A stretch of DNA of 41,622 nucleotides from an uncultured archaeon. Its GTDB lineage: Archaea > Asgardarchaeota > Lokiarchaeia > Sigyniarchaeales > SOKP01. Both the position numbers and the translations under genes were made by a program. Positions 1 to 41,622 of this stretch are shown piece after piece. Below the pieces are notes generated by a model, which worked only from the letters and a program-made list of their open reading frames with translations, did not search any database and had not been told where the DNA came from. Each line of letters opens with the position of its first letter. Positions within the stretch are counted from its first letter, which is position 1. The DNA lies in the NCBI GenBank assembly GCA_964598265.1, contig CAZRBD010000002.1, positions 22,661 through 64,282 of the forward strand. Reading direction: 5' to 3'.

Positions 1-114
1 CTCTAGATCTCCATATTGGACTTTTGACTCAGGAATATGTTCAACGTGGAATATTTGGTCGCGATAATAATCTTGAGATTTTATAAATTTTAAAAACGTT
101 TCAAAGTCAACCAT
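1..114 (-). CDS. 5' end of a probable DEAD/DEAH-box helicase (YprA/MrfA/Hrq1-like), running off the window edge
   Basis: Manual translation from ATG at 114: MVDFETFLKFIKSQDYYRDQIFHVEHIPESKVQYGDLE. The Y..QI.HVE.IP....YG pattern resembles YprA-family N-termini. Only 38 aa visible. Confidence 0.55.
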   Translation of the reverse strand, partial: MVDFETFLKFIKSQDYYRDQIFHVEHIPESKVQYGDLE

Positions 115-309
115 AAATAAGTTCAATATATTAAATGTACAATCAAAATTAAAAATTACAAAGAGAAGAGATTTAATTATTTCTCATGGTTTAGGCATAG
201 CATACAACTTATAAAATTATTTAATTCAAATCCAATTTCTAAATTTCATTTTTTTTTAATGTAACAATCTATTTATGGATTAAATTCAAAATTATTATAG
301 AAAATATTT

Positions 310-1329
310 TTGGATATAAAGATGTCTGAATTTGATTGGAACCAAGTCGACTTTCAACAACTTATTAATCAATTTGGAAAAGAATTTGTTATTGAAAGTG
401 CTCCAGTATTATTATATTCGAAAAAAGATAAAGAACGTGCACCGCACAATTCGCTAATTGCTGTTTTTTTAATAACCGGTGCCATATTCAGTTTCATTGC
501 TCTCACTTATTTTTTTGCTGATATATTTTTTAGTATTGTAATATTTTCAATCATTATAACTATAGGAACACTTGCAGATGTTATATTAGTAATCAATGTA
601 ATTAAATCTAACGTATACATCAAACCATTGGAGTGTTGGGTTGAAGTACATAAAACTGAATCTAAGAATGATTCTAATTATTATTGTCTTACTTATTATC
701 CAATTTTTACCGGAAAATGCCACCCAAATGAAGCTAAAAATGTCATTTTTAAGTTATATCTTGATCAAGTTATAGGAAATACAACAGATATAACTCAAAT
801 AGAATTTTATTTCAAAATTAATAGCCAAGAGCAATCAATAATAGAGAAATTAGGATTTTACTTTCAATATTCTGAAGGGAAGCCTTTTAGAGACGAAAAT
901 ATAAATCGTTCTGACTGGAGGTTTTTTCAATATAATAAACTGAAAAATGAGAATTTCATCGCTGTAGGTAATTGGGATCATCAATTTGAATGGCGTAATG
1001 ATTTAGAATTTGATTTTGATAAATTACATAAATTTGCTCCTTGGATTATTCAGAGATGGAATGAAACTAATATAAAAACATTAACAAAAGAATTCAAACG
1101 GAAAATCAATTGGAATTTAAGAGGGATTGAATCTAAGCCAAAGTTAAAGCCCTGGAAGGGCAATATAAATACACAAAGCTATAAAAATCAAAATGGTTAT
1201 AGGGATATGGAATCAGTAAACCGAGCCATATCTAAAGTAATTGGTTCTAATAAAGAATTGGAAAAGATAAAAGACATAAAAGAGCATTTATTTACTTTTA
1301 AAGCTTATTTTAGAGATTTAGGTTCTTGA
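310..1329 (+). CDS. Hypothetical membrane protein (2 N-terminal TM helices, Trp-rich soluble domain); start may be ATG at 322
   Basis: 339-aa ORF with two hydrophobic stretches at about aa 48-98; no recognised family motif. Confidence 0.75.
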   Translation: MDIKMSEFDWNQVDFQQLINQFGKEFVIESAPVLLYSKKDKERAPHNSLIAVFLITGAIFSFIALTYFFADIFFSIVIFSIIITIGTLADVILVINVIKSNVYIKPLECWVEVHKTESKNDSNYYCLTYYPIFTGKCHPNEAKNVIFKLYLDQVIGNTTDITQIEFYFKINSQEQSIIEKLGFYFQYSEGKPFRDENINRSDWRFFQYNKLKNENFIAVGNWDHQFEWRNDLEFDFDKLHKFAPWIIQRWNETNIKTLTKEFKRKINWNLRGIESKPKLKPWKGNINTQSYKNQNGYRDMESVNRAISKVIGSNKELEKIKDIKEHLFTFKAYFRDLGS

Positions 1330-1471
1330 TTAATGCTATCTCTTTCTTAAAAATAGGTAAGATGATAACTATATTAGTCATAAGTTCTTTATAAAAAAGT
1401 ATAATATTTTTATTAAAAAGTTACTATTTCCTATAAACAATCATTATAATAAAAACGAGGTAACAGTTAAA

Positions 1472-2848
1472 TTGGAAACAATTTCCATTATTGAAATAAT
1501 AACAAATAAAATTTCATACAACAAAAAAACTAATGTCTTTTCTGTAGCAATTTTAGATTTCATGTTTGTCGGTAATTACAAAAAATCAGTAAGAATCAGT
1601 GAAATACTAGATGACATATACGCCTCACTCGGAGAAGTTAATATTATTCGAGATGACATTTATTTTCTTGATTTTGAAACAAAAACAAGAATACATGGAA
1701 ATACAAAATTAAAAAACTTAAACATCCATAAAAAAGAAAAACTTGAAAGAAAAGTAAAGGTAACAGCAGATAAACATAGATCCAAGAAAACTACTGCATC
1801 TGAATCTTATGAAGTATTAATAGAGGAGGATTTAGATGAATTTTTAGATGTTAAAATTATGGAAAAGGAAGTAAGAGAAGAAAATCTTAAAGATAGAGAC
1901 GATGAAATGGAGGAATCTTTCGGTGAGAAAAAAGATGAATCAAAAGCAAGGAAAAAAGGTAAAAGTCTTCCACCTCCTGCACCTTCACCTGCATCTACAG
2001 CTCCACCCTCTCCTGGTGGAGGGTCTCCTGCAAGAGCTCCCGCAGCACCTCCGCCCCCTCCTCCTAGAGATGTTCTAGCGGGAGGAGGCGTAGCTCCTCC
2101 TAAACCAAAGCCAGTACCAAGAATAACTACTCCTGCGGTACCTCAAATATCTGTTTACGAAATTAACATGGGGCTTCAATATTATTCAGTAATGATGGAA
2201 CAAAGAAGCTATCTTTTTTATGTGTATTTTTCTCATGAAGAATTGAAAATAGTTGATGAAGAAGGAAAGGTAGTATATAAAACGACCTTTACAATTGTTA
2301 CTACTAAAAAAGAACCTCCTGTATTGGAATTACGAATTGAAGGTGAAGGATTCGAGGTTCACCCCTTATTCGGGAAAGTTGAGGTTAAAAAAGATGCTGT
2401 GAATCCCCCAGTTATGATATTTTCAATATTACCCCTTAAATCCTTAAAAAAGAGGAAGAAGAAAAGAGAAATTGAGCGTAGGTTTTTAAATGCATATATT
2501 GTTTTTGAGGGGAAAACAATTAGCCACACTATTTTATCAATAATTGTACAGCCTAAATTCTTCCGACTTGATCTCGGTCCAATACATCTAAATCTTAGCA
2601 AAAAAACGGCCTTAATAATATCTTTCATATCAATTTTAATAGCAGGGATATCCTTGGCTACAATTTTGCTCTCAATAAACCCATCATCTAATTTTAATGA
2701 TATTTTGGGAGGTCTTGTACCGGGACTTGGATCGATCATTTTCGTTGCTATCTTTCTGATAACACTGTTTAAAGAGGGTATATACCCCTTAAAGGAAAAG
2801 ATAAGTAGTTTTCTTAATTTTGACCAAACGGGAGTTCTAATAAAATAA
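1472..2848 (+). CDS. Proline-rich membrane protein: putative ubiquitin-like N-domain, acidic linker, polyproline tract, beta-rich domain, 2 C-terminal TM helices
   Basis: 458-aa ORF; PPPAPSP...APPPPPPR tract; hydrophobic helices at about aa 381-403 and 412-433. Confidence 0.8.
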   Translation: METISIIEIITNKISYNKKTNVFSVAILDFMFVGNYKKSVRISEILDDIYASLGEVNIIRDDIYFLDFETKTRIHGNTKLKNLNIHKKEKLERKVKVTADKHRSKKTTASESYEVLIEEDLDEFLDVKIMEKEVREENLKDRDDEMEESFGEKKDESKARKKGKSLPPPAPSPASTAPPSPGGGSPARAPAAPPPPPPRDVLAGGGVAPPKPKPVPRITTPAVPQISVYEINMGLQYYSVMMEQRSYLFYVYFSHEELKIVDEEGKVVYKTTFTIVTTKKEPPVLELRIEGEGFEVHPLFGKVEVKKDAVNPPVMIFSILPLKSLKKRKKKREIERRFLNAYIVFEGKTISHTILSIIVQPKFFRLDLGPIHLNLSKKTALIISFISILIAGISLATILLSINPSSNFNDILGGLVPGLGSIIFVAIFLITLFKEGIYPLKEKISSFLNFDQTGVLIK

Positions 2849-2867
2849 AATCATTATTTTTTTTTTA

Positions 2868-3764
2868 TTAAAATTTAATTTTTTGTTTTATATATTCCCA
2901 GAATTTATTTTTTAATTCACTTAATTCTTTATTTTTTAATTTCAAAAAATATAAAGACCTTTTAGCGACTTCTGGAAATTCTTTTATCTCTAAACATTTT
3001 ACAAGGTGGGGGATCTTATTTGTCATAATTTCACTCATAATGCCAATATAATTAGAATCACTTACAGTAGAGATAATTGAATCATTGTCATTTATGATTA
3101 ATTTAATATTTAAATCTTTATACTTAGGGAATTGGTTTTTAAAGGTTTCTCGCATTCCTGAACCTTTTTCTCTCCATACAAAGGGATATTTAGTGAGGAC
3201 ATCGAAACTTACAGAATTGTTCCCATCTTGAAGTAATTCATGAGTAGGAGAACAAATGAACTTTATTTTTTCCTCTCCAATTTTAATGAAGTCAAAACCA
3301 TCTCTATTATATTTCATGAAACTACCAATTCCTGCAAAATCTGCAGATCCCTTTTTAATATTTTCTATAGATTTCTGAGAATTATTAATCAGAATTTTAA
3401 AGTTTACGCTAGGATTTTTGTTTCTGAATTCTGCTATATATTTAGGTAAAACATGAGAACCAGGGATAGTAGAGGCCGATATAATAATATCTTCAATTTT
3501 TTGTTGAAAAAATTCAGAAATTTCACGTTTACAGTTATCATATATATTGATAATACTCTCTGCATGTTTCAGAAAAATTTCACCTGCTTTCGTCAACTCA
3601 AACTTTTTAGTTGATCTGTTAATTAGTTTACCACCAAATTCTTTTTCTAACTGTGAAATTTGATGGGATAGAGTACTTTGAGAAATTGGGAGTTCTTGTG
3701 CTAATTTTGAAAAACTTTTAAATTGTGTTAATTTGATAAAGTTTCTTAAGTACTCAATTTGCAT
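2868..3764 (-). CDS. LysR-family transcriptional regulator (CysL-like / selenium-metabolism-associated type)
   Basis: HTH SFSKLAQELPISQSTLSHQISQLEKEFGGKLINR; ASTIPG and REKGSG motifs; divergent from dsrE-tusA. Confidence 0.92.
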   Translation of the reverse strand: MQIEYLRNFIKLTQFKSFSKLAQELPISQSTLSHQISQLEKEFGGKLINRSTKKFELTKAGEIFLKHAESIINIYDNCKREISEFFQQKIEDIIISASTIPGSHVLPKYIAEFRNKNPSVNFKILINNSQKSIENIKKGSADFAGIGSFMKYNRDGFDFIKIGEEKIKFICSPTHELLQDGNNSVSFDVLTKYPFVWREKGSGMRETFKNQFPKYKDLNIKLIINDNDSIISTVSDSNYIGIMSEIMTNKIPHLVKCLEIKEFPEVAKRSLYFLKLKNKELSELKNKFWEYIKQKIKF

Positions 3765-3836
3765 AACAAAAAACCTTTATTTCAATTTGGGAGAATAATT
3801 CTTTATTATAATAAGGAGTTACTACAATTTATCTAT

Positions 3837-3855
3837 TTATCGATTTTTTTGATAA
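3837..3855. promoter_or_regulatory. Putative LysR operator TTATC-N9-GATAA (T-N11-A box)
   Basis: Perfect inverted repeat ttatc-gattttttt-gataa in the divergent lysR/dsrE intergenic region. Confidence 0.6.
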
Positions 3856-3938
3856 TTTATTACGATAAAATTAATAAATCTTCTCTTAATTCTCATATTA
3901 ACTGAGTTTTCATATAAAATAGGGGAATTTAGAATAAA

Positions 3939-4298
3939 ATGAGTGAAAAAAAAAAAAAGTTTACAATCGTAATAGCAGATGCCGCTTACAAGTCTGAAAG
4001 ACCTTACACGATGTTAAGGTTTGCATTAGCCGCATTACTAGAAGGTCATAAAATAAATATCTTTTTAGTTGAAGATGGTATTTTTGTAGGAAAAAAAAAT
4101 CAGGATCCTGCCTATTATGATAACGTGGGGAAATGGATGGAAGATGTGATCAAAGAAGGAGCTAATGTAAAAGCATGTGGAGTTTGCATGAAAGCCCGTG
4201 GATTATCTGAAGATGAATTCGTTGAGGGAATCAATAAAACTACGATGAGTACCTTTGTTGGAATGTGTCAAGAAGCTGATAACGTCTTATTTAGTTAA
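3939..4298 (+). CDS. DsrE/TusD-family sulfur relay protein
   Basis: IFLVEDGIF and ACGVCMKARG motifs; 119 aa. Confidence 0.9.
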   Translation: MSEKKKKFTIVIADAAYKSERPYTMLRFALAALLEGHKINIFLVEDGIFVGKKNQDPAYYDNVGKWMEDVIKEGANVKACGVCMKARGLSEDEFVEGINKTTMSTFVGMCQEADNVLFS

Positions 4299-4322
4299 AT
4301 AAATAATGAGGGAATTTAAAAT

Positions 4323-4550
4323 ATGGCAATATCAAATAAATTAGACTGTTCCGGACTTGTTTGTCCTATGCCAGTCGCAAAAACAAAAAGAATATTACTG
4401 GAGATGAATAGTGGAGATATTCTTGAAGTCAGTGGAGACTTCGCAGAAGCTGGAGAGAATATTCATCGTTATGTAGGACGTACCGAGGATAAAATTTTAG
4501 AATTCAAAACAGAAGGAGAAAATTTCTATTTGAAGATTGAGAAGGCGTAA
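4323..4550 (+). CDS. tusA: TusA/SirA-family sulfur carrier
   Basis: LDCSGLVCPMP (CPxP) motif; 75 aa; directly after dsrE. Confidence 0.9.
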   Translation: MAISNKLDCSGLVCPMPVAKTKRILLEMNSGDILEVSGDFAEAGENIHRYVGRTEDKILEFKTEGENFYLKIEKA

Positions 4551-4622
4551 TTAGATACACGTTAAATGGATTATAATACTCTTACTCTCTTAATTCTTTA
4601 ACCTTTTTATTATGAAAACAAT

Positions 4623-5339
4623 TTAACTTATGCAGAAACTAATAAAATTCTTAATTATTTCCTCGCCTACCTTTACTACATTTGCTAGTTTTTGTTTATT
4701 GCTCTTATCAGCGAATTTTTCAAGAGAAAGATGGGTTTCTGGATGAAATTGAACCGAAAATATCGGTCTTCTAACGTGCTGCATATATTGTATAGTTTCG
4801 TAGCCATCTATTTCTTTTACAGACGTAATATTAAATTCTTTTTTGATTATAGGATCATTAGGTTTGACATAATCCAAATGTTGTATATTCACTAATATCT
4901 CATTATAAGGTATTATCTCATCTATTTTATCAAGTGAAACAGATATGATTTTACTTCCATTGTAATTTCCGCTCATTCTTTGCACTTTTCCACCAAACGC
5001 ATATGCAGTCAATTGATGCCCATAACAAATTGCTAAGAGTGGCTGCTGATTCTCCATCTGAATTAATTTTATGACCTCTTGGTATTCCTTTTTCAGATTA
5101 TTATTAGATGAAAACTCAGATACGTTTGAATTAGAACCTGATAGAATATAACCTGAAATATCATTTAACTTTCCAATATCTAAGTTAGTGTAGTGTATTA
5201 CTTTTAATTCGACATACTCGTAATTATCTCTAACGATATTTTTGATTCTCTCTATTCGGTCATTAGAAAAATTAAGGGAAAAATTATCAATGAGAACAAT
5301 CACTTTTTTATCATTCTTGTATATTATGTTATTTGTCAT
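4623..5339 (-). CDS. Class I glutamine amidotransferase (GMP-synthase-like GATase domain)
   Basis: ILSGS, AICYGHQ (nucleophile Cys) and QFHPE (His/Glu of the triad). Confidence 0.88.
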   Translation of the reverse strand: MTNNIIYKNDKKVIVLIDNFSLNFSNDRIERIKNIVRDNYEYVELKVIHYTNLDIGKLNDISGYILSGSNSNVSEFSSNNNLKKEYQEVIKLIQMENQQPLLAICYGHQLTAYAFGGKVQRMSGNYNGSKIISVSLDKIDEIIPYNEILVNIQHLDYVKPNDPIIKKEFNITSVKEIDGYETIQYMQHVRRPIFSVQFHPETHLSLEKFADKSNKQKLANVVKVGEEIIKNFISFCIS

Positions 5340-5450
5340 TTTTCCAAAGTTGTTCAGAAAGAAGTGAATATTTTAGTTGAAGAGTATTAAAAAGAATTAT
5401 AGGTTTCGTTTTTCTATTTATTATTAATGAATTTAAATTAAGAGTTTATC

Positions 5451-5783
5451 ATGGTAAACGAAGTTAAGTATCAAGATTTTGCGTATAATATTGGAAAAGT
5501 AGTAAAGATCAGAGGAAAGGTGGCTAAAGAGATCTGGCAACATATGACAACAATAATAAATTCTCATGATAACATGGAATACTTCGATATGGATGAAAAT
5601 TATCAAATCGTTGTTTATTCAAAAGATCTCATTTCGCGTAGCGGGACAGTTGAATTAACAGGTGAAGTGATCAAAATTGAGGGTAAACACAAGAATCCAA
5701 AATCCAAAATTCATGATGACTTCTACGAATTCCAGTTGATTGTGGACTCATGGAAAGAAGTAGAAATTGTTAATAATTATTAA
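5451..5783 (+). CDS. Hypothetical protein, possible OB-fold
   Basis: 110-aa ORF with a beta-strand pattern (GKVVKIRGKV, VELTGEVIKI, FQLIVDSW). Confidence 0.65.
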   Translation: MVNEVKYQDFAYNIGKVVKIRGKVAKEIWQHMTTIINSHDNMEYFDMDENYQIVVYSKDLISRSGTVELTGEVIKIEGKHKNPKSKIHDDFYEFQLIVDSWKEVEIVNNY

Positions 5784-5906
5784 AATAGAAGAATTATTTT
5801 GGTTTTCGACCGTAAAACACAAGAAAATGATCTATTGGCGATTCTAAATATAAATACAAATGTAACTTATATTTCTTTAATTAATTAATAATTAATTTGA
5901 AAATAA

Positions 5907-6224
5907 ATGGAAAAATCAAAATATGCGAATGTAGCTCTTATTTTGGCTCTTTTAAGCTTAGTAAGCCCTATAATTTCAATTTTAACTAGCCAAGGAATAA
6001 TACCAAAAATAGTTATTCTTGGCACATTCGTAGTAAGTGGTACTGGACTATTAGGGTTAATATTAGGTGTTCTTGGATATAATGAAACAGAACATAAATG
6101 GAAATCAATTACAGCTATAGTTGTTTATATAGTAGGTACACTTTTATACTTCATTTTTGGATACTCAGTAATGGTTGATGCTTTAATGGACATAATGTCG
6201 GGTTTAATCCCTTATCCCTATTAG
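5907..6224 (+). CDS. Small 3-TM membrane protein
   Basis: 105 aa with three hydrophobic segments. Confidence 0.7.
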   Translation: MEKSKYANVALILALLSLVSPIISILTSQGIIPKIVILGTFVVSGTGLLGLILGVLGYNETEHKWKSITAIVVYIVGTLLYFIFGYSVMVDALMDIMSGLIPYPY

Positions 6225-6290
6225 GAATTAAGCTAGTATTACTACATGCTTACCTATTTTCGTATAGGAAATAAATAATAAAAAAATTGT

Positions 6291-7481
6291 TTAACGCTTT
6301 AAATTCGCTGATACCCAATCAAAATAGCCTTTATCGTCCAATTCTTTTGGTACTGCCTCAAAGAATTGTTTTGTAATGTCTTTCAGGTGTTTTGCGGCAA
6401 TCGGGTGAAACATCATCGCCAAATCCAACCCAACCAAAGTCAACGAAAGAGCATTTAAAACTTCCCAAATTGGTCCCCGATATTGACGTAGCCCCCATTG
6501 GGGAGCTATTTTTTCACTCATCCAGGCTTCCCTCGCACCCCAAGCGTTCGTAGTTCCACCACTAATCGGGTAAGCTAAATCAGTCTCCCCTAGTAGTCCA
6601 GCAACTCGCATTCGTTGATAAATACTGAAGCTATACTCCATCCCGTATCCTAAAATCGCAGCTACATAAGAATTTTATGTAATTTAAGCTGTTGCGCAGG
6701 TTGGATCCATCACGATCCTGTTAGGGGGGAGTCCCAGTTCAAGTGCGTCTTTATTCATTTTAATTTGATTGTTCATATCTAAGCTAGTCCATAGCAAACA
6801 ATTGTGGTCATATTTCACAGCAAGAGGGATAACTTCTTCCCACGTAGCTTTATCAGCAGCAGATAACATTAAGACTTCACTTTCAGTGGCCGCGGCAGTA
6901 ACTTCAAATAGCTCAACATCCTTTTTCTTATTCCCGGAACATCCAATTATGATAGGAACATCGACGGCTTGTAGAATATCTTCTAAAAATTTTAGAGATT
7001 GCGAAACTGGCGCGTCTCCCATTGCTGGATCTATTTCGAGTGAATGAAAAGTAATACACTCTGCTCCGAATTTATTAACAGCCCGTTTTGCCCATTCAGC
7101 AGGATCACCTAAAACTTCGCTATACTGTTGTTTAATTGGTTTTGGAAGCATCATTTTAGCACCCATGTCGAATACATCATAGGTTATGAGAGGAGGATTA
7201 GGATTCCTCTTATCAAGTCCTAAAAAGTTATAAAAGGGAGGTACAACTTCTCCACCAATTACAGTTTTTTTACCATTTGAGCGAATGAATTCTACAGTTT
7301 GAATTTTCCCAGGAAAATCAATATCGAGGGAAAATTTAGCAGGTGTCCATACAGCTTTCCCTGGAACTCCAGGTAATACTGCTTGAGCGGCAGCCTGTAC
7401 GATGCTTGGCAACATTTGAAATTCAAGATATTCCGCAAATAAATCTACATCAGTAAATTCTACTTCTTCAGTATCCCTCAT
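6291..7481 (-). CDS. cdhD: CO dehydrogenase/acetyl-CoA synthase delta subunit (corrinoid Fe-S protein small subunit); exons 7481..6691 and 6654..6291, 384 aa after splicing; start may extend to 7520
   Basis: IGGEVVPPFY, DPAEWAK, VDVPIIIGCSGN and DMNNQIKMN in exon 1; LGYGMEYSFS, NAWGAREAW, RGPIWE and MMFHP in exon 2. Both ORF pieces are in the same frame, and removing 36 nt gives IVMDPTCATLGYGMEYS. Confidence 0.93.
6655..6690 (-). other. 36-nt bulge-helix-bulge (BHB) mRNA intron in cdhD
   Basis: Intron AGCUUAAAUUACAUAAAAUUCUUAUGUAGCUGCGAU. Central helix CGCA/UGCG, bulges AC^A and AU^U, intron helices GCU/AGC and UACAUAA/UUAUGUA. Contains two in-frame UAA stops; canonical cuts restore the frame. 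Confidence 0.85.
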
Positions 7482-7722
7482 GAATTCCGCTAATTTTTTA
7501 CTTATTTCTTCGAAGGAAATTTTTCATCACTTTTTTTTATTTTTTTTTGAAATCAATAGATAGACAATAGTAAAATTGAATTTAAGTTTTATTTAAAAGG
7601 AGGGTACGACGAATTCAGTCATTTCATGTAGGATTATGATAATTTTCAAATCCAAATGAATGGAAATTATGAGAAAAATGATTAAAAAAGGCTTTAAAAA
7701 TTAAAATTGATAATTTATATTT

Positions 7723-10700
7723 TCATTTAGGAAGACTGAAGTAAAAAATACTTCCCTTATTTTTCCCCTCTGATTCCATCCAAATTTTCCCTCCATGAGA
7801 TTCCACGATTTTTTTAGAGATATATAAACCTAACCCACTACCATCAATTCCTAAATCAAGACCTTGACCATAACGTTCAATTTTTCCAAATTGTTGAAAG
7901 ATTCTATCTTTCTCTTCTTTTGTGAAACCAATTCCATTATCTTTTATTGAAACAACAATAGAATCATCTAAAGTTTCTGTTTTTATCTCAATACGTCCCT
8001 TTGGTGGAGTATATTTTATTGCATTTGAGAGTAAATTAGTTATAACATCATGGATTTCTTCTTTTTCAACATTTGCATACAACGGGGTATGTATATCTAG
8101 TTTAATTGATTGATTCCTTTTTTCTGCCAAAGATTCTAATTTATGCACGCAAAATTTAATGAGAAATGATAAATCTTCTCGTTCAAATTTTGGTTTAAGT
8201 TCTGTTGATTCTAATCTTGATGTATGTATAAGATCGTTAATAATATTCTGCAATCGTTCACAACCTTGATTAATTTCCCCTAATTTTGATATTATGTCTG
8301 GGTTTAATTCTTCTCTATATAATGTTAAGATAAGATCAGAGAATCCTTTAATTGAAATGAGGGGTGTTTTTAATTCATGAGAAGCCCTTCTAAGAAATTC
8401 AGATTTCATCATGCCTAATTCTCTTAGCTTTTCTTGTGTTTTCTTAAGTTCGGTGATGTCATGTGAAATCCCAAACAGACCTTTTATATTTCCATCTTTA
8501 TCAAACCAAGGTATCTTTGTGGTTAGAACCCATGTTCCTGCAGAGCTTTCTTCCTTATTAATTAATGCTATCCCTGTTTTGATAACTTGAAGATCTTCAC
8601 TATGCGTTATTTTTGCAATCTCTTCTGGAAAAAGTTCTATGTCACTTTTTCCGATAATCTCTTCCATACTTCTCCCGAAGAATTCACAAAAACGCTTGCT
8701 TATATGCTGGAATCTAGCTTTCTTATCCTTAAAGTAAATGAAGTCAGGATGGTTCTCTAAAAGCGTCCGGATGAGATCTCGTTCATGATACAATGTCTCT
8801 TCTGATTGCTTACTCTTAATTGAATTAACGAAAATATTTGCTAAAACGTGAAGTAAATTAACTATATCCTTTGGCCACTCTCTCTCAATGTTTACTTCCC
8901 CATAAAATCCAAGGGTCCCGAATAATTTGTTTTTAAATAGCATGGGAACAAATATTAACGACCGAAAACCATATTCTTTAATCCACTCTCTTTCCCCACT
9001 GGCTTCAGAGGGTATATCATCAAACTGGTTAATAATTACATCTTTTTTCTCTTTAAGTAGTTTTAAATAATATCCAAATTCTTCAGAAGGAATATTTTGG
9101 AGTAAGGCAATCTGAGAATCTTTAGGATCTACACACCATTCGTTAGTATTGGTTACCCTAGTTAAATCTTCAGAATAAATAAATAGTGAACAACGGACGG
9201 CGTTAACAAATTGACCGATCTTATTTAATGCAAGATTAATCAAATCGTTTAAGTTCTCATCAAGTACATTAATAAAATCTAAAGATATAAGAGATATTAA
9301 CCTCTCAAACTCATACCGGGATTTTAATTCTTCTTCTGCTCCCTTGCGCCCAGTTATGTCCTGAACTGTTCCGACTAATTTAATAACTTGTCCACTTTTA
9401 TTCTTAATAGTACGCATTAATGCTGCTAACTGAACAACCATTCCACTAGGTAAATTTGCCTGGAAGTCATAGTCGAATTCTTCCCCAAATTCGAGTGCAC
9501 GGCGTGAATATTCTTTTAATCTTTCACTGGTATCGGGAGTATAGTAAGTTGCTTCTTCTTCTGAGGAAGGAGGCCCCAAAGAAGGATCTCGATCATATAA
9601 TTCGAATACTTGATCGGACCACGTTATCTGTTGGCTGGTAATATCAAACTCCCAATAACCGATTTTTCCTAAAGCTTGAGCTTCTTTTAATCGTCGTTCA
9701 CTATCCTTTAGAGCTTCTTCCGATTTTTTGGCCTCAGTGCAATCTCTAAAACTCCACACTCGTCCTTTAATTTCTGCATCTATAACTAATAGACTAGAGA
9801 ATCGTTCAAAAATTCTTCCATCTTTAAAATAGAGAGCATCAAAATCTTCGCTTGTAGATCTGTAGAGTTGTTTTACTTTTGAAAGAAAAGCTTCTGGGTC
9901 TTTTAGTTGACTTAGTACATAATCCAATAATTTTTGATCATCCCCTTTATCGATTAAATCTTGTGGAATACGCCACATGTCCGCAAATTTGGAATTAGTA
10001 TGAGAAATTTGGCCTTTTTCATCAACAACAAGAATACCGTCAGCAGTAGATTCAAGACTTGCTCTCAAAACTTCTTCAGATTCCTTTAATTTTTGTTCTG
10101 ACATTATTTTTTCGGTAATATCTCTTGTAATACATAAAATTCCCTCATTTACTGGGTAAACACTGACTTCATAATATCCTTTACGTCCATCTGGATGGAT
10201 AAAATCACCCACAATACGTTTTGTCTTTCTTTTATTCATAACATCATTATAAATTTTAAAGAATTGAGTTTTTTCGAAACCCGGAAATAAAACGGTTAAT
10301 TTGTTTCCAATCATTTGATCTACAGACATTTGAACCATTTCAGTTGCGGTTTTATTAATCATTACATAATCCCAATTTTTATCTAAAACGAACACTCCAT
10401 CAGTAATGGATTCAAGTAACATTTTATATTGATCAGAAAGTCTATGATATATTTCCTCTGACTCTTTTAATTTTTGTTCTGCCTTAAGTCGCTCGGTCAG
10501 TTCAACAAAAGTCCCTTCAGAAGAAACGATTTCTCCATTAGAATTCTTAATTAATTTGAAATTCAGTTCCAAAAAGATCTCCTTTCCATCCACTTTTTTA
10601 ACTGGAGCTATATATTTCTTAACGATGCCATTTTTGAAAAGAATCTCTCTAAATTTATTTCTCTCCTCAAAATTTAGCCAATAATCTAAAATCTTAGTGT

Positions 10701-10866
10701 CAATTAAATTTTCTTCCCGATTATAACTAAAAATCTTGTTAAAAGTAAGATTGTGGTTTAATATAGTGCCATCGTTACTAACTTTTACAAATCCAATATC
10801 TAAATCATTAAGTGTGGCTAGTAAATTTTCTTCGGGATTATAATTATCTTTATTTATCGATGCCAA
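7723..10866 (-). CDS. Cytoplasmic multi-PAS/GAF sensor histidine kinase
   Basis: Several PAS repeats ending in RDIT/QDIT/HDIT, a GAF segment, H-box SHELKTPL, N-box NLLSNAIKY, DNGIG and GSGLGL. Confidence 0.95.
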   Translation of the reverse strand: MASINKDNYNPEENLLATLNDLDIGFVKVSNDGTILNHNLTFNKIFSYNREENLIDTKILDYWLNFEERNKFREILFKNGIVKKYIAPVKKVDGKEIFLELNFKLIKNSNGEIVSSEGTFVELTERLKAEQKLKESEEIYHRLSDQYKMLLESITDGVFVLDKNWDYVMINKTATEMVQMSVDQMIGNKLTVLFPGFEKTQFFKIYNDVMNKRKTKRIVGDFIHPDGRKGYYEVSVYPVNEGILCITRDITEKIMSEQKLKESEEVLRASLESTADGILVVDEKGQISHTNSKFADMWRIPQDLIDKGDDQKLLDYVLSQLKDPEAFLSKVKQLYRSTSEDFDALYFKDGRIFERFSSLLVIDAEIKGRVWSFRDCTEAKKSEEALKDSERRLKEAQALGKIGYWEFDITSQQITWSDQVFELYDRDPSLGPPSSEEEATYYTPDTSERLKEYSRRALEFGEEFDYDFQANLPSGMVVQLAALMRTIKNKSGQVIKLVGTVQDITGRKGAEEELKSRYEFERLISLISLDFINVLDENLNDLINLALNKIGQFVNAVRCSLFIYSEDLTRVTNTNEWCVDPKDSQIALLQNIPSEEFGYYLKLLKEKKDVIINQFDDIPSEASGEREWIKEYGFRSLIFVPMLFKNKLFGTLGFYGEVNIEREWPKDIVNLLHVLANIFVNSIKSKQSEETLYHERDLIRTLLENHPDFIYFKDKKARFQHISKRFCEFFGRSMEEIIGKSDIELFPEEIAKITHSEDLQVIKTGIALINKEESSAGTWVLTTKIPWFDKDGNIKGLFGISHDITELKKTQEKLRELGMMKSEFLRRASHELKTPLISIKGFSDLILTLYREELNPDIISKLGEINQGCERLQNIINDLIHTSRLESTELKPKFEREDLSFLIKFCVHKLESLAEKRNQSIKLDIHTPLYANVEKEEIHDVITNLLSNAIKYTPPKGRIEIKTETLDDSIVVSIKDNGIGFTKEEKDRIFQQFGKIERYGQGLDLGIDGSGLGLYISKKIVESHGGKIWMESEGKNKGSIFYFSLPK

Positions 10867-11047
10867 AATTCATCATACTCCTCTAATTTTTGAAGATTTC
10901 GGTTTGTTTGGTTTATTAAATAGAATTTAATAAATATTATTATCTAAAAGGATCTCTGGTTTTATTAACTTTTGTCAAATTGCATGTGTTAGTTTCTTCA
11001 TTAAAATATGATTAAGAAATGAGATTGTCTATAATAAACAAATGTAA

Positions 11048-11161
11048 GAAAAGCTTGTTGTAACCAAATCAAACAATGCAGAAAAAATCGATTTCATAGG
11101 TATTGGAGGAGAAAAAATATTTGATGATGTGGTTAGTTTTATAGTGAAAACTTCCTGCTAA
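11048..11161 (+). pseudogene. Possible C-terminal gene remnant
   Basis: Start-less 37-codon frame EKLVVTKSNNAEKIDFIGIGGEKIFDDVVSFIVKTSC with protein-like composition, preceded in frame by NEIVYNKQM and a stop. Confidence 0.25.
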
Positions 11162-11162
11162 T

Positions 11163-12836
11163 TTATTTGCCATAATATTTTCCAGCTTCTTTTAATTTTT
11201 CTCTCTCTTGCTCCTCAAGCTGTTTAAAATCAATTTTTCCAACTAGGGTTTTAGGTAATTCTTTACTAAATTCAATCTCTCTTGGACAGCTCCATTTCAA
11301 TAAATGTTCTTGACAAAATTTAATCAAATTTTCTGCCAAAGTTAGACTTTCCTTCTTAGGATCTTTTAAAATGACAAAAGCTTTTACTATTTGACCTTGT
11401 TTTTCATCAGGCACACCGATAACACAAGGTTCTAGAACATCTGGGTGTTTATAGAGAATATCTTCTACTTGTGTAGGATAAACATTAAAGCCTGAAGATT
11501 TTATCATTCGTTTTAGTCGAAGTTTGAAATAAAAGAATCCATCCTTATCCATAGTAGCAATATCCCCCGTATGTAACCAAATCTTTCCATCATCATGCTT
11601 TTTAAGTGTTTTTGCTGTTTCTTCAGGTTTATTTAAGTATCCCAACATAACAGCAGGGCCATGAATACACAGTTCACCTTCTTTACCAATTGAAGCTTCA
11701 TTATTAGTTCCAATTTCTACTACTTTCATCATCATATCTGACATTGGAATGCCGATGCTCCTCTCCCTATATTCGCCCAGTGGCATTGCGCAAATTCCTG
11801 TAACAGCTTCCGTTAATCCGTATCCCTCACGAAGTTGAACGTCAGAACCATTATTCTTGCATATTTCTTCAAATTTTTCCTTTGTAGTGCGAGGTAATGT
11901 ATCAGCTCCACAAAAGGCTGCTTTTAAGAAACTTAAGTCGGTTTTCTGAAACTTTTGGTTTCTGTTAAGGGCTTCGTATAAGGTAGGCACTCCAAATAGT
12001 AAGGTAGGCTTTTTATTTTTAATTAAATCAGCAACTTGATCTGGAGTAAATGATGGAACCAGGATACTTTTTCCTCCTCCCATGAAAATAGCATTAACAC
12101 AAACTCCTAATCCAAACCCGTGAAAAATCGGTAATATTGCGAGTGAAGAATCTTTATCTGATAAATCCATCCACGTAGCGACTTGTGTTCCTTCTGTTAT
12201 AAAGTTGTAATTTGAAAGCATGATTCCTTTAGGTACCCCTGTAGTTCCTCCGGAATATAAAATAACTGCCAATTCATCGGGATCCATCTCAAATTCGGGT
12301 ATTTCTAGATATGATTTTGCCATAATATCTTTCCACCAGAATATTTGCTTAGTATCGGCTACATCAACTACATCTTGACTGAACTGAGTTAGAATTAATG
12401 CTTTAAGATTTGTGTTCCCTAAGATTTGCTTGAAATTAGGATAAACTTTATCAATTGTAAGAGCAAAAGTACTTTCACTAAGATTTAAAAAGAATTCTAT
12501 TTGTTTAGGAGGACTTAGTGGATGAATCATGCTAGCAATAGCTCCAATCTTATTTACGGCATAAAAACAAATAACACCTTGGGGTGAAGTTGGCATAGAT
12601 ATTGTCATTCGATCCCCGTTTTTCAGTCCTAAATTAGCTAAAGCTCTGGCGCATTGATCAATTTGTTCAATCATCTCTTTATACGTAGATTCCTGACTCA
12701 TAAAATCATAGGCTATAGAATTCGGATACTTTTCTGCAGTTTTTACTACTGTTTTATACATTGTAGTCCGGGGATAATCAATAATTTCAGGAACATGGTC
12801 GTCATAGAACTCCAACCATGGTTTTTTTTCATACAT
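11163..12836 (-). CDS. fadD: Long-chain fatty acid-CoA ligase (AMP-binding family)
   Basis: YSGGTTGVPKG, EGYGLTE, WLHTGD and LPKTLVGK motifs. Confidence 0.92.
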   Translation of the reverse strand: MYEKKPWLEFYDDHVPEIIDYPRTTMYKTVVKTAEKYPNSIAYDFMSQESTYKEMIEQIDQCARALANLGLKNGDRMTISMPTSPQGVICFYAVNKIGAIASMIHPLSPPKQIEFFLNLSESTFALTIDKVYPNFKQILGNTNLKALILTQFSQDVVDVADTKQIFWWKDIMAKSYLEIPEFEMDPDELAVILYSGGTTGVPKGIMLSNYNFITEGTQVATWMDLSDKDSSLAILPIFHGFGLGVCVNAIFMGGGKSILVPSFTPDQVADLIKNKKPTLLFGVPTLYEALNRNQKFQKTDLSFLKAAFCGADTLPRTTKEKFEEICKNNGSDVQLREGYGLTEAVTGICAMPLGEYRERSIGIPMSDMMMKVVEIGTNNEASIGKEGELCIHGPAVMLGYLNKPEETAKTLKKHDDGKIWLHTGDIATMDKDGFFYFKLRLKRMIKSSGFNVYPTQVEDILYKHPDVLEPCVIGVPDEKQGQIVKAFVILKDPKKESLTLAENLIKFCQEHLLKWSCPREIEFSKELPKTLVGKIDFKQLEEQEREKLKEAGKYYGK

Positions 12837-12954
12837 TATTTTTCCTTTAGAATTTTTAACTTTAGAATTTGAGTATAAAGTGATTTAATGGCTTATAATA
12901 ACTTATAAAAATCACTTAAAAGAAAATATATTAAGGTAAATTAAAAATATTGTC

Positions 12955-13503
12955 TTAATTTTTCCTTCTCCTTTTGTATAAAATAAGAATTAATCCTACT
13001 GAGATAGTTAGTGTAACCAAAAGGAATTCAATTTGAAAACCCGGAATAATTGGCAGATAATATCTTGTTAAATCCTTATCTAATGTATGGGTTCCATTAG
13101 TTATAGTACTTGTTAAAGTAAAAGTATCTGGACCACCGTCGACAAGAATAATTTCAATATAGTAGATTTTTGGGTTTGGACCAGGAGCTGTATAATTAAT
13201 ATATGGATCATCATCAAGGCTATATTTAACAGTTGAGGGATTGCTGAAAATTTCATTATTTAAAGACTTATCCTCCTTGACATTCGATTCAGTGGGTCGC
13301 TCATTAAACAGAAATAGAGTAAAATTACCATCCCCCTCATGCGTTACATTGAATTCTACATTAATATCTTCGTCCAAATCAAGAAGAAAGAATACAAAAT
13401 TTCCATCTTTTATATAATCAATGTATGAAAACGCTGTAGCATTAATTATCGGAAATAAAAGGAATACTAATACTCCTAGAAGGGTGATCTTTTTGAATTT
13501 CAT
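12955..13503 (-). CDS. Secreted/surface protein with signal peptide and PGF-type C-terminal sorting signal
   Basis: N-terminal MKFKK plus hydrophobic helix; C-terminal IPGF, TM helix and KRRRKN. Confidence 0.8.
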   Translation of the reverse strand: MKFKKITLLGVLVFLLFPIINATAFSYIDYIKDGNFVFFLLDLDEDINVEFNVTHEGDGNFTLFLFNERPTESNVKEDKSLNNEIFSNPSTVKYSLDDDPYINYTAPGPNPKIYYIEIILVDGGPDTFTLTSTITNGTHTLDKDLTRYYLPIIPGFQIEFLLVTLTISVGLILILYKRRRKN

Positions 13504-13749
13504 ATCCAGTAATAAAATTTGATCTATTTTAAAATAGATATGATAAATTTCATTTTAAAATTTGTCATTTTTTTTAGTAAATTCTATAAAGATATTCGTT
13601 AAAGATCAGCTTAAACATTGAAATTGAAGCGAATTGTAATTAAATTTAATCATGCTCTTTTTGTAGTAGAATTATAAACTTACTACCTTCCACATGATAA
13701 AATTAGGAGAATTAAAAGAATTTAATAAAAGTGGTCATAAGATACATAT

Positions 13750-14631
13750 ATGGATGAGTTTTTTTTTGAGAATTTAGATTTTGGAAAATATCATGGCTTA
13801 GGAAATGATTATATAATAATTAATGATATTAAATGGTCAATTCCAGAAGAAAAAAAATCAAAACTAGCTATTAAACTGTGTAAATTTCATTTTTCTATAG
13901 GTGCTGACGGATTGATTTATGTAAGTGCTTCTGATAAGGGCGATATTGGAATGAGAATATTTAACAATGATGGTTTAGAAGCAGAAATGTGTGGAAATGG
14001 AATCAGATGTTTTTCAAAATATGTGTATGAAAACAATATTGTTAAAAAAGAAGAGATAAAGATTGAAACACTTAAGGGAATCATGGTTTCTAAATTAAAT
14101 ATAGTTGATGAGATTGTAAAATCCGTAGAAATCGATATGGGACCACCAATTTTGAAATGTGAACAGGTTCCCGTTATTTTAGATAGTCCTGTAGATCGCT
14201 GCGTTAATGAATCTTTAGTAATATTAGACAAGATTTTTAATTTCACGGCAGTTTCAATGGGAAATCCGCATGCAGTTATTTTTATTAAAAATCAGATTAA
14301 TGATGATAAATTAAATATGTATGGGGCTACAATAGAATCTCATGAGATTTTTCCAAATAAGGTTAACGTGGAATTTGTTACAGTTATTTCAGATGAGGAA
14401 GCAATAGTAAGAGTATTTGAAAGGGGCGTGGGTATTACTAATTCATGTGGAACAGGAGCTTGTGCTTCAGTCGTAGCAGGTGTGATATTGGGCATATTTA
14501 AAGAAAAATCACCAATTAAAATTCATAACGATGGAGGAGATCTTATAATAACATATACGGGGAGAAGAGTATTTATGAAGGGACCAATAGTAAAAGTGTT
14601 TGAAGGGATCCTAGAAAAAATAGAGATTTGA
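13750..14631 (+). CDS. dapF: Diaminopimelate epimerase
   Basis: KYHGLGNDY, EMCGNGIRC, SMGNPHAV and ERGVGITNSCGTG. Confidence 0.97.
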   Translation: MDEFFFENLDFGKYHGLGNDYIIINDIKWSIPEEKKSKLAIKLCKFHFSIGADGLIYVSASDKGDIGMRIFNNDGLEAEMCGNGIRCFSKYVYENNIVKKEEIKIETLKGIMVSKLNIVDEIVKSVEIDMGPPILKCEQVPVILDSPVDRCVNESLVILDKIFNFTAVSMGNPHAVIFIKNQINDDKLNMYGATIESHEIFPNKVNVEFVTVISDEEAIVRVFERGVGITNSCGTGACASVVAGVILGIFKEKSPIKIHNDGGDLIITYTGRRVFMKGPIVKVFEGILEKIEI

Positions 14632-14644
14632 GAGTTATTATAGT

Positions 14645-15961
14645 ATGAAGTATAAGGATTGGTTAATTTACAAAGATTTAGAATTTAGACAAGGAGTATT
14701 ACACTTCGCTAATCTAAACACAATAGAGCTTGCTGAAAAATTTGGCACTCCAATTTATATAATAAATGAACAATTAATTCGAAAGAGATATAAAAAATTA
14801 AAAAAATTCTTAGATTCAATATACAAACGGAATAAAATTTACTTTGCTGTGAAATCTAACTCAAATTTGTCAGTGTTAAAAATCCTAATTTCTGAAGGTT
14901 CCAATTTTGACTGCTCTTCCATGGGAGAGATTTTTACATGTTTAAAGTCGGGGATTCCTCCAGATCGTATAATTTATACAGGAAATATGTTTACTAATTA
15001 CGATTTCGAATACTCCATTGATAACGGGATTTTGATTAATTTAGATAGTTACAGTCAATTAATGCGCTTAGCGTCAATTTATGAAAAAAAAGGAAAAGAG
15101 AAGGATATTTTATCATTTAGATTTAATCCGGAATTTGGAGCTGGGCATCATCCTCATACAATAACGGCAGGTAGGGAAATTAAGTTTGGAATTCTTGAGC
15201 CCCAATTAGTAAAAGCCTATTCAAAAGCAATTGAGTTAGGTTTTAAAAGATTCGGTATTCACCAGCATATTGGGTCTGGTATAATAGATGCAATGGATTT
15301 TGAAAAGCCCACCGAGAAATTTTTATCAATAATAGAGAAAGTTGTAGAATCTCTAGGAATTCAATTTGAATTTATTGATTTTGGAGGAGGAATAGGGATT
15401 CCTTATCATCCTAAAGAAGATCCAATGGATTTAAACAAATTTAATGAAATTGTGCTTACAAAATTCATAGATTTAATTGAAACAGGAGATCTAGGAACCC
15501 CTCTTCTCTTTTTTGAACCTGGACGTTATATTACTGCAGAATCAAGCATTATTTTAACTCAAATCAATACCATCAAAGATAATGGTTTCAAAAAGTTTGC
15601 TGGCATAGATGCGGGTTTTAATACATTAATCCGTCCTACTATGTATGGTTCTTATCATCATATAGTTACCTGTAATGAAAATGTTAAAGGAAAAAATTTA
15701 AAATATGATATTGTCGGACCAATTTGCGAATCTGGAGATGTATTTGGAAAAGGAAGGGAATTTACTGAATTGTATGAAAGAGATTATCTTGCTATATTAG
15801 ACGCTGGGGCTTACGGTTTCACAATGAGCAGCCCGTATAATTCAAGACCAAGGCCTGGTGAGATTTTAGTAAATGATGGAAATTTATATAAAGTCCGGAC
15901 CAAAGAGACATTTGAAGATCTGTTAAAAAATCAAGTTATCCCTAACCATCTAAAATCTTGA
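14645..15961 (+). CDS. lysA: Diaminopimelate decarboxylase
   Basis: FAVKSN (PLP Lys), HIGSGI, DFGGG, EPGRY, GPICESGD and YNSRPR. Confidence 0.96.
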   Translation: MKYKDWLIYKDLEFRQGVLHFANLNTIELAEKFGTPIYIINEQLIRKRYKKLKKFLDSIYKRNKIYFAVKSNSNLSVLKILISEGSNFDCSSMGEIFTCLKSGIPPDRIIYTGNMFTNYDFEYSIDNGILINLDSYSQLMRLASIYEKKGKEKDILSFRFNPEFGAGHHPHTITAGREIKFGILEPQLVKAYSKAIELGFKRFGIHQHIGSGIIDAMDFEKPTEKFLSIIEKVVESLGIQFEFIDFGGGIGIPYHPKEDPMDLNKFNEIVLTKFIDLIETGDLGTPLLFFEPGRYITAESSIILTQINTIKDNGFKKFAGIDAGFNTLIRPTMYGSYHHIVTCNENVKGKNLKYDIVGPICESGDVFGKGREFTELYERDYLAILDAGAYGFTMSSPYNSRPRPGEILVNDGNLYKVRTKETFEDLLKNQVIPNHLKS

Positions 15962-16028
15962 ATTTTGCTTTGAATAAAATTAAAAATACATGTCTACTAT
16001 TACTATATGAGATAAAATTATAGAATGT

Positions 16029-16147
16029 GAGATAATTAAGGCTTGGATACCCTTTAATTCTCTCGATGAGGTGTTGGCATTATGAAATCTAAAATTAGTC
16101 TTAGAACTAAAAGGATTAATGATAATACTGATCTGCCCTGATTTTTT
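16029..16147 (+). ncRNA. Box C/D 2'-O-methylation guide sRNA (double guide) with a 5' hairpin
   Basis: Box C TCGATGA 16063-16069, 12-nt guide, D' ATGA 16082-16085, hairpin, C' ATGATAA 16119-16125, 12-nt guide TACTGATCTGCC, D CTGA 16138-16141, then a T-run. The D guide is complementary to the archaeal SSU rRNA segment GGCAGGUCAGUA (recalled consensus). Confidence 0.8.
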
Positions 16148-16164
16148 ATAATTTTATCTTATTC

Positions 16165-16989
16165 TTAATTTAGTCCCAGAACTTCACTTGTAGAATATAT
16201 CTTATATAATTTAGCATCCACAATGAATTTGATCGCTTTAATTGAACCATCAGCAAAACATTCTCTATTATGAGCTTGATGTTTCAATTCGATTCTTTCT
16301 CCCGGCCCAGCGTATAATACTGTATGATCTCCCACGATATCTCCCGCACGAATAGAGTGAATTCCAATTTCACTTTTCGCTCCAACTGAACGTTTATTAG
16401 GACCTCTACTACGACCAAATTTAGCAATTTTTTCAAAATCTGAATCAAGTTCTTTACTTATGAGTTGTCCTATTTTTAATGCGGTTCCACTTGGAGCATC
16501 TACTTTTCGATGATGATGTGTTTCTAATATTTCTATATCCCATTCTGCTAAATATTTAGTTAAAATTGAAACTATCTTAAAAAAAACATTCACTCCTGTT
16601 GACATATTCGGTGAAATCACAGCAGGTGCCTTATTTTTTTTCACATGTCTCTCAAACTGCGTTAGAAAATCTTGAGACAACGCGGTCGTTCCAATGACAC
16701 ATCTTAACCCATTTTCTACACAAATTATACAGTTTTTTTCTGTTGCTGGCGCTATGGTAAAGTCTACAACTACCTCTGGATGAGTATTAGTAATAATTTC
16801 ATTAAGATTGTTTATATCACTAATTTTTATTTTGTTTGGATCAAGAGTACCTAATAAAAGTCCAAGCTCTTCACTAACGTGAGAAACGTCACAAGCAGCT
16901 ACAACCTTAATATCCCTATCTTCTAAAGCTATCTTACTAATCAACCTTCCCATCGACCCTGTAGGTCCTAAAATTAATAGTCTAATCAC
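16165..16989 (-). CDS. dapB: 4-hydroxy-tetrahydrodipicolinate reductase
   Basis: GPTGSMG, VDFT, VIGTT, ETHHHRKVDAPSGTA and RAGDIVGDH. Confidence 0.97.
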   Translation of the reverse strand: MIRLLILGPTGSMGRLISKIALEDRDIKVVAACDVSHVSEELGLLLGTLDPNKIKISDINNLNEIITNTHPEVVVDFTIAPATEKNCIICVENGLRCVIGTTALSQDFLTQFERHVKKNKAPAVISPNMSTGVNVFFKIVSILTKYLAEWDIEILETHHHRKVDAPSGTALKIGQLISKELDSDFEKIAKFGRSRGPNKRSVGAKSEIGIHSIRAGDIVGDHTVLYAGPGERIELKHQAHNRECFADGSIKAIKFIVDAKLYKIYSTSEVLGLN

Positions 16990-17009
16990 TTAAAATCCTC
17001 CAAGGTTAA

Positions 17010-17909
17010 TCATATCAATTGTAAATTACTCAGAACTTCTTTTATTTTCGTCTGGTTCTCTATTAATGGTGGAGTCAGGGGAAGTCTCATTCTGATATTC
17101 ATCAATCCCATAATTTCAGCAGCAAATTTCACTGGTCCCGGATTTGATTCAATAAACAGAACCTTGAACAAATTATACAATTTTAAATGCATTTCCCTGG
17201 CTTTCTCCCATTCGTTCTTAAGCATGCTATTTGTAAATTCCACTAATTGTGCCGGAATAATGTTGGAGGCAACGCTTACAACCCCCATTCCGCCAAGAGC
17301 CATGATATGATAAGTCATACTATCATCGCCGCTTAAAACGATAAAATCATCTGGAGTAGTTTTAATTATTTTTGTAATTTGATCAATGTTTCCACTGGCG
17401 CATTTAACACCAATAATATTATCTTTTGAATATGCTAATTTTGAGATTGTTTCCGGCTCTAGATTTCTCCCAGTGCGACTTGGCACATTATATAAAATTA
17501 TTGGTAATGAAACGGAGTCGGCAATTGTAGAGAAGTGATCAATTAATGAGTGTTGAACAGGTTTATTGTAATAGGGTACCACAATCAAAAGTCCATCAGC
17601 TCCAGCTTTTTCAGCATATTGAGATAATGAAACCGCTTCTTTAGTAGAATTACTTCCAGCTCCAGCTAATACAAATGGATCTTTCTTACTCTTTTTAGCC
17701 TCATCAACAGCAATATCTGTTGCAACATGTTGTTCTTCATGGGACATGGTTGCACTTTCACCTGTTGTGCCCATTGTTAAGATCTGACAACCATTATCGA
17801 TTTGAAATCGTATAAATTCGCGGTATTTCATTTCATCTAAAGATAAATCTTCTTTAAACGGAGTTATCATAGCTGTAATTACATTTTTTAATTTTTCAAT
17901 ACCAGGCAT
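17010..17909 (-). CDS. dapA: 4-hydroxy-tetrahydrodipicolinate synthase
   Basis: GTTGES, PYYNKP, LYNVPSRTG, IIGVK, SGDD and ESNPGPVK. Confidence 0.97.
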   Translation of the reverse strand: MPGIEKLKNVITAMITPFKEDLSLDEMKYREFIRFQIDNGCQILTMGTTGESATMSHEEQHVATDIAVDEAKKSKKDPFVLAGAGSNSTKEAVSLSQYAEKAGADGLLIVVPYYNKPVQHSLIDHFSTIADSVSLPIILYNVPSRTGRNLEPETISKLAYSKDNIIGVKCASGNIDQITKIIKTTPDDFIVLSGDDSMTYHIMALGGMGVVSVASNIIPAQLVEFTNSMLKNEWEKAREMHLKLYNLFKVLFIESNPGPVKFAAEIMGLMNIRMRLPLTPPLIENQTKIKEVLSNLQLI

Positions 17910-18155
17910 AATTCTTTTTTCTCATCAACAATAATAATTACCTAAAGCAAATATTAGTAAAAATCCTATATAAGCCTTTTTAATAACATTATAAGATTTA
18001 TTGTATTTATTTTATAGAAAAAAAAGATACAATTTTTAATCAATAATAATAGTGTTTTCTTTTAATGACTAAATATTAAATATGAAGATTATTACTTTCA
18101 TATTTGTATTATTTTAAACATTCAAATTGATTTATCTAAAGGGAATATTATAAAT

Positions 18156-20039
18156 TTGAATAGTAGGGAACAGAATTTAAATCTATCAGCAGAAGTATTT
18201 AAAGATATTTTCAATCTTGTTCCGAACCCAATTTATATTTGGAAGAAGGTTGGAGAAGATTTGATTTTGGTAGATTATAACAGGGCAGCAGAAAATTTAT
18301 CACATTTTAAGATTAAAGATTTTCTCGGAGTAATCGCAAAGGAGATATACCAGAATAAACCCGAAATTATATCAGATTTATATCAATGCGCAAATTCTAA
18401 ATTGAATTTTTCAAAGGAGATTAATTACACGTTTTTTACAAATGAAGAGGATAAAAAACTCTATGTTACCTACAATTATATTCCATCTGATTTGATATTA
18501 GTTCTCGCTGAAGACATTACAAAACAAAAGAAAACAGAAGACTATTTGAAGAAATCTGAAAATGAAAAAACTTTTATCTTAAATGGAATTTCGGAATTAA
18601 TAGTTTTTCAAGATACCGAGAATAACATACTTTGGGCTAACAAGGCTGCTGGTGATTCAGTTGAAATACCTCAAGATGAATTAATTGGTCTTAAATGTTA
18701 TGAAGTGTGGCATAATCGCGAGATACCGTGTGAAATCTGTCCTGTTAATAGAGCTGTAAAATCAGGGAAACCAGAAATTGATGATGTTATTTCACCAGAT
18801 GGGAAGGAATGGATTATAAAGGGTTTCCCTATACTAGAAGAAAACAACACTTTAATTGGCATCACCGAAGTAGCTCAAGATATTTCAAGTCAAAAAAAAG
18901 CAGAACGGAATTTAAAAGAATCCGAGAAAAGATATCGTTTACTATTTGAAAATATGGCTGCTGCTTTTGCTTATCATAAGATTATTGTAGATGAAAATAA
19001 CAAACCAATAGATTATCAATTTTGGGAAGTTAATCCAGCTTTTGAAGAATTTACTGGTTTAAAAATCAGTGATATAATTGGAAAAAAAGTGACAGAAGTA
19101 TTACCTGGAATAGAAAATGATCCTGCTGATTGGATAGGAAAATATGGGAAGGTTGCTCTTACTAGGATCCCGATAACTTTTGAAAATTATGCAGAACCTC
19201 TCGATCAATGGTTTAGTGTCGCGGCATATTCTCCAAAAGAGAATTATTTTGCAGTTACTTTTACTAATATTACTGAACGCAAAAAAGCAGAATTAGCATT
19301 AAGAAAATCAAGAGAAAATTATCGTGATGCTTATAATCGCAGTAATTTATATAAGGATGTCTTTACACATGATATTAATAATATACTCCAGAATGTGTTA
19401 TCATCATTAGAGCTTTCTAAAGCCTTTTCTTATGAAACTACTAAAATAAAGGAGTATGAAGAAGTTACAAAAATCATTGAAAAACAAATTGTTAGAGGGA
19501 AAAAACTAGTGAAAAACATACAAACTCTTTCCCAAATTGAAAGTTATAAAGAAGAACTTTCTTCAATCGAGGTTTTAAATATCTTAGAAAAAGCAGTTGA
19601 AATCTTAAAACAAAGTCATCTCGATAAAATTATTAATATTACAATTACAGCATCTCAAGATGAATATCATATTAGAGCAAACAAATTATTAAGAAGAATT
19701 TTTGATAATATTCTTGATAATGCTGTATATCATAATCGAAATCAGTTGGTAGAAATTGTAATCAACGTCTCAAGAGTAAGCAAAAATGAAACTGATTTAA
19801 TTAAAATTGAGATTATTGACAATGGGTTAGGAATACCTGATCCTATGAAAGAAACCATTTTCCTTAGAGAAATTAAAGTAGATGATATACCCTCTGGTAT
19901 CGGTCTAGGTCTATTACTTGTAAAAAGAATACTAGAGAGCTATAATGGAGAGATAAGAGTTGAAGATCGAATCATTGGAGATCATAGTAAAGGAAGTAAA
20001 TTTATTATTTTAATGCAAGAGAAACCAAACAATTTATGA
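18156..20039 (+). CDS. PAS sensor histidine kinase (HDINN H-box class)
   Basis: Three PAS domains, one carrying CYEVWH...PCEICP; FTHDINNILQ; NILDNAVYH; DNGLG; GIGLGL. Confidence 0.93.
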   Translation: MNSREQNLNLSAEVFKDIFNLVPNPIYIWKKVGEDLILVDYNRAAENLSHFKIKDFLGVIAKEIYQNKPEIISDLYQCANSKLNFSKEINYTFFTNEEDKKLYVTYNYIPSDLILVLAEDITKQKKTEDYLKKSENEKTFILNGISELIVFQDTENNILWANKAAGDSVEIPQDELIGLKCYEVWHNREIPCEICPVNRAVKSGKPEIDDVISPDGKEWIIKGFPILEENNTLIGITEVAQDISSQKKAERNLKESEKRYRLLFENMAAAFAYHKIIVDENNKPIDYQFWEVNPAFEEFTGLKISDIIGKKVTEVLPGIENDPADWIGKYGKVALTRIPITFENYAEPLDQWFSVAAYSPKENYFAVTFTNITERKKAELALRKSRENYRDAYNRSNLYKDVFTHDINNILQNVLSSLELSKAFSYETTKIKEYEEVTKIIEKQIVRGKKLVKNIQTLSQIESYKEELSSIEVLNILEKAVEILKQSHLDKIINITITASQDEYHIRANKLLRRIFDNILDNAVYHNRNQLVEIVINVSRVSKNETDLIKIEIIDNGLGIPDPMKETIFLREIKVDDIPSGIGLGLLLVKRILESYNGEIRVEDRIIGDHSKGSKFIILMQEKPNNL

Positions 20040-20160
20040 CCTACTTTATGATTTAAAGATCTATTATTTTATAAAAATCAAATGACACCGTTAAAATTCA
20101 TAAAGCTTAAAAGAGTTGACTTTGATTTATTTACTAATTTATTTCAATCAGCTTGCTAAA

Positions 20161-21180
20161 ATGAAGATAGATTATCTTGACAAATTTGATGGCACACTGT
20201 TAGGTGTAGCAATAGGAGATACTCTGGGACACCCTTTTGAAGGTATATTACGTAGAGACATTCATTCAAAATTTGAAGATTTTGGAGAATTTATTCAAAA
20301 TAATAAAAGATTATTTAACACATACACAGACGACTCTCAATTAACGTTACACACAGCAAAAGCCCTGATCCTTGGAAATGGTTTCACATATGATAATTTT
20401 ATTAGTGAATATATTAATTGGCTCGATGATCCTCCGATAGGGCCGGGTTATGGTTGTATTTCTTCAATCAGAAAATTGAAAAATGGCATATCATGGCAAC
20501 AAGCGGCTTCAAACTCTGGGGGTAATGGAACCGCTATGAGAATTGCCCCGGTGGGGTTATTTTATAGTAATAACATCGAAATCTTAAAAAAAATTGCGAT
20601 TAAATCAAGTAATATCACCCATTCTCACCCTGCTGCATCGGCTGGCGCAATTATAGTCGCGAGAGCCATTGCTTTTTTATTAGAAAAAGCTCCAAAAATA
20701 GATTTTTCAATAGAGGAATTTTTCGATGTTTTAATCTCGAGCATATCCAATTCTCAGGAAGAAATATGGGAAGAATTTATCAAAATTCTCTTTAAATTAA
20801 AATCAAATCTACATCTTCCAATCGAAGCTGGATTAATTAGATTCTCACAAATTGGAGTCAAATCTCCTTATTTCATAGAAGATTTTCTAGGAAAAGCTTT
20901 TGTTCATCCCTATACGATTAGCACAGTAGTTTGCTCAATATTTTTATTTTTAAAATGTAGGAATTCATTTAAAGAATGCATTTTCGAACTCGCAACGGCA
21001 GGAGGGGATAGTGATACAGTAGGAGCAATAGGGGGTAGTTTAGCTGGTGCTTACTTCGGTTTGAAAAATATCCCAATAAAGTTAATAAAATTGGTCAAAG
21101 ATAATAAGAAATTCTTAAAAATTAGTGAAAAATTATATGATAAGTTTAAAAATAAAGCTAATAGAAAGCATCCAAAATAA
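20161..21180 (+). CDS. ADP-ribosylglycohydrolase family protein (DraG/ARH); ATG 20161 preferred over TTG 20116
   Basis: GVAIGDTLG, YTDDSQL, GNGTAMRIAP, THSHP and GGDSDTVGAIGG. Confidence 0.93.
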   Translation: MKIDYLDKFDGTLLGVAIGDTLGHPFEGILRRDIHSKFEDFGEFIQNNKRLFNTYTDDSQLTLHTAKALILGNGFTYDNFISEYINWLDDPPIGPGYGCISSIRKLKNGISWQQAASNSGGNGTAMRIAPVGLFYSNNIEILKKIAIKSSNITHSHPAASAGAIIVARAIAFLLEKAPKIDFSIEEFFDVLISSISNSQEEIWEEFIKILFKLKSNLHLPIEAGLIRFSQIGVKSPYFIEDFLGKAFVHPYTISTVVCSIFLFLKCRNSFKECIFELATAGGDSDTVGAIGGSLAGAYFGLKNIPIKLIKLVKDNKKFLKISEKLYDKFKNKANRKHPK

Positions 21181-21181
21181 T

Positions 21182-21751
21182 TCAATCTTCATCTAGATTT
21201 AATTTTGATAAGCAAGAAAGACAAAACTCCTCTGGTTTATTATCTGTATCAGCTAAGCTATTGGAAAAATTCATAACGCAAGAGTTAAAACAATGTTTCA
21301 GTCCAAAGGTGTGTCCGAGTTCATGAATAGATTCCTTATATACTCTAATTTCAAATTTAATTTTACTTTTAGCTGTTCTATGAATTAAACCTGATTCTTT
21401 GTAAAAATTTTCTCTGAGCCGCCTGATTGAAATTAACGCTATTCTACTAATAGGATTAGCAATACCAAAAATAAAATTATAATTTTTTGTATAGATATCC
21501 CTATCCATAACTCCTAAAATTCGATAAAAATGTTTCTCTCGAAATACTTTTGATAACTTTTTTAGTATCCTAGTTGCATGATATTGTTCTCTTTCAACAT
21601 CATAATCTAAATTATCTAACTGAATATCTTCGGGATATATACCCGCATTTATATTATAACCTTCCAAAGCGATTTTTAATCTCTTCTTTAATCTTAATAA
21701 AATTGATCTATCGATATCTCCGATTAGTAGAAGATAAATCATTCTTTCCAT
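21182..21751 (-). CDS. amzA: Archaemetzincin (peptidase M54)
   Basis: HELGHTFGLKHC, CVMNFSNS and FCLSC. Confidence 0.92.
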   Translation of the reverse strand: MERMIYLLLIGDIDRSILLRLKKRLKIALEGYNINAGIYPEDIQLDNLDYDVEREQYHATRILKKLSKVFREKHFYRILGVMDRDIYTKNYNFIFGIANPISRIALISIRRLRENFYKESGLIHRTAKSKIKFEIRVYKESIHELGHTFGLKHCFNSCVMNFSNSLADTDNKPEEFCLSCLSKLNLDED

Positions 21752-21930
21752 CCTTAAACAAATAATAGAAGGAATACAATTCTAATTAAAATAATGATAT
21801 AAATATGGGATTTTCGTTTATAATCCAATTATTTAAATATATAACTATCTTTTAAAATATCCGTAGCGAAAAATATTTTTCTAATCTTATTTATTAGATT
21901 TAAATTCAAATCTTTAAGGATGAGAAATAA

Positions 21931-23430
21931 GTGGTTGTAACTAATAGTTTGTTAAGTGACTTTAATGAAAAATATAAATTCTTATTGAACAACATTACCG
22001 ATGTTATAATAGAAACAGAATTAAATGGAATTTTTACATATATAAGTCCCCAAGTTCGTGATCAATTTGGATACAAACCTGAGAAAGTAATTGGAGAAAA
22101 TTTTCTTGAATTCATCCACCCTGATGATATATCAATTGTTAAGAAGGCATTGAAAGATATCTTAAAATTTAAGAAAATCTTTTCTGTAGAATGTAGAGTA
22201 AAGTATAAAGCAGGGAATTACATTCCAGTTTCTGTTCAAGGTAAAATTGTTGAAGTGCAAGATACTTTAAGGCTGGTTGGAACATTAAGAGATATATCGG
22301 AAAAGAAAATAGCTATTCAGAATCATAAAAATATTGAAAGGCAACTTAAAACAAGTGAAATAAAGTATCGCACGATTTTTGAGCAGACTGTTGATTCTAT
22401 CATCCTTATTGATTCAATTAATGGAGAAATTGTTGATTTTAATGAACAAATGCATAAAACTCTCGGATATTCTCGTGAAGAGTTTGAAAAACTTAGAATC
22501 CCTGACTTCGATTTGATGGAGAACGAAGAAGATTATAAAGCTCACCTTGAAAAGGTGGTTAATATTGGTTCGGATTCTTTTGAAACTAAATATAGAACTA
22601 AAACTGGTGAAATAAAAGACATTTTGGTCAAAGCAAAAGCGATTGAAATTGAGGATAAAATATTTCTTCATTCGATTATAAGAGATATTACAAAAAAAAG
22701 GCAAGCTAAAAAGCAAACTGATGAGATTAATACCTTAAAATCGGAGTTACTTAGTAGAACATCTCATGAATTGAAGACTCCACTAATCGCAATCAGAGGA
22801 TTTACTGATTTATTGTTAGAGTTACATAGAGATAAATATGATGATGAAACCATCTCTATTCTCGATGAAATAAAATATGGAACTGAACGTCTTGAAGCTA
22901 TAATTAATAAACTACTAGAAACTTCCTTATTGGAATCAGGATCTATATTGTTAAATACAAAAAAAGAAGACTTATCATTTTTAATTAAGTTTTGTGCAAA
23001 AAATTTGCGAGGTTTGGCAGAAACTCGAAACCAATTTATGCATTTGAATATATATGATAAAATTATTCTTGATTTTGATAAGGAGAAAATACACGAAGTA
23101 ATTAGCCATTTAATTATTAATGCGCTAAAATTTACACCCCCATACGGAGAAATCAAAATTCAAACAAATTTCCGTGATGATTTTGTTGTAGTTTCAGTGA
23201 GAGATAATGGAATTGGCTTTACGAAAGAGGAAAAGAAAAGGATTTTTAAAAAATTTGGGAAAATTGAGAGGTATGGCCAAGGTTGGAATATTGGGATTGA
23301 AGGAACTGGTATGGGTTTATATACCTCAAGAAAGATCATCGAGCTACATGGAGGAGAGATATGGGTTGAATCGTCGGGGAGAAACAAGGGATCAAAATTT
23401 AGTTTTACTTTACCTCTAAAGAGAGAATAA
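21931..23430 (+). CDS. PAS-PAS sensor histidine kinase
   Basis: FIHPDD PAS; SHELKTPL; NALKF; DNGIG; GTGMGL. Confidence 0.94.
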   Translation: MVVTNSLLSDFNEKYKFLLNNITDVIIETELNGIFTYISPQVRDQFGYKPEKVIGENFLEFIHPDDISIVKKALKDILKFKKIFSVECRVKYKAGNYIPVSVQGKIVEVQDTLRLVGTLRDISEKKIAIQNHKNIERQLKTSEIKYRTIFEQTVDSIILIDSINGEIVDFNEQMHKTLGYSREEFEKLRIPDFDLMENEEDYKAHLEKVVNIGSDSFETKYRTKTGEIKDILVKAKAIEIEDKIFLHSIIRDITKKRQAKKQTDEINTLKSELLSRTSHELKTPLIAIRGFTDLLLELHRDKYDDETISILDEIKYGTERLEAIINKLLETSLLESGSILLNTKKEDLSFLIKFCAKNLRGLAETRNQFMHLNIYDKIILDFDKEKIHEVISHLIINALKFTPPYGEIKIQTNFRDDFVVVSVRDNGIGFTKEEKKRIFKKFGKIERYGQGWNIGIEGTGMGLYTSRKIIELHGGEIWVESSGRNKGSKFSFTLPLKRE

Positions 23431-23563
23431 TTTAATTTATTACTCTTTTTCGAATATTTAACTTCAAATTGAAAAATTATTTTAATTTTTATTGTTTGTA
23501 ATATATATCAACCTAACTTAATTTCAATCTTTTAAAAAATACCTTTTTCGTTCTATATAAATA

Positions 23564-23667
23564 GGGAGGGTAGTCTAGATCGGTATGATTCTTGGTTTGG
23601 GACCAAGGGGCCGGGGGTTCAACCAGATACCCATTTCGGGCATCTTGAACAAATCCCTCCCCTCCCA
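23564..23667 (+). tRNA. tRNA-Pro(UGG) with a 30-nt intron in the T-loop (position 58/59, 23623..23652)
   Basis: Acceptor GGGAGGG/CCCTCCC+A; anticodon stem CTTGG/CCAAG with loop TT-TGG-GA; T-stem GGGGG/CCCTC. Removing 23623..23652 gives the canonical TTCAAAT loop. CCA not encoded. Confidence 0.93.
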
Positions 23668-23807
23668 TTTTAAAATTTTGAAACTTGAAAAAAAATAAGA
23701 TTAATTCTATTGCTGGCCTAAAAAAAAGTTAAAAACATTGCAAAATAAAAGAGAAAAAGTAAAGGTTAAATTAGATACGGATCACATTAGTTTTTAGATG
23801 ATGAGTT

Positions 23808-25484
23808 ATGAGTGACGATTTACATTTCATATACAAACAAGAGTTTTGGTTCGCAAGTGCATTTATCAATACTGCCTTAGTAAGTGGTGACCAAAAAAGC
23901 AAAGAGATTGAAGATCTAATTTTCGAAAAACTTGGGGGTTTAAAGGAGCAGGATATCTTCCGCAAGGAGCTTGTTAGCGATATTTTGGAGATGGTTGAAA
24001 ATTTATCTATTAAATGTAGCTGGATCCCATATATTGAGAACTTCCCATATAAAGATGAAGATTTGGAAAAAGAATATGATTCTTTGGGGTATTTCCAATT
24101 TGAAGTAGAGTATTATAAAGAAAATCCTGAAAAGAAAGAAAAATTAAATCCTTTGTTAATCCAACAAATTCCATTCATAATTCTTGATGTTTTAAAGGGA
24201 TTTACCTCAAAAAGAAGCAATAATGGTTTGGAGATTGATACAGAAAGTCCAATTTATGTTTTTGTTACATCAAACGGAACCAAACCGAAAGAAATCGACT
24301 GGACAAATGATAATATCAATAAGTTCAAAAAAGAATTGGGATCCTGGAATAGGATCTATTCAGGTGCTTGGCCAGATTACAATGAAGCTTTGTATAATAG
24401 GCGTATACAAAATAATTTATCAAATCGTTTATCTGAATTACATTTTATTAGGAGAAATTCTGGATTTATTTACATGGCTAAACTAAATTATGAGGATTTC
24501 TTTGAATCATACATGAGGAAGTTTGTTTTGGATCCAACTCCGAAAATGAGAACATTTTTATTTGCTTTACGTTCGATAAATGAATTACTGGATACTTTAT
24601 TTCTTAAAACTCAATCAGAAAGTTTTATCGATGTTGAGACTATCGAAAATAAAATCAAGAATTTAAGATTGATGAGGGGACTTCTTCAAACGAAATTAAG
24701 TGTAATTTATAATGAGTTGAATTATAACCGAAGACAACATTATACAAGAGTGTTAAAGCATTTATTGGGTGAATTTGAGATAGCAGATCTTGTATCAAGA
24801 ATAAATGATAAGTTTAATATTATTTATGATTCAATGGAGCAGCTCTATCAAAAAAAAAATGAAGAACTTCAAAAGAAGACTAAAAAAGGGTTAAATTTTT
24901 TGAATCTACTTTTTGGAGCTGGTATTTTAGCAGATCTTGGAACTGCCATCGTGCTCGCCTTAAGCTTACCTCTGGGTTCAGGTCAAATTATCTTTTTAAA
25001 TACAATAATAGCAATAATAATTTCTGGAATCTTAGCAGCAACCATAATTTTCAATATTTTGGGAAAGATTCAAGCTAAAAATGCTAGAATTGGAAAAACA
25101 GTGGATGCTGTAATAGAAGATGGAAAAGGAAATGTAGTGTTAATTAAACGAAGATATCCCCCATTTCAGGGTTTTTATGCCCTCCCTGGTGGTTTCGTAG
25201 AGAAAGGAGAAAAACTAAAACAAGCATTAGTCAGAGAAGTTAAAGAAGAAACAAATTTGGATATAAAAATTGATTATAAGATTGGTATTTATGAAGAAGA
25301 GGGAAGAGATCCACGAGGAAAAATTCATAGTACAGCTTTTAAATGCACGATAATATGTGATACCTCAAATTTCCGAAGTGGAGATGACTCTAAAGAAGTA
25401 GAACTCATATCTAAAGATAAAGTTAAAAACATGGAATTAGCTTTTGATCATGAAAATATAATAAAAGATGCTAAAATTGAATAA
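23808..25484 (+). CDS. Membrane protein: helical N-domain, 2 TM helices, C-terminal Nudix hydrolase (ADP-ribose pyrophosphatase-like)
   Basis: Nudix box GGFVEKGEKLKQALVREVKEETNL, RDPRG and LAFDH; TM helices at about aa 362-389 and 394-418. Confidence 0.88.
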   Translation: MSDDLHFIYKQEFWFASAFINTALVSGDQKSKEIEDLIFEKLGGLKEQDIFRKELVSDILEMVENLSIKCSWIPYIENFPYKDEDLEKEYDSLGYFQFEVEYYKENPEKKEKLNPLLIQQIPFIILDVLKGFTSKRSNNGLEIDTESPIYVFVTSNGTKPKEIDWTNDNINKFKKELGSWNRIYSGAWPDYNEALYNRRIQNNLSNRLSELHFIRRNSGFIYMAKLNYEDFFESYMRKFVLDPTPKMRTFLFALRSINELLDTLFLKTQSESFIDVETIENKIKNLRLMRGLLQTKLSVIYNELNYNRRQHYTRVLKHLLGEFEIADLVSRINDKFNIIYDSMEQLYQKKNEELQKKTKKGLNFLNLLFGAGILADLGTAIVLALSLPLGSGQIIFLNTIIAIIISGILAATIIFNILGKIQAKNARIGKTVDAVIEDGKGNVVLIKRRYPPFQGFYALPGGFVEKGEKLKQALVREVKEETNLDIKIDYKIGIYEEEGRDPRGKIHSTAFKCTIICDTSNFRSGDDSKEVELISKDKVKNMELAFDHENIIKDAKIE

Positions 25485-25518
25485 TAATTAAATTAAACTA
25501 TACATGAAAAGAAGGCGA

Positions 25519-25815
25519 TTAATTTTTTGAGAGATTTTCAATTGCGTCAATATCTATATCATTGTTAGTGTTAAAATAAATTTCTGGAATTAAATCTTGG
25601 ATTGTGGAAAGAAGAGAGAGCATGATTGCAGGATTTTCTGAAGTTACTCTGTAATATTTATGGAACCTATACTTCTTTTTTAAAATTATCTGATCTTTAA
25701 AGAATTCTAATACCTGCTTAATTTCATTTCTAAACTCATCATAGTTTTGTATCCATACAAAAAGCTGCTTATAGTTTGAATTACTTCTTGATTTTATTTT
25801 TAATTTTAAAAACAT
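25519..25815 (-). CDS. Hypothetical protein
   Basis: 98-aa ORF with ATG start filling the gap between neighbours; no motif. Confidence 0.65.
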   Translation of the reverse strand: MFLKLKIKSRSNSNYKQLFVWIQNYDEFRNEIKQVLEFFKDQIILKKKYRFHKYYRVTSENPAIMLSLLSTIQDLIPEIYFNTNNDIDIDAIENLSKN

Positions 25816-25964
25816 AATAACTGGAAGGTAAATTCGATTTACTATTATTTTATCTCTAATTATAAAAACGGAACCATAACCAGCGTTCAGACCACTTAAT
25901 TTAGAAATTCATGTTAATCTCACAAACCAATTCCAAGGAAATTTAAATAAAACAGAGATAAGAG

Positions 25965-27041
25965 TTAATCTAATATTTTTTTTAATTCTTTAGTAATTTT
26001 ATTTATTTTTCTATCCTTAATCCAATATCTGATCTTAGGAGATTTAAGGAGAGATTGAATTTTCTCATTTAATTCATTAAATTTATTTTTTTCTTCAAGA
26101 GATAATTGGGGAATTTTTTCTTCTATTTTTTCTTTGAAAATTTTAGCTTTTTCTTCGATAAATGCGATAGCAACTTGTTCTTTTCCTTGAATAAGTTTCT
26201 TTTTAATAATTTCTTTAATATTTTTTACCCATCCCTCTATCCACGGATATTTTCCAGGATTTTCAGGATTATTTATTACAATTTCCTTTCGTTCAACTCT
26301 TATTAAATCATCCGGACATGAGTTTTCACAAGCTCCACAATAGAAACAATTTTCTTCGTTACACGCGATTTTTCCAAACTTTTTAACATCTTCCGCACTT
26401 TTTGGGATAAAAAAGGATTCCGTAGGGCAAATATTAACACAAGCTTTACATCCCTGTGGATCACATTTATGGAGCATATTCTTTTTAATGATTACTTCAC
26501 CCTCTAATGGAGAATCAATATAAAAACATTCCGTAGGGCATTCCTTTTGAATTTTATAATAATCATTAATGTTATTTCTTTCTCTTACAGACAGACATAA
26601 TTCACAAACATGGTTTTCGTAATCCTCAATACATTTATTCAAATCAATTTTAAAAAATTTTCCTATAGTTGGAAAATCATTTAAATCAATTTGTTCTTTA
26701 GGAATGATATTTTCATGAAATGCATCGTTAGGACAAACTACAACACATAACATGCAATAACAACATTTTTCATGATCAATCAGGATTTTAGGATTATGTT
26801 CATTTAACTTGCCTTGAGCTATATCTGAAATAGGTCCAAACTCGATTGCGTCTACAGGACAAATAATTTGACAAAGAGAACAACCAAAACATTTTTTTAT
26901 ATCGTAAGTAAGCTCTTTGTCAACGTTTTGAAATTTCCACTTAAGAATTAGCTGATCTGAGTCAACTTCAATGTTCTTTTTTATAATTTCTTCTTCATTA
27001 TTGAGCTTTTCATCATTCTGCTTAGTTTGCGAAATTTTCAT
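25965..27041 (-). CDS. Polyferredoxin, FwdF-like 4Fe-4S protein
   Basis: CFGCSLCQIICP, CCYCMLCVVVCP, CDPQGCKACVNICP and CFYCGACENSCP. Confidence 0.88.
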   Translation of the reverse strand: MKISQTKQNDEKLNNEEEIIKKNIEVDSDQLILKWKFQNVDKELTYDIKKCFGCSLCQIICPVDAIEFGPISDIAQGKLNEHNPKILIDHEKCCYCMLCVVVCPNDAFHENIIPKEQIDLNDFPTIGKFFKIDLNKCIEDYENHVCELCLSVRERNNINDYYKIQKECPTECFYIDSPLEGEVIIKKNMLHKCDPQGCKACVNICPTESFFIPKSAEDVKKFGKIACNEENCFYCGACENSCPDDLIRVERKEIVINNPENPGKYPWIEGWVKNIKEIIKKKLIQGKEQVAIAFIEEKAKIFKEKIEEKIPQLSLEEKNKFNELNEKIQSLLKSPKIRYWIKDRKINKITKELKKILD

Positions 27042-27345
27042 CCTCCCCTTACGAAAGACACTATTTTACTCTTGATCGATTTCCTATATTCTTGTAAAAC
27101 CATAGTAAAGATAAAATTTTCGGAATTAAAATATAATAATGAGTAATATGAGATGCAATTCAACTTACAAAATTTAACCCAAAAACATAAATATAATAAT
27201 TAATGTTTTAGTTTCATACGGTTGATATGGTAAATTTTACATTTTATTATAAGGATTGAGGTAAAACTTGTAATAAAACGCTTTGGTGAAAATACATTTA
27301 TAAGAAAAACTTTGTTTATTTTCGATTGTAGAGAACCGGAGGAGA

Positions 27346-27723
27346 ATTAAAGTAATAAAGATATTTATTGCTGAAGATGACAGAGATTTACAAAGGCTCT
27401 ATGAATTGCTTCTGAAAATGTCAGGATATGACGTAATGGGTATTGCGAGTAATGGGGATGAAGCAATAAAAATGTACAGAGAATTTTCTGAGAAACCGGA
27501 TGTTGTAATTTTAGATTATAGAATGCCAATTAAAAATGGAATCGATGCGTTAAAAGAAATTCTACAAATTGATAAAGAATCGAAAGTTATATTTGCTAGT
27601 GCAGATAGAAGCATAAAACAAGAAGTGTTTAAATTTGGAGCTATTGAATTTTTAGATAAACCCTTTTCCCAAAAGAAATTAGTGAATGCAGTGAATAAAT
27701 GCTTGGATATTGAAGATATGTAA
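27346..27723 (+). CDS. Single-domain CheY-like response regulator; true start lies upstream of the ORF-track TTG (probably ATT 27346 or ATA 27355)
   Basis: In-frame upstream KIFIAEDD acidic pocket; DVVILDYRMP, FASA and KPF; GGAGG at 27338-27342. Confidence 0.88.
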   Translation: MKVIKIFIAEDDRDLQRLYELLLKMSGYDVMGIASNGDEAIKMYREFSEKPDVVILDYRMPIKNGIDALKEILQIDKESKVIFASADRSIKQEVFKFGAIEFLDKPFSQKKLVNAVNKCLDIEDM

Positions 27724-27767
27724 ATTTATTACTACATTTTATTACAACTAAGCTTTATTAAAAAATT

Positions 27768-28268
27768 TCAAGAATAATAATCATAACTTTTTCTATCAAA
27801 TTCATAAATATATTCAATAGGAATTCCATCAGGTTTTAAATCAGGTGGAGAATAAATAAGATTTAAGTTTTGAAAATAGGTCCCGATTCCATTTTTTGCA
27901 AGGATAATCGCAGGATGATCCGAATCCATGAAAGTTTCCTCACTTATCTTAAGTGTAATAATTCTACATTGTTGTTCATTTATTATTCCCAAAGAGTGAA
28001 CATATTCGTGTAAAAGAATATGATATATATAAGCCCAAACTATTTCAAAAGGCTGTTCATTTAAGATTATTTTTAAAGGAGTTTTATTCATTACAATATC
28101 GGTTCCGGGGTAGAAGTGCATACCACCTATAAATCCTCCTCTATACATACCCATTTCGACTAAACCAAGGCTTAGCCCAGCTCGATGACGTCCATATACT
28201 CCTTTAACATCTTTTTTAACCTTTTCGAATATTTCTGGCATTATTTTCTTTAATTCTTTAAGATCCAT
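27768..28268 (-). CDS. Conserved archaeal hypothetical protein with HEXXH zinc-binding motif
   Basis: HILLHEYVHSLG; RAGLSLGL N-terminal motif. Confidence 0.75.
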   Translation of the reverse strand: MDLKELKKIMPEIFEKVKKDVKGVYGRHRAGLSLGLVEMGMYRGGFIGGMHFYPGTDIVMNKTPLKIILNEQPFEIVWAYIYHILLHEYVHSLGIINEQQCRIITLKISEETFMDSDHPAIILAKNGIGTYFQNLNLIYSPPDLKPDGIPIEYIYEFDRKSYDYYS

Positions 28269-28318
28269 TTTAATACCTCTATTTTGAAGAAAAACTTTAA
28301 ACTAATAAGAGTAAGAGT

Positions 28319-29116
28319 TTAAATATCAAAAAACCAAAAATTATCCTCATCCTCACGTAAAAAACCCATTAATTCAGAGAGATCCCTAAGTAAATATTTA
28401 ATTGAAACTTTATTAGTTTCTCTCCTTATGGTTCCCCTTTCTGAGAAATACATGTCATCTAGTAAATGATCAATATTAATTCTTTTAAAATACCTAGAAG
28501 GATTGTAAAATATCGTATAAAAAATCTCCATTTCTAAATTGGGTCTTTCTTTTTTTATTAGAGCACTTTTGTATTGATCGGCTATAAGATTTTTTAACGC
28601 TATAATAAAGCATTCTTTTTTGTGGAGCAGCAAATTTCTTTTATCTTCTAAATTCTTGAGGTTTTGTTCTATTTCATTTATTTTTTCACCAATAAATCTC
28701 AATTTTTTACGAGGTGTTTCGATTTTCTGATAATCATTATGGTCCCCTGTATTTTTAAAATCTAAATTTTCTCTTTTGTTAATGACTTCAGAAAGTTTAA
28801 AATTTATACGATAATAATCGGGAGTGATATCAATGCCTAAAGATAAATTACTCTTAATGCGATACTTCATATTTCTAAGATCAGTACCAAAACTCTCAAT
28901 TATACCTGGTTTAGAGAGCATTTTAAGTTGACTATGAATAGCTTGTCTTGAAATCTTTGTTCCAAAGGAAGCAGCTAATTCTGAAGCACCAAGAGGTATT
29001 TTAGCTAATTTTGATAAAATTCTTCTCCTCGTGGGATTGCCTAATATTTCAAGTAATTTATCTAAACTCAGAAATGTTTTTTCTTCTTCTTGTTCTTCTA
29101 GTTCCGTTTGACCCAC
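28319..29116 (-). CDS. ArsR-family wHTH regulator with coiled coil (Phr/HSR1-like heat-shock regulator)
   Basis: LEILGNPTRRRILSKL, ISRQAIHSQLKML and a coiled coil; directly downstream of hsp20-cdc48. Confidence 0.82.
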   Translation of the reverse strand: MGQTELEEQEEEKTFLSLDKLLEILGNPTRRRILSKLAKIPLGASELAASFGTKISRQAIHSQLKMLSKPGIIESFGTDLRNMKYRIKSNLSLGIDITPDYYRINFKLSEVINKRENLDFKNTGDHNDYQKIETPRKKLRFIGEKINEIEQNLKNLEDKRNLLLHKKECFIIALKNLIADQYKSALIKKERPNLEMEIFYTIFYNPSRYFKRINIDHLLDDMYFSERGTIRRETNKVSIKYLLRDLSELMGFLREDEDNFWFFDI

Positions 29117-29161
29117 TCTCCTTTTTTTACTTCCTTATATCTTTTAAAATTTAATTTTATT

Positions 29162-31387
29162 TTATCTATACAATTCTTCTGAAGCTTTTTTTGAATACAT
29201 TTCATGAGATTTTTTAGCTTTTTCTGCTGATTTTAAAACCTTTTTAATAGCCTCATCAAATTCAGATTGTGCTATTTTAACCTTTTTCACAGAATCAGCA
29301 TTTTGAGTATTAATGTTTGTATTTGCTACTACCTTACGAATAGTTAAGAGTGTGGCTTCCTCGCAAATTGCTCCAATATCTGCTCCAGTATAACCTTCTA
29401 ATTCCCGTGCCAATTTATTAATGTCAACATCAGATGCTAAGGGTTTATTTTTTAGGTGGATGTTAAATATTTTTGCTCGTGCTTCTTTGTCTGGTAATGG
29501 TATTTCTACATGTCTTCCAAATCTACCACTTCGTAATAATGCAGGATCAAGCATATCTGGTCTATTTGTTGCAGCAATTAATACTACATCTTTTAAACCT
29601 TCTAAACCATCCATTTCTGTGAGTAATTGGGAAACGACCTGTTCAGTTACTTGAGATCCGGAAGATCTACCTCTCAATCCAGCAATTGCATCAATCTCAT
29701 CGAAAAAAATAATGCAGGGGGAAGCAGCTCTTGCCTTCCTAAATGTCTCTCGTACTGCTTTTTCACTTTCACCAACCCATTTAGAGAGAAATTCTGGTCC
29801 TTTAACAGAGATAAAATTTATTTCACTTTCATGTGCTAAAGCTTTTGCTAAGAGAGTTTTCCCAGTTCCAGGAGGTCCAAAGAGTAAAATTCCATTTGGA
29901 GGATTGGAGTTTAAATGGGTGTATAATTCTGGATATTTTAAAGGCCATTCAATAATTTCTCTTAGTTGTTGTTTTGCTTCTTCTAAACCACCTACATCAT
30001 CCCATGTTTCAGTAGGTTGAGTAATTAGTACTTCTCTTAAAGCTGAAGGTTCGATACCGTTTAGTGCCGTCTGGAAGTGCCTCATTTTTATCTGTAGATC
30101 CATTAAAATTTCTGTAGGAATTGGTTTATCTAAATCAATTAGTGGCAATATATCTCTAATTGCAAGCATGGCAGCTTCTTTAGCTAATGATTCAACATCC
30201 GCTCCCACAAATCCATGAGTTTTTTCAGCCAATAAACGAAGATCAATATCGCCATATAACGGCATTCCTCGTGTATGTATCAGTAAAATATCATAACGTC
30301 CATCTGTATCTGGAACCCCAATCTCGATTTCACGGTCAAATCTTCCGGGTCGTCTAAGTGCGGGATCAATATCATTTACTCGGTTCGTTGCTCCTATGAC
30401 AATAACTTCACCTCTTCCTTCCAGACCATCTAATAATGATAATAATTGAGCTACAACCCTTCTTTCAACCTCTCCAGTAACTTCACCTCTTTTAGGAGCT
30501 ATTGAATCTAATTCATCAATAAAAATTATTGAGGGTGCCATTTCCTTTGCCTCTTCAAATACCTTCCGGAGATTTTCTTCACTCTGACCATAAAATTTGC
30601 TCATAATCTCGGGACCACTTATTGTTATAAAATGGGCTTCAGTTTCATAGGCTACTGCTCTAGCAAGTAAAGTTTTTCCAGTTCCGGGGGGTCCATGAAG
30701 TAATACTCCCTTCGGAGGGTCAATCCCAATTCTTTTAAATAGTTCGGGATGCCTTATTGGTAATTCGATCATCTCACGTATCTTCTGAATCTCCTCTTCT
30801 AAACCCCCTATGTCTTCATAAGTAACCCTTCTCGCTTCTAATTCCTCTAATTCTTTATGAGTTTTTTCTGAAATAGTAATTTTTGTATCTAAGTGAATCC
30901 TCACAGCAGCTGCTCTAGGAGAATAGTCTATAACTATAAAATCAATTCTGCGCCCCATGGCATTAAAGCTTAAAATATCTCCCTTTGTAATCACACGGTT
31001 TTCTAACATTCTAACTAATTGCTCAGATCTACGGATTGCCACTGACTCCTCTAATCCAGCAAAAGTAATTCTCCCTGCTAAACTCGCCTCAATCTTACGT
31101 ATCTCTACAATATCATCTATTGCGGCCCCAATATTTCTTCTCAAAGATGAATCTATTCTGATTATATTAGTACCCTTATCTTCTACCTTGCCAGGATAAA
31201 GCAAGCCAGCTGTCTTTTTTAGAATTTCTGGATGAGAGATCTCAATTACGTCCCCAGTTCTAAGATTAAGTTCATTTATAACCTCAGGATCTATTCTAAT
31301 TCTACCCCTTCCCGCATCTCCTTTATAAGCATCCTTTATTCTTACCTTTTTAATATTCCCATTATACTCCCGAGTTATTCCACTCAT
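29162..31387 (-). CDS. cdc48: CDC48/VCP/VAT AAA+ ATPase
   Basis: N-domain [10 protein letters not shown]; two Walker A GPPGTGKT; Walker B IIFIDE and IIFFDE; SRH motifs; C-terminal LYR. Confidence 0.97.
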
Positions 31388-31448
31388 ACTTCATTCCTTA
31401 TTACTTTTTTATTTTTATCAATTCGTTTTTACTTTTTTAAAATATTTA

Positions 31449-32066
31449 TTATTTATTTGATTTTGTTTTACTCGCTTTTAATATGGCAATTCCATTATTT
31501 ACTTCTAATTCGCAATCCACCTTGGAAGATTTAAACGGTAAATAAATGATTTTTGAATATCTACGATCTCCATTTTCAGCTGTGAATTTTACTTGATTAC
31601 CATATTCATTAAACTCAAGTTGAACATTTTCCTGTTTTATCCCAGGAATTTCTAATATTATTTCCGAATAATCTCCTTTATCCGAAATCTCAGTATATGG
31701 CTCTAAAATAGAAGAAACATTCTCCTCCGGAGAAAAGTCCAACGATAGATTAGATGCATCAATTTCATTAACAGCTTTTGATCCTAAGATATTCTTCAAA
31801 TTTGGATATTTATCTAAGTCTATACCCTTTAATTGTTCACGAACTTTTTTCTTATCGATTATTCCTTCAATTTTTATCTCAGGTTTTTCCATACCGGTTT
31901 CAAAATGATATGATATCTTAAATCCCCTTACATTTTCTTCGTTACGGTCTGATTTCAAATCAATACCAGATTCAGGAATAAATAAAAAATCCACTTCAAA
32001 TGCATCTGAATCTACATTAAACATTTTCTTAAATTCATCAATAATTTCATCAAAATCGTCTGACAT
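31449..32066 (-). CDS. Hsp20/alpha-crystallin-family small heat-shock protein; ATG 32066 preferred
   Basis: EPYTEI, IILEIPGIKQENVQL, RYSKIIYLP and NNGIAIL; AAGGTG ribosome-binding site upstream of the ATG. Confidence 0.8.
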   Translation of the reverse strand: MSDDFDEIIDEFKKMFNVDSDAFEVDFLFIPESGIDLKSDRNEENVRGFKISYHFETGMEKPEIKIEGIIDKKKVREQLKGIDLDKYPNLKNILGSKAVNEIDASNLSLDFSPEENVSSILEPYTEISDKGDYSEIILEIPGIKQENVQLEFNEYGNQVKFTAENGDRRYSKIIYLPFKSSKVDCELEVNNGIAILKASKTKSNK

Positions 32067-32090
32067 GCTTACCACCTTTAATTTAAGGAC

Positions 32091-32144
32091 GTCAATTAAT
32101 TATTGTCAACTTACAAATTTAAGATGCTCTTTGATATATAAAAA
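32091..32144 (-). promoter_or_regulatory. Putative promoter of hsp20-cdc48-regulator: TATA box (32135-32144) and GTCAA direct repeat near the expected start site
   Basis: tttttatata on the minus strand; GTCAAT at 32091 and GTCAAC at 32105 flank an imperfect CAAT-N5-ATTG palindrome. Confidence 0.4.
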
Positions 32145-32204
32145 CTTATTGTTTTTATTTAATAAGACGGACAATCAAACAAAACATAAAAACAATGCAA
32201 ATCT

Positions 32205-34136
32205 TTAGAAGAATTTTTCAATTACTAGATTTATTTTTACTTCGTTTATTGTGAATAACTTAAAAAATAATTTATCTATAATTTTTAAAATTTGATTTTG
32301 TTCAATTAGATCATTGGAAATCACTATATTATAACTAGATTTTTCATTGGAATGAGGTTCAATTAATTTTTGGAGTTTTTTCCTTAAAATGTCGAGATTA
32401 AGGTGAGAATTCGGATGATTAAGACCAATAAGGTATTTACCTAACAATTTTATTAATTCTATGGTAAAGGATTTTCCTTCTTTATTTAGAAGATCTGAAT
32501 TTGGTATCGGTAAACCGTATTCGAGCTTAGTTTTACTTCTTTTAATAGAGATATTTTTGGCTTTAAAGATGAACTTTACGAGGTTTGAATTTAAATAGGC
32601 AATTATAAAAGCATAATCTAATTGTTTAGTTGGGAAACGCGGCCATAGAAAATATGTATCAGAAGTAGCATAATAGGGAGTATTAGCATACCCAAAAATA
32701 TTTTCATTAGAGATATACCTCAGGAAGATTTTCTCACTCATATCATATAGTGGCTCGAGATCAATTAAGATTTGATCATTATTTATCCTAATAAAAGTCC
32801 CTCTTCTCGGAAAGAAAATATGAAGTGGATTTTCTTTCGCATTAATTAAGATATCTCGTAATTCTGCTTTATATTGAGAAAGATATTGTATTAAATGAGG
32901 GTATTTCTCTAATAATAATTGATTTCTCTTCCGAGCATCGATGTAATTAAATTCATTTTTATTAAAGTATATTGCATAACCTATGTAATCTTCTTTATTG
33001 TAGCCGTAGGGTCTAATAGATTTGCTTTTATATAACTTTTTTAATCTATTCTTCTCCTTTTCGTTGATTTTAGTGAATTCGTTATTAATTTTTATATAAA
33101 CATCCTGATCCTCTATTTTTAGGTTTTTCCCTTCTTTTAATATAAAAATCTGATCCTTGATGAAGATGAGACCATTTCGAATGATAAAGTAATCTTTAAG
33201 ATAGGAGGTTTTTCCATTAATATGACATTTCCTTTCGATCTTCTCAACTATCTCTTTAATTTCTTTTGGATATTTTAAATTCCAGCTTTTGTCTGGCTCT
33301 AATTCATTATTTGTTTTAGCAGACGCGTATTTTATTATATTTTCATTATCGCTGCCATTGGTTAACAAATCAAAGATTGATTTATTGAATTCATCATAGC
33401 TTTGGGTTATTTCCCTATTCTTATTTATTTGAATTATTTCAATCTTCTGATTCTTATTTTGTAGTTTTTCTTTTTCTGTTTTCTTTTTTAATACAAAAAT
33501 ACAATTATGTTGTCCTTCAGCGCCTTTAAATAGTGTTAGATTTGATAAATCTATATATTGCAATATAAAACACTCCTCTAATATATGTGGCTTCAGAAAT
33601 TTAATTCCTGTTTTCTTAGATTTTGTAATCCAATAATTAGTTGTGATGAAAGAAAGCAAACCTCCAGGATTTAATTTTTCAATAGCCATATGTATAAAAA
33701 AATAGAAAAGATCCATATTTCCAACAAAAAACTTCTTGCATAGAGGATACCTCATAATATAATCTTGAAATATTTGGGCATTATAATTTTGACCTAAATA
33801 GGGCGGATTCCCGATGATAATGTCAAAAGTTTCATTAGTATTTGATCCTAAGAAATTTTTAAACCTGAATTTTATTTCAGGATATTTATCCAAGAGATTT
33901 TTTTTAAGGGTTCTATCCAATTCGTAACTAGTTATATCCGAGGAGATTTCTTGAAGAAATTCTAAAAAAACGCCTTCTCCTACTGATGGTTCTAAAATTT
34001 TTAAGTTATTTGGAGTTCTGCTTGGCTTTTGTATAAATTTAACTAGATTATTGACCATAAATCCAGCAATATACTTGGGTGTAAAGATCTGACTGATAGA
34101 CTTAACATTATTATGTTCAATCTTTTGAGAATCCAT
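32205..34136 (-). CDS. N6-adenine DNA methyltransferase (gamma class, TaqI/Eco57I-like), no adjacent endonuclease
   Basis: QIFTP (motif X), LEPSVGEG (motif I), IIGNPPY (motif IV), DLFYFF and YLNS in the C-terminal target-recognition region. Confidence 0.9.
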   Translation of the reverse strand: MDSQKIEHNNVKSISQIFTPKYIAGFMVNNLVKFIQKPSRTPNNLKILEPSVGEGVFLEFLQEISSDITSYELDRTLKKNLLDKYPEIKFRFKNFLGSNTNETFDIIIGNPPYLGQNYNAQIFQDYIMRYPLCKKFFVGNMDLFYFFIHMAIEKLNPGGLLSFITTNYWITKSKKTGIKFLKPHILEECFILQYIDLSNLTLFKGAEGQHNCIFVLKKKTEKEKLQNKNQKIEIIQINKNREITQSYDEFNKSIFDLLTNGSDNENIIKYASAKTNNELEPDKSWNLKYPKEIKEIVEKIERKCHINGKTSYLKDYFIIRNGLIFIKDQIFILKEGKNLKIEDQDVYIKINNEFTKINEKEKNRLKKLYKSKSIRPYGYNKEDYIGYAIYFNKNEFNYIDARKRNQLLLEKYPHLIQYLSQYKAELRDILINAKENPLHIFFPRRGTFIRINNDQILIDLEPLYDMSEKIFLRYISNENIFGYANTPYYATSDTYFLWPRFPTKQLDYAFIIAYLNSNLVKFIFKAKNISIKRSKTKLEYGLPIPNSDLLNKEGKSFTIELIKLLGKYLIGLNHPNSHLNLDILRKKLQKLIEPHSNEKSSYNIVISNDLIEQNQILKIIDKLFFKLFTINEVKINLVIEKFF

Positions 34137-34228
34137 CTAATCTTATTATTAGCTAATAAAATCTAAATAGTTAACTGTTAATCCGAAATTATTTTTTTTT
34201 AAAGAAGAAAATATGAGGTTATTTGGAG

Positions 34229-35743
34229 TTAATGATGATGACCCTGTCCTTTAATATTGATAGGTTTTAAACTACCAATTGCCCAGCCTGTAACTTCATT
34301 TAACGAAGGATGAATAACCATAGATTTATAAATGGGCATAAATGAGCCGGCTTCAGGGCATTCTTTAGAACCTTTCATGAGATTCTCATCTCCGGATATT
34401 TCGGGTATGGTACATGTATATCCCGAATTCATTAAATAGACAAAGGGTTGGACTAATACTGCCGCATGGGGTCCAACAACATGTGCTCCTAAGATTTTAT
34501 AGGTTTTATCGACAATTAATTTTACAAAACCATCATCATCGTCACCTTTTTCAAAGCCCATTGCACTTCCTTTTGCAACAGAAGAATAATGTTTAATTGC
34601 GACAAATATCTCATAGCCTTTTTCGATCGCTTCCGCTTGAGTCATACCAACATGACCTATTTGGGGGTAGGTGAAAATTGCCCATGGCACAGCGGAGTAA
34701 TCCACAGATTTCTTGTTTTCTGGAGATCCAAAAATATTAGTAGTGCAAATTTCAGCTTCATAATTAGCTTTATGCCGAAATTGAAATAACCCATTAGCAT
34801 CTCCGAAGCACCAAATATTCTTTTTATTCGTCTCCAAATAGTTATTGGTTTTTATCCACCCTCGATTATCAGTTTCAATACCAGTATTTTCAACTTTCAA
34901 TAAATCGGCATTCGATTTCCTACCCGCGGCAATGAAAATCTCTTCTGCACTTATTTCCGTCTGTTTACCTGTCTGAGTATTTTCAAGGACTATAAATTTT
35001 AGGTCTTTTTTACCATGTGCCCTAATTGCCTTACTATTAGTTAACACAGTCATGAATTTTTTGAAATTTTGTTCGAGAAATGAACTAATTTCGGGTTCTT
35101 CAGTCGCTACTAATCGTGGAAGCATTTCTACTATTGTAACTTCGGTTCTCATAGCAGAAAAGATATGAGCAAATTCGGCAGCTATAACACCGCCTCCAAT
35201 TATAATTAAACTTTTCCAAGGTTGGTCGGGGAATTTATCTCCAAAAAAACTTCGATTAGTTACGTAACCCACTTCTTCGATCCCTTCAATAGATGGAATA
35301 AAAGGTCTTGCTCCAGAAGTAAGAACAAACCGGTCACCCGTAAATTTTCCAAGACTTTTATTTCCACTGATTGATTTTACCTCCATCTCATACTCCCCAG
35401 TAAATTCACCGATACCCATATATAATTTAACATTTGGAATATTGGAAATACCCTTTTCCATTTGTTTACCTTCATCAATTTGTTCCCACATGCGCTTAGC
35501 AATCGAGCTCCAATCGATTTTTTCAAGTTTAAATTGTAATCCTACTTTTTTTGCATGTTCTGCTTCGCGTATTAAATCTGCTGGGTGGACCAAAATTTTG
35601 GATGGAATACAACCGCGTGTTAAGCACGTACCTCCGATTTTAGTCTCCTCTACCAAGGCTACTTTCATACCCCTTTGAAGCCCAGCATTCATTAAACTGA
35701 GTCCCGCTCCACTCCCAATAATAACTAAATCGTATTTTTCCAT
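34229..35743 (-). CDS. Dihydrolipoamide dehydrogenase / mycothione-reductase-like flavin disulfide reductase
   Basis: GSGAG, GGTCLTRGCIPSK, GGGVIAAE, GDANG and HPSLNE. Confidence 0.92.
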   Translation of the reverse strand: MEKYDLVIIGSGAGLSLMNAGLQRGMKVALVEETKIGGTCLTRGCIPSKILVHPADLIREAEHAKKVGLQFKLEKIDWSSIAKRMWEQIDEGKQMEKGISNIPNVKLYMGIGEFTGEYEMEVKSISGNKSLGKFTGDRFVLTSGARPFIPSIEGIEEVGYVTNRSFFGDKFPDQPWKSLIIIGGGVIAAEFAHIFSAMRTEVTIVEMLPRLVATEEPEISSFLEQNFKKFMTVLTNSKAIRAHGKKDLKFIVLENTQTGKQTEISAEEIFIAAGRKSNADLLKVENTGIETDNRGWIKTNNYLETNKKNIWCFGDANGLFQFRHKANYEAEICTTNIFGSPENKKSVDYSAVPWAIFTYPQIGHVGMTQAEAIEKGYEIFVAIKHYSSVAKGSAMGFEKGDDDDGFVKLIVDKTYKILGAHVVGPHAAVLVQPFVYLMNSGYTCTIPEISGDENLMKGSKECPEAGSFMPIYKSMVIHPSLNEVTGWAIGSLKPINIKGQGHHH

Positions 35744-35836
35744 ATTTTCTAAGTTGATTATATTTTATTTAAATTTTATAATAATAAATTAGAATTGGAG
35801 CAAAAATTAGGAATTTATAGAATAAAAGAAAAAAAG

Positions 35837-38545
35837 CTACAAGGCTTCTGGAATTAATAATATGAAATTACTACCTAGTTTATAGTCACCTTTTATTCTG
35901 TCTTCAACCCAAATACTCCCTTCATAACTATCAATAATCTTTTTTACTAGTGAAAGACCAAGCCCCATTCCCTTGGTTCTTTGATTTTGTTTTGTACCCT
36001 TTAAAAAAATTGATTTTTTCCGATAATCAGATATTCCTAAGCCATTATCTTTAAATTCCATCCTGATAAATTTCTTCTTTTCCACTTGGTCTCTTGAAAT
36101 ACTCACTTCAATCTCAATGTGTGGTTGATCATTATGATGTACAGAGTTTATTAATAGATTTTCAAATACATCTAAAATGAAATCATTTCCTTTCCCGTAA
36201 ATTTTTTTAATGGAAGATCCTAATCGAATATTGATATTCCTACTTTGATAACTATTTTTAAGAAACTTAATAGCTTTACTTAAAACATTATTAAGCTCTA
36301 TTTTTTTTAAAGGAATCTCAGTCTCTTCAATATGAGTTATTTTTCTTACATTACCTATTAGTTTACCTCCTCTATTTATTTGTTCTTTGATAATCTCATA
36401 TAACTCTTTTATTGTATGTAATTTCTCAGGATTATTTAAATAGAGAGAGCTAAGCTCTGCTGAAGCCTGAATATTTTGAAGTATGTTATTAATATCATGA
36501 GCAAAAATATCTTTATAAAGATTTGTTTGATCATAAGCTCTACGATATTTTTCTTCAGATCGTCTTAGATTTTCTTCTGCTTGTTTCTTTTCTGTTATAT
36601 CACTGATAATTGCTATAACTCCTTTTATATTTCGCGCCTTATCATAATAAGGAACTTTATTAGTATTTACCCACCTAGCCCCCATTTTTGATTCCCATTT
36701 CTCAATATAGTCTAGTTTTGGTTTCCCACTACTTATTACTTCTAAGTCATCATCCAGATACGATTGGGCTTGTTCTTGGGGGTAAAAGTCAAAGGCACTT
36801 TTGCCTTCCATGTCTTCTTTTTTTAAGTTATGTGCATCAGCATAAAATTTATTTACTCGAAGAAAATTGTTTTTATCATCTTTATACGCAACTATTAATG
36901 GAAGATGGTCTAGGATCATTTCCAATTCATTCGCAAGTATCTTGTATTTTTCTTCAGATTTTTTTAATTTTCTTTCAATTTCTTTTTCTTCAGTAATATC
37001 CCTAGCAATACATAAAATTCCTTCAGGTATCGGATACACACTTACCTCGTAAACACCATATCGCCCATCTGGATAGGTAAATTCATTACGAATTCGTTCC
37101 ATTTTTTTTGTTTCCATAACAGATTTATAGACTTTAAAGAATTGAGTTTCCTCAATACGAGGAAACAAATCAATTAAATTATTATTCAACATCTCATCAA
37201 TGGTTAATTTTACTAATTTTGCTGCTGCTTCATTTACTAAAATATAATTCCAATCCATATCTAAGACATAAACACTATCAGTTATAGATTCAACTAACAT
37301 TTTATATTGCTGGAAAAGATTACGATATTTTTCTTCAGAATCTTTTAGTTTTTGTTCTGCAACCTTCCTTTCGGTTATATCAGTATGGATAGATACAAGA
37401 ACATTACCGTACTGAGGATGTTTAAAAGTACTAATATATACATAACACCAAAACGTAGTTCCATCCTTCTTTATATTATGGATCTCTCCCCTCCAGACAC
37501 CCTCAGTTTGAATGAATCTCTGAATCTGTAGAGATTTTTCTTCAGATGATGCCTCTGAGAGAGCATTTATAGTGGAAACATGTTTATCAATTAATTCTCC
37601 TGGATCATAACCAAACATCTCATCAAACCTCGTATTGGTATAGACAATTTTTATACTATCTGCATCAACTAAATTCACACCCTCAGATAAATTGGTCATA
37701 ATTTCACTAGATATATGGAGTTCTTCTAACATTTTTTTCCGATCTGTGATGTTTCTAACAAATACTGCTACACGATGGTCTGATAAATAAAGAAATCTGG
37801 CTTCAAAATATTCAATTAGATCTTTTATTGGAAGTTTTATCTCAAGAATTTGAGGTTCTTTAGTTTCTATTGTTTTTTTAATTGCGTTTAACTGAAATGT
37901 AGCGATTTCATTAGGCAAAACATCTATTATTTTTTTTCCAATGAAATTTTCAGGTTTATCAAATAGCTCACTTTCAGTTCCACTAAATTCCAAGTAAGTT
38001 CCATCATCTGAGATTAGAAAAAAGAGATCTGGAATTGACTCGAAAATTGTTCGAAACTTTTTCTCAGATTCTTCTAATTCCTTAGTTCTTTCTGTTACTC
38101 TTAGTTCCAATTCTCGGTTTAATTTCCTTAATTCTTTTTCTGATTTAGCTAGTTTTTCTTCAGCGTTCCTACGCTCTGTCACATTATCATAAATAGCTAC
38201 AATAAAACCAGAGGGTAATCTATACACATAATTCTCAACCCAATAAGATACTCTACCATCAACATAGTGTGATACAGGGAGATTTTCAGAAATTCTTGTT
38301 TTTAAAACCCTCTGAAAGACCGCTAGCAAGCCTAAGTCTTTGATCCCTGGAAAAACATTAGTAACTTGTTTACCTAATACCTCTTCTCGTTTAACTTGGC
38401 TAATTTGTTCACCTGCTTTATTAATATCTTTTATGACGAAATTTCTACCCCCTTTTACACCTTCGTATACTACAACACCGCTACTCATGTTATTAAAAAG
38501 TTCTTTGAAAATGTCTTCGGATTCAATAAGTGATTTTTTTGTCAA
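35837..38545 (-). CDS. Multi-PAS sensor histidine kinase (HDINN class)
   Basis: Five PAS domains; FAHDINNILQ; DNGLG; GMGLGL. Confidence 0.94.
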   Translation of the reverse strand: MTKKSLIESEDIFKELFNNMSSGVVVYEGVKGGRNFVIKDINKAGEQISQVKREEVLGKQVTNVFPGIKDLGLLAVFQRVLKTRISENLPVSHYVDGRVSYWVENYVYRLPSGFIVAIYDNVTERRNAEEKLAKSEKELRKLNRELELRVTERTKELEESEKKFRTIFESIPDLFFLISDDGTYLEFSGTESELFDKPENFIGKKIIDVLPNEIATFQLNAIKKTIETKEPQILEIKLPIKDLIEYFEARFLYLSDHRVAVFVRNITDRKKMLEELHISSEIMTNLSEGVNLVDADSIKIVYTNTRFDEMFGYDPGELIDKHVSTINALSEASSEEKSLQIQRFIQTEGVWRGEIHNIKKDGTTFWCYVYISTFKHPQYGNVLVSIHTDITERKVAEQKLKDSEEKYRNLFQQYKMLVESITDSVYVLDMDWNYILVNEAAAKLVKLTIDEMLNNNLIDLFPRIEETQFFKVYKSVMETKKMERIRNEFTYPDGRYGVYEVSVYPIPEGILCIARDITEEKEIERKLKKSEEKYKILANELEMILDHLPLIVAYKDDKNNFLRVNKFYADAHNLKKEDMEGKSAFDFYPQEQAQSYLDDDLEVISSGKPKLDYIEKWESKMGARWVNTNKVPYYDKARNIKGVIAIISDITEKKQAEENLRRSEEKYRRAYDQTNLYKDIFAHDINNILQNIQASAELSSLYLNNPEKLHTIKELYEIIKEQINRGGKLIGNVRKITHIEETEIPLKKIELNNVLSKAIKFLKNSYQSRNINIRLGSSIKKIYGKGNDFILDVFENLLINSVHHNDQPHIEIEVSISRDQVEKKKFIRMEFKDNGLGISDYRKKSIFLKGTKQNQRTKGMGLGLSLVKKIIDSYEGSIWVEDRIKGDYKLGSNFILLIPEAL

Positions 38546-38666
38546 ATTAAGCTCACGTTATTAGGTGTTATGTAAATTACTGTTTACTTTTGATTTGTTA
38601 ATTTTTAAAGGTTTACTAGAGGTGCCTTTAATTTCCTAAAACAAATATCTAGTTGATTTTGTATAT

Positions 38667-38786
38667 TTAAATATATGTGGTTTGTTTCTCTATGAGGTTT
38701 ATAAATAAAGTTGAATAAGTCTTAGTTGAATTCATCAAATTTAATCCCGCACCAGTTCCAATTATAACTAAATCATCAGAATCCAT
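38667..38786 (-). pseudogene. Truncated 5' remnant of a duplicate of the flavin disulfide reductase gene
   Basis: MDSDDLVIIGTGAGLNLMN versus MEKYDLVIIGSGAGLSLMN (gene starting at 35743); similarity ends after codon 19 (38730). Confidence 0.8.
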
Positions 38787-38881
38787 AATTTCAAATTTAT
38801 CTATATCCTTTTTAAAGTTTTTAGTAATACTTCAAAGATGAGCTCATACAGATTATTTCTTAAAAGGAATTAAGTACACAT

Positions 38882-41218
38882 TCATTCAGCATATTGTAAA
38901 AGAACAACAAAGTTAGATCCTTGTTTATAATCACCTTTAATCCTATCCTCAACCCAAATATCACCGTGAAAGTTATCAACGATTTTCTTAACAAGTGACA
39001 ATCCTAAACCCATTCCCTTACTTTTTTGGGTTGTTCGTGTCCCTTTTTCAAAAATATCTTTTTTACGATAATCGGATATCCCAAGCCCGTTATCTTTAAA
39101 TTCTATTTTGATATACTCCTTATCTTCTACAGTCTCTCTATTAACATCAATAATAATTTGGATATTTGATTTATCATTATGCCTTACAGCGTTTATTAGT
39201 ATGTTTTCAAATACATCTAACAGTAGGTTATTCGCTAGGACATACATTCTTTTTACTGTTGATTTAAACTGAAAATTTAAGTTTCTATTTGGAAAATTAG
39301 CCTTCGTAAAGTCTATGGCTTTATTTAATTCTAGGGTAGCATTAATTTTTTCTAACTCAATTTCAGTATCATCGATTTCTGTTATTTTCTGAATATTTTT
39401 TATTAATTTCTTTCCTCTATTTACTTGTTCATTTATTATCTCATATAATTCTTTGATGGTGTGCAATTTTTCAGGACTATTTAGGTAAAGAGAACTAAGT
39501 TCAACGGAGGATTGGATGTTTTGTAGGATATTGTTAATATCATGAGCAAAAATATCTTTGTATAAATTGGCTTGATTATAAGCCTTTCGAAACATTTCCT
39601 CGGATTTTTTTATTTTTTCTTCCAATTCCTTAAATTCCGTTATATCTCGGATAATTGAATGAATGTATTGTTTATCTTTAATTTTAATGGCTTTCGCATG
39701 AATCATTACATCCCTTATTTTACCATCTTTAGTTTTATATTTAGATTCAAAAATGTCAGAGCCTTCTCGAATAATTTTTTTGATATGAGATTCATAATTT
39801 TCATTCTCTTCCATCACAACAAAATCGAGGACTCGAATATCATTAAATTCTTCTCGCGAATAACCCAAATTTTCATACATCTTGTCATTAAACTCTACTA
39901 AATCTTCTGTTTCTGTATCAATAAGAACTATTGAATCAGCTGCTTGTTCGAAAAGTGTTCGATATTTAGCTTCAGATTCTTTGAACTCTTCTGTTCTTTC
40001 CTCTACTCTCTGTTCCAATTCTTTATTTAATCTTAATAATTCTTCTTCAGATTCTTTTAATTTGTTTTCTATCTCCTTTCGCTCAGTTATATCTGCTATC
40101 ATGCCTATGCCATAAAGGGGGATTTCATTTTTATCTCTAATAATCGAAGCAGTAAGGTTACCCCACATTATTTTCTTGTCTTTTTTGGTATACCGTTTTT
40201 CAATAGTAAAAAAGGGTATATCTCCTCTAATTATTTTTTCTAAAAGTTCCATATTATTTTCTAAATCTTCTGGATGTGTAATTTCAGGGATTGTAAGGCC
40301 AATTAGTTCTTTCTCGTTATACCCTAACATGCTGCATAACATAAAATTAACTTTTATAATTAATTTGTTATCTAAATTTATTATCGCCATACCAAGAGGG
40401 CTTTCTTCAAAAATTTTACGAAACCTCTCTTCTGATTCCTTTAATTGCTCCTCAGCTTTTTTATTTTCGGTAATATCTTGAACTAAGCTTACTGCGTATA
40501 GAGGATTTCCTTCTAAATCTCTAACCAACGAAACTGTAAGACTTCCCCAAATTATATGCTCATCTTTATGAAAGTATCGTTTTTCCATATCATAATGATC
40601 TATTTTGCCTTCCATTAATTGATTAAAAAATTTTACATCAGAATTGAGATCTTCTGGATGGGTAAGTTCCATAAAAGTTTTAAGTTTAATTTCTTCTTCG
40701 AGATAACCGAAAAAATCAAGGAGATATTGATTCATTTCTAGGACTTCCCCTTTCATGCTTACTTTAGTAACTCCAATGGCTCCACTATTATATATTGATT
40801 GATATTTTTCTTCACTTTTTATTAAATCTTCATTTACTCTTCTTTGTTCAGTGACATCGTCATATATAGCAACGATATGTCCCGTAGGTAATTTATAAAC
40901 ATAATTTTTGACGTATCGAGAAATCTTATCATCTTTATACATCGATAAAGGGTACCTCTTTGATTTTCCAGTTTTCCACACTTTCTGAAAAACATTAAAC
41001 AACCCAAATTCTTTAATTCCAGGAAAAACTTCAGTGACAAATTTCCCTAAAATATCATTTCGCATAACATTGCTTATTTTTTCACCAGCATTATTAATAT
41101 CTCTGATTATAAAATCTTTTGCGTTATTAAATGCTTCATATACGATGACTCCACTACCCATATTATCGATAAGTTCTCTAAATACTCTCGATGATTCAAA
41201 GATCGATTTTTCAGTCAA
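38882..41218 (-). CDS. Multi-PAS sensor histidine kinase, paralog of 35837..38545
   Basis: Four PAS domains (THPEDL twice); near-identical LYKDIFAHDINNILQNIQ...HTIKELYEII block; DNGLG; GMGLGL. Confidence 0.94.
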   Translation of the reverse strand: MTEKSIFESSRVFRELIDNMGSGVIVYEAFNNAKDFIIRDINNAGEKISNVMRNDILGKFVTEVFPGIKEFGLFNVFQKVWKTGKSKRYPLSMYKDDKISRYVKNYVYKLPTGHIVAIYDDVTEQRRVNEDLIKSEEKYQSIYNSGAIGVTKVSMKGEVLEMNQYLLDFFGYLEEEIKLKTFMELTHPEDLNSDVKFFNQLMEGKIDHYDMEKRYFHKDEHIIWGSLTVSLVRDLEGNPLYAVSLVQDITENKKAEEQLKESEERFRKIFEESPLGMAIINLDNKLIIKVNFMLCSMLGYNEKELIGLTIPEITHPEDLENNMELLEKIIRGDIPFFTIEKRYTKKDKKIMWGNLTASIIRDKNEIPLYGIGMIADITERKEIENKLKESEEELLRLNKELEQRVEERTEEFKESEAKYRTLFEQAADSIVLIDTETEDLVEFNDKMYENLGYSREEFNDIRVLDFVVMEENENYESHIKKIIREGSDIFESKYKTKDGKIRDVMIHAKAIKIKDKQYIHSIIRDITEFKELEEKIKKSEEMFRKAYNQANLYKDIFAHDINNILQNIQSSVELSSLYLNSPEKLHTIKELYEIINEQVNRGKKLIKNIQKITEIDDTEIELEKINATLELNKAIDFTKANFPNRNLNFQFKSTVKRMYVLANNLLLDVFENILINAVRHNDKSNIQIIIDVNRETVEDKEYIKIEFKDNGLGISDYRKKDIFEKGTRTTQKSKGMGLGLSLVKKIVDNFHGDIWVEDRIKGDYKQGSNFVVLLQYAE

Positions 41219-41459
41219 TTTAAATGCACCTAATATCTTATTTTATTTTTATTTTTCTAAATGAATATTTTCTTGATTGAAAGAACATCTTTGTTAATCC
41301 AATCTTCAGTTTATTTATGCGAATACAAATATAGTTAACTAATCATATTTAAATATAGGTTAATATTCGCGAAATTGATTTGACATATTGAATTTTTAAG
41401 ATCTCTGAAATTCAAATATAAATCTGTTATAGAACATCAAAAAAAAATCATTATTCTAT

Positions 41460-41622
41460 TCATGAGGGTAATAAAACGACGAAATTGGAGCCTTGGGAAT
41501 AATCACCTTTAACTCTATCCTCAACCCACATAAATCCACCATAATTTTCGATAATTTTTTTCACTAATGTAAGACCGAATCCAAGTCCTTTTCCGGAGCC
41601 TTTTTTAAAGCTATCTTTAAAA
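41460..41622 (-). CDS. C-terminal end of a further histidine kinase (partial)
   Basis: Manual translation ...GSGKGLGFGLTLVKKIIENYGGFMWVEDRVKGDYSQGSNFVVLLPS*. Confidence 0.9.
   Translation of the reverse strand, partial: FKDSFKKGSGKGLGFGLTLVKKIIENYGGFMWVEDRVKGDYSQGSNFVVLLPS

What the first reader, a model, noticed from the sequence alone, without database searches (positions are those of the whole stretch)
6655..6690. Bulge-helix-bulge intron inside cdhD: candidate mRNA splicing by the tRNA endonuclease in an Asgard-like archaeon
Seen: the minus strand reads ...GAT CCA ACC TGC GCA AC|A GCT TAA ATT ACA TAA AAT TCT TAT GTA GCT GCG AT|T TTA GGA TAC GGG ATG. It folds as a 4-bp central helix CGCA/UGCG with 3-nt bulges ACA and AUU on opposite strands. 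The intron side has GCU/AGC plus a 7-bp hairpin UACAUAA/UUAUGUA; the exon side has a weaker G-U then CCU/AGG pairing. Established: EndA cuts after the second nucleotide of each bulge. That rule removes exactly 36 nt, deletes both stops and gives DPTCATLGYG, the spacing of the CdhD DPTxAxLGYG motif. Both exons are otherwise intact. Archaeal protein-gene BHB introns are best known from crenarchaeal cbf5. I know of none in a Wood-Ljungdahl gene or in Asgard archaea, but I cannot check the literature. Inference: CdhD synthesis requires EndA plus ligase, possibly as a regulatory switch analogous to HAC1/XBP1 splicing. Pipelines would miscall such genes as split pseudogenes.
Basis: partly seen in the sequence, partly recalled or inferred. 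Interest (0 to 1): 0.95.

Follow-up and report, generated by a model that had tools for sequence, protein, structure and literature searches.

The report
tRNA-type mini-intron inside archaeal cdhD
A 36-base insert that breaks a carbon-fixation gene of a Loki-type Asgard archaeon has the shape cut out by the tRNA-splicing enzyme, and similar mini-introns sit in other protein genes of this genome, so these relatives of eukaryotes appear to splice many messenger RNAs.

Summary
Window 6690..6655 (minus strand) is a 36-nt in-frame insert with two TAA stops in the genome's only cdhD. Removing it by the bulge-helix-bulge (BHB) rule restores DPTCATLGYG, the sequence of the intron-less orthologues.

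The same insert sits at the same site in 8 of 135 genomes of the family. Two further BHB inserts occupy other cdhD sites. Several versions are 29 or 32 nt long and break the frame. The exons are under purifying selection. Independent sequencing runs carry the insert, and one run holds a precise intron-less allele. The genome encodes two EndA paralogues and RtcB.

Comparison with one relative's genome found at least nine more G000 protein genes with short inserts that fit the same rule. They include RNA polymerase A' and ribosomal protein L11. L11 has three intron sites across the genus.

Intron-bearing cdhD genes are scattered among intron-less sisters. They share short flanking exon tracts, which points to transfer by recombination.

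No RNA data exist, so splicing is inferred and not shown. The HAC1/XBP1-like regulatory idea has no support. I found no published report of such introns in Asgard protein genes.

The parts
6655..6690 (-). 36-nt BHB intron (class 1). The 5' splice site lies between 6691 and 6690, the 3' splice site between 6655 and 6654.
6691..7481 (-). cdhD exon 1, from the ATG at 7481. It ends with the first two bases (AC) of a split Thr codon.
   Evidence: TIGR00381 positions 70-277, 201.7 bits
6291..6654 (-). cdhD exon 2. It starts with the third base of the split codon and runs to the stop at 6293-6291.
   Evidence: TIGR00381 positions 280-378, 127.7 bits
6693..6696 (-). 5' strand of the 4-bp central helix (CGCA, in exon 1). 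It pairs with 6657-6660.
   Evidence: pairs 24-27/60-63 invariant in 8 of 8 sequences
6690..6692 (-). 5' three-nucleotide bulge ACA. The predicted cut is after its second base.
   Evidence: cleavage rule as stated in PMC2738675
6657..6660 (-). 3' strand of the central helix (UGCG, in the intron)
6654..6656 (-). 3' bulge AUU (AGA, AAA or AUA in relatives). The predicted cut is after its second base.
6661..6689 (-). Intron-side helix: GC/GC, an asymmetric 6-nt bulge, a 7-bp stem (UACAUAA/UUAUGUA) and the 5-nt loop AAUUC.
   Evidence: The 32-nt relatives keep 7 Watson-Crick pairs with a different stem sequence.
6649..6653 (-). 3' strand of the weak exon-exon helix (UUAGG). It pairs with CCUG at 6697-6700 through a G.U pair and a 1-nt bulge.
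   Evidence: 100% of cells paired; two pairs change to wobble pairs
6697..6700 (-). 5' strand of the exon-exon helix (CCUG)
6703..6718 (-). Upstream exon hairpin GGAUC(6 nt)GAUCC. It is present in all 8 intron-bearing genes and is not formable in the intron-less sequences shown.
   Evidence: Its function is unknown.

Best explanation
Window 6690..6655 (minus strand) is a genuine archaeal bulge-helix-bulge intron inside the only cdhD gene of a Loki-type (Promethearchaeia) Asgard archaeon. In the pre-mRNA, the last four exon-1 bases before the bulge (CGCA) pair with UGCG near the 3' end of the intron. An intron hairpin lies on one side of this helix and a weak exon-exon helix on the other. This presents two 3-nt bulges to the splicing endonuclease EndA, here two paralogues that probably form an (alpha-beta)2 enzyme. 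EndA cuts after the second base of each bulge. RtcB joins the exons, restoring codon AC|T and the motif DPTCATLGYG, and the 36-nt intron is released, probably as a circle. Without splicing, translation stops at the first TAA, two codons into the insert. The intron is one member of a population of about 30-nt BHB mini-introns in protein genes of this genus. It is not fixed. It is present in a minority of lineages and seems to move, or be erased, by homologous recombination that carries about 30-60 nt of flanking exon. Shown: the anatomy, its conservation, the exactness of the cut, the enzymes, and presence in DNA from independent runs. Inferred: the RNA cleavage and ligation themselves, the circle, and the recombination route.
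For: Exactness of the cut:
- The HMM coordinates leave one residue between the exons.
- All intron-less orthologues displayed read DPTCATLGYG at that place; 63 of the 76 unique genes carry no insert.
- With fixed outer windows, the BHB cut is one of only 2 of 33 tried cuts that best restore the orthologue, and only 2 of 33 cuts have a 4-bp central helix.

Recurrence:
- The class-1 pattern occurs once per genome, always in cdhD, in 8 of 135 family genomes, with 0 control hits.
- Four copies are 36 nt (genus g1). In sister genus g22, one is 36 nt and three are 32 nt.

Frame-breaking versions:
- Class 1 has 32-nt versions. Class 2 has one of 32 nt (G043). Class 3 has one of 29 nt (G004).
- These cannot be read through, yet the BHB rule restores the frame in each.

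Structure:
- Class 1: 99.4% of 164 cells paired against 25.6-40.9% when slid.
- The 36-nt and 32-nt forms both keep 7 Watson-Crick pairs with different stems, TACATAA/TTATGTA and AATTTAA/TTAAATT.
- Class 3: 91.5% paired, 5 pairs changed on both sides, and 0 of 500 shuffles reach the covariation score. One of these is a central-helix pair in which an exon change (GAA to GAT) is matched by an intron change.

Exons are alive:
- G000 against G019 shows 153 synonymous-only and 44 amino-acid-changing codon differences in 361 codons. The ratio is the same against intron-less genes.
- The whole gene scores 333 bits against a cut-off of 252.9. cdhC is intact elsewhere in the genome.

Machinery:
- Two EndA paralogues and RtcB.
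- 17 of 28 tRNA genes found by aragorn carry introns.

Not an artefact:
- Contigs of other studies (X5 at depth 177, X7) cover the insert without gaps.
- X6 holds a precise intron-less allele.

Genome-wide:
- In 9 G000 loci, cdhD included, the BHB cut coincides with the orthologue-restoring cut.
- 6 of 26 stop- or frameshift-bearing inserts are strict strong BHBs, against 1 of 149 open in-frame inserts and 3 of 156 displaced controls.
- Hosts include RNA polymerase A', a single gene in two frames, and L11.
Against: - No RNA evidence exists: no RNA run holds the stretch.
- The single-sequence fold energy is ordinary (z -0.34).
- The exon-side helix is weak and needs a 1-nt bulge, so the 3' bulge may be 4 nt.
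- RNAalifold prefers a competing pairing, CAGCU/AGCUG, over the central helix CGCA/UGCG.
- Class 1 shows only one pair changed on both sides in the tool's alignment, and its shuffle control is not significant (189 of 500). Most of the BHB core is invariant, which says nothing either way.
- All genomes are metagenome bins.
- Of the 26 stop- or frameshift-bearing inserts in G000, 10 gave no open product in my test, and 6 of the 16 evaluated did not fit (two of these are antisense duplicates of loci already counted).
Confidence: 0.85

Rival explanations
1. Split gene. The insert is not removed. Exon 1 is translated to the TAA, exon 2 is translated separately from the in-frame ATG at 6641 (MEYSF...), and the two polypeptides assemble into CdhD.
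For: the ORF listing finds an ATG-started 116-aa ORF, 6291..6641, beginning four codons after the 3' splice site.
Against: The conserved LGYG of the DPTCATLGYG motif would be lost from both pieces. This reading does not explain the conserved BHB geometry, the exact 36/32-nt fit or the other two intron sites. The same architecture interrupts L11 three times within about 130 nt, where four separately started pieces are implausible.
Confidence: 0.05
2. Decaying pseudogene or insertion scar. A small insertion or duplication killed cdhD, and the resemblance to a BHB is chance.
For: The CTGCG motif recurs near both ends of the insert. The fold energy is not unusual. Nine genomes of the genus show no cdhD match at all.
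Against: The insert is shared by 8 species-level genomes in two genera. Their exons differ by 153 synonymous-only against 44 amino-acid-changing codons. The gene is single-copy and cdhC is intact. The same kind of insert sits in RNA polymerase A' and L11. Strong BHB geometry is enriched in stop-bearing inserts: 6 of 26 against 3 of 156 controls.
Confidence: 0.04
3. Programmed translational bypassing. The ribosome hops over the 36 nt, as in T4 gene 60 or the mitochondrial 'byp' elements (both recalled, not looked up).
For: The inserts are short, carry a hairpin and begin with stops soon after the take-off point. This superficially resembles bypass elements.
Against: Read directly, the last decoded codon (ACA) has no matching landing triplet before the resuming TTA (the preceding triplets are GAT/ATT). 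The same holds for the C163 insert (GAC against AAA). The invariant features are a 4-bp helix and two 3-nt bulges, which bypassing does not need.
Confidence: 0.03
4. Assembly or binning artefact. The insert, or the mosaic flanks, arise from chimeric assembly of mixed strains.
For: All genomes are metagenome bins. Several contigs of relatives end at or near this site (G275, G261).
Against: Logan contigs of two other studies carry the insert with 0 gaps (X5 record 7, 554 nt at depth 176.6; X7 record 20, 4085 nt). The possible source run carries it with 0 differences. Eight bins, whose named counterparts come from several isolate series, agree.
Confidence: 0.02

Closest known systems
cbf5 pre-mRNA intron of Crenarchaeota (Desulfurococcales, Sulfolobales). 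PMC2738675, passages read; earlier papers by Watanabe 2002 and Yoshinari 2006 seen only as references.
   Same: A protein-coding gene is interrupted by a short intron with a BHB-like, often relaxed, motif. Predicted cuts fall between the second and third bulge residues. The host has a hetero-oligomeric EndA. Presence in the phylogeny is patchy, implying gain and loss.
   Different: A different phylum (Asgard) and a different host gene (cdhD, Wood-Ljungdahl pathway). cbf5 has one site, whereas cdhD has three independent sites. Here at least nine further genes in the same genome are interrupted, and L11 has three sites. cbf5 splicing was confirmed by cDNA; here nothing is confirmed at the RNA level.
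Archaeal tRNA and rRNA BHB introns, including the intron-rich tRNA genes of Asgard archaea (bioRxiv 10.64898/2026.10.13.758758; abstract and passages read)
   Same: The same motif and presumably the same enzymes. The same lineages are intron-rich: 17 of 28 tRNA genes here. Repeated independent gains occur at sites able to form the motif.
   Different: The hosts are mRNAs, so splicing gates translation. Exon halves of the motif must be built from codons, visible as biased synonymous choices next to the intron. That preprint, in the passages I read, treats tRNA genes only.
HAC1/XBP1 unconventional mRNA splicing (recalled; RtcB's role is mentioned in references seen)
   Same: A non-spliceosomal endonuclease cut at stem-loop sites, followed by RtcB-type ligation of an mRNA.
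   Different: That system uses a stress-activated IRE1 RNase and a conserved regulatory frame switch. No regulator is evident here, the intron is absent from most relatives, and it is one of many.
tRNA intron transposition in Thermoproteales (recalled: Fujishima and colleagues, about 2010; not looked up)
   Same: BHB introns that appear at new sites and spread among genes.
   Different: Here I see no sequence family shared among sites. The evidence is for allele-to-allele transfer with flanking exon, not for transposition.

Membership tests
Archaeal BHB (EndA-dependent) intron | 4-bp central helix formed by the end of the 5' exon and the 3' part of the intron | tested here: met
   CGCA/UGCG appears in the MFE fold and is paired in 8 of 8 sequences. 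RNAalifold offers a competing pairing.
Archaeal BHB (EndA-dependent) intron | Two 3-nt bulges on opposite strands flanking that helix | tested here: inconclusive
   The 5' bulge ACA is clean. The 3' bulge is 3 nt only if G6697.U6653 closes it; otherwise it is 4 nt. This is a relaxed motif of the kind that (alpha-beta)2 enzymes are reported to accept (PMC5829648).
Archaeal BHB (EndA-dependent) intron | Cuts between the 2nd and 3rd bulge residues reproduce the exon junction | tested here: met
   The same holds for class 2 (33/32 nt) and class 3 (30/29 nt), worked out by hand.
Archaeal BHB (EndA-dependent) intron | Outer helices on the intron side (h') and the exon side (h) | tested here: met
   h' is 2 bp plus a 7-bp stem, 97.7-100% paired. 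h is 4 bp with a bulge, 100% paired. h is weak.
Archaeal BHB (EndA-dependent) intron | The host encodes a splicing endonuclease and an RtcB ligase | tested here: met
   Two PF01974 hits (103.7 and 71.3 bits). PDB relatives are tRNA-splicing endonucleases. RtcB scores 566 bits.
Archaeal BHB (EndA-dependent) intron | Spliced RNA and excised intron observed | not testable with these tools
   No RNA run is listed for this stretch.
HAC1/XBP1-type regulated mRNA splicing | A conserved intron in a regulator, cut by a signal-activated RNase | tested here: not met
   The intron is absent from 127 of 135 family genomes. Hosts are metabolic and housekeeping genes. I did not search for an IRE1-like protein.
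Translational bypass element | Matching take-off and landing codons around the gap | tested here: not met
   Read: ACA against GAT/ATT, and GAC against AAA.
CdhD (acetyl-CoA decarbonylase/synthase delta subunit) | Full-length match to the equivalog model above its cut-off | tested here: met
   TIGR00381 scores 333 bits against a cut-off of 252.9 when read through, covering positions 4-375 of 389. Each exon alone falls below the cut-off.

The most novel reading that the evidence does not exclude
This Loki-type Asgard genus carries a genome-wide population of about 30-nt endonuclease-spliced mini-introns in protein-coding genes. Essential genes are affected: RNA polymerase A', and ribosomal protein L11 with up to three introns in one gene. 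The introns are polymorphic between species and spread, or are erased, by recombination with short exon tracts. If so, the closest archaeal relatives of eukaryotes already live with interrupted protein genes and obligatory mRNA splicing, run by the tRNA-splicing machinery and not by a spliceosome.
Probability: 0.7. Interest if true: 0.95.

Novelty: new variant of a known kind. Interest (0 to 1): 0.9.

Why it matters
Endonuclease-spliced introns in archaeal protein genes have been confirmed for a single gene, cbf5, in Crenarchaeota. PMC2738675 says so, and a 2025 paper still cites only those cbf5 studies.

Here the same mechanism seems to interrupt a core carbon-fixation gene at three sites, and at least nine other genes in one genome of an Asgard archaeon. 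Four things follow:

- **Annotation.** Standard annotation would call these genes pseudogenes or split genes, and so understate the metabolism of such bins (Wood-Ljungdahl, glycolysis, translation).
- **Mobility.** It gives a natural system for asking how introns spread without a homing enzyme.
- **Eukaryote origins.** It makes directly testable whether obligatory mRNA splicing and interrupted protein genes predate the spliceosome in the lineage that gave rise to eukaryotes.
- **Genome quality.** Completeness and contamination estimates that rely on intact marker genes such as L11 may be biased in these lineages.

Tried and rejected
1. **Genome-wide ab initio scan.** I looked for a BHB motif whose excision joins two open frames of at least 60 codons. 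The true rule gave 19,508 hits, and shifted-cut controls gave 18,610-19,886. Adjacent operon genes swamp the signal, so I dropped this in favour of the comparative scan. One search, a first slow version, returned no answer.

2. **RNA evidence.** No RNA holder is listed for the stretch, so expression and splicing could not be examined.

3. **Metagenome pattern scan.** 80 loci were listed, and 0 of them are cdhD.

4. **Rfam on window 6300-7100.** 0 matches at E up to 1.

5. **Phylum-wide cdhD search.** 229 of 400 genomes matched, but 156 match rows were not listed. Intron status outside the family was therefore not assessed. One Thor/Heimdall-side genome (G180) showed 1 TAA, but not at this site.

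6. **First versions of the best-restoring-cut test.** Their windows moved with the cut, which made them faulty. Only one search is used.

7. **A 13-nt 'insert' at the window's left edge.** It is a run of N.

8. **Recombination signal for classes 2 and 3.** Class 2 shows a similar but weaker mosaic. Class 3 shows none that I would defend.

The supplements of the Asgard tRNA-intron preprint may bear on whether protein-gene introns were seen there.

10. **Literature.** Only the held open library was searched. Subscription journals may hold a report that I could not see.
Full report
**What is in the window**

On the minus strand, window 7481..6291 is a cdhD gene. It encodes the delta subunit of the CO dehydrogenase/acetyl-CoA synthase complex. 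The gene reads through in one frame except for 36 nt, 6690..6655, that hold two TAA stops.

Each side matches Pfam CdhD and NCBIfam cdhD. Exon 1 covers TIGR00381 positions 70-277 and exon 2 covers positions 280-378. Exon 1 carries one further residue after profile position 277. So exactly one profile position, 279, falls between the two pieces, and that is the codon split as AC|T.

Read through, the gene scores 333 bits against a cut-off of 252.9, and it is the only cdhD in the 4.23-Mb, 318-contig genome. cdhC is intact on another contig. Relatives' records are titled Promethearchaeota or Promethearchaeia archaeon, so this is a Loki-type Asgard genome.

**The motif**

The 81-nt MFE fold keeps CGCA/UGCG, the ACA bulge, GCU/AGC and a 6-bp hairpin. 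Its energy is ordinary (z -0.34), so one sequence alone proves nothing.

The exon-side helix needs a 1-nt bulge. The motif is therefore near-canonical, not strict.

**Relatives**

Among 54 genomes of the genus, 45 have a cdhD match. Seven matches show stops inside and two are split. I aligned 43 gene copies from the genus. They show three separate inserts:

| Class | Site | Genomes | Length |
|---|---|---|---|
| 2 | nine bases upstream, inside the DPT codons | G067, G041 | 33 nt |
| 2 | same | G043 | 32 nt |
| 3 | about 200 nt upstream, at W-E-E-V\|I-P | G016, G005, G059 | 30 nt |
| 3 | same | G004 | 29 nt |

G016 and G005 carry two introns each.

All intron-less copies displayed read DPTCATLGYG at the class-1 site.

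I worked the BHB rule by hand on the printed sequences:
- Class 2 has central helix CCCA/UGGG and bulges ACA and AAA.
- Class 3 has GAAG/CUUY and bulges UAA or UAU and AAA or AGA.
- In every case the rule removes exactly the inserted length, including the 32- and 29-nt versions, which otherwise break the frame.

A pattern for the class-1 ends hits 8 of 135 genomes of the family. It hits once per genome, always in cdhD, with 0 control hits. The sister genus has one 36-nt copy and three 32-nt copies.

**Structure counts**

- **Class 1 (8 sequences).** 99.4% of 164 cells are paired, against 25.6-40.9% when the partner is slid. Only one pair is changed on both sides, and the shuffle control is not significant (189 of 500). 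The core is almost invariant. Aligned from the loop outward, the 36-nt and 32-nt forms both keep seven Watson-Crick pairs with different stem sequences.
- **Class 3 (4 sequences).** 91.5% are paired. Five pairs are changed on both sides, and 0 of 500 shuffles reach the covariation score. One of the five is a central-helix pair in which an exon codon change is matched by an intron change.
- **Competing fold.** RNAalifold on class 1 recovers the exon-exon helix and an upstream exon hairpin. It prefers CAGCU/AGCUG to the central helix. This is a competing fold, and I count it as evidence against.

**The genes are alive and the insert is real DNA**

G000 and G019 differ at 153 codons synonymously and at 44 with an amino-acid change, out of 361. 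The proportions are the same against intron-less genes.

Logan contigs of two other studies cover the insert without gaps. A third study holds a contig that skips 42 bases and has 6 others in their place. That is a precise intron-less allele with different Leu and Gly codons. The same study also holds a contig whose loose end looks like a variant intron with a compensated stem.

No RNA run is listed.

**Machinery**

The genome has two EndA paralogues, of 198 and 200 aa. Their best solved relatives are 3p1z_B and 3ajv_B (E about 1e-35) for the first and 1a79_A (1e-21) for the second. It also has RtcB.

PMC5829648 reports that Asgard archaea have an (alpha-beta)2 EndA with the loop linked to broad specificity. 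That the two paralogues here are the alpha and beta subunits is my inference.

Aragorn finds 28 tRNA genes, 17 of them with introns. Five of the intron lengths are implausible. The picture fits the intron-rich Asgard tRNA genes described in a 2026 preprint.

**Distribution and movement**

I built a tree of 76 unique cdhD genes with the intron columns removed. Intron-bearing genes are scattered, and each has close intron-less sisters. For example, G016 pairs with G014, and the G245 copy pairs with L109, both at 100 SH-aLRT support.

Identity profiles are mosaic:
- The G245 copy is 95-98% identical to its intron-less sister in distal exon sequence. Within -60..+30 nt of the site it is only 73-77% identical.
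- Against G000, a different genus, the same copy is 75% identical distally but 93% within 30 nt of the site, and 89% in the intron.
- G000 and G019 share 97% of the intron but only 73-77% of distal exon sequence.

Part of this may be constraint from the exon halves of the motif. But sisters this close cannot have drifted by about 20 changes in 90 nt. I therefore infer short recombination tracts that carry the intron, or its absence, between lineages. Chimeric bins are a possible but unlikely alternative.

**Beyond cdhD**

I fetched the single contig of relative G022 (2,265,924 nt). I searched its 2,685 open frames of at least 90 aa against G000 with tblastn.

Results for G000:
- 26 inserts of at least 12 nt carry a stop or a frame shift.
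- 6 of the 26 are strict strong BHBs.
- The comparison figures are 1 of 149 open in-frame inserts and 3 of 156 displaced controls.

With fixed outer windows, 16 of the 26 could be evaluated; the other 10 gave no open product. In 9 of the 16 the cut that best restores the orthologue is also a cut with a 4-bp central helix. A tenth has 3 of 4 central pairs and a 10-bp hairpin. The loci, with Pfam names:

| Locus | Host gene | Insert | Note |
|---|---|---|---|
| C2 | cdhD | 36 nt | the finding |
| C6 | response regulator | 30 nt | |
| C36 | nucleoside-phosphorylase-like | 30 nt | |
| C217 | unknown | 30 nt | |
| C76 | unknown | 30 nt | |
| C242 | Mg-chelatase/VWA | 30 nt | |
| C163 | LOR/zinc-ribbon | 30 nt | |
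| C215 | ribosomal protein L11 | 28 nt | breaks the frame |
| C59 | RNA polymerase A' | 85 nt | breaks the frame |
| C29 | phosphofructokinase | 30 nt | tenth case: 3 of 4 central pairs |

The other six evaluated inserts did not fit, and two of those are antisense duplicates of loci already counted.

RNA polymerase A' is a single gene lying in two frames.

Unconstrained folds of the C6 and C59 regions give the BHB outright, with z of -3.17 and -4.10 and 0 of 200 shuffles folding as well. Three others fold no better than shuffles.

The usual build is 30 nt: one base, a 23-nt hairpin, four bases, then two bases.

In the opposite direction, G022 has 1 strong case among 10 such inserts.

**L11 across the genus**

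Twenty-two L11 genes were aligned. They show three intron sites within about 130 nt:
- site A, 36-37 nt, in 9 genomes;
- site B, 31-36 nt, in 6 genomes;
- site C, 28 nt, in 13 genomes, G000 included.

G045 and G005 carry all three. At site C, 95.5% of 132 cells are paired, against 28-54% when slid.

**Reading**

The insert is best read as an EndA/RtcB-spliced intron, and as one of many such introns. Splicing itself is inferred.

The HAC1/XBP1-like regulatory idea has nothing in its favour. The intron is missing from most relatives, and similar introns sit in unrelated genes.

Rival readings are a split gene, a pseudogene, ribosomal bypassing and an artefact. Each fails on specific counts given in their entries.

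**Literature**

Six full-text searches found no report of BHB introns in Asgard protein genes or in cdh genes. Papers from 2018 and 2025 cite only the cbf5 studies for archaeal pre-mRNA splicing.

PMC2738675 notes that putative introns in other protein genes had been predicted but not confirmed.

The library lacks most subscription journals, and supplements were closed.

Noticed in passing
L306 (G000:C215:445-1198), with L286-L305 in relatives: The ribosomal protein L11 gene has three separate mini-intron sites within about 130 nt across the genus: 36-37 nt, 31-36 nt and 28 nt. G045 and G005 carry all three. G000 carries the 28-nt, frame-breaking one.
   Followed up: partly
L313 (G000:C59:2595-3272); HMM pieces at C59:2677-2895 and 2972-3694: The RNA polymerase subunit A' gene is interrupted by an 85-nt frame-breaking insert. 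It folds as a BHB with long exon helices (z -4.10) and three internal hairpins.
   Followed up: partly
L307, L308, L309, L310, L311, L312, L314 (G000 contigs C6, C36, C217, C76, C242, C163, C29): Seven further 30-nt inserts with stops sit in protein genes: response regulator, nucleoside-phosphorylase-like, two unknowns, Mg-chelatase/VWA, LOR/zinc-ribbon and phosphofructokinase. All share the build 1 + 23-nt hairpin + 4 + 2. The C6 insert is a textbook hBHBh' motif.
   Followed up: partly
G000 C5:36052-36081, C47:6878-6907, C5:37802-37834, C143:1609-1632, C137:247-279: Further 24-33-nt stop-bearing inserts, relative to G022, that my tests could not resolve. The C5 insert, in a GHMP kinase, has a plausible central helix and hairpin.
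   Followed up: no
L239:2059-2088 (G022:C1:1382059-1382088): The reference relative G022 has its own 30-nt stop-bearing BHB-like insert in a gene that is uninterrupted in G000 (C7). Intron sets therefore differ between species.
   Followed up: no
L161 (G275) and L152/L154 (G261), contig ends: In two relatives a contig ends exactly at or beside the class-1 intron site. In G275 the exon spelling at the break is the intron-type one. This may reflect intron-plus and intron-minus strain mixtures breaking the assembly.
   Followed up: no
window 6684 (run X6, loose end): A contig from another study continues from inside the intron with different letters that would form a fully compensated stem (GCAUAAG/CUUAUGC). 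It is probably a further class-1 variant.
   Followed up: no
window 6703-6718 (minus strand): The exon-1 hairpin GGAUC/GAUCC, about 10 nt upstream of the BHB, is present in all 8 class-1 intron-bearing genes through synonymous codon choices. It is not formable in the intron-less sequences shown. It could be co-converted sequence or a helper structure.
   Followed up: partly
whole genome G000: Aragorn tRNA genes, 17 of them with introns. The low tRNA count suggests that more, heavily interrupted, tRNA genes are missed.
   Followed up: no
window 7723-10866 (minus strand): Directly upstream of cdhD lies a 1047-aa ORF. From its translation it looks like a multi-PAS sensor histidine kinase. cdhD is not flanked by other cdh genes here; cdhC is on contig C28.
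   Followed up: no
L089: One relative's contig with a Loki-type cdhD is filed under a record titled as an actinobacterial (Nanopelagicaceae) bin. This is probably a mislabelled or contaminated bin.
   Followed up: no
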